A stretch of 62,186 nt of DNA, the filler included, from Bipalium vagum (Eukaryota): NCBI GenBank assembly GCA_037834085.1. It is 3 parts of 3 records of this genome, joined end to end, with 100 filler letters (N's around TTAATTAATTAA, not from the genome) between each part and the next. Parts side by side here need not be neighbours in the genome. Positions count along the whole stretch, not along the records: positions 1 to 25,706 come from JBBMKC010182074.1; 2 more parts are not named here. The stretch is one strand, 5' to 3'. The notes below the pieces were generated by a model, which made no database searches, was not told the origin of the DNA, and saw only the letters and a program-made list of their open reading frames with translations. The translations under genes and the position numbers were made by a program. This document shows, in pieces, positions 1 to 62,186 of the stretch. The number at the start of each line of letters is the position of its first letter. Within the stretch, counting starts at the first letter, position 1.

Positions 1-130
1 TAATTTTAATAATAATTTTAATAATAATTTTAATAATAATTTTAATAATAATTTTAATAATAATTTTAATAATAATTCTAATAATAATTTTAATAATAAT
101 TTTAATAATAATTTTAATAATAATTCTAAT
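1..130. repeat. 12-bp AT-only tandem repeat (TAATTTTAATAA)n
   Basis: About 10 near-perfect copies of taattttaataa read directly, with two t>c variants. Confidence 0.9.
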
Positions 131-179
131 TTTTAAAATTGAAAATTCTAAAATATAAAAAAAACAATATATCAAAATC

Positions 180-715
180 TAGTCAGCGAGATAATGATAT
201 ATTGCTTTATTAATTATTATTTGATTAAAGAAAAAGTCCCGTCGTGAGGACTATGAATTTTAATAAATCATTTATTTTGCCTAACTTTATTTCGGAGTGG
301 AGATAAGGTAGAATTAATGGTTATTAGAGAAAATAGCCGTCTCTAAGCATAGGGATTGGTGATCGTAGACCAATCTCTACGACTATATAAAGAGACGGCT
401 ATTCTCAGAAAGCCGCCCAGAATATGCCCAGAAAAGACCCAGGAAAAATCGTACATTTTGAAATATTTTTTGAGAATCTTGGATAAAGAATTAAAGAATA
501 ACTATTCGTTATTTCAGAGAAGTTCAAGAAGATTATTCGTAGTTATTGACAAGAAGTTCAAGAAGATTATTCTTAATTTTTGCCGTTTATATTCAGATGA
601 TTATGCCACAGGATTTTACAAGGGGACCCAGTTAGCTTGAAAATCCATAGGTGATCTGAAAAGGATCTAGTGAAAGACCTGGGGATCCCTTGTCGCTCCG
701 GGGAGATTATTGAAA
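180..715 (+). mobile_element. LTR-like or repeat-derived module with CCAAT/TATA and internal repeats
   Basis: GC-richer island after the AT tandem. It has CCAAT (370), TATATAAA (384-391), a 13-bp inverted repeat (332-344/391-403) and a 21-bp direct repeat agaagttcaagaagattattc (518-538/552-572). No termini resolved. Confidence 0.3.
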
Positions 716-3700
716 AAAAATTAATATTTATTAAATTATTGTGTAATAATAAAATTATTTATCGTCATTTCATTATTAAAATTATAATTGTAAACAAATC
801 AAAATTGATGTCATTTTTTCAATAATTTCCTTTAATGTATATAATTGAAAATCAATTTTATGAATGAGCATCGACGATTTTCTCATTAGATAATCGTGTA
901 ACCTGAATTTTTTTTCATTTAATAAAATTAAAAAAACTAAGGAAATAAAATAAAATTTCATGAAAAAATGTCATCAAACGACTTTGACAGAATCATTAAA
1001 TTTAACCGAGTAATGAATAATTAAAAGTGATATCGAAAATTAAAGGAAAAATTAAATAGCAATTAATAATAATAGTAAGTCTGAAGGTTTTTTTAATTTT
1101 AATTTTTTTTAATTTTCATTAATTGCAATTTCTTATAGCAATTCTTACACAATTAGTATGAATAACTAAACGCTTTTGATTGGTTGTTGACAGGCTTGGA
1201 ACATAATACTAGTCATACTTAGTCTTTTTTGTGGAAGAAACAGTATTGTGTCATCAGTAGTTCGCAAAACTTTTGATTTAAATGAAGAATTCAATTAATA
1301 TTCAAAATTTTAAAATACAAAACTAAAATGTAATCAAATAGAAAAGATAACTTATTTGTAACTTTTGCGGTAATCATTACGCAATAATTTGACCTTTTTA
1401 CTATTGCATTGATAAATCACTAAGTGAAAGTAGAAAATATTAAATAAGGTAAATCAACTGTGTTCATATGCGTTTTAGATGTTACGTCTGCTGTTACACC
1501 TTAATTTGATAAGTAATTTTAGTATGAATTATGAGGTAATTGCTTTTTTGGGTTATCTATCTTATCCTTCCCAAATCGCAAAAGACTAGTGAAGTGAAGT
1601 TCAGTTCCCGTTGTCTCTCAACTCGAAGATTGGTTTTAGCATTAGAAAGAATCACATGTGAAATCAAGATAACAACTTTCACAAAATATTATGATAAAAG
1701 GTAATTTTTAATTTATAAAATAATCAATAATTCTGTATTATGGATTAATTTAATCATGGGCGTTCTAAAATTTCAAAGTTTCAAACATCAATGTAATCAT
1801 GGGGTAAGCAACATTAAGATTAAATAATAAATAAATACTTTTTAATGTCAACCCTGCTTCAAAATGTCATGTTGAAAGGGATTATGTCATTTAAAAATGT
1901 TTTCAAAAAAATTTTCAATTTATTTTAGTTTTTCAATATTATTTCTCTTTTAATAAGCCATATGAGCTCTCAAGTATAACTTTTAAAAGCTTTCCAGATT
2001 CTATTCTCCTTTAAATAATTTTTAATTCATCTGCTATACAAGGTGCGTAATATAAGTCCAGAAAATCTCCAAAATAACACTTCAAAATTTTTAAATAAAG
2101 CTAATTATAAGATATTTTATTAACTTTTATGTATAAATTTTTGTCCTTCAATTCAGGTTCCTCCAGTATTGATAATAGGCTTCAAACGGAATTAGATTAC
2201 ACGAAAGAGAGTAATATTTGATAATTCATATGGTACCATATTTTGTACAGAGCAGACCTAAATAAGTTAAGGTACGAGGAACAGGTAAATACACCTTAGA
2301 GTAATAAATGTAATCTTTTTCTGTCTGTCAGTGATCAGAAGTTCAGCTAAAGGGTTGATTTTTTTTAATAAAATAAATTCGATAGGGTTTCTCTTGTGTT
2401 TACTGGTTACTAAAAGCTTGGTCGTCATTTTTATTATTGGTCTTTTAGAAAATTGAGCAGTGTTCTTCCGGTATTTACTATTCTTTCTTTTCTGGATGTT
2501 TTATCTTTCCTCCTCTTTGATTTTCCCTCTTTATTTTACATTTCAATCCATTCTGTCTTTGTTTTTTGTAATAAGTTTATAAGATCATCTTCAATGCAAG
2601 TTAATTTCAAAATTGTGTCTATGACCAGTTTCTTTTATATAATGGTACTAATGTTCGGAAAGCTTCGTATCATTCACAACTGATTAATAAATAAGAACTC
2701 AAGTAATTACGAAGTCTTACCTGCATTTAATTTGTGGTCCCCATCTTCGCATTAATAAAATAAAAGAATTAATATATAATGTTAATAATATAAACAGTAA
2801 ATTTAAAAGGAAGACAACTCTTTCAATTTTATAATTCGAAATCGTAGAGTGGATTCTTGAAATGCCATTAGAATTAACTTTATCGTCGATGTAGGAATTT
2901 GCAGTTAAGGACTTGTAAACCTCTCATTTTACAATGATAATGGATTTTGAACTGGCTTTAATGACTGAATTTCTTTTAAGAATGTAATTTAAAGTTTTTT
3001 TTATAGATGGTCCTGTCTTAAAACTGGTCAGTTATTTTTACCTGTTCCGGCGTTCTTCATTCATTTAAACAAAATCTTTTGAAGTTTTGTTTGACTGAAT
3101 CACTTTTCTTTTTTACTTTAATTTCAACTTCAAACTTTTAAAGTTACTACAAGAAAATTGTCCTTGTTTTTCGATCATATCTTTTCCATAATTCGTTTTC
3201 ACACATCTTTCCAATTTAAAAATTTTTATTTTATTTATTATAAATATTTATATAAATGCATCCAAAAATTTTATTAAAATTTATAGTGAAAGTAAAAAAT
3301 AAAATCTTCCATCAAAATTCTATATTATTAATATTTTAATACGTATAATTATTTAAAAGTTGAGGTACGACCTCGAAAAATCTGTATAAATCGACAATTT
3401 TCATTCGTGTACTCCAACACAAAGAACAACAGTATTCAAACTGAATTCACAAATCAAATTTTATTTATGATTAAAAGAGTGATCAATATATGATCAATAT
3501 CTTAAAGTTGACAAAGTTGAAGAATACCCATGAATTTAAAAGTAAAAGGAAATATTTTTCGTTCCGATTTAAGTGTAGTTTAATCTTTATCTGTAATTTG
3601 TGAAAAGCGAGATAAATGTGATGGAAAAAATAATAAATGAAGACAAGGTTCACTTAGTGCTTTTGCCTAAAATTGCTATTGAGAATTATTTCCTATTTTA

Positions 3701-4551
3701 TTATAATTTTTCAACAATATATATAGAGAGAGAGAGATAATTATATTTTGATCAATACAAGCAATTAAATAAATGAAAATGACAACGGGTAAAATGTTTA
3801 CACAATTTTTCTTAAAGGTCATGGCATTTGATACTCCTTATCAAATAGTGTAGAATTCGTCTATGTATATCTCATAGTTGCGAAAATATTTGCAGTCTGA
3901 AATGCAAATTATTACTGGAATGTGTAAAAATGTTATCCGAAAAATAATTACGTTTAATATTAGTATCATTGTAAATTGATAAAATGGGATATCCTAGTGT
4001 GTACATAAAAACAAAAAATATATAAAAAATGTAAAGGGCTCTTTTCACTCAAATGAGAAAAAAGAACAACTGTGACCTTTTTCAAAATATATTTTAAGAT
4101 CGAATAAAACATACGTGGAAAAACTGAGACATATTTTCAAAAAGTAAAATAAATAATTATATTGAAAAGATTGGAATAAAAATAGGTTCTATAAAAAACA
4201 AAATTACGAAAAAGTTAGAAAATTGTAGTGTAAATTTTATGAAAATCCCATTTCAAAATATTATACAGGGTGCTCCATAAATATGTATACGCTTTTAAAG
4301 CAAAAATAATAAACCAATTTTCAACCGAATTTATTAACCAAAGCGTTTTTTTGTACAAAAACTATTCATATAAAAAATGGCCATCAGCAAATTTAAGTAA
4401 TAATATATAAAATTTATTTCAAGACAGGAAACAATTTGTTTAATATTATGCAACCTAGCGTAATTCACAATCTTCAGGTTTTTCTTTTCTTGATCAGCAT
4501 GGATCATATGAGAAGGCAGTATCGCAGTTACACTTGCCTATGAGATTTGAT

Positions 4552-4715
4552 TGATTCGGAGGGTACTTTCTTCTTGCCACCGTTTGCATTTTTTCATAAA
4601 ATCCATTGAAGGAATCTTCCAGCTTTTTAATTTCATGGACTCAAAATCTTCCACATCTTCTTTCTTCATCCAAGAATCGGGAAAATATTTCCATCATATC
4701 TGTAGAATAAAGCAT
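4552..4715. repeat. Direct repeat R, copy in the 3' region of the retroelement
   Basis: Aligns with 7215-7381. The core 4563-4715 versus 7227-7381 differs by about 7 substitutions and 3 small indels. Confidence 0.95.
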
Positions 4716-4886
4716 GTCTAATTTCTTTTTTAACGAGAAATTTAAACAAATTTAATTATATTTTTTTTCATTAAAAAAAAACTTTTTTAAAATGAAAAAA
4801 ATTTTTTTTGATGGTCGACAAAAAAAAATTAATTGTCGTGAACAATTTTCGGACAACATTTTAAGATTATCAAACTATTATTATTA

Positions 4887-7207
4887 TTATTTATTCATTA
4901 ATGAATTTTCGATGGACTTTTTATTGCATTTCATGATTAGTCTGTTGCCAGCCGATAGGTACTGAGTATTTGAAGTTAACAAGGACTCCAGTGAGTGGAA
5001 TTTCCATATTTTGGCGTACTGTTCAATACATGAGATTGCGCATGATTTCATTAGACGACCAATTCGTTTTTTTGGCACTCCTTTTTTTTCTAATGTTTTT
5101 TCGGTTGAAGGAGGGACTGTGCCCAGAGCACCAAAGATACAAGTGTAAATTTCGATTCTGTAATCTGGTTTGATTTTTGCCAGTTCTAGTTTTAGAAACT
5201 CATATTTCTTTATATTTTCCTTGTCACATTTTTCAAAGTTTTCAATGGTGTCCAAAGGACACTTTAAATATTCCACCAACCGTCATTGAGGAGTTTTGTT
5301 GTTGACATTTTTTTGCTCTGGTGCTATAGGGTATCGGCTTGTCATTAGACAGTGTTTGTAACTTTTGTACCCTTTTGATCTTTTCACTAGTTGGATCGTC
5401 ACTATTGGTATTTGTTTCTATTTCAGCATCTTTGATTAAGTTATTCAAACAACCTCGGCACAGGTGTAAATTGACATTGTCCATTAGAACTTTAGTAATT
5501 CTCTTAGTCATTTTACATTTGGAGCAGATGTTCTCATTGTGTTGTTGTTTGTTCTCGTTCACACAGTTGGCGTTGCTTTTTACTTGTCTTGCAATCAGGG
5601 TTTCTGAGCTTGCTTTCATATTCCTATTATTCTCATTTTTGTTGATTTCATGCGGAGGAATGTATCCAGTAAATTTTTTCTTTGATTGGCTCCAGTATCT
5701 CGTGAGGAATTCTGTGAGATAATCAATTACAACTGTCGCGCCTGCCCATAGGGAGTTAAGACATACAAGCTTAGACCCTCTACCTATACAAAACTTTCTA
5801 CTGCCAGATAACAAGGATTTGCGTTTTTCGCAGATTAAATTGAATATGAATTTTATTGCATCAGCATTATAGTCGTTTCCCAACCGGTATATGATTTCCA
5901 TTTGTTCTTGTTTATCTTGCGAGTTGGTGTCAATGAACCGAAAGACAGAATTGATTTTCAGTATCATTTCATAATCGATTATATCGTTACAATTATCCAT
6001 TTCAGCAATTAGTTTTAGGGTTTTCAACTCATTTAAAGCGTTTTTGCATGCTATTGCTAGGCCAGAATTGATGTTCATCTTAGATAGCAGTCCTGACAGC
6101 AGTCCCACTCAGTGATTTTGTCTTTCGAGTGTGACATGACAATTTCGCAATTTTCCTTTGACGATATTAAGAAAGAGTTGCAAAGGGTGTTCCTTGCTTT
6201 GCTCGAATTTTCTGTCAGGAACCAATAGTTAATCGTTTAAATTGTTCTCCTGATCTGCTCCATCGAGGACGAAACACTGTTCGGCTAGTTTTGGAAACTG
6301 TCGGAATAATTTCAAGTTTTCCTTGTCTGAAAGCGGTTCCTGTCCTTGATGGTTTAGTGAGCATGAAAGTAAATCGTTATACAATAGTTCGCCATTAACA
6401 CAAAGAATTTGTGATTGCGTGAGGTAATCTGGAAGTTGATGATTTTTTGTTAGGTTACGAATGATTTCATTTACTTTTGCTGTTCTGATATCGATGTTTT
6501 TAATTAAAAGTGTGCTTTGGAATGCACTAGATAATGCAAATAGAAATTTCTGAATCGATATGGGAACACTGACCAGGATTTTTGAGCTTAAGTTAGTTGG
6601 TACGATTTGTGACTGTATAATTCTAAAGCCATCAAATATAACATTCTTGGTACTGTTTTGAGATGCTCTAAGGTTTTTATAAAAGACTTGCGATACTTAT
6701 TCTGAAATCTGACATGGAATTTGTTATCATAAAAGTGTATTGATTTAAAGTTTTCCAATTCTAAACATTCTCCAATGTTTGCACTTGCTCTAATTTCTTT
6801 TTGATGAGGGCGAATTTTCTTCTAGAATTTTTTAATTTGCATAATTCTAGGAGATTCGGAAATTTTTTGAATAGACGCCTACGTTCCCTGACAGATAGTG
6901 GTCGTAATGATTCCTTTAAATGGGTTGCCTCATCTTGACGTTTCTCTACTCTTTTTTCATCTTTTGGTAAGCATTTATTGTTAGGCACATCACTAGTTTT
7001 TTCCATTGGAATTTTTGATTTATTAGAAACAATAGTAGCATCATCGGTAGATTCGTTTTTAGCAATTAATACAGGTGTTTTGATTGATGATGTTTTAAAA
7101 CCCTTGTCAATATTCGACAAAAACTCGCTAATCTTGTTCATTTGAGCGCAGAGATCATTAACTTTTGCGTCTAAATTATCCAGCAGAGAATGGAATTTTG
7201 ATTGCAT
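4887..7207 (-). pseudogene. Disrupted polyprotein ORF of the RLE retroelement (N-terminal region, CxxC-x17-CxxC finger, RLE C-terminus)
   Basis: ORFs 6761-7207, 5242-6108 and 4887-5279, plus an unlisted open stretch at about 6240-6665 in the same frame as 5242-6108. They are linked by frameshifts and two in-frame stops. No YxDD or other RT motifs seen. Confidence 0.7.
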
Positions 7208-7214
7208 ATTAAAA

Positions 7215-7381
7215 TGATCCGGAGACGTACTTTCTTTCTTCTTGCCACCGTCTGCATTTTTTCATAAAATCCATTAAAGGAATTTTCCAGCTTTTTAAAT
7301 TTCACGGACTCCAAATCTTCCACATATTTCTTCATCCAAGAATCGGTAAAATATTTCCATCATATCTGTAGAATAAAGCAT
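7215..7381. repeat. Direct repeat R, copy at the 5' terminus of the retroelement
   Basis: Second copy of 4552-4715. It abuts the 36-bp target duplication exactly. Confidence 0.95.
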
Positions 7382-8479
7382 AAAAATGGCTATCAGCAAA
7401 TTTAAGTAATAATATATTAAAATAGTTCAGTTTGTATTAATGGACATTTTTGTAATCTTAGCATTAAAGATCTGCAAACTTTCTGACACAAATCTCCTGG
7501 AGTCCGACTGATTTCTCCGTAACGTTTTCTATAAATTTATAAAATTTTTATATTTTTCCAATAATATACAAAAATACTTCATGTTCATTGGTAAATTTTA
7601 ATTTGTCTAAACGCGTATACATATTTATGAAACACCCTGTATTAGTAAACATGCAGATACTGGTAAACATACTTAAAAAAAGTACTAATAAAAGTACTAA
7701 TGAAAAAACGCATGTATCAGTAAAAAATGTAATAGGAAAATATTAATGAAAAACTTTGAAAACTGGAAAGAGGGAAAAACTAGAAAAAATCTTTTCATAT
7801 TATTCAAAAAAATATTTCATGTTGCAGATCATGTAAGTAAAAGAAAATTATTAGTTGATACAGTAATATAATTTATAAAAATTACATATGAATAAAATAT
7901 GACATAATTTCTGAAGAGATATAAGAAAACCTACAGGAAAAAACAATAATGAATTAAATCTAGAATAAAATAGTTATCAAGAATGGTAATTGGAAATAAG
8001 AAATGAAATGGAAATCTGAGTTTTATCTTTTATATCATTTTGGGAGAAACATTTGTAGGTTAAAGTGATACTGGAAAATTAACTTGTGAAAAAGGGTAAA
8101 GAAACTCATCAAAGTGTAATTCAGCAAAAACAGACAGGGAAAACTTTATTTATATTTTGATCTTTAATTTTTTAAGAGAAAACTATTTTGAATAGTTTTA
8201 CATGTAAAAAATTAGAAACAAATAAAATTAATTTAAAGAGCGCTCAAAAAGACTTGTTAAAAATATAAATTTAGATTATTCAATAAGGCAGTGGCTTTTT
8301 CATTTATTCTCATGATAACAGGTAAAGCATTTTTTATTTAACAAAACATTCCATATTTGTTAAATTCTCACAGCTCTTATTAAAAAATTTCTAAGCTTAC
8401 TATAAAAATACCTCCTTTGATTCTCATGTACATATGGAAATAATCAATTTTCTAATTTTGATTTAATATAAATAAATTT

Positions 8480-8760
8480 AACAATTGCGCCGTGTTTCTG
8501 GAAATACACATTATTCACATCCATATTATTCAATGCTACCCATAAATAGTTAATCAAAAGTGAATTATACTTTTCCCCATTAACGGTAATTGCATTTCCG
8601 GTTTCATCCTTAAAGAAGTGTGGTTCAATGATTCCTCTTTCCCAAAATGCACACTAAACATTGACTTTCGGTGGATGTAGAGATTTTTGTTTAATAACAC
8701 GAGGATTCACATTAGACCATATGGGAGAATTTTATTTATTACCGTCCATTAGAACGTCCA
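8480..8760 (-). mobile_element. DD41D/rosa-type transposase relic
   Basis: Minus-strand translation HPPKVNV*CAFW..GIIEPHFFKDETGNAITVNGEKY...VYFQKHGA. Confidence 0.7.
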
Positions 8761-10007
8761 TTTTCATAATAGATTTGTATGATGAAAATTCTTTGTTTTA
8801 CGATGCATTAATTCAGGGATGACCCTTTACATTGTTAAAGATTTAGAAATGCCTTTCAAAGTTTTATAGATATACAAATTATAGAGTAAAAATATACCAA
8901 ATATATAAAGAGTGAAATTATTATTTTCGAACTTTTGAAAATAAAAGCATGACCAATATTTATTTTTCTATTTTTTCTTCATTTTGAAGTTAGTAAAGAT
9001 GTTTATTTATATATTTAAGTAAAATCTGTGTGTAATTTTTAAAAATATTAATATTTTTTTTTAAAAAAAAAGAAAGAAGATATAAAAACGAATAAGAACT
9101 CAGTGGTAAATATTAACCAATTAATGAATAATAAATTTAAAGATAATTAGATTATAAAAAAATTTTAACAGTAGAAAGTGCCGTTACAAGAAATTTAAAA
9201 ATCAATGTAAACAATCATGGAATGCTTGATGGATAAAGATAACTATTTTTGAAAATTAACTTACAATAATTTTATTTACAGATAACCATAAATATAAAAT
9301 TGATAATACCCCCCCCCCTTCAATCAGTCAATCAATAGACAATTATCACAGTTTTATGATTTGTTAAACATTCATCTCAGTTCAAAAGAACAGTTAAAAT
9401 TATTTGTATAAATAATATTACTATTATTGTCCAAAAATGAACAGAGTGAAAAATAAATGAGAAAAATTTGAAGATAAACTTTCCATTAGGAGAAATTACT
9501 TCCAAGAAAAAATTTTCATGCATATCGGGAAATATTAAAAATTTTGGAAAAAAAATTTATACTTGAGGTTCAGCAATTTATATTTTTGAAATGTCCACTA
9601 GTTAGAATTGAAGACAATTCTAAATGGCAATATTTTTAAAATAATACTTTAATCAATTGTAAACAAAGATTTACACAGAAATAACGATCCACATGAATTT
9701 GAATCAAATCTAATTAAGTTAAATAAATACAGTAGTATAAATTCCTGAGTCCAGTATAGTTTTTATCTGTTTCTTTACTTCAGTAATATAAACTTTTTGA
9801 TTTAGCACTGTAGTATAACAACAAACTGAAATTTTCCAGTGAAAAACTGAAAATAAAATCCACTGAGCTACTTTTTTTGTTATACATTCCTTTAAAAATT
9901 TTGGTAATCATAATATAATCAATAATACTTTTCATATAGTAAAAATATTAAACGTCTTCGTTAAAAAATATACATTTTTTGTATTTGTATTCATCATACA
10001 TTAGCAG

Positions 10008-10190
10008 TGAAGGCCGACCTTAACGCGGCTTGTCTTCAAGGTTCGAATCTCCATAATTGAAGCAATTGGATAACTTAGCAGCGTCCTCTTTTACCTTTAA
10101 ACTCGTATATATCTCCTTGTAAGCATCCCTCGTGCTCAAGTCTCTTTTCCAATAGTGGCGCAGAAGTCATCTTGTAGAAGTCATCTTAAT
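10008..10190 (-). mobile_element. mariner transposase N-terminal (HTH) relic
   Basis: LLRHYWKRDLSTRDAYKEI...FNYGDSNLEDKPR*GRPS. Confidence 0.7.
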
Positions 10191-11310
10191 CACCTGATTT
10201 GAAAAATATTTATTGAAATTTAAAAACTTAAAAAAATTATTTCAATATTTAAACAAATTATAAATTGCTACTTAAATAAAATTATACATTTTAAACATAA
10301 GATGTACCTATTAATTTCTGAAAATAACCGTAAAACATTTTGACCACAAACTTTTGCATCACCATAGTATTAAATATAAAGATAAATTAATTTGTGATTT
10401 CACAATTTTTCAATTTAAGAAATATTTAAAATAAGAATTCAATACAACTTGGACTTAGATTTCGGTCCGTGATGTAGAATTTATTTTATGAATATTCCTA
10501 GTACTTATTATGATGCTTGTGTCAAGTGATATTTCCTGACAAAAAATATTGATAATATTCCATTAAATTAATTTGATTTTGTGCTAATAATAAATTTAAC
10601 AATTATGAAGTTAAGATTATTAATATTATTATTATTATACAGTAATTATAAAGCACGTAAATATATTTTATTAATTTATATAAAAATTAATTATTTAACA
10701 AGTAATAATAAATAATGGCAATATTAATTATGTGTGAAAACTTAAATTTACAATCCTATATTTATTCTGAGACATCGAGATTGTTCTACTTATCAACTTT
10801 CAGTTAATTTTTATTTATTAGTAGTATCGGTAAATATATTATTTCGATAATAAAATTTATCAAAATCTGGATAAAATTTCTGTTACACAATATCAAACAG
10901 TCAATCCATTATTTTATTATTCTATAAAAAACCTTATAGTTTAATGTTAATTTGTTATAAGCCTTAACTAACCTTTCTGATGATACAAAATGTTTCGATA
11001 TGGTGTCAGTTATGCTCTCTCCATAAAACAAGATAAAAGAAATGCAGTTTTATATTGCTCCATCAAAATTGTATTCATTTATTTCATTGTTAGATCACTA
11101 CAGATATGATATCTCAGGTGCACCTAAAGGGTAGTTAATAGAGAGAAATGAGAAAAAATAAGAATTCGATTAGATATCTTTTTGGAAAAACTTATTTACC
11201 CTCTCTATACAATCCATTTTTATAAAACCCATTATTTCGTACATTATGAATTAAAAATCTCCAAAGTAGAATTGCACTATCACATTGACAATACACATTT
11301 AAACAATTTA

Positions 11311-11529
11311 CAGTCCCCACCAAAAGTCTTTGGCCACTTTGGAAAAAAGCCTAGTTTATCTTTTAGTTATTTATTTTTTATAATATATAATTATAAATGT
11401 TCTTGTGAACTTATTTCTAATGTCGTTAACGTTCTTTACATTTGTACTTAATAAATATTAATGACTAGAATCATATAAATGATTTTTTCTAGAATTTTAA
11501 GAGTGGCCAAAGACTTTTGGCGGGGATTG
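11311..11529. mobile_element. Tc1-like MITE, 219 bp
   Basis: 28-bp TIRs cagtccccaccaaaagtctttggccact (26/28 match), TA on both sides, non-coding interior. Confidence 0.9.
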
Positions 11530-12079
11530 TATATTTCATAAGGGTAATACAATATCAGATTGTCGTGTGTGTAAATATATTCACTATTTAAGTTGTTTTT
11601 AAAACCTTTTAAAATTATTACCTTGTCTATCATGGTAATTTTGGATGATTTCCAGGTGAATAACAACAATAACACAGAATACTCAGTAGATTGCCAATTT
11701 TCTTCTGTGCTTAGAAACCAATAGAACCCCGTTAGATAAAATTCATATTCAGTGATTATTTAATATAAAAGAGAAGACAAAAGGAAACCAAGAAGTAATT
11801 AAGGTGCCCTTCTAGTTCTTAACATCATCTTTTCAATCAGAAACAAACTTTAAACAATTAATTTGTGTTTCATTATCTAATTTCAATATTTATGATGCTG
11901 AATTTTGTTAATTTAAGAGACCCTTGAGATGTTTTACTGAATGTTATTTTTGTTTCCCTTTTACAAGAAAACAAATCAAAATCAATATTACAGAATATAT
12001 TTTGATTACAATGATACAAAAAACAACTATTTGAATATTTTTTAAGAAAAATAAACGGACATTTTAAAATCAAGAAATA

Positions 12080-12700
12080 ACTTGAGACCAGTACTCGTCA
12101 AAAAATGATAAGAAAATATCAAAGTGGAAAAGGACCATACAATTATTATTATTAACTGGATATAAATGAAAATATGGTAGCTTCAGTTATACACCTCTTT
12201 AAAAATACAGACAGGATTGAAGTATTAAAAGGCAATAATAGGTCAACCTCAGAAAATTAATATAAACGAGTTCTGAAATCAAAATTGGTAAATGAATTAA
12301 ATATTTCGACTAGTATTGCCACATTTAGCTCGTCTCTCCGTGAGATGAACTATACATTTAAAAAGTATCATTAGTTCCAATGGCACGAAATACAACCATA
12401 AATATTAACACTCGTGAGTTATTCGTTTGCAACAATCGAGGTTTTCAACATTTTCGAAAATAACACTCGTGTATATTGCGACAAATATGTGGTACTAGAC
12501 GAAAATAATTTAATTTTTCTAGATGAATTTGGTGTAAATTGTAGTATGCGAGCTCATTATGGTAGGAGCCTTATTGGAGAAATCCAGTTAGCTCAATACG
12601 ATTCTTAAAATATTCAGTACGCGCAGCTATAATAAAAGATGTTCAATATTTTAAAGTAAGTTATACCACTTTCAACTCTTTAAAATTTGAAGTATTAACG
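12080..12700 (+). mobile_element. IS630/Tc1-like transposase relic
   Basis: LIFLDEFGVNCSMRAHYGRSLIGE resembles the first catalytic-Asp motif F(I/L)DESGFN..RR.YGRS..G. Many stops and frameshifts. Confidence 0.55.
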
Positions 12701-14032
12701 TGTAATAGTTTAAAGTATTTAATGCACACAAAAAGGAATAAAATATGATCGATAACATGATCCGATTTCGGATTATTTTTTTGATCGAAAGGCCTAAAAT
12801 GTCGCTTTTAACCGATCTATTACACCAAGTACATTTTTTGACCGATTTTATATAAATACTTCACTTTTTCATGTTGATAATAAAGAAATGGATATTATGT
12901 TAATAAACAGCGTAGTGATTGGTGTTCCATCCAACGCAATTCTGTTTTTAAGAGAAAACAGCCTGTTATTACCATCATGTAATTTAAAATTCTTATTCTA
13001 CCTTATTAATGCTTTTAGATAAATGCGATTGTTGTGGCAAAATATTCAAAGAATGTACTTCAGAAAGAAAAATAGATTGTGTTTCATGACGCTGTTACGT
13101 GAAATGGGGAGCCTATTCCAAACTGTCTAAAGGTGCTCACAACCAAGGAATTGAATCGATTTGTGATAAGCTGAAGACTAAGATCACGTAAATGAAAGAA
13201 TCCTATACATATATATATATGAATGGATTTGGCGTCAAAATATTCAATCAATTTTTTATTTAAACTTGTAAATCGAAAATTATTTGTTTATTTTTCAAGA
13301 ATCTTTTTTGACCGATCAATCTTATTAAGTATCTTTTTTGGTCAAATCAAAAGGAATTTTCTGCCATTCTTCTAGGAGACATGCTTTTAACATTTTTTTT
13401 ATTATTAAATAATCCTGGTTTAGAGTTTATTGTGTAAATGCATTACGTACCGTGTAACCTCAAAAAACTATAACTAATCTAATTAAACAAACAGCAAGAA
13501 TTAAGTTAATTATCTAATATATACAACATTCGTGCTCAAATATACACAAATTGAAAGTAAAATTTGCCAAATTTGAAATATTATCAATATATAAGCCGTT
13601 TTGTCTGGAAGTCTAATTTTAACAAAAATATTAATATTTCTCATATTGATTTGTAAATTTTACACAATGCAATCTCAAAAATTTATTTATAATAAATTAT
13701 AGTTTTATAACTAAAAATATTTTATTAAGAAATTAAATAAAATGGAAAACAGAACTAGTGAGCATAATAAGATGTATTTTACAAAATAAATGACAAATGT
13801 CAAATATTATTATAATCATAAAATATCACATTAATAATAAGTCACTAAACGGCATAAATTCGTAAATATTAAAATAATAGTCAAAAGCAATAATTTTACC
13901 AGCAAAAAAATTATTTTACATTGTAGTAGATTGTTAAGAATTTCTTTAAGCTCTAAATATCAAACACATTCTCTAAATGTACACGTAGACAACCTAGGCA
14001 AACATAGAAAATGTGTATAATAAACAACTATT

Positions 14033-15040
14033 TTATAATGAAACTGAAATCTCGTCATCATAACTGCTTTCACAACCTGATGAAGAATAGTCCATAAATT
14101 TCCATTCATCTGTATTCCAAAGATCTTGAAAAGGTATTTCAGTACGGGCTAAGATGTAATTGCTTGTTTTCAGAGCTATAACTTCAATGGTATCATGAGC
14201 AAAGTTATTTAAAATGTGGCTTCCATCTTTTGTTGCTTTTTCTAGATCTTCTCGTCTCTTCAATATTTTCTCAATTCTCAATTTATCTTTATAAAATTCC
14301 GAAAAATTACTGACTATAATTGGTATTGGCAATGCTACTACCAATACTCCGATAACACAACATAAAGACGCAAAAACCTGGCCCAATGGTGATTCCGGAT
14401 AAACATCCCCATAGCCAACGGTAGACATACTAATTATTGCCCACCAGAATGTATGAGGGATGCTGGGAAACATCACGATATTAGTATCTTTTTCAGCAAA
14501 ATAAACTAAGCTGGAGAAAAGAGACACTCCTATGGCAATAAAACTTACGAGAAGACCTAGCTCTTTGTAACTTTTTTGAAGTGTATATCCTAATGACTGA
14601 AGTCCAATGGAATGACGAGCTAACTTCAAGACTCGTAAGATTCTTAAAATCCGGAATACCTGAACTACTCTGCTAATTGACTCAAGCTTATCACTATGGC
14701 TTTTATATACATTAGTAACTATGAGAGTCAGAAAAAATGGCGCTATAGCAATTACGTCAATAATATTCAAAAATTCCTTGATAAATTGTAACGGATCAGA
14801 TACAGATATGAGTCGCAATACATACTCTAAAGTAAACCATGTTATACAGATATATTCGATAATTTCAAATACATCGTTTTGTAAATTCTCTGGATGACCG
14901 TCCTTGACCAATTTTCCAATTGCTAAGGAATTCTTGTCTTCCGTACTTGATTTATTTGTTTTGTTTCCAAATGGAACAGTACTTACAACAAGACAAACTG
15001 TTGATAAGACAATAAATAGTATCGATATCACAGCCATTAC
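14033..15040 (-). CDS. Shab: Voltage-gated potassium channel Kv2/Shab, terminal exon (S1-S6 and C-terminus)
   Basis: S4 RVVQVFRILRILRVLKLARHSIGLQSLGYTL, pore WWAIISMSTVGYGD, S6 ALPIPIIV and Kv2-type EFYK..R.EK..KRRE.LE.A..GS. Phase-0 acceptor cttcatttag|GTAATG at 15041/15040, at the position of the conserved Kv2 intron before S1. T1 exon not found in the window. Confidence 0.93.
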   Translation of the reverse strand, partial: VMAVISILFIVLSTVCLVVSTVPFGNKTNKSSTEDKNSLAIGKLVKDGHPENLQNDVFEIIEYICITWFTLEYVLRLISVSDPLQFIKEFLNIIDVIAIAPFFLTLIVTNVYKSHSDKLESISRVVQVFRILRILRVLKLARHSIGLQSLGYTLQKSYKELGLLVSFIAIGVSLFSSLVYFAEKDTNIVMFPSIPHTFWWAIISMSTVGYGDVYPESPLGQVFASLCCVIGVLVVALPIPIIVSNFSEFYKDKLRIEKILKRREDLEKATKDGSHILNNFAHDTIEVIALKTSNYILARTEIPFQDLWNTDEWKFMDYSSSGCESSYDDEISVSL

Positions 15041-15454
15041 CTAAATGAAGAAAATCATGATAAATCATTATAAAAAATATTAATAATTATATATATTTAT
15101 AAGTTTTATTATTAGAAAGTTTTTAATGTTTTTATACCATTAAGATAAGTCCAATTTTTGAATTCCGGTTTTAGAAATCATTACAATAAGAAGAAATATA
15201 TACACTATCTACAAGAAGTATTCGTACGTTCTCTTCATTTATAAAATATTTCGATTTATAAAGCAGTATGAAACTTATTGAAAAATAATCGTAATCAAAT
15301 CTACAGCATATTAATCTATAAGTATCAAATGGCACAAAGATCAAAAAATATGGACTTAGGTTTTGAAAACTCAGGAAATTAAGACCACAAGAATTATTCG
15401 TACGATTAAATTTATGACATATAAACAAAAAGTATTAAATATATCTGACATGTT

Positions 15455-15990
15455 TAATATTTTATTGGTCTTCCTTTTCTGTTAAGCACCATTTGACATA
15501 TATCATGCATTGACTAGGCAGGCTTTTGATAAATCAAAAGGAATTTTCTGCGATTCTAGTATGAGACATGCTTTTAACATTTCTTTTCTGCTTATCTTCA
15601 TCTCTCAGAGTTTTCTTTTCAAGTAGGCTCATAAATTTCAATATGATTCATTTCCGGTGATTGACCCACGCATTTCATGACCTCAATACCTGCATCTGTG
15701 AGCCACCTTGTCACAATCTTCACCGTATGTTTCGGATCCCTATCATGCTAAAACTTGAAATTATTTTCCAAACCAACTTATGGAGCTGTTTGCACCAATT
15801 TGTCTTTCAAAATTTTAATATATTCTTCTTTTTCCATTATGCTATCGATAAAGTGTAATTTCTCCACTCCAGGACTCGAAAAACATCCCAATACCATGAC
15901 TGATTCACCACCATGCTTAACTGTCGACCGGGTTCCATTTGACTTCTTCTTTCACTTTCATTCTTCTTTCATTTCTTCTTTCACAGTCCG
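15455..15990 (-). mobile_element. Tc1 (DD34E) transposase relic
   Basis: STVKHGGESVMVLGCFS..GV..LHFIDSIMEKEEYIKIL...HDRDPKHT...QSPEMNHIE. A ~55-bp related fragment occurs at about 13343-13400. Confidence 0.85.
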
Positions 15991-16689
15991 ACTATAGGAC
16001 AGTGTTGCATCCATGTGATCACTCAGAAGTTCTCTGACTCATTTCACCATTTTATGATATTTTGTATATACTGAAGGAAATATTTCTTTAATAAATAACA
16101 AAGCCCAAGTAAATATATATATAAATATTATTTTTTAAAAAGATTAATAAATTTTCTTTTTTTTAAATTAAAGAAAAAACTTTCAATTATATTTATTGAC
16201 CAAAAACAAAACTGCATGTGATTGCATCAGTGATTTTTAGAGTGGCAATCTTAAACAAGTCAATTTAAACAAAAGAGATTAAAGAGAATCTAACTTAAAA
16301 TAGACCACTAAAAGCCTGAAGAGACCTCTAAAAGCTCTTTGGTCAACACATATCTTTGATAGTATAAAACGTGAAGAATCTCTATAATGGCATCAGATTA
16401 ATTTAATATTATTCACAATTAAAAGATTTAATTAATTTGTGGATATTGAAAACAGAAATTAACAAAATATGAGATATCGTATTTTCTAAAAGAAAAATTA
16501 CTTTTACAATATATTGTTTTACTGAATTAAGAATGATTTATTTTCATAATGTTAAGTGTATATTTAAGTGGATAAAATATAAAATAATAATATAATTTTT
16601 AAAAGTGAAACTGGGACGTTTTCTTTTACTAAAACAAAATATTATTTGTGGAAATTTTACTGATAATCTTTATGTTAATGAAGAAATGA

Positions 16690-17095
16690 ATTGAAGAAAG
16701 AGTTCCACATTTCACGAACATATTCTACCTAGATCCAAAATGTACAGAAAAGATCTTAAGTATTTTCTTTATTATCTAGAAACGACATTGAATGCGCCCC
16801 TTTTGACTACCATCTGTTTCTGTCGATAGCACTCTCACTTTCCGAGAAGCACTTTCAATCCTTTGAGGAAGCTAAAAAATGGATCACTGATTGGATAGCC
16901 ACCAAAAATGCCGATTTCTTTTATCGAGGAATTATCAGGTTCCTGTAAAATGAGAGAAAGTTATTATTAACGATGGAAAATTATTTTGAATAATTTTCTT
17001 TTTCGTTTTATGTTTACTTAATATTTATATTATTTTTTAAATAAAGAAACAATATTGTAAAAAAAGGCTCACTTCCAATGCATAAGCCTAATCTT
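16690..17095 (+). mobile_element. mariner (DD34D) C-terminal relic
   Basis: APFDYHLFLS...EKHFQSFEEAKKWITDWIATKNADFFYRGI...KVIINDG. Confidence 0.75.
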
Positions 17096-20000
17096 TATAA
17101 AAATGAAAGGAACTTACAAAATCAAGTGAAATAACACATGAATTTCACCAGTCAATTTCATCTATCAACTGAAATTGCTGTTGAAAAATGTTCCCAAATA
17201 CACTTATCTCCTCAAATGACAACTGGAGGACAGGAAGTATAATTATTAATAATTAATAATTTGTAAATGATAAATAATCTCTCTAAAGACAATCTCTTGC
17301 CTATAAACAATTAATTTAATCTATATTTTTGTTAACGAGACGTGACGGATCAATGAGTGTTATCAGCAGTAACTATCGTAATAGAAAGTAATTATTTTCA
17401 AGTGCAATAATTCATTAGGTTTTGCTTCAGTACGAAAGCAGAATTGTTCTGAATTATTCCATAAAATTCAATGACAACTTTAATTAGTAATAAATGTTCA
17501 TAAAATATTGCTTAAGGGATTAGGAAATGGGAAATCGGAGGATTTCTTCGATTATGATTTGTTTAATTATCGTCAAAATCTAAAGATTATTTTGTTTTCT
17601 TTTTCGGCAGAGATCAGGGAAATATTTGATGAATTTAACATCGCGGGCATTAAGTAATAAAATGTTAATTTATTTTGATCAATTGACATCATCTTCTTTT
17701 GCGAGTATAACGTACGTTTGATCATTAAAACATAATTGCAAATTTTAATAATAAATGTGAATGTTAACATGACGGCTAAAATAATGGCAATAGGGAGAAT
17801 ATATGTTAATTTAATTGTAGAGCGTTAACTATATAAATTAGTTTTAAGTAATAATTAAGACCGAACTGAAATGCTTCTTTTCAACAATGAAATTTAGCTT
17901 AATAAACTTTTCTGTGTTAAATCATGTGGAATCTATAAATCAAGTTTTTTTAATTCTAGATTTCTGGAAATGGTTCAAAACGGTTTGACGATGATTTCTT
18001 CCGTAAATTCATGGTTTTTATATAAATGTCTTCCATTATTATGTGAATGATTTCCGATTGGTTGATCAACCAGAGAGAGGTGAATCTCTGACGTCCAAAT
18101 TTTCTTAGATAAATCAGTGAGCCATTCACAGCATATGTACCTCAAACTGTACAAATCTTTTTAGCTACCTGCTACCTATAATTTTAAATCTAAAGATGTT
18201 TTAATTTGATGCGTTAATTGGTTTGATTAAACAAATATTAATATAATCACATAGGAACCATAGATACTGAAATGCTGAAGACTTTCAATAATACAAATAT
18301 ATCTTAGTTAAATTCAGAAAAAATAAATATAATTTTGAAAAATTTCTTACAATACATTTTTCAATATCGAAATAATTTGGAATTTAATTTTATATATATA
18401 TATATATATATTATGAGATTGTATATTTTTGTGGAATTTCTTAGCTCATAATTTTTATTTAATGTTTTAAGCAACAGAAGTTAAAGAACCTATATATCAA
18501 TAACTTTAATTAAAATTTACTGAAGTGGAATTGATGTAAAAATAATTGATGAAGCTGAAATCAATGACATTAAATAAAAACAATTGATCAAAATGAAAAT
18601 ATACAGATAATAAAATAATAAGAAAATTGTTATAAAGTAACATGAAAATTCTCGAGAAAAAGGTTATAATAAAAATATACTTACGAAATACTAAAGATAT
18701 TTATTAAAACAAATTAAATAAAAATAAATAAATTGTAGAATGGCGTGGTAAAGTACAAAAATATTTAAAATAATAAAATCAATTAATAAGGTTTATGTCT
18801 AACGTAAAAATTTTTTCATAGAAAGAATTATTCTGAAAGCGAAAACCCTGATAGTATATACGTGATGTGTCCAATAAATGCTGAGCCCAAATACATTAAA
18901 AAATCAAAACTGAGTATGTAATTTTAATATTTGTGCATAATTTAAACGAATTGATAGATTGTATTAAAAAATCTGAAATTTCATAGTTTCAAAGAATGCA
19001 TTTTTTTATTAATTTTGGTGATTCTTTACCATTAGTGTTTTTTCATGCTGTGACCAGAGACTTTTCGAATGACCTAGTATATATAGAAATTAAAGGAATT
19101 ATTTAATTCTTATTAAGAAAACACTAAAATATTAATAAAATTAAGAATTCAATTATACTAATAAGTTTATAATTATAAAAATAATAATGATTATATTAAT
19201 CATTAATAAATTTTATTATTATTATTGAAATTTGAAAATTATATTTTGGTAGACAAGATCCTTCTTTAAATCCATCAGACAAGATTGTCTATGCTGAAAT
19301 TTACACTTGTCAGTGAACCTAAATTTTGTTTTTATGACGAGGACTGCTTTCAAACATATTGCAAAAAATTTTAAATAAAGAATATGAACATTGAAAATAT
19401 CATTAAAAATCTATATCTTTCATTTTCTAAACTTTCTTATAATGGACAAATGTGATATAAAAAAGCTATGAAATGGAATAGGTTGTCTTTTACTTAAACC
19501 CCTTCAATTCTAACTATCAAGTTATGAAAACAACCTTTTGACAAAAGTAAAAAATGTAAATATTTTTATCCATAATTTTTCAGTCCGAAATTCAGATAAG
19601 TTGATTAAGTGATTTGTGAGAATTCTTCGATAAACCACTCAAACTGAATTTATTATTAATGTAAAAGGGAGCTTTGATTTATGATAGTCCTCAATTGACA
19701 CTAGGAAAAACCCATTTATTCAATAATTAAGTAAAAAGTTATCTGTTTAATGGATTAAAATCTGTCCAGAACGAGAAAATGTAATCATATATGAAGCCGA
19801 TGGGAAATTGTACCCAAATGCTAACAAGCTGATATTTATCAAAACATGAACTGTTCTAATAGTTGGGTCCTATAAACAATAATAGATGCCAATATTAATT
19901 GGTTTTTCAAAATAACTATATTTTATTATTATTTTAATATATATATTACATTCAAACAAAAAATCAAGACTTTTGTTTAATAGTAGTAATTTTAAAAATA

Positions 20001-22099
20001 AAATAAATAATTCAAATATATCCTATTTTTATATCTATGAATTATTTTTAATAAATTGTTTTATATTAATGTAAAAACTGTACCTTAAACTACACGGAAT
20101 CAAAAAAGTAATAAAAAATAATTATATGTAATAAATCAATAAGTATTATGATAATAAAAATTGAACAAGATCTTATTTATTTCGGAACAAAAAATCCTTC
20201 CAAAAAACTAAATTTAAAAGAAAAGAGATTATTATTAAATTATGATTACCAGAGGTAATTTAATATCTCTTTCGGTATAAATGATTATAACTGAATTTGC
20301 AGTTCAATCGTCTTCTTCTATAACGATATAATCAAAGCCAACGAACCATTCATTATGTTAACCAGATTTGTCCCTTTCAAAGTTTTCATTTGCTTTGGAA
20401 ACATTAATTATACAGGAAAATTATTTAATGAAAGTTCAGTTAATGGATTTATAAAAGCTCTTCTTTCTGAAGGGTTATTTTATAACCTCTTTGACTAGTT
20501 CAACTCGTTTAGTGACGATTATAATCAATTGATTTGTTAGTTATATTATTAAATAAAGTCAAATAATATATTATATCTTTGTGATCTCAAAAAAACTAAT
20601 AGGAAACATTTTATGGGATTCAAATCTGGATTTATCTTTGTTTTATCTTCTCCTATTAGCATCTTTGATAACAATGTTTCCCCTACCGTTTCTTAAGCAA
20701 ATTGCAAAGAAAATTACCACCACCAATGTTTCTTTCTGTCAATTTATGATGTACCAAAGTATCATAGCGAGAGATACATAATATTTCTACGAGATGAGTA
20801 CACAGGTTATTTCACAGCTGTTTGTTATTTTTAACATATCTTATATGCCTCACATTGTTCTGTATTGCCTTTTTTGAGATAGAGTAACTTTATGCTCATT
20901 TTTGTTAGCAGTGTTTAATAATGTTATGTCAGGTGTGAGTTGAAAAGATGTTTTAAAATTTTGATAGCTGCTGTGTTATCGCATGACCTCGATAATTTTG
21001 ATACATTTTCTGTTCGTGGTTGATTAATTAGAATAAGATCAATCAAACATATTTGTTTAATAAGTAATAAAATTAGCTTTATACTCTAAAATCCTGTAGA
21101 ATTTTTTTTGGTCCAGAACTTTTCGGAAAACTAGACGAGTACGGAATTATTTGAGTATTTTTGTGGAAAAAGGGGAAAATTCGTTTATTTTCAAATATTT
21201 CTGAATAATCATATCCAAGAGGTATCGAGTCTGTCATTAATATTGTTAAAAACGATTTCGTTTTCTTGATATTGAAACTTAAAATTGTCACCAAACCACT
21301 AATCTTGCGCAATTATTAAATCACTCATGTCATTCAGAACTTTTTAAAAAATTTGAAAGGAATTCAGTAAGTGTTTTATGAAGTTAGAAGCCTTCTTGAA
21401 ATGATTTTATTATTTTCTGTTCTTTTAGTTCACTGGAAGCAATTCAAAGCGAAAATTGAATTATGGATTTAATAGATTTAAATCATTAAACATTGAGTGC
21501 TGAAGAAGTCCTTTTAATCAACCAGTAATCATACATAATATTGAATATATGAATAGAATATATATGGTGATAAATATCTTTCTTTGAAGTATGACTCTTA
21601 GCATTGTTGAATATTAATAAAATTATATTTTGCGGTGTTAATGCAGTAAGAAACATATTTTCTATCAAATTATTGAACAGTTTTATAAATCCAAGATTTT
21701 TCAGAAGAAATATGCAAAACACCATTTACAATCTAGATGAATTTAATCTTTGGTTTAAAAACGAGATTGGGCATAACTCCTTGCAGTGGCAAAATCTGCC
21801 CAAATACCTTTTACTCAGAATCTAGACATTTTCCTACTGAGAACATCAACTTTATCATAAAGTTGGCAAAGTCAATTCACATTTATTTATTTAAAGGTTA
21901 CATAGACATATATTTTCTGAGTACTTAGATTTTCTAGTAATTTGTTTGATCCAGAATTTCTGGAAACATATTACAATTTACATGGTGATTGATAATTAAC
22001 TCCCTATTGAATTATTGAATTATTTTTTTCAACTTATAAGGTATTTATAACATAAATTAAACCGATTATTTTAATATTAAGATTTAAAAATAATATGAC

Positions 22100-22537
22100 C
22101 AAGCGTTTATGCAAGATGGTGCTCCTCCACATTTTGCTATCATTTTTCGTCAATGGCTGAATAAGCATTTTCCTGGGAGATGGTTTGATCGTCGTGGTCC
22201 TCATGAATGGCCGGCCAGAAGCCTTGATTTAACACCCTGTGATTTTTTCCTTTGGGGTTGGTTGAAGGAGAAAGTTTATTCCACCAAACCAAAGACTTTA
22301 GAAGAACTTGAAGTGCGATTACAAGAAAACCTTTCTGCCATCCCACAAGAGTTCCTACAAAGATCAGTCGATTCGATTCCCGAGAGACTTAGGAACTTAC
22401 AGACGAATGCTGGTTCACATTTTGAATTTTAAATAAAACTACATTTTGTGTTTGTTTTTTTTATATTAATTTTTCGTAAAAATAATATTCAGAAAAAAAG
22501 ACTTTTACAATAGGGAGTTATTTATCAATTAACCTGT
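22100..22537 (+). mobile_element. 5'-truncated DD41D (rosa/VS) transposon with right TIR
   Basis: QDGAPPH...WPARSLDLTPCDFFLWG with 41 residues between the catalytic D residues. Ends ..aattaacctg followed by ta. Confidence 0.9.
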
Positions 22538-22937
22538 ACATAAACCTGAAATAAAATCGACGATATATACGAACAAATAACGATCAAAACTTGGCATCAA
22601 CAAACAAAACCGAAACAAAACTCTAAACATGATTTTATAAAATCAATAAGCAATCAACAAAAAATTAAATATTGATTTTAAAGTACAAATCAAAAATAAA
22701 AAATATCGATATTTCCCCCTACCCTGAAAGAGTCGTTCCACGGTATTCGTGTTCAAAATACAAAAAAGTCGGAAAAATCGCGGAAATTAAAACAATGACG
22801 AAAAAGGATTTCCAAAATTAATAATTGTATTTGTCTTATTATTCATAAATCGATCGATAATGATTATTGATTTAAGCAGTAGCCACACACATCTTTCCTC
22901 CCGTGCTCCGTGGTCAAGGGAACAAAAACGACAGGCA

Positions 22938-23033
22938 CACTGTGAGACAGAGAGAGAAAGGGAGGAAAGCGTGCTCAACACACTGTGAGAAATAGAGTGA
23001 AAGGGAGGAAAGCGTGCCCAACACACAGTGAAA
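22938..23033. repeat. 43-bp tandem duplication (2 copies plus a partial third)
   Basis: cactgtgaga...gaaagggaggaaagcgtgc(t/c)caaca at 22938-22980 and 22981-23023. Confidence 0.9.
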
Positions 23034-23300
23034 CATTCACTTCTTTCATTCGCTTTCATTAACAATATAACTAATAATATTGGTAATCGATAACGTTAAC
23101 AGTAATAATAATAATTGAAAATATCATTATTAATCAATTAAGAATAATAGAATAATCATTAATAATAATAATAAAATTATCAAAAAATTTTAATCATTTT
23201 AATAACATAATAATTAATCATCACTAATAATAATCGATGAAAATAATTAAATATTCCCTCCAGTGCTTCACCCAGCGTAACAGAAAAAAAGAATACTCAC

Positions 23301-24305
23301 GTGCGTAAACCCGACAACATTGGTGATATTATTGGACGAGTTCCGGACGATGTTCATCATCAGATTGGCCAGATTGCACTCGTTGTTTGTTTCCTCAATC
23401 GTTTTTATAGCACTGTGCAATGACATGATCGTTTTGTAATCGCTTGTCGACAGACCTATAGTCACCGTATTTTGGACCCCATTTTGACCACCACCCACAC
23501 CGCCGCCTGCGTTTTTCGACGCATTTGCCAAGATCAGATTGGAAATGATCTGTGCACTGTTCCTGGCATCCTTGCAGCCGTTCTCCTTGACAAACCGTTT
23601 CCTGCACGTTTGACTGGTCGCCGAATTGGATTTTGACGTATCCGACTGCGTAAGATCGTCGCTTTTGATGCTTCGACAATCGTTAACGTTGCCGGTGCCA
23701 CTGATAGGGTGATTTCCCTTCGTTTTGCGTCGGTTGGTCGACATAGAATTGGAGAACGATTTCCCGACTGTGATAAAGTTGTCTTTGAGACCGACTAGTT
23801 CACCCTGAACGTCGAACACATGCGAATGGCGCAACAGGAACGCCGTGAACAGCGATTGGTTACCGATGACCAGACGAACATTGTCGGAAGCCTGGGACAA
23901 GTGTCCGGCCAGACTTTTGATTGGAATCCACTTTTCGTCCTTCTTCAGCAAATGGCTCTGGAAATATTTAACCGCTTCCGATTCCAGCGCCAAATCGATT
24001 TCGTCGACAGACAGTCGTCGTTTGTTGATCAAGCGAGCCGAATGGACGACGTTGGTTGGCAACGGTTCACTGTGACAGGAATTATCGCTCGATACTGGAA
24101 ACACAAACTCTGCATCGTAATGAAATAGAGAAGGATATTGTTTTAAAAACAACACAGTTTCGTTGATCAGATAATCGTACGTTACCACTTGCTGTGGAAA
24201 GAATTTTGTTTGATAAGTTTCCGCTATTAAATTTAAAGGTAAAGGTCCTTTGCTGTAGAGCATTTCGAGAAAATAAAGAGCCAGTTGTAAATTATGGTCT
24301 GCCAT
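23301..24305 (-). CDS. egl: Egalitarian homolog, first coding exon (N-terminal Egl winged-helix-like repeats)
   Basis: LYFLEMLYSKGP...LFLKQYPSLF and EAVKYFQSHLL...IPIKSLAGHLSQASDNVR...FTAFLLRHSHVFDV match Drosophila Egl motifs (LFFLERLLDKG; VPVRSLLGHRSQASPQVR). Phase-0 donor CAC|gtgagt at 23301/23300. Probable 76-nt 5'UTR intron at 24327-24402. Confidence 0.88.
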
Positions 24306-25215
24306 TTATCTTTAACTACAAACTATCTGAAATGGAAAGGCAATGATGAGATGCTGGATTTTGCGTATTGATCAAATTCAAATGAATTTGGTGATTACTT
24401 ACATGATATAAGTATGGAATATACGTTAATAAACGAAATTCCGAAAAACGAAATTTAATGTTTTTATAAAGTTGGTTAGTTTTATTTAAAAAATGATTTA
24501 AAACAACAAAACAAATTATTGTTTAATATGTCAATTTTAAAATAATATATAAATAAAAATGTACACTAATCAATGTATTCTATTAATACATTGATTACCT
24601 TTTAATTTTTATTTCTTTTTTATTTATGGTTATCTCACGAAGGAAATAAAATCCTATTTTATTAACTTTTCTCAATATGTATTAATAAAACAAATTTGAT
24701 TACATGTTCATTTTAATGTATCGATGCTAAATATTCACTGGTTTCATTATAGATAATATTGAAAGTTTACATATTTAGGTACATATTCTTAATATAAATT
24801 ACAAAAGAGATAATATTTCCATTTTATTGATGGATTTTATTTTTTTTCAGGCTGATTTAATAAAGAAATGATTAATATAGTCACAAATAAAGAATCTGGT
24901 AAAACTGTGATGGAGTATAAGAGGACAAAATAGAAGTCATCGAGAAAATGATGAGATAACAATTTACTTGAATCAATTATCAATATTTGATAATTCTGTA
25001 AATGATAAATCCAATCAACGACATGCAATGATTATCAGTTAATGAATTTGTCAAAGTGGGGGAATTCATTTGCAGCATAGATTTTTCTTTTAAAATTTTC
25101 ATTTTCAGTTTATCTTCTCTTTTATGGCTTTATATAATAATAATAATATATAATAATAATAATTATAAGAATGATATAATTTCAAATAAAAATTTAAGTG
25201 TATAATAATAATAAC

Positions 25216-25246
<31 letters not shown>

Positions 25247-25706
25247 TTCTAGTTTTACCCTACCTTAATTATGCCAACTTGTCAAGGTTAGATAAAATCT
25301 GCAATTAGAGACTGATTTTAGAATAAGAAGAGTAAAAATGGAATTGACATTCTATGATTAGAAAAATAGCCAACGACGGAGTAGTCGGCTGACCAAAAAT
25401 AAAAGTGAAGTTGACGAAGAGAATGAGCCAAAGTACGGAACGATATTTTTTTAGTAAATCGATTTTTTTGGAGAAGACCAGCATTTATTTGGCGAAAATC
25501 ATTTTTGAGTTAGAAGATTCATTGTGCAGCTTATAGCGAGATTTGCCAAACCCATATTCAGTTAACTCGAGCTTATAGTAATGTTGAGTTCGAACACCGA
25601 CAAAGATTTATTTATTACTTTAAAATTACGAATAAACTTAGGGCTCACCAACTCCCGTTTGAAGGAAGTGTATATAATAAGAGAACACTGAAATAACTAA
25701 GATAAC

Positions 25707-25806
25707 NNNNNNNNNNNNNNNNNNNNNNNNNNNNNNNNNNNNNNNNNNNNTTAATTAATTAANNNNNNNNNNNNNNNNNNNNNNNNNNNNNNNNNNNNNN
25801 NNNNNN
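25707..25806. other. Artificial contig linker N44-TTAATTAATTAA-N44
   Basis: Exactly 100 nt with a six-frame stop cassette in the centre. Identical to 45856-45955. Confidence 0.97.

Positions 25807-25879
<73 letters not shown>
25807..25879. repeat. (TAA)n microsatellite at contig end
   Basis: About 24 perfect TAA units. Confidence 0.95.
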
Positions 25880-25968
25880 TTGTAATAATACACTAAATAT
25901 TATATAGTTGTACTTAAACAGTTTTACTTATCAGTAGTAACCACATTATTTTAAAGTAAAATTCCTAC

Positions 25969-28755
25969 TTTTCAATAGGTTTCTTGGCACGGAGCTTCCA
26001 GGGAATTGATTGGTGAGCATCGAAGAAGAATTCAATATTGTACATTTTATGAATACTCTTCTCCAAATCCGAAAACTGTGTATTGCAACATAGACTTTCG
26101 GTAGGACAGAGCTTGTTATCACATTCAATTTTCAGTTGAGCTAAAATGCAATTGAAGCCATTCCCACACGACCTCCTTCCCTCGTTCCATTCGTCAGGAT
26201 TGGGCATTGTGCAACAACACTTCATAGAATCCATAAAATATCGACTATGGTTTGAAAAGAACAATTCCTTGGACAGTATTCCATCGATTCTTTTGTAATC
26301 GATTGTAAATATGGAAATTTTCGGGACCAGCACTCTTAGTTTTTAATATTATAATAATCATTTCGTTACAATGAAATCTTATCTTATCAGAAAAGAATAT
26401 ATAGTCAGACATAAAAGAAAATTAAGTTCATTCTGTGCTTGCAATTGGACTTTGAGATTTTCGAAAGAACCAATAAAGGTCAAGCACAGTTGAAAAGATT
26501 TTAATTTTTTGACTGTTTAATTTCCACAATGTAATGAATGTCAAACCAAGGTAACATTTTCAAATTATCGCGAAGCACATTGTAAAATTAAAATAATCAA
26601 AATATCATACCACAAATTAAGATAGTAGAAATAATAAGTAATAAGTAATAAAAGGTCTCGCCTTTCTAAAAATACAAAATACAGTATTAATTTAATATTT
26701 TTATTATTAACTATTAAAGAATAATAACCGGTGATGATAATAATTAAGATAGTATTTTAAAAATTAAATAATAATCAATAAAAAATAATAATATTAAACC
26801 ATAAATAATTTTAATAAAAAAATTGATTTTAGATAAAGTTTTAAATCTCAAAAATTGATTTTCTAATGGACGAAAAATAAATTCTTCTGGAAAATAATTC
26901 CAAAAAACCCCAACCTGGTTTTCATTTCAGATCGTTCCGATTCCTTGCTATGAGAGGACACGTTTACCGAATAATATGGAGATTTGACATTCTTTGAACC
27001 AAATGAGCTGTTGCTATTATGGGAAAGATTGTCCACATTGATGCTGTTTGAGCACAGTTTCGTGGGATTTTCCGGTTTCTCTATCGTAATTGACTTTGGA
27101 ATGATTATCGTTTCTTCAATATGATTGGTCATTATCATAAGATCATTCTTGGAAACATCATTGGACATTTTTGGAGTTTTGGGACCAACAACGTTAATGT
27201 GGACAATACCAGCATGACTGTGATTTTGTTCCAAAGGCAACGGAATGTTTTCCAAATCAATAATGTTATGTTGATTGATTATTTCGTTGGGAATTTTAGA
27301 GTACGCATCTGAAAATCAATATATTGGTTTCAAATTAATAATAAGAAGCAAAGGAGTAATAAATAACAAGGACATTTCAAGCACCCCAAAAAATAGGAAG
27401 GTGCAACACATAGCGTAACACGTCACAAAATGGAAAATATTTTCCTCCAGACCAGGAGAAATTATTGTTTTCATTTTCCACAGGGCCTTTTTCAATGAAT
27501 TTTCTATTCAGTTTTTACTTCTTATCAAAACAAATAGTTTTTTACGCACTGATAACTCTTATTAATTCTCTTTAATTTTCTCGAATTTTAAATATAAAAA
27601 TCAATATTTATTAAAACTTGTTTAAAGAATCAATATTTATATTAATTTTGAAAAAAACTAAGATTGATTAAATCTCAAGAATCAATATATTTTATTATTT
27701 AAAAAATCAATTAAATTACTCTGGTAAGCTTGATTAACTCGCAGTAAAGTTTCAGAGAGTTGCTTTAAATAATCATTGGCCAGCCTGGTCGTTTCTGCAA
27801 CATTCTCACAACTGCTGTTCGGAAATTTCCTTACTGAATTTCGGTCTTCCTCTGGACTTCTGGGACTGACTAAAGGAAGATCAACGCTACCACAGTCCAT
27901 GTCATTTTCTGATGATGATGTTGATGATGATGATGACGACGACGACGTTGAAGAAGACGAAGAGGATGATGTTGAACTAGTATTAGTGCTTGTGAATGAA
28001 GAAAATAAGCTCAGATTTGTGGATGATTGCGATTTTTTTCTTTTCAATTTTTTTACATGTTTATTGGAAATAATATCAGTTTTTGATGGTTTGTTTTTTA
28101 ACACAACCTTGCTTTCCAAAGCACAGAATTTATAGTGATCATGAGATCGTTGTGGTTTTGACTTGGCATGTTCATATGTATTATGATGATTTTTCTGTGA
28201 TTCTTCGCAAATTTTTTGAGTTTCAAGTTTTTTTTTCACAACAACTTGCGATTTCAAGTACACAGGTGGAGTTACTTGAATTTGTATTGGAGTAGTAGGC
28301 TTGACATAGTTTTTGCTACGATGGTCACGTTTCTGGTGTTTAATTTCTTTCTCTGAAATCTCTGAACCCCTTCTTTTTCTTTCTTTGTGTTTATTATAAC
28401 TTTTAACCTTCTTGTCTAATATATTATCAGTTTCGCATTTTTGAATTTTTGATTTTGTCAGAATTGGATTAAATTTAGATGTAGTGTTTCCAGTTTTTAT
28501 GCTTGGAGGCAAAAATAATTCTCTGTGATGATGATTCAATGAATCAAACAATTGCGATGAGGCCGGTCTTTTGATCATACCGACAGGTAGCTTATTGTTG
28601 ATATATCGGCGAGTTGATTGAGGAACACGATTAACAGTAGATACATGTTTTTCCTCAGAGATATTTATTTTTAATATATTATGTTGTAAAGGTTTAATAA
28701 TTGATGCAGCTGAACTAATCAAAGGTGGAGGCAGTGGAATATCATTAATATTCAT
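25969..28755 (-). CDS. AWS-SET domain protein (Set2/SETD2/NSD-like), exons 1-3, truncated by the contig end
   Basis: Exons 28755-27720, 27308-26915 and 26334-25969 join with matching phases (1, 2) and GT/AG ends. Basic/poly-Ser N-terminus, then AWS MKCCC..P..DE..EG..SCG..NC....KIEC...CPTESLCCNTQF, then the start of SET (IEFF...WKLRAKKPI). Confidence 0.78.
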
Positions 28756-29791
28756 ATATTTTCAATTTTCTTTTAAATTATTTCGCTCTATAAATTTTTT
28801 AATTAAGATTAAAACTTTCTAAAATTGAAATAAAAATCATAATTACAAATGAAATAAATATATCATATTAAAATAAATTTTAAATTATTTAAATTATTTC
28901 GATAAGCATAAGTATTTAAACAAATTAGTATTTAAATAAAATAAGTATAGGTATTTTTGTATAATCCTTTAAAGTATTGACACAATTGAAAATTATATTT
29001 CAATTCACTTTCATTATTCACTTTATTGTACGATTGTACTATTCAGAATATATATAATAATATTTTACTACGATTAAAATTTTTTTATCCATAAGTATAA
29101 TTATATTGTCATTTAATCAAATTTATTACTTCTAGTTCATATTTAAATTTTAAAATGTAATTATTTCTGGTTAAATATATAATCTAATTTACACATTTCT
29201 TGAAGATAAATTTATTTCATTTTAGGAATAGAATTCATTTTTATATTTCTTAATTGAACAATGAATTTTTAAAAATTCCTTTCTTAAATTTTAACCATGT
29301 GCATTCTTTTTTTTATAGAATTTCATTATTTTTAAAAAAATTAACTCAAATAATAGTAGAGTTACGACACAATTGTTAATATTGTTCAGTTTTGAAATCC
29401 TACCTATAATATTGTCTTTAATGTTTATGACGTCATTAATTTATAATTATATTTTTTATTTTAATTTATTATGTTTATATTCAAAAGAATATTAACCAGT
29501 TTTTTTTATCCGTGGTTCTCAAACTACATAGTATTGCTCACAGACTCCAATGATTTTCTTTTTTTCAGTTTGCAATGCGGCAAAATTAAAAAGCAAATGT
29601 TGAAAAAATGTTATCAAATTTATTTAATAATCACTTAAGGCAAACAAAAGTACCAAATCACAAATTTTCACATGAAGGATCAACCACTTTTGAACTTGCC
29701 AATTTTCCTTTTCGGTTTGCAATTCACCCCAAACATTGATTCTGTCTTTACTTCAATTAAAAATATATATTGTATACATGTTTTGAAATAA

Positions 29792-30885
29792 TGTTGTAAA
29801 CCAATTTGGACCGAAAAATAATAAAGTGATAATTAAATTAATAATTAAATAATAACAAACGATAAGTAATAATGAATTAAAAGTAGATCATATAATTAAA
29901 GTATAAAATAGTAGCTTAATATGTAAGAATTATTATTAATAATATTGGGATATAGTTTATATTATTATTATTATTATATATTTAGATTTATTTAAGAAAA
30001 TTTTAAAGTAACAATAAGTTACCAAAAATAGAAACTAGAAAAGAAATTTTATGAGCAAATGGTAAAAATAGAAGGAAAGTAGATTAATAAAATTATACAA
30101 AGGAAAAAAAATTTACTAATAATAAAATATAGGAAAAAAGAGTTATATAAAAGAATGCAAAAATTTTAAAAAAGGACACAACAAAAAAATCAACAAAAAT
30201 AAGATTTTAAATCTCAATTACAATTAGACCTCTCTTAGAGTTTAATTAGAAACATTCAAGCCACGAACAAACGCAGACAGCAAGATTAATTTCAAAAGAG
30301 TCAATTAGTGAATACAGGAACAACAATATCACTTTCCAAATCTCAATTATAAGTAAAGCTGCAGGATCAACAAGAAAAGAGAATATATATAGATCACGCA
30401 AGAAATAGAAAAGGCTGCCCAAAAAGACTAGATCAAGCAAGAAATCTGCTAAATACAAAAAGAATAGATCAAGCCAAAAATCTGCAAAGCTCAAAAAGAA
30501 CGGATCAAGCAAAAATTCACCAAGCAAGACGAAACGTTTAATTAACTTCAACTATCCAAATTTCAAACCGTAGCGTGATAAATCAACTCGATCTTACGAC
30601 GAACAATTCATCAACCAATTTCAGTCCGGTATAGAGATCAACGCTTATCCAATTAAAAAAAATTAATTATATGCTCCAAATTTGTTGAGAGAGTAAATTT
30701 TCTTTTATATTATTTTACTTGATACTAAATAGTATCAAAGTTTAGTCTTAATAAAAGTTATATTTTCTTAATTGTATTGTTTTTATAAGTTTGAACTTAA
30801 GTGTTAGTTTGGTATAAAATAAGTTATAATAATATTTTTAGCGAGTTATTTTTTATTAACGGTTTTATATTTTTATAATATAACA
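29792..30885 (+). mobile_element. Solo-LTR-like element with internal ~36-bp tandem repeats
   Basis: Candidate TGT...ACA ends, but no TSD seen. AT-rich 5' module homologous to 61250-61490, TATA at about 30144, and gatcaagcaagaaatctgc..caaaaagaa repeats at 30360-30530. Confidence 0.5.
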
Positions 30886-32470
30886 CCAGCTTGAAACCTA
30901 AGATTTGCAAGACTGGTATCGATCTTCAATAATATTTATAGTTTGTTACATTTACATTTTTAATAATCAGGCGTATCTTGTTAGACAAGATACAGTTAGT
31001 ATTAATTAATAATCATTAAATACTCAGTCCAGGACCTGAGGATCAAGTAACTTTTAAAATTCCTTTTTCTCATTTACCTTTTGTTCTTTTTGTTCATATT
31101 TCACACGCTAAGTAGGGCGGTGAAATATATTTGTTTTTCTTCATTGAGGACATCTGAGCCTAAGTGCGAGATTATTTTTATAAATAATTATAATTAATAA
31201 ACTCATAATAATCGGTCAGAATTGGTATCATTCATTTGTAGTATCAAACTTTAATTCGATTTCAATAAAAGTAATAAACTTACATCGTTATCTCAGTTTA
31301 TTTAAATAATTTTAACGAACACAACCTTAAGCAACCTTCAACCATTGAGACCTAAGCTAAACCCAAGCTCCGTATTTTAACATCACTTTAACCACCTTAG
31401 GATCTTAACAATAGTAAAAGGTTAATTATTGGTTTAATGAATGTTATTTGAATTATTATATATCATCAATTATTCTGGAATTCAAATTCTGTTAGTAAGC
31501 AAATGTGAATATATAGTTTTCTCATTTGACCTGAGTCTAAAGAGAAAATATCGTTTAGATTATTAATTCTGAGATCCGCCATTTCTTTTTTCGTATAATT
31601 TAAGAAAGTAACAAAGACCAAATTTCTTTCGAATACAATGCCTGAATTACATTACTATAGTGATAATAATATAATAGTGGCGTTTACTGTTTCAGCCGAT
31701 TTCAGGTTAGACAGAGCCCGTCAAGGTACTCCCAATCTCTTTTGGAAAAAATCATGAAATAACAAGTCAGCGTACAAAAAAATTAACTCGCACCGGTTAC
31801 TTCAACTGCCAAAATTTCTATAAAATAATCATAAAATTAGTTGCCAATAACCTAGTCATTTTTTAAAGAGCTTCAATCAACCAGGTCTCAAAAGTGGGAG
31901 TTAATAGAATCATTGTAGTTATTACCATTCTTACCAGGGTAATCATTAAATACCTCAAAATTTTATGAAAGAACGAATAATCTCTTGAAGAGATATAATT
32001 AATATATAATCATCACAACTTTAGGTTGCAGTTATTGAATTTATATATTTCCTTTTTTAAATTAAAAATTCAGTTCTCCGTTTAAACTGTAATTTAGAAA
32101 GTTAATCTAAATAAAATTAATAAAGCAAAAACTATTTATGAAAGCCTTCCAAAAATAAAGACCTGATTGTTCAATTAATAGAAAACGGAACATTGTAAGC
32201 AAATTGTTATTAACAATGTAAATAGAAAAGATCGACATCAACAAACAGATTTTTAGACTAGCGGGCCATGTGCAACTCGAATAATTATAATTTCCTTTTA
32301 TGAATTAGATATTAAGGATGTAAAATATTTCCTATCATAATCGTAGGAAAATTTGTTCTTAAAAGGAGAACATATCAAAGCTTAACATTTCTTAAAAATG
32401 AAAGGGACCTCAAAACCTTTGAGAAATACCAATTATCAAACAAATTATTTATTGTAATTTTAACAATGTT

Positions 32471-34028
32471 TTATTTCCAAATGGCACCTATCTGAAATTT
32501 AAAATTAATCAATTATCTCCCAGTTAAATAGAAATGTACCTTTGCTTTATTTGGCAGCGCTAAACCTGGTTTGGTCAAACTTGTCTGAAAGGTTATTATC
32601 AATGATAAAATCAATAGATTTAAAAACCCTGAATACCTTTGATGAGTTTGAGCTTCGTTGTTCCTGCTGTTCCTGTAAAGCCTGATCGATCTTGATCATT
32701 GACAAAAAAAATATCAATAAAACTTGAATTTAAAAATTATCGATTAAAATTTTTATCAAAATCAATAAATTCAAAAATAAAAAATTGATTAAAATTCCTG
32801 TTCTTCTTCAGGTCAGCTTTTGAAATTAACATTTTAAAATTTAAAAACTATAAATAAACAAAATGAATAACCAAATTTTTCTATATTTACAAATTAATCA
32901 AAATCCACAGATTATCATTACCACGATCAGTTGAAAATTTAACATTTCAAAATTCAATGATGAAAATAAATAGCAATAAAATTATTCATAATTCACAAAT
33001 AATCATTATCCTATTCTGTTTTGACTGTGTTGGGAATTTATCAAGATGCCGATTATCATTTTAAAATTCAATAGTAATAAATAAATAAAAAAATATAGAT
33101 TAATAAAAATCAAAAGAATTACCCTATTTTGTTTCAGTTCAGCTCTTGCTTTGGTACTTAATTTTGGACTACGTGGAATGGTAAGTGTGCGCTGGAAAAT
33201 TCAGTGAATATGATTTTATCGATCAGGAACAAGTAAAAAAAATCACTTTGATAGGCCCTTTCGTTGGTGCAAGTTCAGTTCCATTGTTCTGGTTTCCCGA
33301 GCTATTACCTTTTGAAACTTTTATTTCCAAAAGCGGTGTTTTTGGTTTACGAAACACAACTCCGATGGGGCTTTGCTTAGATCTCATTGGAATTTTATGC
33401 TTCTGGAGCGGATATGATACACCAGTAACGGGAGGCTTTTTGCTGTGGAATACCTTGGGCCTCAAGACTGAATGACTTTCATTCATGACTCTTGTATGCG
33501 GTTTCACTTTCTCAATGTTTTCTTTATTACTCTTACAAAAAACGGGTTTCCTTTCTTCAATTTCGCTTAGATTCTCATTAATTGAAATCTCTTCAATTAA
33601 ATCTTCTAGTCCTTTATCTAAGTCTTCAGATACATTTTCATCGCAATTTGTGTTCACTGTTGAATTGACAGTATCTTCTAGATCTTCAGTTATTGGTATC
33701 ATTTGTTCATTTGGTTTTATCTTATTTTGGCTTTCCAATTCATTTTGATCAGTTTCAGTACACTTTACTTCATGATTAAATTCGCCAGGAATCCCTATTT
33801 TAAGAAAATAGCAGATTAATTAACTAACTAACCACAAGAAATACCTGAAAACCTATTGAGGAACCAATTTACATCATCGATCTTATTATCATCAAAATTA
33901 GTTACTACAGGTACATCAAAAGCATAATGAAAATCATCTGAACATGTCTTAAAATCTATAATTGTTTCTTAAAAATTTAAATAACCTGTTTCACTATTTT
34001 TATTAAACTCAGATGAATCATTAAACAT
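32471..34028 (-). CDS. TPX2: Compact TPX2-like spindle assembly/Aurora A activator (7 exons, about 296 aa)
   Basis: Exons 34028-33986, 33955-33845, 33794-33247, 33191-33123, 32690-32637, 32584-32540 and 32491-32471 splice GT-AG into one open frame. N-terminal YAFDVP..NFDD...D.VNWF resembles the TPX2 Aurora-A-binding motif (YSYDAP..INF...DSWF). LTIPRSPKLSTKARA resembles the TPX2 repeat. Confidence 0.72.
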
Positions 34029-34869
34029 TTTTAAAATCCTGAAGAGTTAAACTTATAGAAAATATAATTTAACAAGCGTGAATTTTTATGTTAATAAAAC
34101 AATTAATAATGTAATATAAATTGAAAAATAAGAATATTAGTTAATTAAATAAATTTTATTCTGTTGGATATTATTTAATTATTTTTTTGACATTGATAAA
34201 TAAAATTATCTTAATTTTTCCATTTATATATTCAACAAGATGTTTCTAATATTTTATATTATTTTACATTAAATAAACTCTGATGGTTATCTTAAATTAA
34301 CATTTATTGTGTAATTATACTTTATTGTGTAACAATACTTTTTAAACGTTATTTCCTAGGAATTTATCACAGTTAAAAATTAATTATTTTTCAATTCATT
34401 TGATATTAAAAAATGATTTTGCCAATAGTGATCAAAATGACGATCATTTCATTTTAATCAAGAAGTACTTTTCGCAAAAAAATTTCACAGAAGCCTTATA
34501 GAAAAATATAGAATCGAATGATTAAGTCAAGAAGGCGTAGCTGCCAGAAATTTAATAAAAGGTAAAAGGAACACTAATGAAAATTAAGAAACAGACAGTG
34601 TTCTGCAAATAATTAATTTTGTTGAGCTCGCCAAAGGCACGAGCCATAGATCTTTAAGCCACCAATGGTTTATAATAATATTTATTATTATTAAAAAATA
34701 ATTAATTAAGAAAAGTATTGATCAATATTAATAGTAATATATTAAATAAAATGTGTTTCAAAAGTCACTATCTATTTCAAAAAATATTTAAAGTTTTGGG
34801 AAAAATCAAGTTTTATTTTTAGAAAATGCTTCTAAAATCACTACCAATCAATTTTTAGATCAATTTATT

Positions 34870-35335
34870 AAAAATGAACACGGAAGAAAGAGTATTAGTA
34901 GTTACATTAAGAACAAATAAAAAAAAATTGATAAAAGAATTCATAAAAAGAGCCGATAGATAAAGCTATCCGTGAGTTGATAATGAAATTCCAGAGAACT
35001 GGATCTGTTCAAAAGTGAACGTCCAAGGAAATCTAATGAAAAATTTCAAACGAATGAGCAAGAACCTTACCAATCGATTCGTGGAGCTGGAAAATTGTTA
35101 GATATTCCATACATCTTTAAAATCCTACAAGCTGTTTTGAAAAAGCCTATCATATTCAAGTTTTTCATTATTTACAAGAGGAAGAGTTATCTAACAGAGC
35201 GGTTATGTGCGCACGGCTGATTGATTAAATTAAAGATATAATTTTACTGAACGACATACTCTTTAGTGATGAGGCGACCTTCCACACTTGTGGAAAATAA
35301 ATAATTGTGGCATTTGGGGAATCGAAAAGCTATCT
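34870..35335 (+). mobile_element. DD41D-type transposase N-terminal relic
   Basis: Fragments KFQRTGSV, SIRGAG..LDIP and ILFSDEATFHTCG....CGIWG. Confidence 0.65.
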
Positions 35336-35344
35336 GTTTATGGA

Positions 35345-35765
35345 ACAAGTGTTTTAGATCTTATTAATGCAGTAAATAAATTAAATAATGATTTATCTGT
35401 CAGAGTAAGCAATACAGTAAATATTATAAAAATAGAATAATTATATCTGAAGATGAAAAAGTTAATTATTCAAATTCTAACAAATATAGATATTGTCGAG
35501 AAAATTTAGAAGATAAAGTTCTAGATCATGATCATTGAAACGGAAGATATAAAAAGGAATAGCAAATAATAATTGTAATAAAAATGATAAAAGTATTAAA
35601 AACTTTATTATTCAATTTTATTTTCATAAAGAAAGTAAATATGATTTCCATTTATACTTTAAAGATATTACGAAGAAATTTCTTTATCAAATACAAAATA
35701 TAATTACAAATACTAATGAAATTTATATTAATTTTAGCTTTAAAAATATTAGATCATTGAGAATG
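35345..35765 (+). mobile_element. Polinton/Maverick (adintovirus-type) protein-primed DNA polymerase B fragment
   Basis: YCRENLEDKVLDHDH*NGRYK/GIANNNCN...FYFHKESKYDFHLY...ITNTNEIYINFSFKNIR matches KVRDHxHxTGxYRGAAHxxCN...FHNxxGYDxH...IPNxxEKYISFS of Polinton polB. One stop and one frameshift. Confidence 0.75.
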
Positions 35766-36659
35766 ATGGATCGTACACTATCAATTGAAAAAATACACCT
35801 GCTTTAAATTAATAGTAAAACTGATTTCTTCTCCATTAAAATTTATTAGTTCATGTTTGTTATCAAATATCTTATCACTTATTTCATAATTATTTTTTGT
35901 AATTACTAGGATAGTAAATCGGAAATTTTGATTTTTCATTGATTCGAGGGAAATTAGAAGATAATATTTGTTCTTCATATATTATTTTAAGGGAACAGAA
36001 AAAGTATATCTTGTGTATAAATCAATGACTGTTAGAATTATTATATGTGCTCTCTCACCTGGTAAAAGGTCAAACCTGCTGCTTGATCTATTCTGTTTAT
36101 TTGAATTGAATCAGATTTTGGAATTGGAGGAATTGTATGATATTGCACTACTTTTACATAGTTTTCTAAACGTTTATCTATATTTGTATCCGGTTCTGGG
36201 GACAAATGATGTGTTACATTTGTTTTATTAAAATAGTTTAAAGATTTTCAATGTAAATTCCCTGGATACTTTCTTACTGTACACTTAGTTAAAAATTGAA
36301 TTTTTGCTATTTGACTACAAGTCATTACCAATTTATGGAAAAACTGGATACTTTTCCTGAATATTTTTTTTTCGTTGTTTATAATCAATTTTCTTTTTCT
36401 TTTTATATATTATTTCCAAATTTGTTTTTTCATTGATATGATTGATGTTATAGTTTTTTCATGTATAACAGTTTCAACATGATTGACTTTTAGAAATATT
36501 GATTTATTCTTTTAGAAATACCTTTGTGACAAATTTCACATTACCATTTTTCATCCATTTCAATAGTAAAAACAAATAAAATGAAAGTCTTTTGATATTT
36601 TGGTATTTTCGCATCTTGAAATTATGATTATTAATTTTATTACTTTGTCTCCGACTGGA

Positions 36660-37820
36660 GAGACATTTTCGAGGGTCGAGGATAAGAGTTCAACTTTAAG
36701 TGTTACATAATACTAACCTTTTTGGAGATCAATTACTCTAAATATTGCCGAGCTTCATCTCAATCACTGGAATCGAATTTACTTTCTCATTTAGTTTTCT
36801 ATAATCAATACACATTTTTATTGGGCTTCTATTTTACCATTACTACAGGTGATGCATAAGGCGAAAGAACTCGGTTCAATTCGACTTTCAACTTTAACAT
36901 ATCCTTTAGTTTTTGGTCGATTTCTTCCTCTAACGAAGGTGGCTGTTGATATGCTCTTTGCTTAATTGAGATTGATTCCGTAAGAATAATGTGAGTGTAA
37001 TCAAAATCATAATCACTTTTAGTCAATACTTTATCATATTTTAGTATTTCTCTGCAGATATTTTCTCTGGTCCTCTGTCAAATTTGGACCTTTAATCACC
37101 GTCAGCTTAATTTCTTTATTGCTCTTGTTTTCAACACGTTGACTACGTTTACATATGAATAATCAATTAATGGTTGTAACTGGAAAATTCGCAATTTCGA
37201 ATATAATTGTTTTTCTTTAACATCAAAGTTCACGACCATTATCGGTATTTTCCCGACCTTAGTTTCTAATACCTAGTTCACTGCTTCGTGCAGTTATCGC
37301 AATTCCACGCAGAGTTTAAAATGCATTGTTCTTCTATTCTGAAATAGCAAATTTTCGTTTAATATTATGTCATTTACGGCTCGTGTTCTCTCTAATTTCT
37401 TGAACTGGGATCAAATTTTCTTATAATTAGGTCAAGTATTACTCCTTACAACTGCGATAAAATGTCCATTCCAATCAATCTGTCTTATGGACACTGTCAG
37501 ACCATGCTATATTTTATGACCACCCAGTTCCGCTACACAATACTTTACCTAAAAATTCAAAATTCTGAACTGTTACTGATTGAGCACCTGACACAGTTGC
37601 ACTTTATTTTTCTCTCAATCTGTCAGGACATTTCCATTAGAACCCATACACACTTTTGTTGTTCATTCTATATTATCCTTGATTAATCATTTTTAACATA
37701 TTAACATGAGATTTGTATACAGGGATACCCAATCTTGCGATTTCCTCTTGGTCCAATTCTTGGTTTAGTATTTTTTCCTGTTATGAATCCTTACTGCCCT
37801 TTCTTCTCCTGGTACTTCAT
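36660..37820 (-). mobile_element. Ty3/gypsy pol relic (protease to RT N-terminus)
   Basis: IKQRAYQQP..LEEEIDQKLKDML...SPYASPVVMVK followed by MCIDYRKLNEK. Heavily disrupted. Confidence 0.8.
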
Positions 37821-38089
37821 CGTACATAATAGTGGTCCCTTATGTTCACTACCAATTTTATCACATAAAATTATAAATAATCTGGACTGGAGTGGTCTTC
37901 ATTTTACTTAAGTAATCATTTGTACAACTTAATCAAAAATTGATTTTAAATCAGGCTGAATTTTTTTGCTAATATTGCTTGTATATGCAAAACGCAGTGA
38001 ATTTTTGCTACTTCAAAAATGCGTAATACAACTCCTTTCATCTTTCCAACTACAGCTTTTATATTAAACCTTTTCTATAAATAATAATT

Positions 38090-38370
38090 CTATAAATAAT
38101 AATTAAATCTATTGTTTTAACTTTATAACTTATAATAACCATAATAACAATAATAATACAAATAATTGAATATATTGTATTAACTATAATTAATAACCAT
38201 AATAAAAATAATTAAGAATAATTAAGAATAATAACAACATTAATAATAATACTAATAATTAAATATATAATAAGTATAATTAATAACCATAATAAAAATA
38301 AGTAAGAATAATTAAGAATAATTAAGAATAATAACAACATAATTAATCTAACTAATAATAATACTAAATA
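38090..38370. repeat. AT-rich degenerate tandem repeats with a ~90-bp period duplication
   Basis: taataaccataataaaaataa(t/g)taagaataattaagaataa...caacat at about 38191 and 38281. Confidence 0.7.
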
Positions 38371-38827
38371 ATTCTCTAATTAACTTTTTTTTCTTTTCTT
38401 TTGTAACTATATTCTTTCATATTTCTGAATTTATTCTAGCTCAAATTATCCCAAGATTATTGTATGACATTAGTAGTTTGAAATCCCCAGGCTCATGGGA
38501 TGAGAACTAAAATGATATATGATAATCTCATGAACAAACCGAGGATGATGAAATAATTCAATATCCGCTGCTCACGGAATATTGGAGGATATAATCTCCG
38601 AGGGGAGTTCTTTATCCCTGACACTTGTCTACCGAGTAACCTGAAATACTAAGGCTCAATAGTATGGGGGTAAAAGAGAAAATAAGTGTTGGGAAACATT
38701 GTGTCCCCTTTCTTAGTATCTATTTTCATATCTTTTTATGGTGGTGGGAAAATTAGGGTTAACATTTTTATGTGGTATTCTTATAATTTTATTTTTCTGA
38801 GGAAGTAGGTCCCAAAAACCCTTCATA

Positions 38828-39280
38828 TGTAACCACGTCCCCAGTATACTCCGAGAAACAATATATAGGTCTTAGAATGTTATACTGTGATATACTTTGT
38901 TATTTGTTTTTTATTGAGGTAAGGCATAGGGTTTTTTCTCGGATATACGAAAGGACGATATGCGGGGGGAGTTGGGAATACAACCTCTGGACCAGTTAAG
39001 TACCAGTGTTTTTTTGTTGCCTGTGTTTGGTTTATCGTATGTATGTTTGGTTTGTCTTTGTATGGGTATGTTGACATTAGGGGAAGAAGATCTGCGCAGC
39101 CGATGATTGGCCGAATGAAGTATGATTTTATTTTGTTTTTTAATATCCAAATAGCGCCCCCTGGAATGAATGAACATGACGAGCCGGTGACAGGCGAAAG
39201 CACCAGATGAGGAAAAAGGAGAAATTAAAACAGAGACGAAAAACTTAAAACTATTGCGGATGATGGAGATCAAGATGTAT
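38828..39280. mobile_element. LTR-like GC-richer segment upstream of the gypsy relic
   Basis: Begins TGTAACCACGTCCCC and contains a CCAAT box and AATAAA on the minus strand. Far end and TSD not resolved. Confidence 0.35.
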
Positions 39281-39289
39281 TAAAATAAA

Positions 39290-40378
39290 TGTTGCTTTTT
39301 TTTCCTGCACAAATATCAGTGCATTTTGTCCATTAAATTTCATGTTTTGACATAATTATTTATATAATTGAATATATCTTCGCCTGCCTTGCAGATATTT
39401 GCGCATAAATAAATCATCTTTAATACTATTATTGTGTAAATATCGCACGAACAAAAATAAAATCGCAAGTCTAACAATATCTGTTGACTTGTTCATTTGA
39501 AATTCACACTCACTGCAAATTTTGATTCGGTTAATGACCTCAACCTCTATATATGTAAAATCATTAATAAAACATGAAATTGTATTATTGGACAATAGTC
39601 TTGAATCAATTTTTTTAGCACATTCTTCATTTAAGATATATCTTTTACACAATATCTTTATATCTGCAATCGTACGAGGTTTGTCATTATGTGCAATATG
39701 GTAACTCGCACGAAAAGAAGCTCCTGTTGCATTTTTATGTATTCTTTAAAATTTCTATCATCTTATATTGAGAGTCTCGAGCTTCCTCTTAAAAAAATTT
39801 ATCTTCTCATAACCAGCAAGCTCTGTTTCAAAAAGCTTGGGAAGTTTAGTCGATGCCATTGAACTAATAGCTGGAATTTTGTTGCATAGCACACAATGCT
39901 TCAGGAAAATCTGTATTACCGGTATATGTAAATCAAAAATTTAAATAGGTTTCTTTTAAAAACGTTCTTAGATGATGTCTGCTTTTTGTTATTTACTTCG
40001 AATGAAGTTTTATCTACCCGTATTCCTAGAATAAAATATTTAAAAACTTAATTTTGCTCAGGAAGTCTGCTTAAACTACATGGAGTTTCAGAAAAACTAT
40101 TTGGTCCTCTTTTTAGAATTTGCGTCTTTAACCAAGAATCTATGAGTCTTACTTTGTAAATATAAATTAATTTTTAAATAAATTTTAAATATTATAATGT
40201 AAAAATACATTTGTTACTTAAATTAAGTTATTGAAATCTTGAATAAAATGGTTATTATTATTTAATTTCATAATAATTTCTATTTTGAATTACATAATAT
40301 TAAACTAGTGATTTTTATATTGAAATTATTTCCGGAACATTTCAAAATCTTGCGCGGAACATAGTTTGGGAACCACAA
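39290..40378 (-). mobile_element. hAT Buster/Charlie (ZBED5/SCAND3-like) transposon 5' half relic
   Basis: Terminus gtggttcccaaactatg (Charlie-like). Translation IDSWLK, SFRASYHIA, LLSNNTIS..I.D, FQMNKSTDIVRLAILFLFVRYL...IKDDLF. Confidence 0.85.
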
Positions 40379-41317
40379 ATTTAGTTATTATTATTGACGG
40401 TTTGTGGTAAAACCTTAAAAAAGATTTGTCAGTTTTTAAATGTATAAAAAAGATTGTTTTGTTTTGTCTTAGTGATTAAATTTTTATTAGTTGAAAGTCA
40501 CATTTACGTTTTGATTATTTCGCACGCAAATTACAGTTACCTAGTCGACTTTCAAGAAATAACATATACAATCGCAACCTTTCATATAAACCAAGCGTGA
40601 CACTCTCTAAATCTTTCTGATCAAATTTGAAATAAACGAGCCGCATTAAGTTTTGGAGAAATCTCGAAAATCCAAGTTAATTAAAACTTAATAAATCCAA
40701 ACCTCCAAGAACTTAACATACCTTTAATTTGTTAATTTGAGTTGTCCTCTTTTGTAGATCTATTTCTATTTACAAATCAGATGTACTCAATTTTATTATA
40801 ATCATTAACACAATGTTCTATTTTTTAAAATAACGGTGCTTTTAATTGAGCATCGCTTTCACCTTTTGCAAATGCGGTTGTTAATCATGACAAATATTTT
40901 GTGGATCGTGTCGCATTTATATGTACCAATATCATAGAATTGTTGGGTTTATTTATTAAAAAAAAATGCAAATTGGTATTTTATAGAAGTAATTGATGAT
41001 GTCATATATTTTCTTCTCATGCCTTAATTATTATTAATAATTATGATGTTATTGGAAATTTTTTTCAGACGAATACGTTTTGGATGAGTTGAATAATTGA
41101 AACCCCTCCCAGCATTCCAATTGTTAATGGAAAAGAAGAGTTAAAGGGAAAGAATAATGAGAGATAACACAGCCACATTAAATGAGAATTAATTACTTTC
41201 CCCTTATCATTCGAGCTGAGTTCCCAGTAAACTCCGGGCGCTTTATTAGTAGATGAGAAAAGAAGAGACTGGACTTGATTACAGAGAGAGATGATATAAG
41301 AAGCATTAGTTATTTAC

Positions 41318-41371
41318 CTCAGTTGAATGTGTTCGAACTGAGCTGTTTTTTGAGACTTCCGGTTTCAGCAT
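41318..41371 (-). CDS. Possible short first coding exon MLKPEVSKNSSVRTHSTE of an unidentified gene
   Basis: ATG at 41371 and strong donor GAG|gtaaat at 41318 in a GC-richer island. No homology recognised. Confidence 0.25.
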
Positions 41372-43789
41372 TGATAAATAGGATATGGAAGAAGAGAGAT
41401 GACATCACTGACACTTGTCGGGCAGCAGTAGATTTACAAAACGTTCATCGGCTGGTGGCGAAACTCTGTAAACCTCTAGTTAATATATTTGCGGAGCTTC
41501 CAAACTCAGAAGAAATTAAGAAGAAAAATTAAGTGAAAATTAAATTTAAGTTAGTTGAGAATTGAAGTTGAAGGCAATTAATTCAAAGTGAGCAGATTTT
41601 AAAGGAAACTGAACCCGGTAGTTAGACAAAAAATGATTTTATTTGTGGAAATTTACTTGGTGTTTTCCTTTTGTTTTACTATCTAAAAATTTTAGCTGTT
41701 AATTAATTTTCTTTTATCAGTCCAGTTTACGAACGAACCAAATTTGAAGTCAGACACGACATCTTAAGAATCAATTTGTCAGAAGCCAACATTAAAATAT
41801 GTGAAAAGATTATAATTAATAGAAAACTACGTAATAATGAGGTATATAATTTTTCTAAAATCTTGATTAAATTCAGATATATAAAAACCATTTTCAAATA
41901 CTTGTTTAACTAAATCAGTATTATTGAAATATTTGATAATGAAAAAATGAATTTAACAAGTAAATTTAAATTAGTTTATCTTTTTAATTTTTCATTGAAA
42001 TCTAAATTTACACCATATCTTAGACGATACAATTGAAATATATGACTTAATAAAATGTCAATCATGTGGAAGAAGTTTCAATCTAGAGATTTTAGTATGT
42101 ATAATTTCAAAGCGATTTCTTTTACTTTGAATAATTTCTGATTTAAGAATCGCCATTTTCCTATATGTAAAAAAAATAAATTGAAAAAGCGCAAAGTATT
42201 TCACTCCAAGGGTCAACGACTCCGGGGACTTCCTATACCGTCTAATTTGGATTCTAAGTTAAAAGAAAGTGTGGATGACGTTAATTCCAAAAATCATATC
42301 CAGGTACAGTATAATGATAAGGTTTTTATTTAATTAACACAATCAATTAAATTCTAAATAATAATTTCCCTACATTAATCAATATATTCTGAACTAGTGA
42401 ATTCCTTTGAGAATTCTTAATAATATATTTTCATTAAAAAATGTAATATAATTAAAATTTATCGAAAATTATATTTGGTTAAAATCAAAAGCTTTGTCCA
42501 CGTGAACTTTATTTTTGCTGAATTGAATTCAAATTGAAAGATTTTTTATAACACGTATTTTTCTTTTACTGAGAATTAGATTCAATTATGCTGGATATTT
42601 ATGCATTGCATATTATTGGTAAATGTTAATTGTTTAAATAATATTAGACATTTAAGCATATTTTTAACGATAAATATTTTCGATGGAAATTATTCACAGA
42701 ACAACTGGAATTGTTTGACAGCCATAGTTTGGTAAATCTCCGCCAATAACACGGAAATCTTTTTTAGAAGCATGTCGCATCTACCATATTCTCTAGATTT
42801 CATGCGGTTTAACTCAACCTAAAGAATTTCTATCAATTCACAAATAACATGAGCATCTACAGTCAGAATTAAAAAACTGAGGTTTTTTGAACTGTAATAG
42901 AAAATTTTTAATTAAATCAATTAATTAATCAAGTAATTAAATCAATTTTTACATCTATCTTTAAAATAACTTTTATATTAACAAATTTCATAGAATGATT
43001 GGAACCTTTCCTAATGAAACTTCTATAAAAACCTTCCTTAATTAAAATAAAAAATAAAAAATGCAGATCAAGTTTAAGGTTATAGGTTGAGAAAGGATAT
43101 TTAAATATAAAATATAATTATTATAGAGATGAAGACAAATAGGCTGAAGAAATATTCATTATTAAAAATATCATAAATTTAATCATATAACTTATGAAAG
43201 AATTCATTAAATAGTGAGAAGATTTATGAAAATTTTATGAACATTATTTATAGAAAACTTATTTTCAACTTTATTTCTCTTTAATTAATATTTTTAATAA
43301 AAATATTAATCTATTATAAGCCTGAAGATGTTTAATCATTTATTATTTCAAATTAAAGCGGAAACATTTTTGAATTTATAATTAATTAATTAATTTTTAT
43401 ATTTCTTTTATTAATAGAATCATAAGATGCATTATAAAATTCTTACACTTCACTTAAATTCTTTTACTTAATTTAAATTAATCTATACATTTTTATTAAA
43501 ATATTTTAACTGTTTTTAATTGAAAATGAAAAAATACTAAAATATTTACTGAAAAATTAAAAACTGAAAACCTAAAATAAAATATTATGGAAAATAAAAA
43601 TATATAAGCTGGGAAAGTATATCAAAACCAATGAGGTAAATTTATAGGATCATTTTTATTAAAAAATTTTTACAAATGTTTAAATTTAATTTTTCATAAA
43701 TTCAAAAATTCATAAATTTGTCAAACAAACCTTGCCCCAAAAGTAGTGTAGCATTATAATATTATATTCAAAAAGTAAAGTGATTTATG

Positions 43790-44480
43790 AATGGGAAACT
43801 CCGACAAATTTTGAAGTCAAAAAACGGTTATTTTTATATTGTTGTTTTCTGATCAATTATTTGATATTTTCATGATTTTTCGAAATGTCTATTACTGGAC
43901 AAAGAAGTTGTATTAAATTTTGTTCAAAAAATGAAATCAATGCCACCAAAACGCAATCAAAAATCAAGCTTTGTTAACAGTTTTTATGGATTATCGAGAT
44001 GTAGTTCATCATGAATTTCTTTCAGAGGTTGTACCATGAATAAAGATTATTATTTACAAGTTAAACGTCGTTTACGTAAGACAATTCGTTAAAAAGACCA
44101 GATTTGTAGGCAGATAATTCATGGTTTTTGCACCACGACAACGCTCCTTCTCATAATACATTACTATCCGTGAATTTTTAGCCAAAAATTTAACAAATTC
44201 TATTTTGCAAGCACCATATTCTCGAGATATCTCATCTTGTGACTTCTTTTTCAATCATTTAAAGAATCAATGGATTGAGGAACCAGATGTGATTTGGTTT
44301 AATCAATAAAACAAAAATCGAAAGACAAACTTATGAACATTCCAAAAAGTGATCTTGAAAAGTGCTTTCTGAATTGGATTAAACGTTGCCGCATGTGTAT
44401 CGCGACGGGAGAAGGGGGCTTTGAGACAAAATAAAATTTGGTTACTTAAGAAGTAGTGTTTTATTTGACAGTCACTTTAG
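43790..44480 (+). mobile_element. mariner (DD34D) transposase relic
   Basis: NKDYYLQVKRRLRKTIR*KRPDL*ADNSWFLHHDNAPSH...APYSRDISSCDFF. Confidence 0.85.
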
Positions 44481-45107
44481 TTTTTGAAAATAGCGTATAT
44501 CATATAGAAAGCTCTTTTTAATTTCTTCTACTGTTTGTTTTTGGCAAATTAGGGTATATCTAAATATTGTACGCACATTTAGAGAAAAACTGAATTTTTT
44601 AAACGTACCTCTACACGAAGCCTATATGGTTCATTTTATTATTTCGTTGATATTTTGGAATGTTGAGAGAAATAAATTCATTTTCAGAACATATTATGCG
44701 CCAAAATCATGTTATATAAATAAGAAAATTAAATTGTTTATAGAAATTTAAACAATTCCAGTATGATAGAGAAGATTGGTATTTTTTCCAACAATAAAAA
44801 GTTATATCTCAGAATAGATTAGTTTTTATTCAACTTTTGTTTATTTTCAGCTTATATTTGCTTAAATAATACTCCATTCTTTTTAGCAAATACATTCTCA
44901 CCCTGGTCCCTGACTTGGTTAAATTTTATGTTAAACAAATTTCTCAAATAATAAATGTTTAGTGAATATTCCAAATAAGAAAAATTTTGAATTGAAATGG
45001 TTTTTTGTTAACAGGGATGATAAAAAACCTTTATTAGTTACTACCACTATTATATATAATATTATTATATTACATTACTATATTATTATATTATTATATT
45101 ATATTTA

Positions 45108-45855
45108 CAGGGTGTCAGCTATTTGATGACAAAAATTGATATTAAGGGTGAGTAATATTTTTAATGAAAAGAATGCATATTTTTAAGCAATATTAGAAAC
45201 TTTATTTGTTTTAAGTATACAAGTTTTATTTATTCAATAAAATCGCCTTCAGCATCAATTACAGCTTCAAGACGGCTTCTGAAAAGCTTACAACCCACAA
45301 TAAAATGGTTTTTGTTCATATTTATCATAGGAGAACTTATAGAAGCCCGTAATGAATCTTTGGTATTATGAAGATGTCTGTTCGTCTCCTTCTCTACGAC
45401 GCCCCACACGAAATAGTCCAAAGGATTTAAATCGGGTGAGCTAGGTGGCAATAAGTTTGTAGTGATGTAGTCGTTAAATTTTAGCGATAGCCATTTTTGT
45501 GTTTTTAATGCTTTATGGCAGGGAGCTGAGTCTTGCTGGAATACACAAGGCCTTCCGTCGGCAACCTTTTCAATCCAGGACTTCACATATGTATCCAGAC
45601 ACTCGATATAAAGAGATGCATTAATTCTAAATCTCTGTGGAAAGAAATACGGAGGCATAATATGACCTTCGTTGATCACAAACCCAATATCATTAAAGAT
45701 GATGGAAACTTGGTATGCATAACACTAGGGACCTCAGAAGCTTTGGAGCACAGCCATCAATTGTTCCTTCTATTAATTTTTTGATCTTGAGTAAAAAGTT
45801 TTTCATCAGAAAAGAACCATAGCATGTTTGGATGATCAGGATGCTTGATTTTGTT
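45108..45855 (-). mobile_element. DD37D (maT) transposon 3' half with TIR, truncated by the contig end
   Basis: FFSDEKLF, then FQQDSAPCH...PPSSPDLNPLDYFVWG with 37-residue D-D spacing. TIR ta|cagggtgtc at 45108. Confidence 0.9.
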
Positions 45856-45955
45856 NNNNNNNNNNNNNNNNNNNNNNNNNNNNNNNNNNNNNNNNNNNNT
45901 TAATTAATTAANNNNNNNNNNNNNNNNNNNNNNNNNNNNNNNNNNNNNNNNNNNN
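45856..45955. other. Artificial contig linker N44-TTAATTAATTAA-N44
   Basis: Identical 100-nt cassette to 25707-25806. Confidence 0.97.
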
Positions 45956-46111
45956 TAAAAATAATTTTAAAAAGTTATTCTTAAATTTCAATAGACAAAA
46001 ATTGAAAATGTTTCATGACTTTCATTTGAAGCATAAAGTAAAAGTTTTTCTGAAGAAATATTTCCGGAAAAAATGAGAGTAACAGCTTTCATGAAATATA
46101 ACACTATTTAC

Positions 46112-46306
46112 CTCCTCTTTGACTTCGACCTGCAATAAGTCGAGTTAATCCAGTTATCCAAACATTGGCCTCTTCCGCACTGGTAGCAATTAGGCAAAGT
46201 AAATCAAATTCACTACCATAAACCACGGTAAATGCACATTCGGACAGGCTGAGGATTCCGTTTTTTGCAATACCATGACGAATTTCTCGTATCTCTTCTA
46301 TGGGAA
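46112..46306 (-). CDS. Phospholipase C-like (PRIP/PLCL or PLC-eta) PH domain, second exon seen
   Basis: IPIEEIREIRHG...ECAFTVVYGSEFDLLCLIATSAEEANVWITGLTRLI. Acceptor tttgtag|TT (phase 1, matching the upstream exon) and donor G|gtaaat. Confidence 0.85.
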
Positions 46307-47989
46307 CTACAAAGAAATGTCTTCCATAGTAAATATGCAAAAAAAATATATTATCGATTTTCTTATAGAGAATAAAAGAAATAATTACAGTTTTGAGGAA
46401 TAAATATCACAGATGAAATACTATCAGACGGAATTAATAAATGAAATAAAGAATAATAATATTTTTTAACTAAATTAAGAAATAATTCTGGTCAACATAA
46501 TATAATTCAAATATAAAGATCGATTAATTCACTGGTGTCAGAGAATTTACAAACTTCTAATATTACTTACATATTATATATTATTTATATATTACTAATT
46601 ATCATTAATTATTTAATGAAAATTTTTAAATATTTTATAAAATATGTTCATTTCATCCATTGAATTTTAATGCAGTTTTTTTTATAAAACTAATTTTTTC
46701 ATAGCCATAACATCTGTGACGTCTTTGATAATGGTTTACTTGACACTTTTATCAGATATTTTATTATAAATGATTTTTTTTCATAAACACACTCAGACGA
46801 AATTAGTTTCATCTTAATTGAAAAACAGAAAATAAAAATAGAGATTCGGTTAAATTTTTTTAAAAAATATAATTAATTAAAAAAGATACAAAAGGATTAA
46901 AAAAAAAATTTTATTGTGCGTTTAGAAAATCTTTTTTATTTTTTATAATCATAATAAATTCCAAATGAATTTTTTATTTAAATTTTAGTTTTTTACAATT
47001 TACCATTTATTTCAATAATATAAATATTTCTGAAATATTTAAATATTATTTATTTATTTTTTCAAAATGATCATCATTCACTAATATTAAGTTTTAAAAT
47101 CATTTATTACTTTGTAATTACATTCAAAAAAACTTTTACCATTAAAAGACCTGTGGTCTTTGTAGAATACAAACAAATATCTCCAAAAAAATAATTAAGT
47201 GCAATTGCAATACATATTATTCTATTTCTTTCAAAGAAAGAAGTTAATTATGTAAATTTCTATTGATTTAGTATAAAAATGAAATATTTTCCTCGGAAAA
47301 ATTATTCTTTACCAAAAATGTCGTTTAAATATTTTATAATTAACTTCAATAAAAACAAACTATACACATTTTTATTTGAAAAAAATAATAATTAACTCTA
47401 CCGCAAATTATCAATATTTATTAAAAAGTTACTGACATTTAAGTAATTTCTAAAATTTTAATTACTCCTTTTCAAAACCTTGTTCCCAAGGTTTTAGGTA
47501 AACCATCTTGATTAAACTTTAAGCATTTTTTAATAACACTCGAAGAGTTTAATATATAATAACCACTTATTTATGTATTTAATATATATATACGATAAGT
47601 CATCTATATCAAGCTTTCAATATTATTTACATAGAAATATTCGTGAATAAGAACGACGTAAAAATACTTTTCATCAATAATAAATTTAATATAGCACAAA
47701 AGTTTACTTCGTAGTCTTGTATAACACATTACTTGTACTCAGATTACTGGATAAAGTTCAAATTATATTAGACGAGGTAAAAAGTTTCCACTGTTTTCAT
47801 TGTACACTATTTAAATATGTATTACAGCTAATATAAAATTCAATTTTAATAAATCAATTAGTAAAATCCTTAGAATAAATATTTATAAAAAATTATATTA
47901 ATGCCATTTGTTTAACCGAATAAAAAGATGTCTGGAAAAAATCAAAATAAAGAAATTAGATGCGTTATGAAAATTTATTTCCTGGAAGG

Positions 47990-48130
47990 GAAAAATGTCA
48001 TACATGTCAAAAATTGTGCCGTTTAGGTCTGATATCATATCGAAAGGACGGTGCAGGAGTGGTTTGAACGATTTCGCATAGATAACTTTGATTTTGAAGA
48101 GGCACCTCGTTTTGACCGACCAATCACAGA
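47990..48130 (+). mobile_element. mariner HTH relic
   Basis: RTVQEWFERFRIDNFDFEEAPRFDRPI. Confidence 0.7.
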
Positions 48131-48459
48131 TATATACAACGAAATTATGAAAATAATATATTAAAACCGTCAAATAAGCAGTCATGACAATCCTAAGGAT
48201 CTAGGCATTTGTCAGCAAACTGCTTTAAGTCATTTTTTAAACTTGGTTAAATGAAAAAACTTGATATTTTTGGTGCCTCATAATTTATCTGATAATAACC
48301 TAATAAGCAGAAATTCTGTGTGAGAATCTTGAATTTCTTTAAAATATAATCTGGCCAAACAACTGATTCTATATTACTTGATTCTATTTTAGGTTACATG
48401 CTTGTTTAAATAACATATTTTACTTGCATTATTATTTTAAATATGGTTAAAGATTAAAT

Positions 48460-48830
48460 ACATTTACGTTATGTAATGTTATGAATTTCATAAAGTTGTA
48501 AGTGTTGGAATTGCCTATTAAAAACGTACATGGAGTTTATTTGGATGGCGCTTCTTCTCTAAGGACTATAAAGAAATGGTTTTGACGATTTCGTGATGGG
48601 GATTTTAGCTTGGAAGATCAATCTCGTTCTGGACGACCTTTAGCAACTAAAAACGTCGCTGGTACCATGTTACAAAAAATTCACAGGAGAAACACAGGAG
48701 ATTGTTACAAGCCTTGGTGCAAATATTTCCATCGCATTTCGTCATTTAAAGAGCCCAGAATTCGTTTCTAAACTCAATTCATGGATTTCCACATACATTG
48801 ACCGAACTAAATAAACTGCATGATATATTA
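48460..48830 (+). mobile_element. mariner N-terminal relic
   Basis: GVYLDGASSLRTIKKWF*RFRDGDFSLEDQSRSGRP. Confidence 0.75.
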
Positions 48831-51096
48831 GAAGTTCGATCAAAATACTTGAAGTCAAAAGATCTGATGAAAGAGAAAGAATATAAATATTTTACTGTAG
48901 AAAACAGTCACCAATTGCTTAAACATTCAACTATTAAAGATAAACTTCAAGTAATAAAATATGGACCGAGTCATATAATATAAGTCAAATAAACATATTT
49001 GAAAAGAACACGTGTATGAAGAAAATAGAAGAGTATATTTTGAAAACCTAACAAAAAAGAATATCACATAAACTTGAGGAGCATTCACCTTTGCGAAAGT
49101 TTTTCAATGGTCTGTCTGTTTTATTTATTACTTCACTTAATTAAATTTTTGTTATCTTTTCGCTTTTGTGTTATTAATTTGAGAAATAAATTGATTTTAC
49201 TGTAATTTCCTGATGAAAATAATTGATTTTTAGATTCTGAACATAAAGTTATAAAATGTGAAATTCCATTAGGAATATTTCAGTATTTTTTGTTAGTATT
49301 ACTTCTTCTTTATCTGTTAAAATATTTTTAACATATTTAATAAAAACCGAAAAATCATTCAGTAATTTTTCTTAATGTATTGAGAAAACACTCAAAAATA
49401 AAGTCTCAAAGACGTGTCTTCGAAAACCTCAATTAAGCCAAAATCAAAATGAGGCGGATGACGTCATACCATCCTTTATTCACAGAATTTTTTAAACAAT
49501 CACAGCCTATTGAATTTGATGAAGCATATCCAAAATATCTCGACATAGAAATAAGACCTGGATTTAAATGTATCAGAGAATTCTGATTATCTTATCTCTA
49601 AGCTGATAAAAGGTTTTCAAATTATTTTTTGTTCTCCTGCAATTATAACAATGGGAGACTGTGGGTGATATAAGTAGTCATTATAGAACGTAAGATCAGA
49701 ACGAGAATAATTTACAAAACCCGATATAATTATATTTTTAATAAAATAATTGTGGTCATAAAATATGAAATGCCCGATTTGTCTAAAGATTAAGTTTACC
49801 CATCGATATATTTCACATATCACTAAGATAGTTCTTCATTTTTATTTTCCCAGAAAAACATGATCATTTTAACACACTTTGGTTTCTGTTAATCAGAATA
49901 ATATTCTTTTCTAAGAATTTTCAAAAAATATAAATAAATATAAAATTCATGTTATTTCTTGAAATGAATTCAGTGGTAAAATCAATAGACCACAAAACAG
50001 CTAGCAATACTGCTTAATTATTTGGGAAGATTTCGCGATTGAACCATTGGCACGATGGACAATCATCAATTGAAAGCTGTAGTGCAAACACATATAATTA
50101 CTGGTGGATTATGATCAGCGACGTCTCACGTCACTGCACCAACAATAGATGATCATTGGAGCAATAATCGATCAGATAAAGAATTAGACCCACAGGTTCA
50201 AATTAATTGAATGAGATAATTCATTAAGAATATCGAGTAAAACCTTGCTTTTATTAATTATAAAAAAAATTAAGTCGAACCATGTTCGATTTATGCAATC
50301 GTAACCGTTGGAAACAATGATTGAATACAATGAAAGAATATTGTCTTTTTAATTGGTCAGTGGTATAAATTCCTACAATACATGTTTATGAAATCTATCA
50401 ATCAACTACATCAGAGAGTACTTTTTAAAAAGTTTTGAGAATTTTTAAATAAAACAGAATACTTATTAAATTACCAAGATTTATGGTGTCTCCTTCAACG
50501 TAATGGAGTCACTGCATCAAATGTATGCCATCGCTTTCTTCGAGCGCAGAAGCACCGTTCGTATTCTATTTCGGTTATAGCATTGCGGGGTCATAGTTAA
50601 ATTTTTTGAATCTGTACTACTGACTTAAAACCATAACTACGAAGTGGAGACTTCAATCCATAAATACAAAGAATCACACGGACCCATATCAGATAAAAAT
50701 GGTGCTTGAGAAATGACCTTGGTTTGATGATTGGTTAAAAATTCACGAATAATGAAGACATTACGTTGTACAAAATCCATTAATATTTTACTAATATATC
50801 ATGTCATTTTTTATAAACTCCTTTTTCAGAAGAGACAATACTTGCAACTAATATTTCTTTTTTACTATTGAACAAACAGTAAAAAAAGAGTTCAAAATAA
50901 TCTGGATTTTGGAATGACTTGACAAATTCTTTTTGATTTCAGCTCATTTCTTGCACACTATTCACTTGCTGTCGACCTATTTCTGCATGGATCAGATATG
51001 TTATTTTATCAATGTGTCGGTTATTACCATAAGTTATGATTTTATAATGTCTAAGTTTCTTCTGACAAGAACAATGATTATAAGCAGTTCAAAATA

Positions 51097-51507
51097 CAGG
51101 GTGTTCGATAAATCTATTCATAATTTTCCAGTTAATTGAACCTATGAGGAAATATTTCATTGAGAAATTGGCGTACTGTAATACTCCAGTTTGGAGGTTC
51201 TCCATCTTATTGGAAAAATGAATTTCTCAGAAATATATGGCTTAAGTGTAGGTAAAAAATTATCTTAGATCATCTGTAATAATTTTCTGATTTCATAGTA
51301 TCTGATTCAAAAAAGTAGGGACCAATTAATTTTTGGGAGACATCGCTATCCAAACATTAACTTTTGTGATATTCTTAGAATTTCAGCAGTGTTTCCTGGA
51401 TTATTGATTTTGTGGTATGATATTCAAAAGATATAAAAATCATTTATTTTAAGCATTTTTATTTTAGAATTAATAATAAAAAATAAATAGACTTATCGAA
51501 GACCTTT
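51097..51507. mobile_element. Degenerate Tc1/mariner-type MITE
   Basis: ta|cagggtgttcgataaatctatt versus aatagacttatcgaagaccttt (about 18/22 inverted match). Confidence 0.6.
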
Positions 51508-52881
51508 TATATTTTGAAACAATCATTTTTTCAATTTTACCAATGATAAAAAATTCTCAAAGACGTATACTTAGGAACATATAAATGCTAACGGATTTTC
51601 GATACATTTTAAATGAAATTTCATCAATTAGAGCTTTCAACAATACATGGAATACAACTGTTTTATAACAAAATGATTGCTTACAATTGTGCCCGATCAA
51701 TATGGTATAAAACAGCACTAAAAGTCTGTTTGTTAATTACACAATATTCATAGGAAATTTTTATCTTTCCATCAGTAACCATTGCAATTATATTTTATTG
51801 AAATTTTCTTGACTTTGAATAAACTTTTATAAACCAGACAAATTTAAAAAATGAAAATCTTTCTCCTAATAAGATAAGGTTGAAACATTCTGAATACATT
51901 AATCATAATCAAAAGTCATGGTAACACCTCACATTTTTCTACCGTCGACAAAATATTGCATATTTTTTCATAGGTAAAATCTTTTTTAATTTTTAAGTTG
52001 TTTTGTAAATCATTGTTAATAGGAAAACTATTGAAATAGTAAAAGTTAGATTTTTTTACTATATAATTTATTAATTAAATTTATACTTTTCGATAGAAAG
52101 TGGGTAATTTCTCCTTATTAACCAATAATATCATCTGCAATCATCAGTTTTTATCAAGGGTACTGCACTTGATATTATCTGGAAAAGGTCCACTTCTATT
52201 TGACCGTTTTTCAAACAGTTTCAAATCTTTACAATTTGTTGCATATAATTTTCAATTTTTATCAAGGTTTTCATTTGGTCCATAATTATACTTATTCTTC
52301 TTACATTTTTGGCTAATTAAGATTTATTTTTAAAAAGTTATTCAATGATATGCAACATTATATATTAAAACAATAATATATGGGAAATTTCCGGAAGAAA
52401 TATTTATTTTTATGACTTTAGCAATTTTAAAAATAGACTCTACCATTGAAAAAGTGATATGTAAATAAACTTCACGAAAAAATTATCAACAGAAAAAATA
52501 AATTGATTTTGATTATCTATGAATTATAAAAAGATGAAGGCTGCCGTTATAAAATGGAAATTTAATATCAACATTGTTATAAAAGTTTGTAAATTTAAAA
52601 TATCCGAAACCGAAAACAAAAGAGCATAAATTTTCGTTTAATCAATTTAATGAAAAATTTTAACTCACGATAACTAATTACAATTTATTCTTTGCATTAA
52701 TTCAGTTCATTAAAAGTTTATTTGTAGGTGACATTATTGATGTAGTCGCAATATCAAAGCAACAATAACAGAAAAAAAATAATTATCGTTGTTAAATTAT
52801 AATATATTGATTGTTTTTTTTTTGTTTTATTTATTTTATATAACCTTAGATTTAATATAATAAATTCAAATTGTAATTCTA

Positions 52882-53821
52882 ACATCTGACAATTAAAAAT
52901 CCAGACAATTCCTAAATCAATTTTAAACTAAGAATCATTATATTTAAAAATTTGAAGTGAGTCTTATTTTGTAGAGAATTTTATTTTATATATGCTAAAT
53001 ATTTAAAAGAAAAGAAGGATATTCGATACATAAAAAAGAAAAAGGTTCCAAATCGCACAATAGCTCAACAGGCTGTATGTCGTCCAAAATTTCGCTAGTT
53101 GGTAAACCTTTTTCGTTGAAAAATTTCGATTTTAAATGATTTTAAATATTTTCGTTTGTTAAACAACGGTCTGGCTGCTAATTTTTTTTATCTATCAAAT
53201 ATCGAAGAAACGCCTAGCAAAATAAAATTATAGAGAATTAGAAAATTTGAGTCAAAATTACTGGTTTGGAGAGCCTCCTCCGAAAAAGGGCCTAAGCCAA
53301 CATTACATTGTTCCGTCAGGTCAGGCAATTAATACTAAATTCTATATCACCAAATGCATGAGCAGATTGAAAAATTTTATTACTCAGCATGACGAAAATG
53401 ATCTTGCTTCTCCTCATTACTCGAAAGGAACGCAAGATTTCCTGAAGTCTAACAACATCAATTTTGTGCTAAAACATTGCAATCCAGGAAACGTGCCTGT
53501 ACTACGATAGATCGAAGACTTTTGGTAGGAATTAAACGTCACCTTTAGAATAACGACTGATGTGCCGAAAATCTTGATCAGCTACGGAGAAGAATTGAAT
53601 ATTCGTTGAAGAAACTTGATCATGAACGCGTACTTAATCTATTGAAGTCTACATTCACTAGAGTCGATGCTCTACGGTGCCGTTGAATGATGAATGTTTG
53701 ATTTTTTTTAATTTAAAAGAACATTTTCTTTATTGTTTGAAAATAAATTTTTGAAATATAAATATTATAAGAGAAGAATTTTGGATTTCGTTTTGTGTCT
53801 GGATTTTTAATTGTCACGTGT
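52882..53821 (+). mobile_element. Internally deleted DD37E (ITmD37E-type) transposon with both TIRs
   Basis: TIRs aca(tc/cg)tgacaattaaaaatccagaca with TA flanks. DLASPHYSK...NPGNVPVLR*IEDFW gives 37-residue D-E spacing. Confidence 0.85.
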
Positions 53822-56800
53822 TATTACGGATATCATAGTAGAATGAAAGTAACAAAAATATTAAAATCATAAAATTATAAGGTATTCATAATTGTTCATT
53901 TATGTACATAATTTGATTTTTGTAATTTTAATAATTCATAATAATAATTTAATAATAATTAATGTAATAGCAGTTAATGTTAATTAAAAAAATAATAATT
54001 TCATATTACCTATTAATTTATTATTCAAACACAGAGTATGGCAATGAAATCGTATATTCTGATAATTGTAAATTACGGGACAGTAAATAATGAATATTTT
54101 TATTAAAATATATGTATTATATTATATATAATAATCTGTTTATTTTTTTGATAAAATATTTATAATGATCGTAATTATAATTAAAACTCTCCCGATGAAA
54201 ACCAATAACTTAGCAACATTGTTTGGTGCAAGAAAGAAAAGGAATAGTGACAGTTTCAGCCGATCAGTACATCTTAAGGAAATCAATTTGAACTTTGTAA
54301 CAGAAGTGTTTCAGAAGAAAAAAGAATTAAAATATCAACGTTTTATATGACGGCATTGGTTTTATTTAATTTCAAAGGAGCATCTGTTTCCAGTTAACAT
54401 TCATTAGTGAAAATAACAAAATTCTCTTGCAAATTAAGAAACAATAATTTGATTTTTGTTTTTTTTCGGCGAAATAATGAATTTTAATTGAAATAAAATT
54501 AGAAAATTATGTTTAAACAAATAGTTTCTTTATTTTTATTTTATTTATTAAACTAGTGCCAATATATATTAAAATCTTTTATTTATGATGTTTACTTTAA
54601 AATATATCAATTTTTATAGAGGCATATTTCTAAAATTAAATTATCAAATAAATATTTTCATGAATTATGAAAAAAAGTTTTAAAATAAATTATTGGCTTT
54701 AAAATTAAAATTAGATTAAAATTTGGTTAAATAATATTTAATTTAATCCTCTATTATTATTACATTAAATTGTCGGTTTTTTATGTATCGTTTTAACTCA
54801 AGATGATTATTAAGTTTTATGTTTTATTATTCAATTAAATTATTTCAAAATAAATAAAAATACACTGGATAAATATAAAAATTAAATCGATAAACAAAGA
54901 ATAAATAAAAAAATTAATAAATTTTTTATAAAAGAAACTACAATAATAAAAATTTTAAGAACAAAAAAAAAGATTCTGAAAAGATCAAATCGGGTTTTTA
55001 ATGGTTAAAAACCTCAAGATTTTCATTTTGTATACAAAAAAATTTCAAATTAAAACAAATTATTTGAAAACTTTTACATTGGTTTTATTTCCCTCAAAAC
55101 AGACGTAGTTATTCTATACTATTTCGTTGATAATCAGTGAAAATGATTCTAAAAAAAACGTGTTAAAAACTTAATTCAATGAAAAATCCAATAACATGGA
55201 AATGATGCCACGAAAAATTTATGGGAGAACAATATCAAACTGATATACAGAACGAAATATCAGAGAGACGAATGAATTTTCCCAGAAATTAACATTCATT
55301 CACAAAGGACTGAGTGAATGACATGAAAAGACATGTGACATGGTACAATTAAAATAGACTCCCTCTTCTGATGTTCCTCGCTGAGTGATGTGGAGCCAGC
55401 CAAACCATTAAAACAATTGTGTTGTGTATTTCATTGATAATTAAGTGGATTCAACAATAATTGATGCTTTCAATACTTTATAAATTGTAGGACACACAAA
55501 TAATGATAAATTAAAAAATAATATTAATAGAATTTATGATCATTTTTTATTTTATTATAATGGTATAAATATTAAGTAAAAATCAAAATTTAGATGACAG
55601 AGTGAGTGAGAAAATTAAAATTAATTAATAAAATTCTACATAAGCCGTATAATTTAATCTGTTACACTATATATAATATAAAATAGTATTATTAAATAAT
55701 CAATATTTTCACATATAATAATACAATAATTACTTTTCGAAATGTTAAAATTTATAAGTACTTCTAACGAACCAGAAAGCCTTGTTAGAATTAAAGTCAA
55801 AGTAAAATGATTAAAAATAGAGTGTGAACTAATTTTTGATTATTATTTCATTAAAAAATATTGACAAGTATATAATAGATCCTCATTTAAGTAATTAAAA
55901 TGTGTAATATTAAATATTAATGACTGACAATGAACTGATAATAGCTCAAAACATGTATCATGAAAATAAATGTTTAGAAACATTTTGTTTTAATTATTGA
56001 AATGTGTTTAACATATATGTATATATGTTTCCATAGTTATTCGACCGTATCGATCTTCTTGTTATTCTGTTATCATTAATTTAAGGTATAGAATTACAAA
56101 TCGAATCCCCTAAATAATTACAATAAGAAGTCTAACATGTTAAGCTCGACTTTTGTTTTCAAATTAATTTGTTCTCATTAAATAGAATTATTGTTAAAAA
56201 GGTTTAGATGAAGAGAGAAAGACTATTTTTATTTACTTAATTAATGCATTGTCGATGAAACTGGAAACTGTTTTACGGTCGACTGACCAAATATGTCATT
56301 GAAAGATAATTAATTAATGAAATTTAATTTGAGTAACCCTTTTAAAATTAAAACAATGTGCAAACTAAAACTAATGTAAACAGAAAACGTATTTTTTAAA
56401 AAATCAACAGTTTTTATTAAAATTATTAATGTAAATGAGACCAATCAGTCCATGTATAATCAAAAATTGAGAAATATTTCAGCCCTAAAAAGAAAACAAT
56501 TTTAATTTCCAATAAATCAAACATCTCACAAAAAATTCCAAATTCTCAGAGCCTAATTTCGGATAAATTTAATATCAATAATACTGAAACATTTCAATAT
56601 TCACAGAAAACATTTAAACAAAGATAATAATTGATAATAGACATTTTTTGGGAATTTATTTTGCTAAAATTAAATAAATTTAAAAAGTTCCAATTTCAAA
56701 TTTGTGCCTAACATTTTTCAAGAAATTAAAACAATTTTTTGGTTGTTTAACACGATTTAAATAGATTTAATGATTGTTTGAAATTTAAAATGAGGAAAAA

Positions 56801-58252
56801 TTTATTTTAATAATTTCGAAATATAAAACAAAATAGGAATAAAATCTGGGTTATTCTGATATCACTAGATTTTGTCTATAGTTATTTGTTTCAATTTTAT
56901 TATTTTGTTACATTTGGTAAAATTTATAGAAATCACTTTAATGAAGGAAATAATTTTATGATAATCTTAATTTTAAATTAATATAATTAATAAAAAAAAT
57001 AAAAATCTTTTTTTTAAAAATTTTATATTTATTTTATTTGAATATAAATTTTAAATAATATATAAATGATTATTTCAATAAACATATATTGAAACATGTA
57101 AATCAATATTTTTATTGTACATTTTGAAACATGAACGATAAAATTAATCAATTTATTAAAATCAAAAATAAATTCATTTCAATAATTTTATTCATAACCA
57201 AAACATTAAAAGATCACCTCAGCTCAATATTTATTTTGCCCAATGTTAATTACTCGAAAAATCTTAAATGATCAAAAAATTCTTTTCGAAAAAAACGTAA
57301 ATATATATGTACCTTATGATACTTAATTGAATATCGTAGAGATCTTTAAATTTCAAAACTTCATTATCAATTACCTGATGTAACTGTCACAAAACCTTCT
57401 AAAGTTGATCTTAAATCAATTGTGTATTAGAGTAATAATATTTATACTTTATAATTTTTATCACTATGTTATTATTAATAATTATTATTATTGCAATTAA
57501 ATTAAAATTGAGATTAAAATTATAATATTAATATTTTATTTAATTTTAACAAATAGTTGATAAGATAATATTAATATCCTATGTTATATTGAAGATCTAT
57601 TTGGTTTATTTGATTTTAACCGTAAATTAATCTCCAAACGTATAAAAAACTCTACCGATTCTATAAGTAATTATTAAAACAAAAAATAAATAATGAAAAT
57701 TAAAAGAATAGATCCGATTTCATAATTAAGAACGACTTTTCATTTAAAAAATATACAAAAATAGAATGATAAAGATATAATCCATAACACTCTTCAAAAA
57801 AATATCTTCATAAAAGTGAAATCACTTCGCCGAAAATATTTTAATACCAATACAATTTTCAATAAAAATATTTAGGGATAATTCTCGTTTCTTCCTTATC
57901 GACCACCAAAAATATGAAAATCATAATTCTGTTGAAAAATTACGTACAAAAAAAGCGTTTCAAAAGATTAATTACACATTTTTATCAAAATTTAATATGT
58001 TGGCTTATTAGTCTTTGTAATATGCTTAAATGTTGTTATTATCATTATTAATGAAATGGATTAAAATATCAGTCAAATTCCACATCAAAAATAACAGATC
58101 AAGAACTGATAATGTTTATTCCCATTTGATTTCGAGATGATTATTTATTTATATAAATACTGAAAAATCTTTTAAAAATTCAATGAGAAATATCGAAAAA
58201 ATGAAAAATTCTTTATTGTTTGCAAGGTGATTAAAACAAAGCACAAAATTAC

Positions 58253-58402
58253 TTTTCGCTTTCTTTTTCTTTTTATTGGATGGAAACCAACGGATTTCAT
58301 TGGAGATTAAATCAAGAAAAAATGTTCTTCTATATTGTCGACCATTTTGATGGATTTTTATCATATCTGACCCATTTGTCATGTACTCCAGACAATCAGG
58401 TG
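58253..58402 (-). CDS. Phospholipase C-like (PRIP/PLCL or PLC-eta) PH domain, first exon seen
   Basis: APDCLEYMTNGSDMIKIHQNGRQYRRTFFLD....IRWFPS.KK.KKAK resembles PLCL1 [31 protein letters not shown]...LRWEPSKK..EKAK. Phase-1 ends ttcag| and A|gtaatt. About 11.9-kb intron to 46306. Confidence 0.85.
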
Positions 58403-60956
58403 CTGAACATGTAGTTTTTATTACTTTATAATAATATAATCAAATATTAAAGGAAATAAGTCTTATTTTTCAAAATCTAAGAGATAAAAATGGATTAATA
58501 AGAGATTAATAATAAATAATCATCGGGACTTTTCACGTAAAAAAATGTAATATTATTATTATAAAACTAGGTAAATCATAAAATGGTTTGTATATAATAA
58601 ATTAATTATTTTTTAAAAATTGTCCGAGTCATTCATTTTAAAAAAAGTGGAATAATAATAATATGATTAATATTAATAATAATCTATTAAATATAAAATT
58701 CAAAATTAATGTATTAAGGAAAGATTTTGATTTTTATTGAGTGAAACAATTTAATTTAATATTAAAAAATGATATTTTTTCACATTATTCCATAAAATAA
58801 AATCAATTATTTTAAAATTTTATTAAACTTAGTATCTGAAATAAAATAAATTTAAATAATATTTATTACTAAATTGTTAAACATAAAGTGAAGCTTATAT
58901 TTGGTGAGCGGATAAAGAGTTTCAAACATTATTGGTTAAATAAATGGAAATTATAAAACCATTATATTTTTTGTCTACATAACAGAAAAGATTTTGACAA
59001 TTTAATATTAATTGTTATTTATTACATATAAATGTGAATTATCATATTTTAACTTATAAATTGTCATGAAAATTTACTTGTATAAAAAGGAAGACTCAAC
59101 AGGATATAAACTTTGCCGGCTTTAACTTTTAATAAATAATTGGACAAGATAAACCATAAAAGTTGGCAGTAAAGTATAAAAGAGATGTTTCAGTATCTTA
59201 TAATCACATTAAGTAATCTTTGTTTAAATATAACAATCTCCATTTTTTGAGATATTTTCAATGCTTTTTAATACATATCGATTTAATCTAAGGCTATGAA
59301 ACAAGGCATAAAATTATCATTAATGTTTGCTACTTACATTTCTTATAATTAAACACCAATAATTAATTTTCCAGTTATTTTTCTAAATATATTCAATGAA
59401 ATAAGTTTTAACTTAATAACGCGTAATTAAACAACAAAATTCAATGACATCTGACAACAGAAATATAAACGACAAAATAATCGCTCAATGTCAAGGTTTT
59501 GCAACATCCGTGACTTTTTAATAAGAATACGGATTTTTACACAAGTTTAAAATAACATAAATAAAAACTCACTGCATATTATGTTTTTACTGCGTTCTAA
59601 AGGAGTGCTACTAAAGGAAACTGATTTCTTTTCATTCATGTCAGATCATCATTTATAATTATAAAATATTATAAAGAAAGAAAAAGCTGATATATTTTTT
59701 TAAAAGTTAATACAAAATTGATATTTGAAAAAAAATATTAAATTCAAGTTAAAAATGATAGACTTAAACAATTGACAATGACCTGAAAGAAAGTTATAAC
59801 TTTCAATCATCGACAAGATAGTAAGAATAAAATACATTTTCATTCATTTATTGTATTATTTTATCATTCATAAGGCCATGTTAAATTGTAAAAAATGCTT
59901 TATTTAAATATTTGTCAAAAATGTAATTCAAGAACATTTTACATTACTTAAAAATTATTTTACTGCTTTTTATTTAATTTCATTCAAAATTTTTTGAGAT
60001 TTTAGAAACGAATTTCTAAGATCACAATAGATTTGTAAAATTGGTTAATGTATTAGGAATTTTTTTAATGCAGTAAATATAAAATAATTGTATAATAGTA
60101 AGGATTCAAGCCGAATGACAAAATAACTAAACATAGCCGATATTAATCTAGAAGCAACAACAATATTATATAATGTAATTTGAAGACAATTTTTCGGTGA
60201 TTGTCATCTCATTAACCACGCTTATAAACAAAATTGAGGAAATTGGACGAAGAAGTCAGCTCAAAAATCAGATGTAACACCAGACTATGAAAAATTCATT
60301 AGAGTAAAATTATACGAATTTTAGAACTCATCTCTAGGAAAAAATTTGAAAAAACTTAATTAATTGCGCTTTTGGTCAAGTTCATCTAACTAACTTTTCA
60401 TTCGAAACAAACTGAAGCTCTGTTAAAAAATCTTTTATTTTTAATTGATTAATTTTATATTTATATTTTATTATTACTATTGATATCAACACCAGTCATG
60501 ACAACGTAAATTATGATACCAAATTATTTAATAATATGTTGAAAGGCTTCCGAATTTATCACTGACTGATTTACCACTCCGTCACATAGATGCAGACAGA
60601 ACGGCTTGTTAAAACACAAAATATGAAAGAATGAGTAACCATAATGCTAAAGGGATATCCTTGTCAGTAAAAATTACTTTTCCGATACCCATCATGCTCT
60701 ACAGATATTAGAAATTCTAATTTATATCTAAGCCGATCATTAGACAATAATTTAAGTAGTAACTCTGAAGAGTTAAACTATCTTACCGACTTTTTCTAAG
60801 GAAAATGAATAATTTTATTCATATGAGTATGGACAGCTTGTAGAACTATGGAGAATACCTTTGGAGAATATGATCATGTAATTAATTAATAAAGTTTTTT
60901 TGTTGTTGTTGATCTACATTCCTGATTACATTGTGGAAAAATGAGATAGGTACTTA

Positions 60957-61158
60957 CAGTATTTTAATTAAGTCTGTTCACCCCCTCAATTTTATTGAAA
61001 ATCATATTCAAAACAAATTTTCAAAGAAATTCCACAATACATTTATTTTATTAAAACATATTAACAATGTCAGTAAAATTTGAAAATTAAAATTTTGTTG
61101 CACCTGTCTAGCTTTGACAATGGCAGCCATTCGGTATGGCAATGACTCATATAGCACA
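60957..61158 (-). mobile_element. Tc1 3' end fragment interrupted by an LTR-like insertion
   Basis: VLYESLPYRMAAIVKAR/GATKF* (Tc1 C-terminus) and a ta|cagt TIR start at 60957. Confidence 0.7.
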
Positions 61159-62186
61159 TGTGTGGAGACTACCGATTAAGATGAAATTACTAATAATAAT
61201 AATTTAAATAATTAAATAATAATTTAAAAAATATAATAATTATAGGTAATATTATTAGATTTATGAAAGAAAAATTTTAAAGTAACATTAAGTTACTAAA
61301 AATAAAATTAAAAAAATTTTTTATGTTTAATATTAAAATTAGAAATAAAATAGGATAAGTAAATTAATTAAAGTATAAAATAATTACTAAAAATAAAAAT
61401 ACAAAAAAATTAACCATATAAAAGTAATTGAAAATTTTAAAAATGGACACAAAAAAAGAAATATTAAATATTTGATACAATTTAGAATCTGGCAGTAAAG
61501 TTTGAAAATTATTACTAGCAATTAAAATTCAAATAATTATTATCACCAAATTTAAATAATTATCATCACCGAATTCTACCATTATCAGCGATCCAACAAT
61601 TATTATCACCAAATTCAACTAATTATTATCCATTACCAACGATTAAAATCCGGCAATTAGCGATTAAAAACCAGAAATTATCCCAAACTGTCAATTCAGA
61701 GCAAGTTCATCTAGCAATTATCAGGGAACGCAGCATTAGTATAAAAAGGAGTGCAACTTCGTCAGTAAAAGGAACCAAAGCCAAATTAACAATTCTACTA
61801 GTCGTCAGTAAAGAGAACCAAAACCAATTCAACACTTCTACCAGAAGACAGCAGTCAACATAGCGAACCTTCAATTCATCCGAAGCTACCCGCCGTTCCA
61901 AGGAAACACGCAGTTCGTCAGAATCTTCGCCTTGCCAATTGGAGTGTCTCATTTCCCCATCCAATCGATCATATTCGTTATTTGCAAATTTATAAAAGCC
62001 CCGTGGGAACTGCTCAATTTGTTCAGTTAGATTGCAGAAGAAGACTAACATCCTTTTTTGCTTAAACGTAAATTTTAATCTAGTTTACTTGATGTTGTAA
62101 AGCATCAAAGTTATAGTCCTTTTCAAATTTATTGAACACTTTACATTTGACTTATAAAAAAGTTACATATAATACCAAATATTATT
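61159..62186 (+). mobile_element. LTR-like element related to 29792-30885
   Basis: Starts TGTG exactly where Tc1 homology stops. Shares aaattttaaagtaaca(a/t)taagttac and atataaaag...aaaattttaaaaa(a/t)ggacac with 29998-30180. Internal aattattatcacc repeats at 61535-61640. Confidence 0.55.

Follow-up and report, generated by a model that had tools for sequence, protein, structure and literature searches.

A repeat of the ORF1 start in the 3′ UTR of a restriction-like-endonuclease retrotransposon family of Bipalium vagum, and signs of joint evolution between its two copies

The window (the whole stretch of Bipalium vagum DNA analysed, 62,186 nt with filler) contains a retroelement of 2,973 bp on the minus strand (4409–7381), which sits inside a MITE (Table 1). 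The assembly holds 47 matches to this MITE, and the best 19 of them were checked as empty sites; in all 19 the flanks join with the 36-bp sequence present once, so that the 36-bp target-site duplication (TSD) claimed in an earlier note on this DNA, with a mismatch at one of 36 positions between its copies, is real. Both TSD copies carry a G that is found in none of the 17 empty MITE copies shown, and beyond the 36 bp another 4–5 bases are common with the end of the element. Duplications of 30–40 bp had also been expected as a family trait, which did not hold: long duplications exceeding shuffles occur in only two of 24 short copies (~63 and ~80 bp, with ends set from BLAST). The 3′ flanks of ~30 copies share only A/T, which gives no sign of target specificity for 28S rRNA or tRNA genes, and Rfam detects no RNA family in the window stretch. 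Lying within a MITE and bracketed by a duplicated target, the insertion is not part of a telomeric head-to-tail array.

Table 1. Features of the retroelement and its insertion site, with positions counted along the window.
Feature	Position	Strand	Remarks
Host MITE	4266..7639		Tc1/mariner-like ends, inverted repeats, flanked by TA; 365 bp when the insert is excluded
TSD, copy at element 3′ end	4373..4408		36 bp; defined against empty sites
3′ tail	4409..4551	-	143 bp; no poly(A); AATAAA at 4418-4413
R, 3′ copy	4552..4727	-	12 nt of 5′ leader and first ~55 ORF1 codons; ATG at 4715
3′ UTR spacer	4728..4886	-	A/T-rich; between ORF2 and R
ORF2 C-terminal remnant	4887..5269	-	second half of restriction-like endonuclease (RLE); tblastn
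Junction of unique 3.5-kb deletion	5267..5274	-	4-7 filler bases
ORF1, broken	5283..7381	-	frameshifts, stops, 250-bp deletion at 6233
R, 5′ copy (ORF1 start)	7222..7381	-	begins at ATG in window element
Private 1-nt deletion in R	7245..7263 and 4577-4595	-	pattern search of assembly
TSD, copy at element 5′ end	7382..7417		defined against empty sites

The window element is a dead, internally deleted copy. Its AATAAA lies four bases from the element end, and the tail ends at an identical point in many copies whose flanks are unrelated; the estimates of ~140 bp for a tail with AATAAA and ~170 bp for the spacer agree with the measured 143 bp and with the 171 bp that separate R from the final stop codon. 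What had been read as a single broken ORF of ~770 codons is indeed broken, but it is not single, consisting of ORF1 plus the last ~95–125 codons of ORF2. ORF1 keeps its own stop in all nine alignable copies and has a CxxC…CxxC motif close to its end; no homologues were found in Pfam, the Atlas, the fetched proteins, or a protein search covering longer proteins. The ORF2 remnant is 45% identical (tblastn) to residues 1438–1529 of a relative (P0002), and of D-x-K it retains only the lysine. The copy C250185 has the 3.5 kb that were deleted between 5274 and 5269 in the window element. This deletion begins 9 nt past the ORF1 stop, immediately behind the probable initiation codon of ORF2; it took away the Ulp1 protease, the reverse transcriptase (RT), the CCHC motif, and the first half of the RLE. 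The RT, CCHC knuckle, and PD motif had been reported as missing, and comparison with C250185 confirms this, both catalytic endonuclease aspartates being absent through the deletion; the family motif at the PD position is RVD or RID.

The family is a two-ORF RLE non-LTR retrotransposon with an ORF2 order of Ulp1 protease, RT, CCHC, and RLE. Its earlier assignment to the RLE elements is borne out by C250185, in which RVT_1 (E 1e-9), CCHC, and an RVD..DVK endonuclease motif are present, and in which Peptidase_C48 scores above the cut-off, as it does in four of the five nearest relatives scanned. Young, intact relatives are known as 15 ORF2 proteins, most of ~1,500 aa, on contigs of 4–8 kb; the best solved matches of P0002 are R2 proteins (E 1e-49). 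A quick RT tree (57 rows, among them no named NeSL, R5, or LIN element) places the family in a clade of 16 mostly Ulp1-bearing elements (SH-aLRT 99). As in RLE non-LTR elements, the 3′ end is fixed, 5′ truncation is variable, and integrase and LTR termini are absent; the subterminal position of the repeat, the Ulp1-RT-CCHC-RLE order, and the lack of TG..CA termini, integrase, or GIY-YIG set the family apart from LTR and Penelope-like elements.

The layout of the family is R-ORF1-ORF2-spacer-R-tail, in which R measures ~170 bases and its second copy ends 143 bp from the 3′ end of the element. The window pair, previously described as LTR-like, non-terminal direct repeats differing by about 5%, shows nine substitutions in 155 columns (5.8%), and 7222–7381 matches 4552–4715 at 92.7% over 151 columns with gaps. 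R also stands at both positions across the family, as anticipated, with four other 5′ copies and more than 20 3′ copies: endonuclease, spacer, R, and tail are contiguous in four other contigs, and the 5′ R continues into ORF1 in three others, in one of which (C19128) it does so in frame and without a stop (55 open codons, reached in 1.3% of shuffles). The 5′ ends of the four other copies lie at −12, −12, −11, and −10 relative to the ATG, so that the family 5′ end is fixed 10–12 nt ahead of it. Many short copies consisting of R and tail are also present in the assembly.

With matches allowed up to E 5, Rfam finds no ribozyme or structured RNA in R, folding yielded z +1.04, and the five 5′ copies have no common upstream sequence of the kind left by a spliced leader. 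Seven of 39 shared variants are silent, against 18% at random, which in this weak test shows no coding constraint. Two other derivations of the 3′ region were rejected: a full element followed in tandem by a short bipartite one (the spacer end is unlike the tail end, with 968 of 1,000 shuffles as good), and a tail descended from an old, longer ORF1 copy (990 of 1,000 shuffles as good for the window element). In an older subfamily, the ORF1 match extends 20 nt beyond R (equalled in 23 and 11 of 1,000 shuffles).

Sequence comparison shows that the 5′ and 3′ copies of R evolve together. When 30 R copies are placed on a tree, five changes are required to account for the five 5′ copies, and a single 5′ clade is rejected (p-AU 0.0018). 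The window 5′ R is 4–7% from young 3′ copies and 11–13% from three other 5′ copies; subfamily markers at R positions 13, 14, 75, 79, 92, 97, and 100 are found in 5′ and 3′ copies, and shared variants extend to position +158. A pattern containing the private 1-nt deletion has exactly two matches in 441 Mb, namely the two R copies of the window element, and a private mutation in both repeats is direct sequence evidence of information passing between them. Because the deletion breaks the ORF1 frame, the 3′ R, which is free of constraint, is its more plausible place of origin, and flanking differences within 4 and 17 nt speak against assembly collapse. The private deletion and the tree also uphold the claim that R copies are alike within an element, a likeness that concerns one pair, as no element but this one has its 5′ and 3′ R together on a single contig; on the tree of 30 copies this pair forms a branch with support 81/80, not starred.

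We lean slightly toward a template switch, by which the 5′ R would be kept like the 3′ R because RT moves onto a 3′-derived R while finishing the 5′ end. A promoter within R would drive transcription from about −12, and the 3′ R would likewise yield a short RNA of R and tail (~320 nt). Target-primed reverse transcription would begin at the tail, and as RT approached the 5′ end it would leave the long RNA for the short one, with the outcome that the new 5′ R inherits its mutations from the 3′ R and terminates at −12; insertion of the short RNA by itself would occur as well. Six of 24 3′-anchored copies break at −12 to +6, against 1.6 expected (p 0.004, under a crude uniform null and with the ends of three copies assigned by hand), and in two of these six the start of R is joined directly to ORF2 sequence. 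Several observations count against a template switch: the template jumps known for R2 RT are end to end, not inside homology; by raw distance each window R is slightly nearer another copy (3.9–5.1%) than its partner (5.8%); and a distant, near-complete two-ORF relative from a metagenome scan (L174) has no such repeat. A similar duplication in TRE5-A, which also weighs against the switch, is called irrelevant for retrotransposition in the account of PMC3159450.

The main rival, which we consider unlikely, is that the 3′ R goes back to an ancient duplication with no function, for which the B module of TRE5-A is a precedent (as described in PMC3159450), the repeats being kept alike by occasional DNA gene conversion, with recombination between the repeats leaving solo copies of R and tail. 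This would account equally well for the private deletion in both R copies, which have been only 2.7 kb apart since the 3.5-kb deletion, and it fits the mixed R tree and those short copies whose start coincides with the family 5′ end. However, R persists across subfamilies ~25% apart, though recombination would tend to remove it, and the two copies that join ORF2 straight to the start of R are not a product expected when repeats recombine. The R pair (5.8%) and the TSD (1/36) have also diverged to a similar degree, within a wide error, as if both date from insertion.

It is improbable that the cycle is obligatory and LTR-like, with an RNA starting inside or after R and RT jumping to its own 3′ UTR to rebuild the promoter and 5′ end, as proposed for TART (in the relevant passages of PMC1636488). 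The shared variants as far as +158 would suit such a cycle, and the 20-nt longer match in the older subfamily could be its landing zone. Because a TART-type jump lands on the element's own 3′ UTR, some 5′ ends would be expected to reach further, into the 3′ spacer; nothing would make such a jump halt at −12, but none of the five 5′ ends extends beyond 12 nt. R also holds the ORF1 start, so the messenger must include R. Of the earlier proposal that the 5′ end is regenerated from the 3′ R, the joint evolution of R stands, whereas regeneration at every insertion is doubtful.

The deleted form had further been proposed as a possible non-autonomous derivative mobilised in trans, with recurrence of the junction near 5275 put forward as a check. 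The position of the deletion, next to the probable start codon of ORF2, does spare ORF1, the tail, and both R copies, a layout of the TRE5-A.2 kind (as outlined in PMC3159450), and the filler bases at the junction could stem from an RT jump. The junction is nevertheless unique, being spanned by none of 17 other matches on 16 contigs; ORF1 is itself broken; and other copies carry different large deletions, idiosyncratic losses of this kind being common in the family. A non-autonomous family (R-ORF1-R-tail) is thus distinctly improbable, and the deletion likely represents decay of the window copy alone. That R and tail form an independent short element, with the layout due to a second insertion or mis-assembly, is very improbable despite the many short copies, given that the contiguous copies in other contigs contradict it, that a single duplication brackets the whole unit from R to tail, and that independent contigs of run X1, possibly from the same sample, match parts of the stretch without differences.

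Penelope elements encode a GIY-YIG endonuclease and have pseudo-LTRs, a 5′ direct repeat matching the 3′ region, which arise as partial copies in tandem and take in the 3′ end. Unlike in Penelope, the 5′ repeat here consists of the ORF1 start with no tail attached, the endonuclease is an RLE, and no ribozyme was found in R. TRE5-A is an apurinic-endonuclease (L1-like) element, TART is of the jockey type, and R5, like the family here, has two ORFs. The closest known parallel to the layout described here is TRE5-A of Dictyostelium discoideum (AB-ORF1/ORF2-BC), in which a 290-bp module containing the ORF1 start is likewise repeated in the 3′ UTR ahead of a 134-bp end module, and whose TRE5-A.2 form lacks most of ORF2, as does the window element (PMC3159450, in its description of the modules). 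TRE5-A differs in its tRNA gene targets and its separate promoter module A, whereas only ~12 nt precede the ATG here, the endonuclease is an RLE, and the deleted form is one copy; the passages of PMC3159450 on the B modules report no joint evolution.

In Drosophila TART, similarly, the 5′ end and ORF1 start are repeated subterminally in the 3′ UTR, transcription starts in both repeat copies, and the repeats are near-identical within an element (sections of PMC1636488, PMC5537684, and bioRxiv 10.1101/782904); short 3′-repeat transcripts and a jump between repeats are reported or proposed (PMC1636488, same section). TART is telomeric, with far longer repeats and 5′ ends of variable length (the same three sources), unlike the family here, which has a ~170-bp repeat, a fixed 5′ end, and dispersed insertions with duplications. 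The combination of RT, CCHC, and RLE resembles the NeSL clade (NeSL-1, Utopia-1_TSP, planarian R5/LIN), the N-terminal Ulp1-like protease is as in NeSL and Utopia-1_TSP, and the 3′ end, compared by eye, recalls those of LIN25 and LIN26 (AATAAA, then a T run); the text of PMC4640811 that covers these families gives the protease for nematode families only and mentions no repeat. Unlike these elements, the family here shows no fixed target sequence. Among the openly accessible papers searched, none describes a repeat of this kind in an RLE element, and the family may already be drawn with this layout in Repbase.

R2-group enzymes are under development for gene insertion, and 5′ completion is the weak step there. 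A broader reading of the sequences is possible, if doubtful: the family would be an RLE LINE with an LTR-like cycle, its 5′ promoter and ORF1 start being recopied from the 3′ UTR repeat in every round. Terminal redundancy would then have originated independently three times among non-LTR elements, in TART, in TRE5-A, and now for the first time within the ancient R2/NeSL group. If three unrelated LINE groups share one layout, it would suggest a solution that recurs. The joint evolution of R contrasts with the TRE5-A repeat that was called irrelevant (PMC3159450, as above), and the young, intact relatives make the idea testable. The finding bears on how non-LTR elements finish or protect their 5′ ends, and on how LTRs arose.

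With the element as query, 54 matches were found in the assembly (441 Mb, 272,664 contigs). In contig C250185, the junction 5274/5269 is occupied by an extra 3.5 kb, which encodes an Ulp1-type protease (Pfam C48, above cut-off), a reverse transcriptase (RT; RVT_1), a CCHC knuckle, and the first half of the endonuclease. Because ORF1 ends in a conserved stop codon, kept in 9/9 alignable copies (11 tried), and is followed two codons later, in the same frame, by ORF2 (starting with GTG or ATG), the window contains a broken ORF1 and an ORF2 stump, rather than the single ORF read in the earlier note. The stop is followed by C, as TGA-C in 7/9 copies, and a stop followed by C also occurs in L174 (a distantly related, metagenomic RLE element with two ORFs), where ORF2 begins directly after the stop with no ATG nearby; readthrough from ORF1 into ORF2 is conceivable from this context. 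A stop followed by C is a readthrough context in viruses. Of the 17 other sequences that match at the junction, none extends across it, so that the deletion, whose recurrence had been raised as a check, does not recur among them; since large deletions also differ in other family copies, the window element is one decayed copy.

The element is an RLE element, probably of the NeSL clade. Planarian R5 has two ORFs. The family RT belongs to a clade whose 16 sequences are all unnamed and mostly carry the Ulp1-type protease. Kojima and Jurka (PMC4640811) describe this protease in NeSL and Utopia-1_TSP and place planarian R5/LIN within the NeSL clade, and the LIN25 and LIN26 ends in file S6 of that paper are similar, by eye, to the end of the family.

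The host of the insertion is itself a small element, with inverted repeats and TA at its ends. The 36-bp pair (one difference) and the two R copies described in the earlier note were both recovered (see table). The 36-bp target duplication is genuine, because 19/19 other host copies fetched (the best 19 of 47 matches, from 40 of 315 candidates scored) carry the 36-mer once with the flanks joined, and one base common to both window copies is absent from the 17 empty host copies displayed. This size is not a family constant, since long duplications (about 63 and 80 bp) were found in 2/24 short copies tested; no common target sequence was found among family copies. In L133, L136, and L140, one short R+tail insertion with an ~80-bp duplication has been multiplied inside another repeat; its target has about 11 nt in common with the start of R.

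Positions of features in the window and in related loci
Feature	Position	Strand	Remark
Contig C182074	1-25706
Host MITE	4266-7639		365 bp without the insert; family abundant (315 first-look candidates)
36-bp duplication	4373-4408; 7382-7417
5' R	7222-7381	-
3' R	4552-4715	-
Pattern with 1-nt deletion	7245-7263; 4577-4595
ORF1/ORF2 stop	5285-5274	-	stop then C
Splice-donor match in tail	4526-4535	-	AG/GCAAGT; about 20 nt after R
Second short inverted-repeat element	11305-11535		41-nt arms, 85% complementary
Voltage-gated potassium channel exon	14033-15040	-	GYG pore motif, by eye
Tc1/mariner-type transposase fragments	22094-22432; 45230-45724	+; -	by eye
Host gene exon, Egal-1 winged-helix domain (PF23713)	23268-24305	-	spiralian relatives: nemerteans, annelids, molluscs, flatworms
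Family 5'-end piece, decayed	L043:4930-5690		also L044, L045, L046, L073
L174 stop then C	L174:2283-2288
L174 3' UTR tandem repeats	L174:6068-6553		3-4 of ~145 bp, G+C-rich
L174 partial tRNA	L174:6754-6811		just downstream; E 0.014, below family cut-off

The family has an R-ORF layout with a fixed 5' end. Endonuclease, spacer, R, and tail are contiguous in four other contigs, and R lies upstream of ORF1 in C252281, C19128, and C201762, as well as, across a deletion, in C212945. In C19128, R runs into ORF1 in frame without a stop, and R is therefore the beginning of ORF1. The 5' copies in the four contigs named start 12, 12, 10, and 11 nt ahead of the ATG, with leader bases that match those before the 3' R; the window 5' copy starts at the ATG. 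The 3'-end layout is shared by an older subfamily at a distance of about 25%, in which the match extends a further 20 nt into ORF1, and a group of composite repeats carries the ORF1 start with an R remnant before it. The decayed 5'-end piece in L043 and similar loci has spread along with the larger repeat that contains it (about 92% identity over several kb). The splice-donor match in the tail is good, reading AG/GTAAGT in some copies, and two AGs follow a pyrimidine run upstream of the 3' R; spliced copies were not observed.

The family shares its layout with Dictyostelium TRE5-A.1 (AB-ORF1/ORF2-BC, with the ORF1 start in the B module and a C module of 134 bp), whereas the copy in the window resembles TRE5-A.2 (AB-ORF1-BC); the TRE5-A duplication has been termed irrelevant (PMC3159450). 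In TART, the 5' UTR and ORF1 start are repeated subterminally, transcripts start in both repeat copies, and a template jump has been proposed (PMC1636488, PMC5537684, 10.1101/782904); passages of PMC7650587 and PMC2881922 hold nothing further on such repeats. The feature is real, and its layout is like those of TART and TRE5-A, although the element is a member of neither. In literature searches, no RLE element with the same layout was found; possible entries in Repbase or Dfam are the main doubt about novelty. The trait is not general, as L174 is without R; from its downstream tRNA match, L174 is perhaps a tRNA-targeting family.

A tree was built from 30 R copies after manual trimming of non-homologous ends, and only one of its branches is starred; the five 5' copies lie scattered in it, and forcing them together was rejected (p-AU 0.0018). 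The window 5' R differs by 3.9-7.0% from five young 3' copies but by 11-13% from three of the other 5' copies, a contrast that, taken alone, is partly an age effect because ORF1 of those three is also 11-14% away. The stronger sign of joint evolution is a 1-nt deletion at about +125, common to both window R copies and absent from other aligned copies; the exact pattern occurs twice in the assembly, once in each of these two copies. Assembly collapse of the two R copies is spoken against by differences between them 4 and 17 nt from the deletion.

Breaks between -76 and +210 were scored in 24 3'-anchored copies (three related loci counted once). Six of them fall at -12..+6, against 1.6 expected (p 0.004; three of the six ends set by eye), and a narrower span holds five breaks (p 0.004). 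The count leaves out three copies cut off by the edge of a contig or locus, one into which another element is inserted, one that lacks a 3' side, and four reaching further up. In two of the six, ORF2 sequence is joined to the R start.

We lean toward a template switch, in which a promoter inside R would start the long RNA at about -12, the same promoter in the 3' R would yield a short R+tail RNA, and RT would move onto the latter. Such a switch would account for the frameshift common to both R copies, for 5' ends that stop at -12, for the short copies, and for the joins of ORF2 to R; against it, only the window element has both R copies on one contig, and each of the two has some other copy that is slightly nearer, by raw distance, than its partner. 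Gene conversion between the repeats, together with solo formation, accounts for most of the observations and is a less probable route. An obligatory RT jump onto the element's own 3' UTR is improbable, as it predicts 5' ends running on into the spacer, seen in 0/5. No ribozyme or fold that would support RNA processing was found. Sequence comparisons show that the R copies have exchanged at least once in the lineage of this element, and repeatedly across the history of the family.
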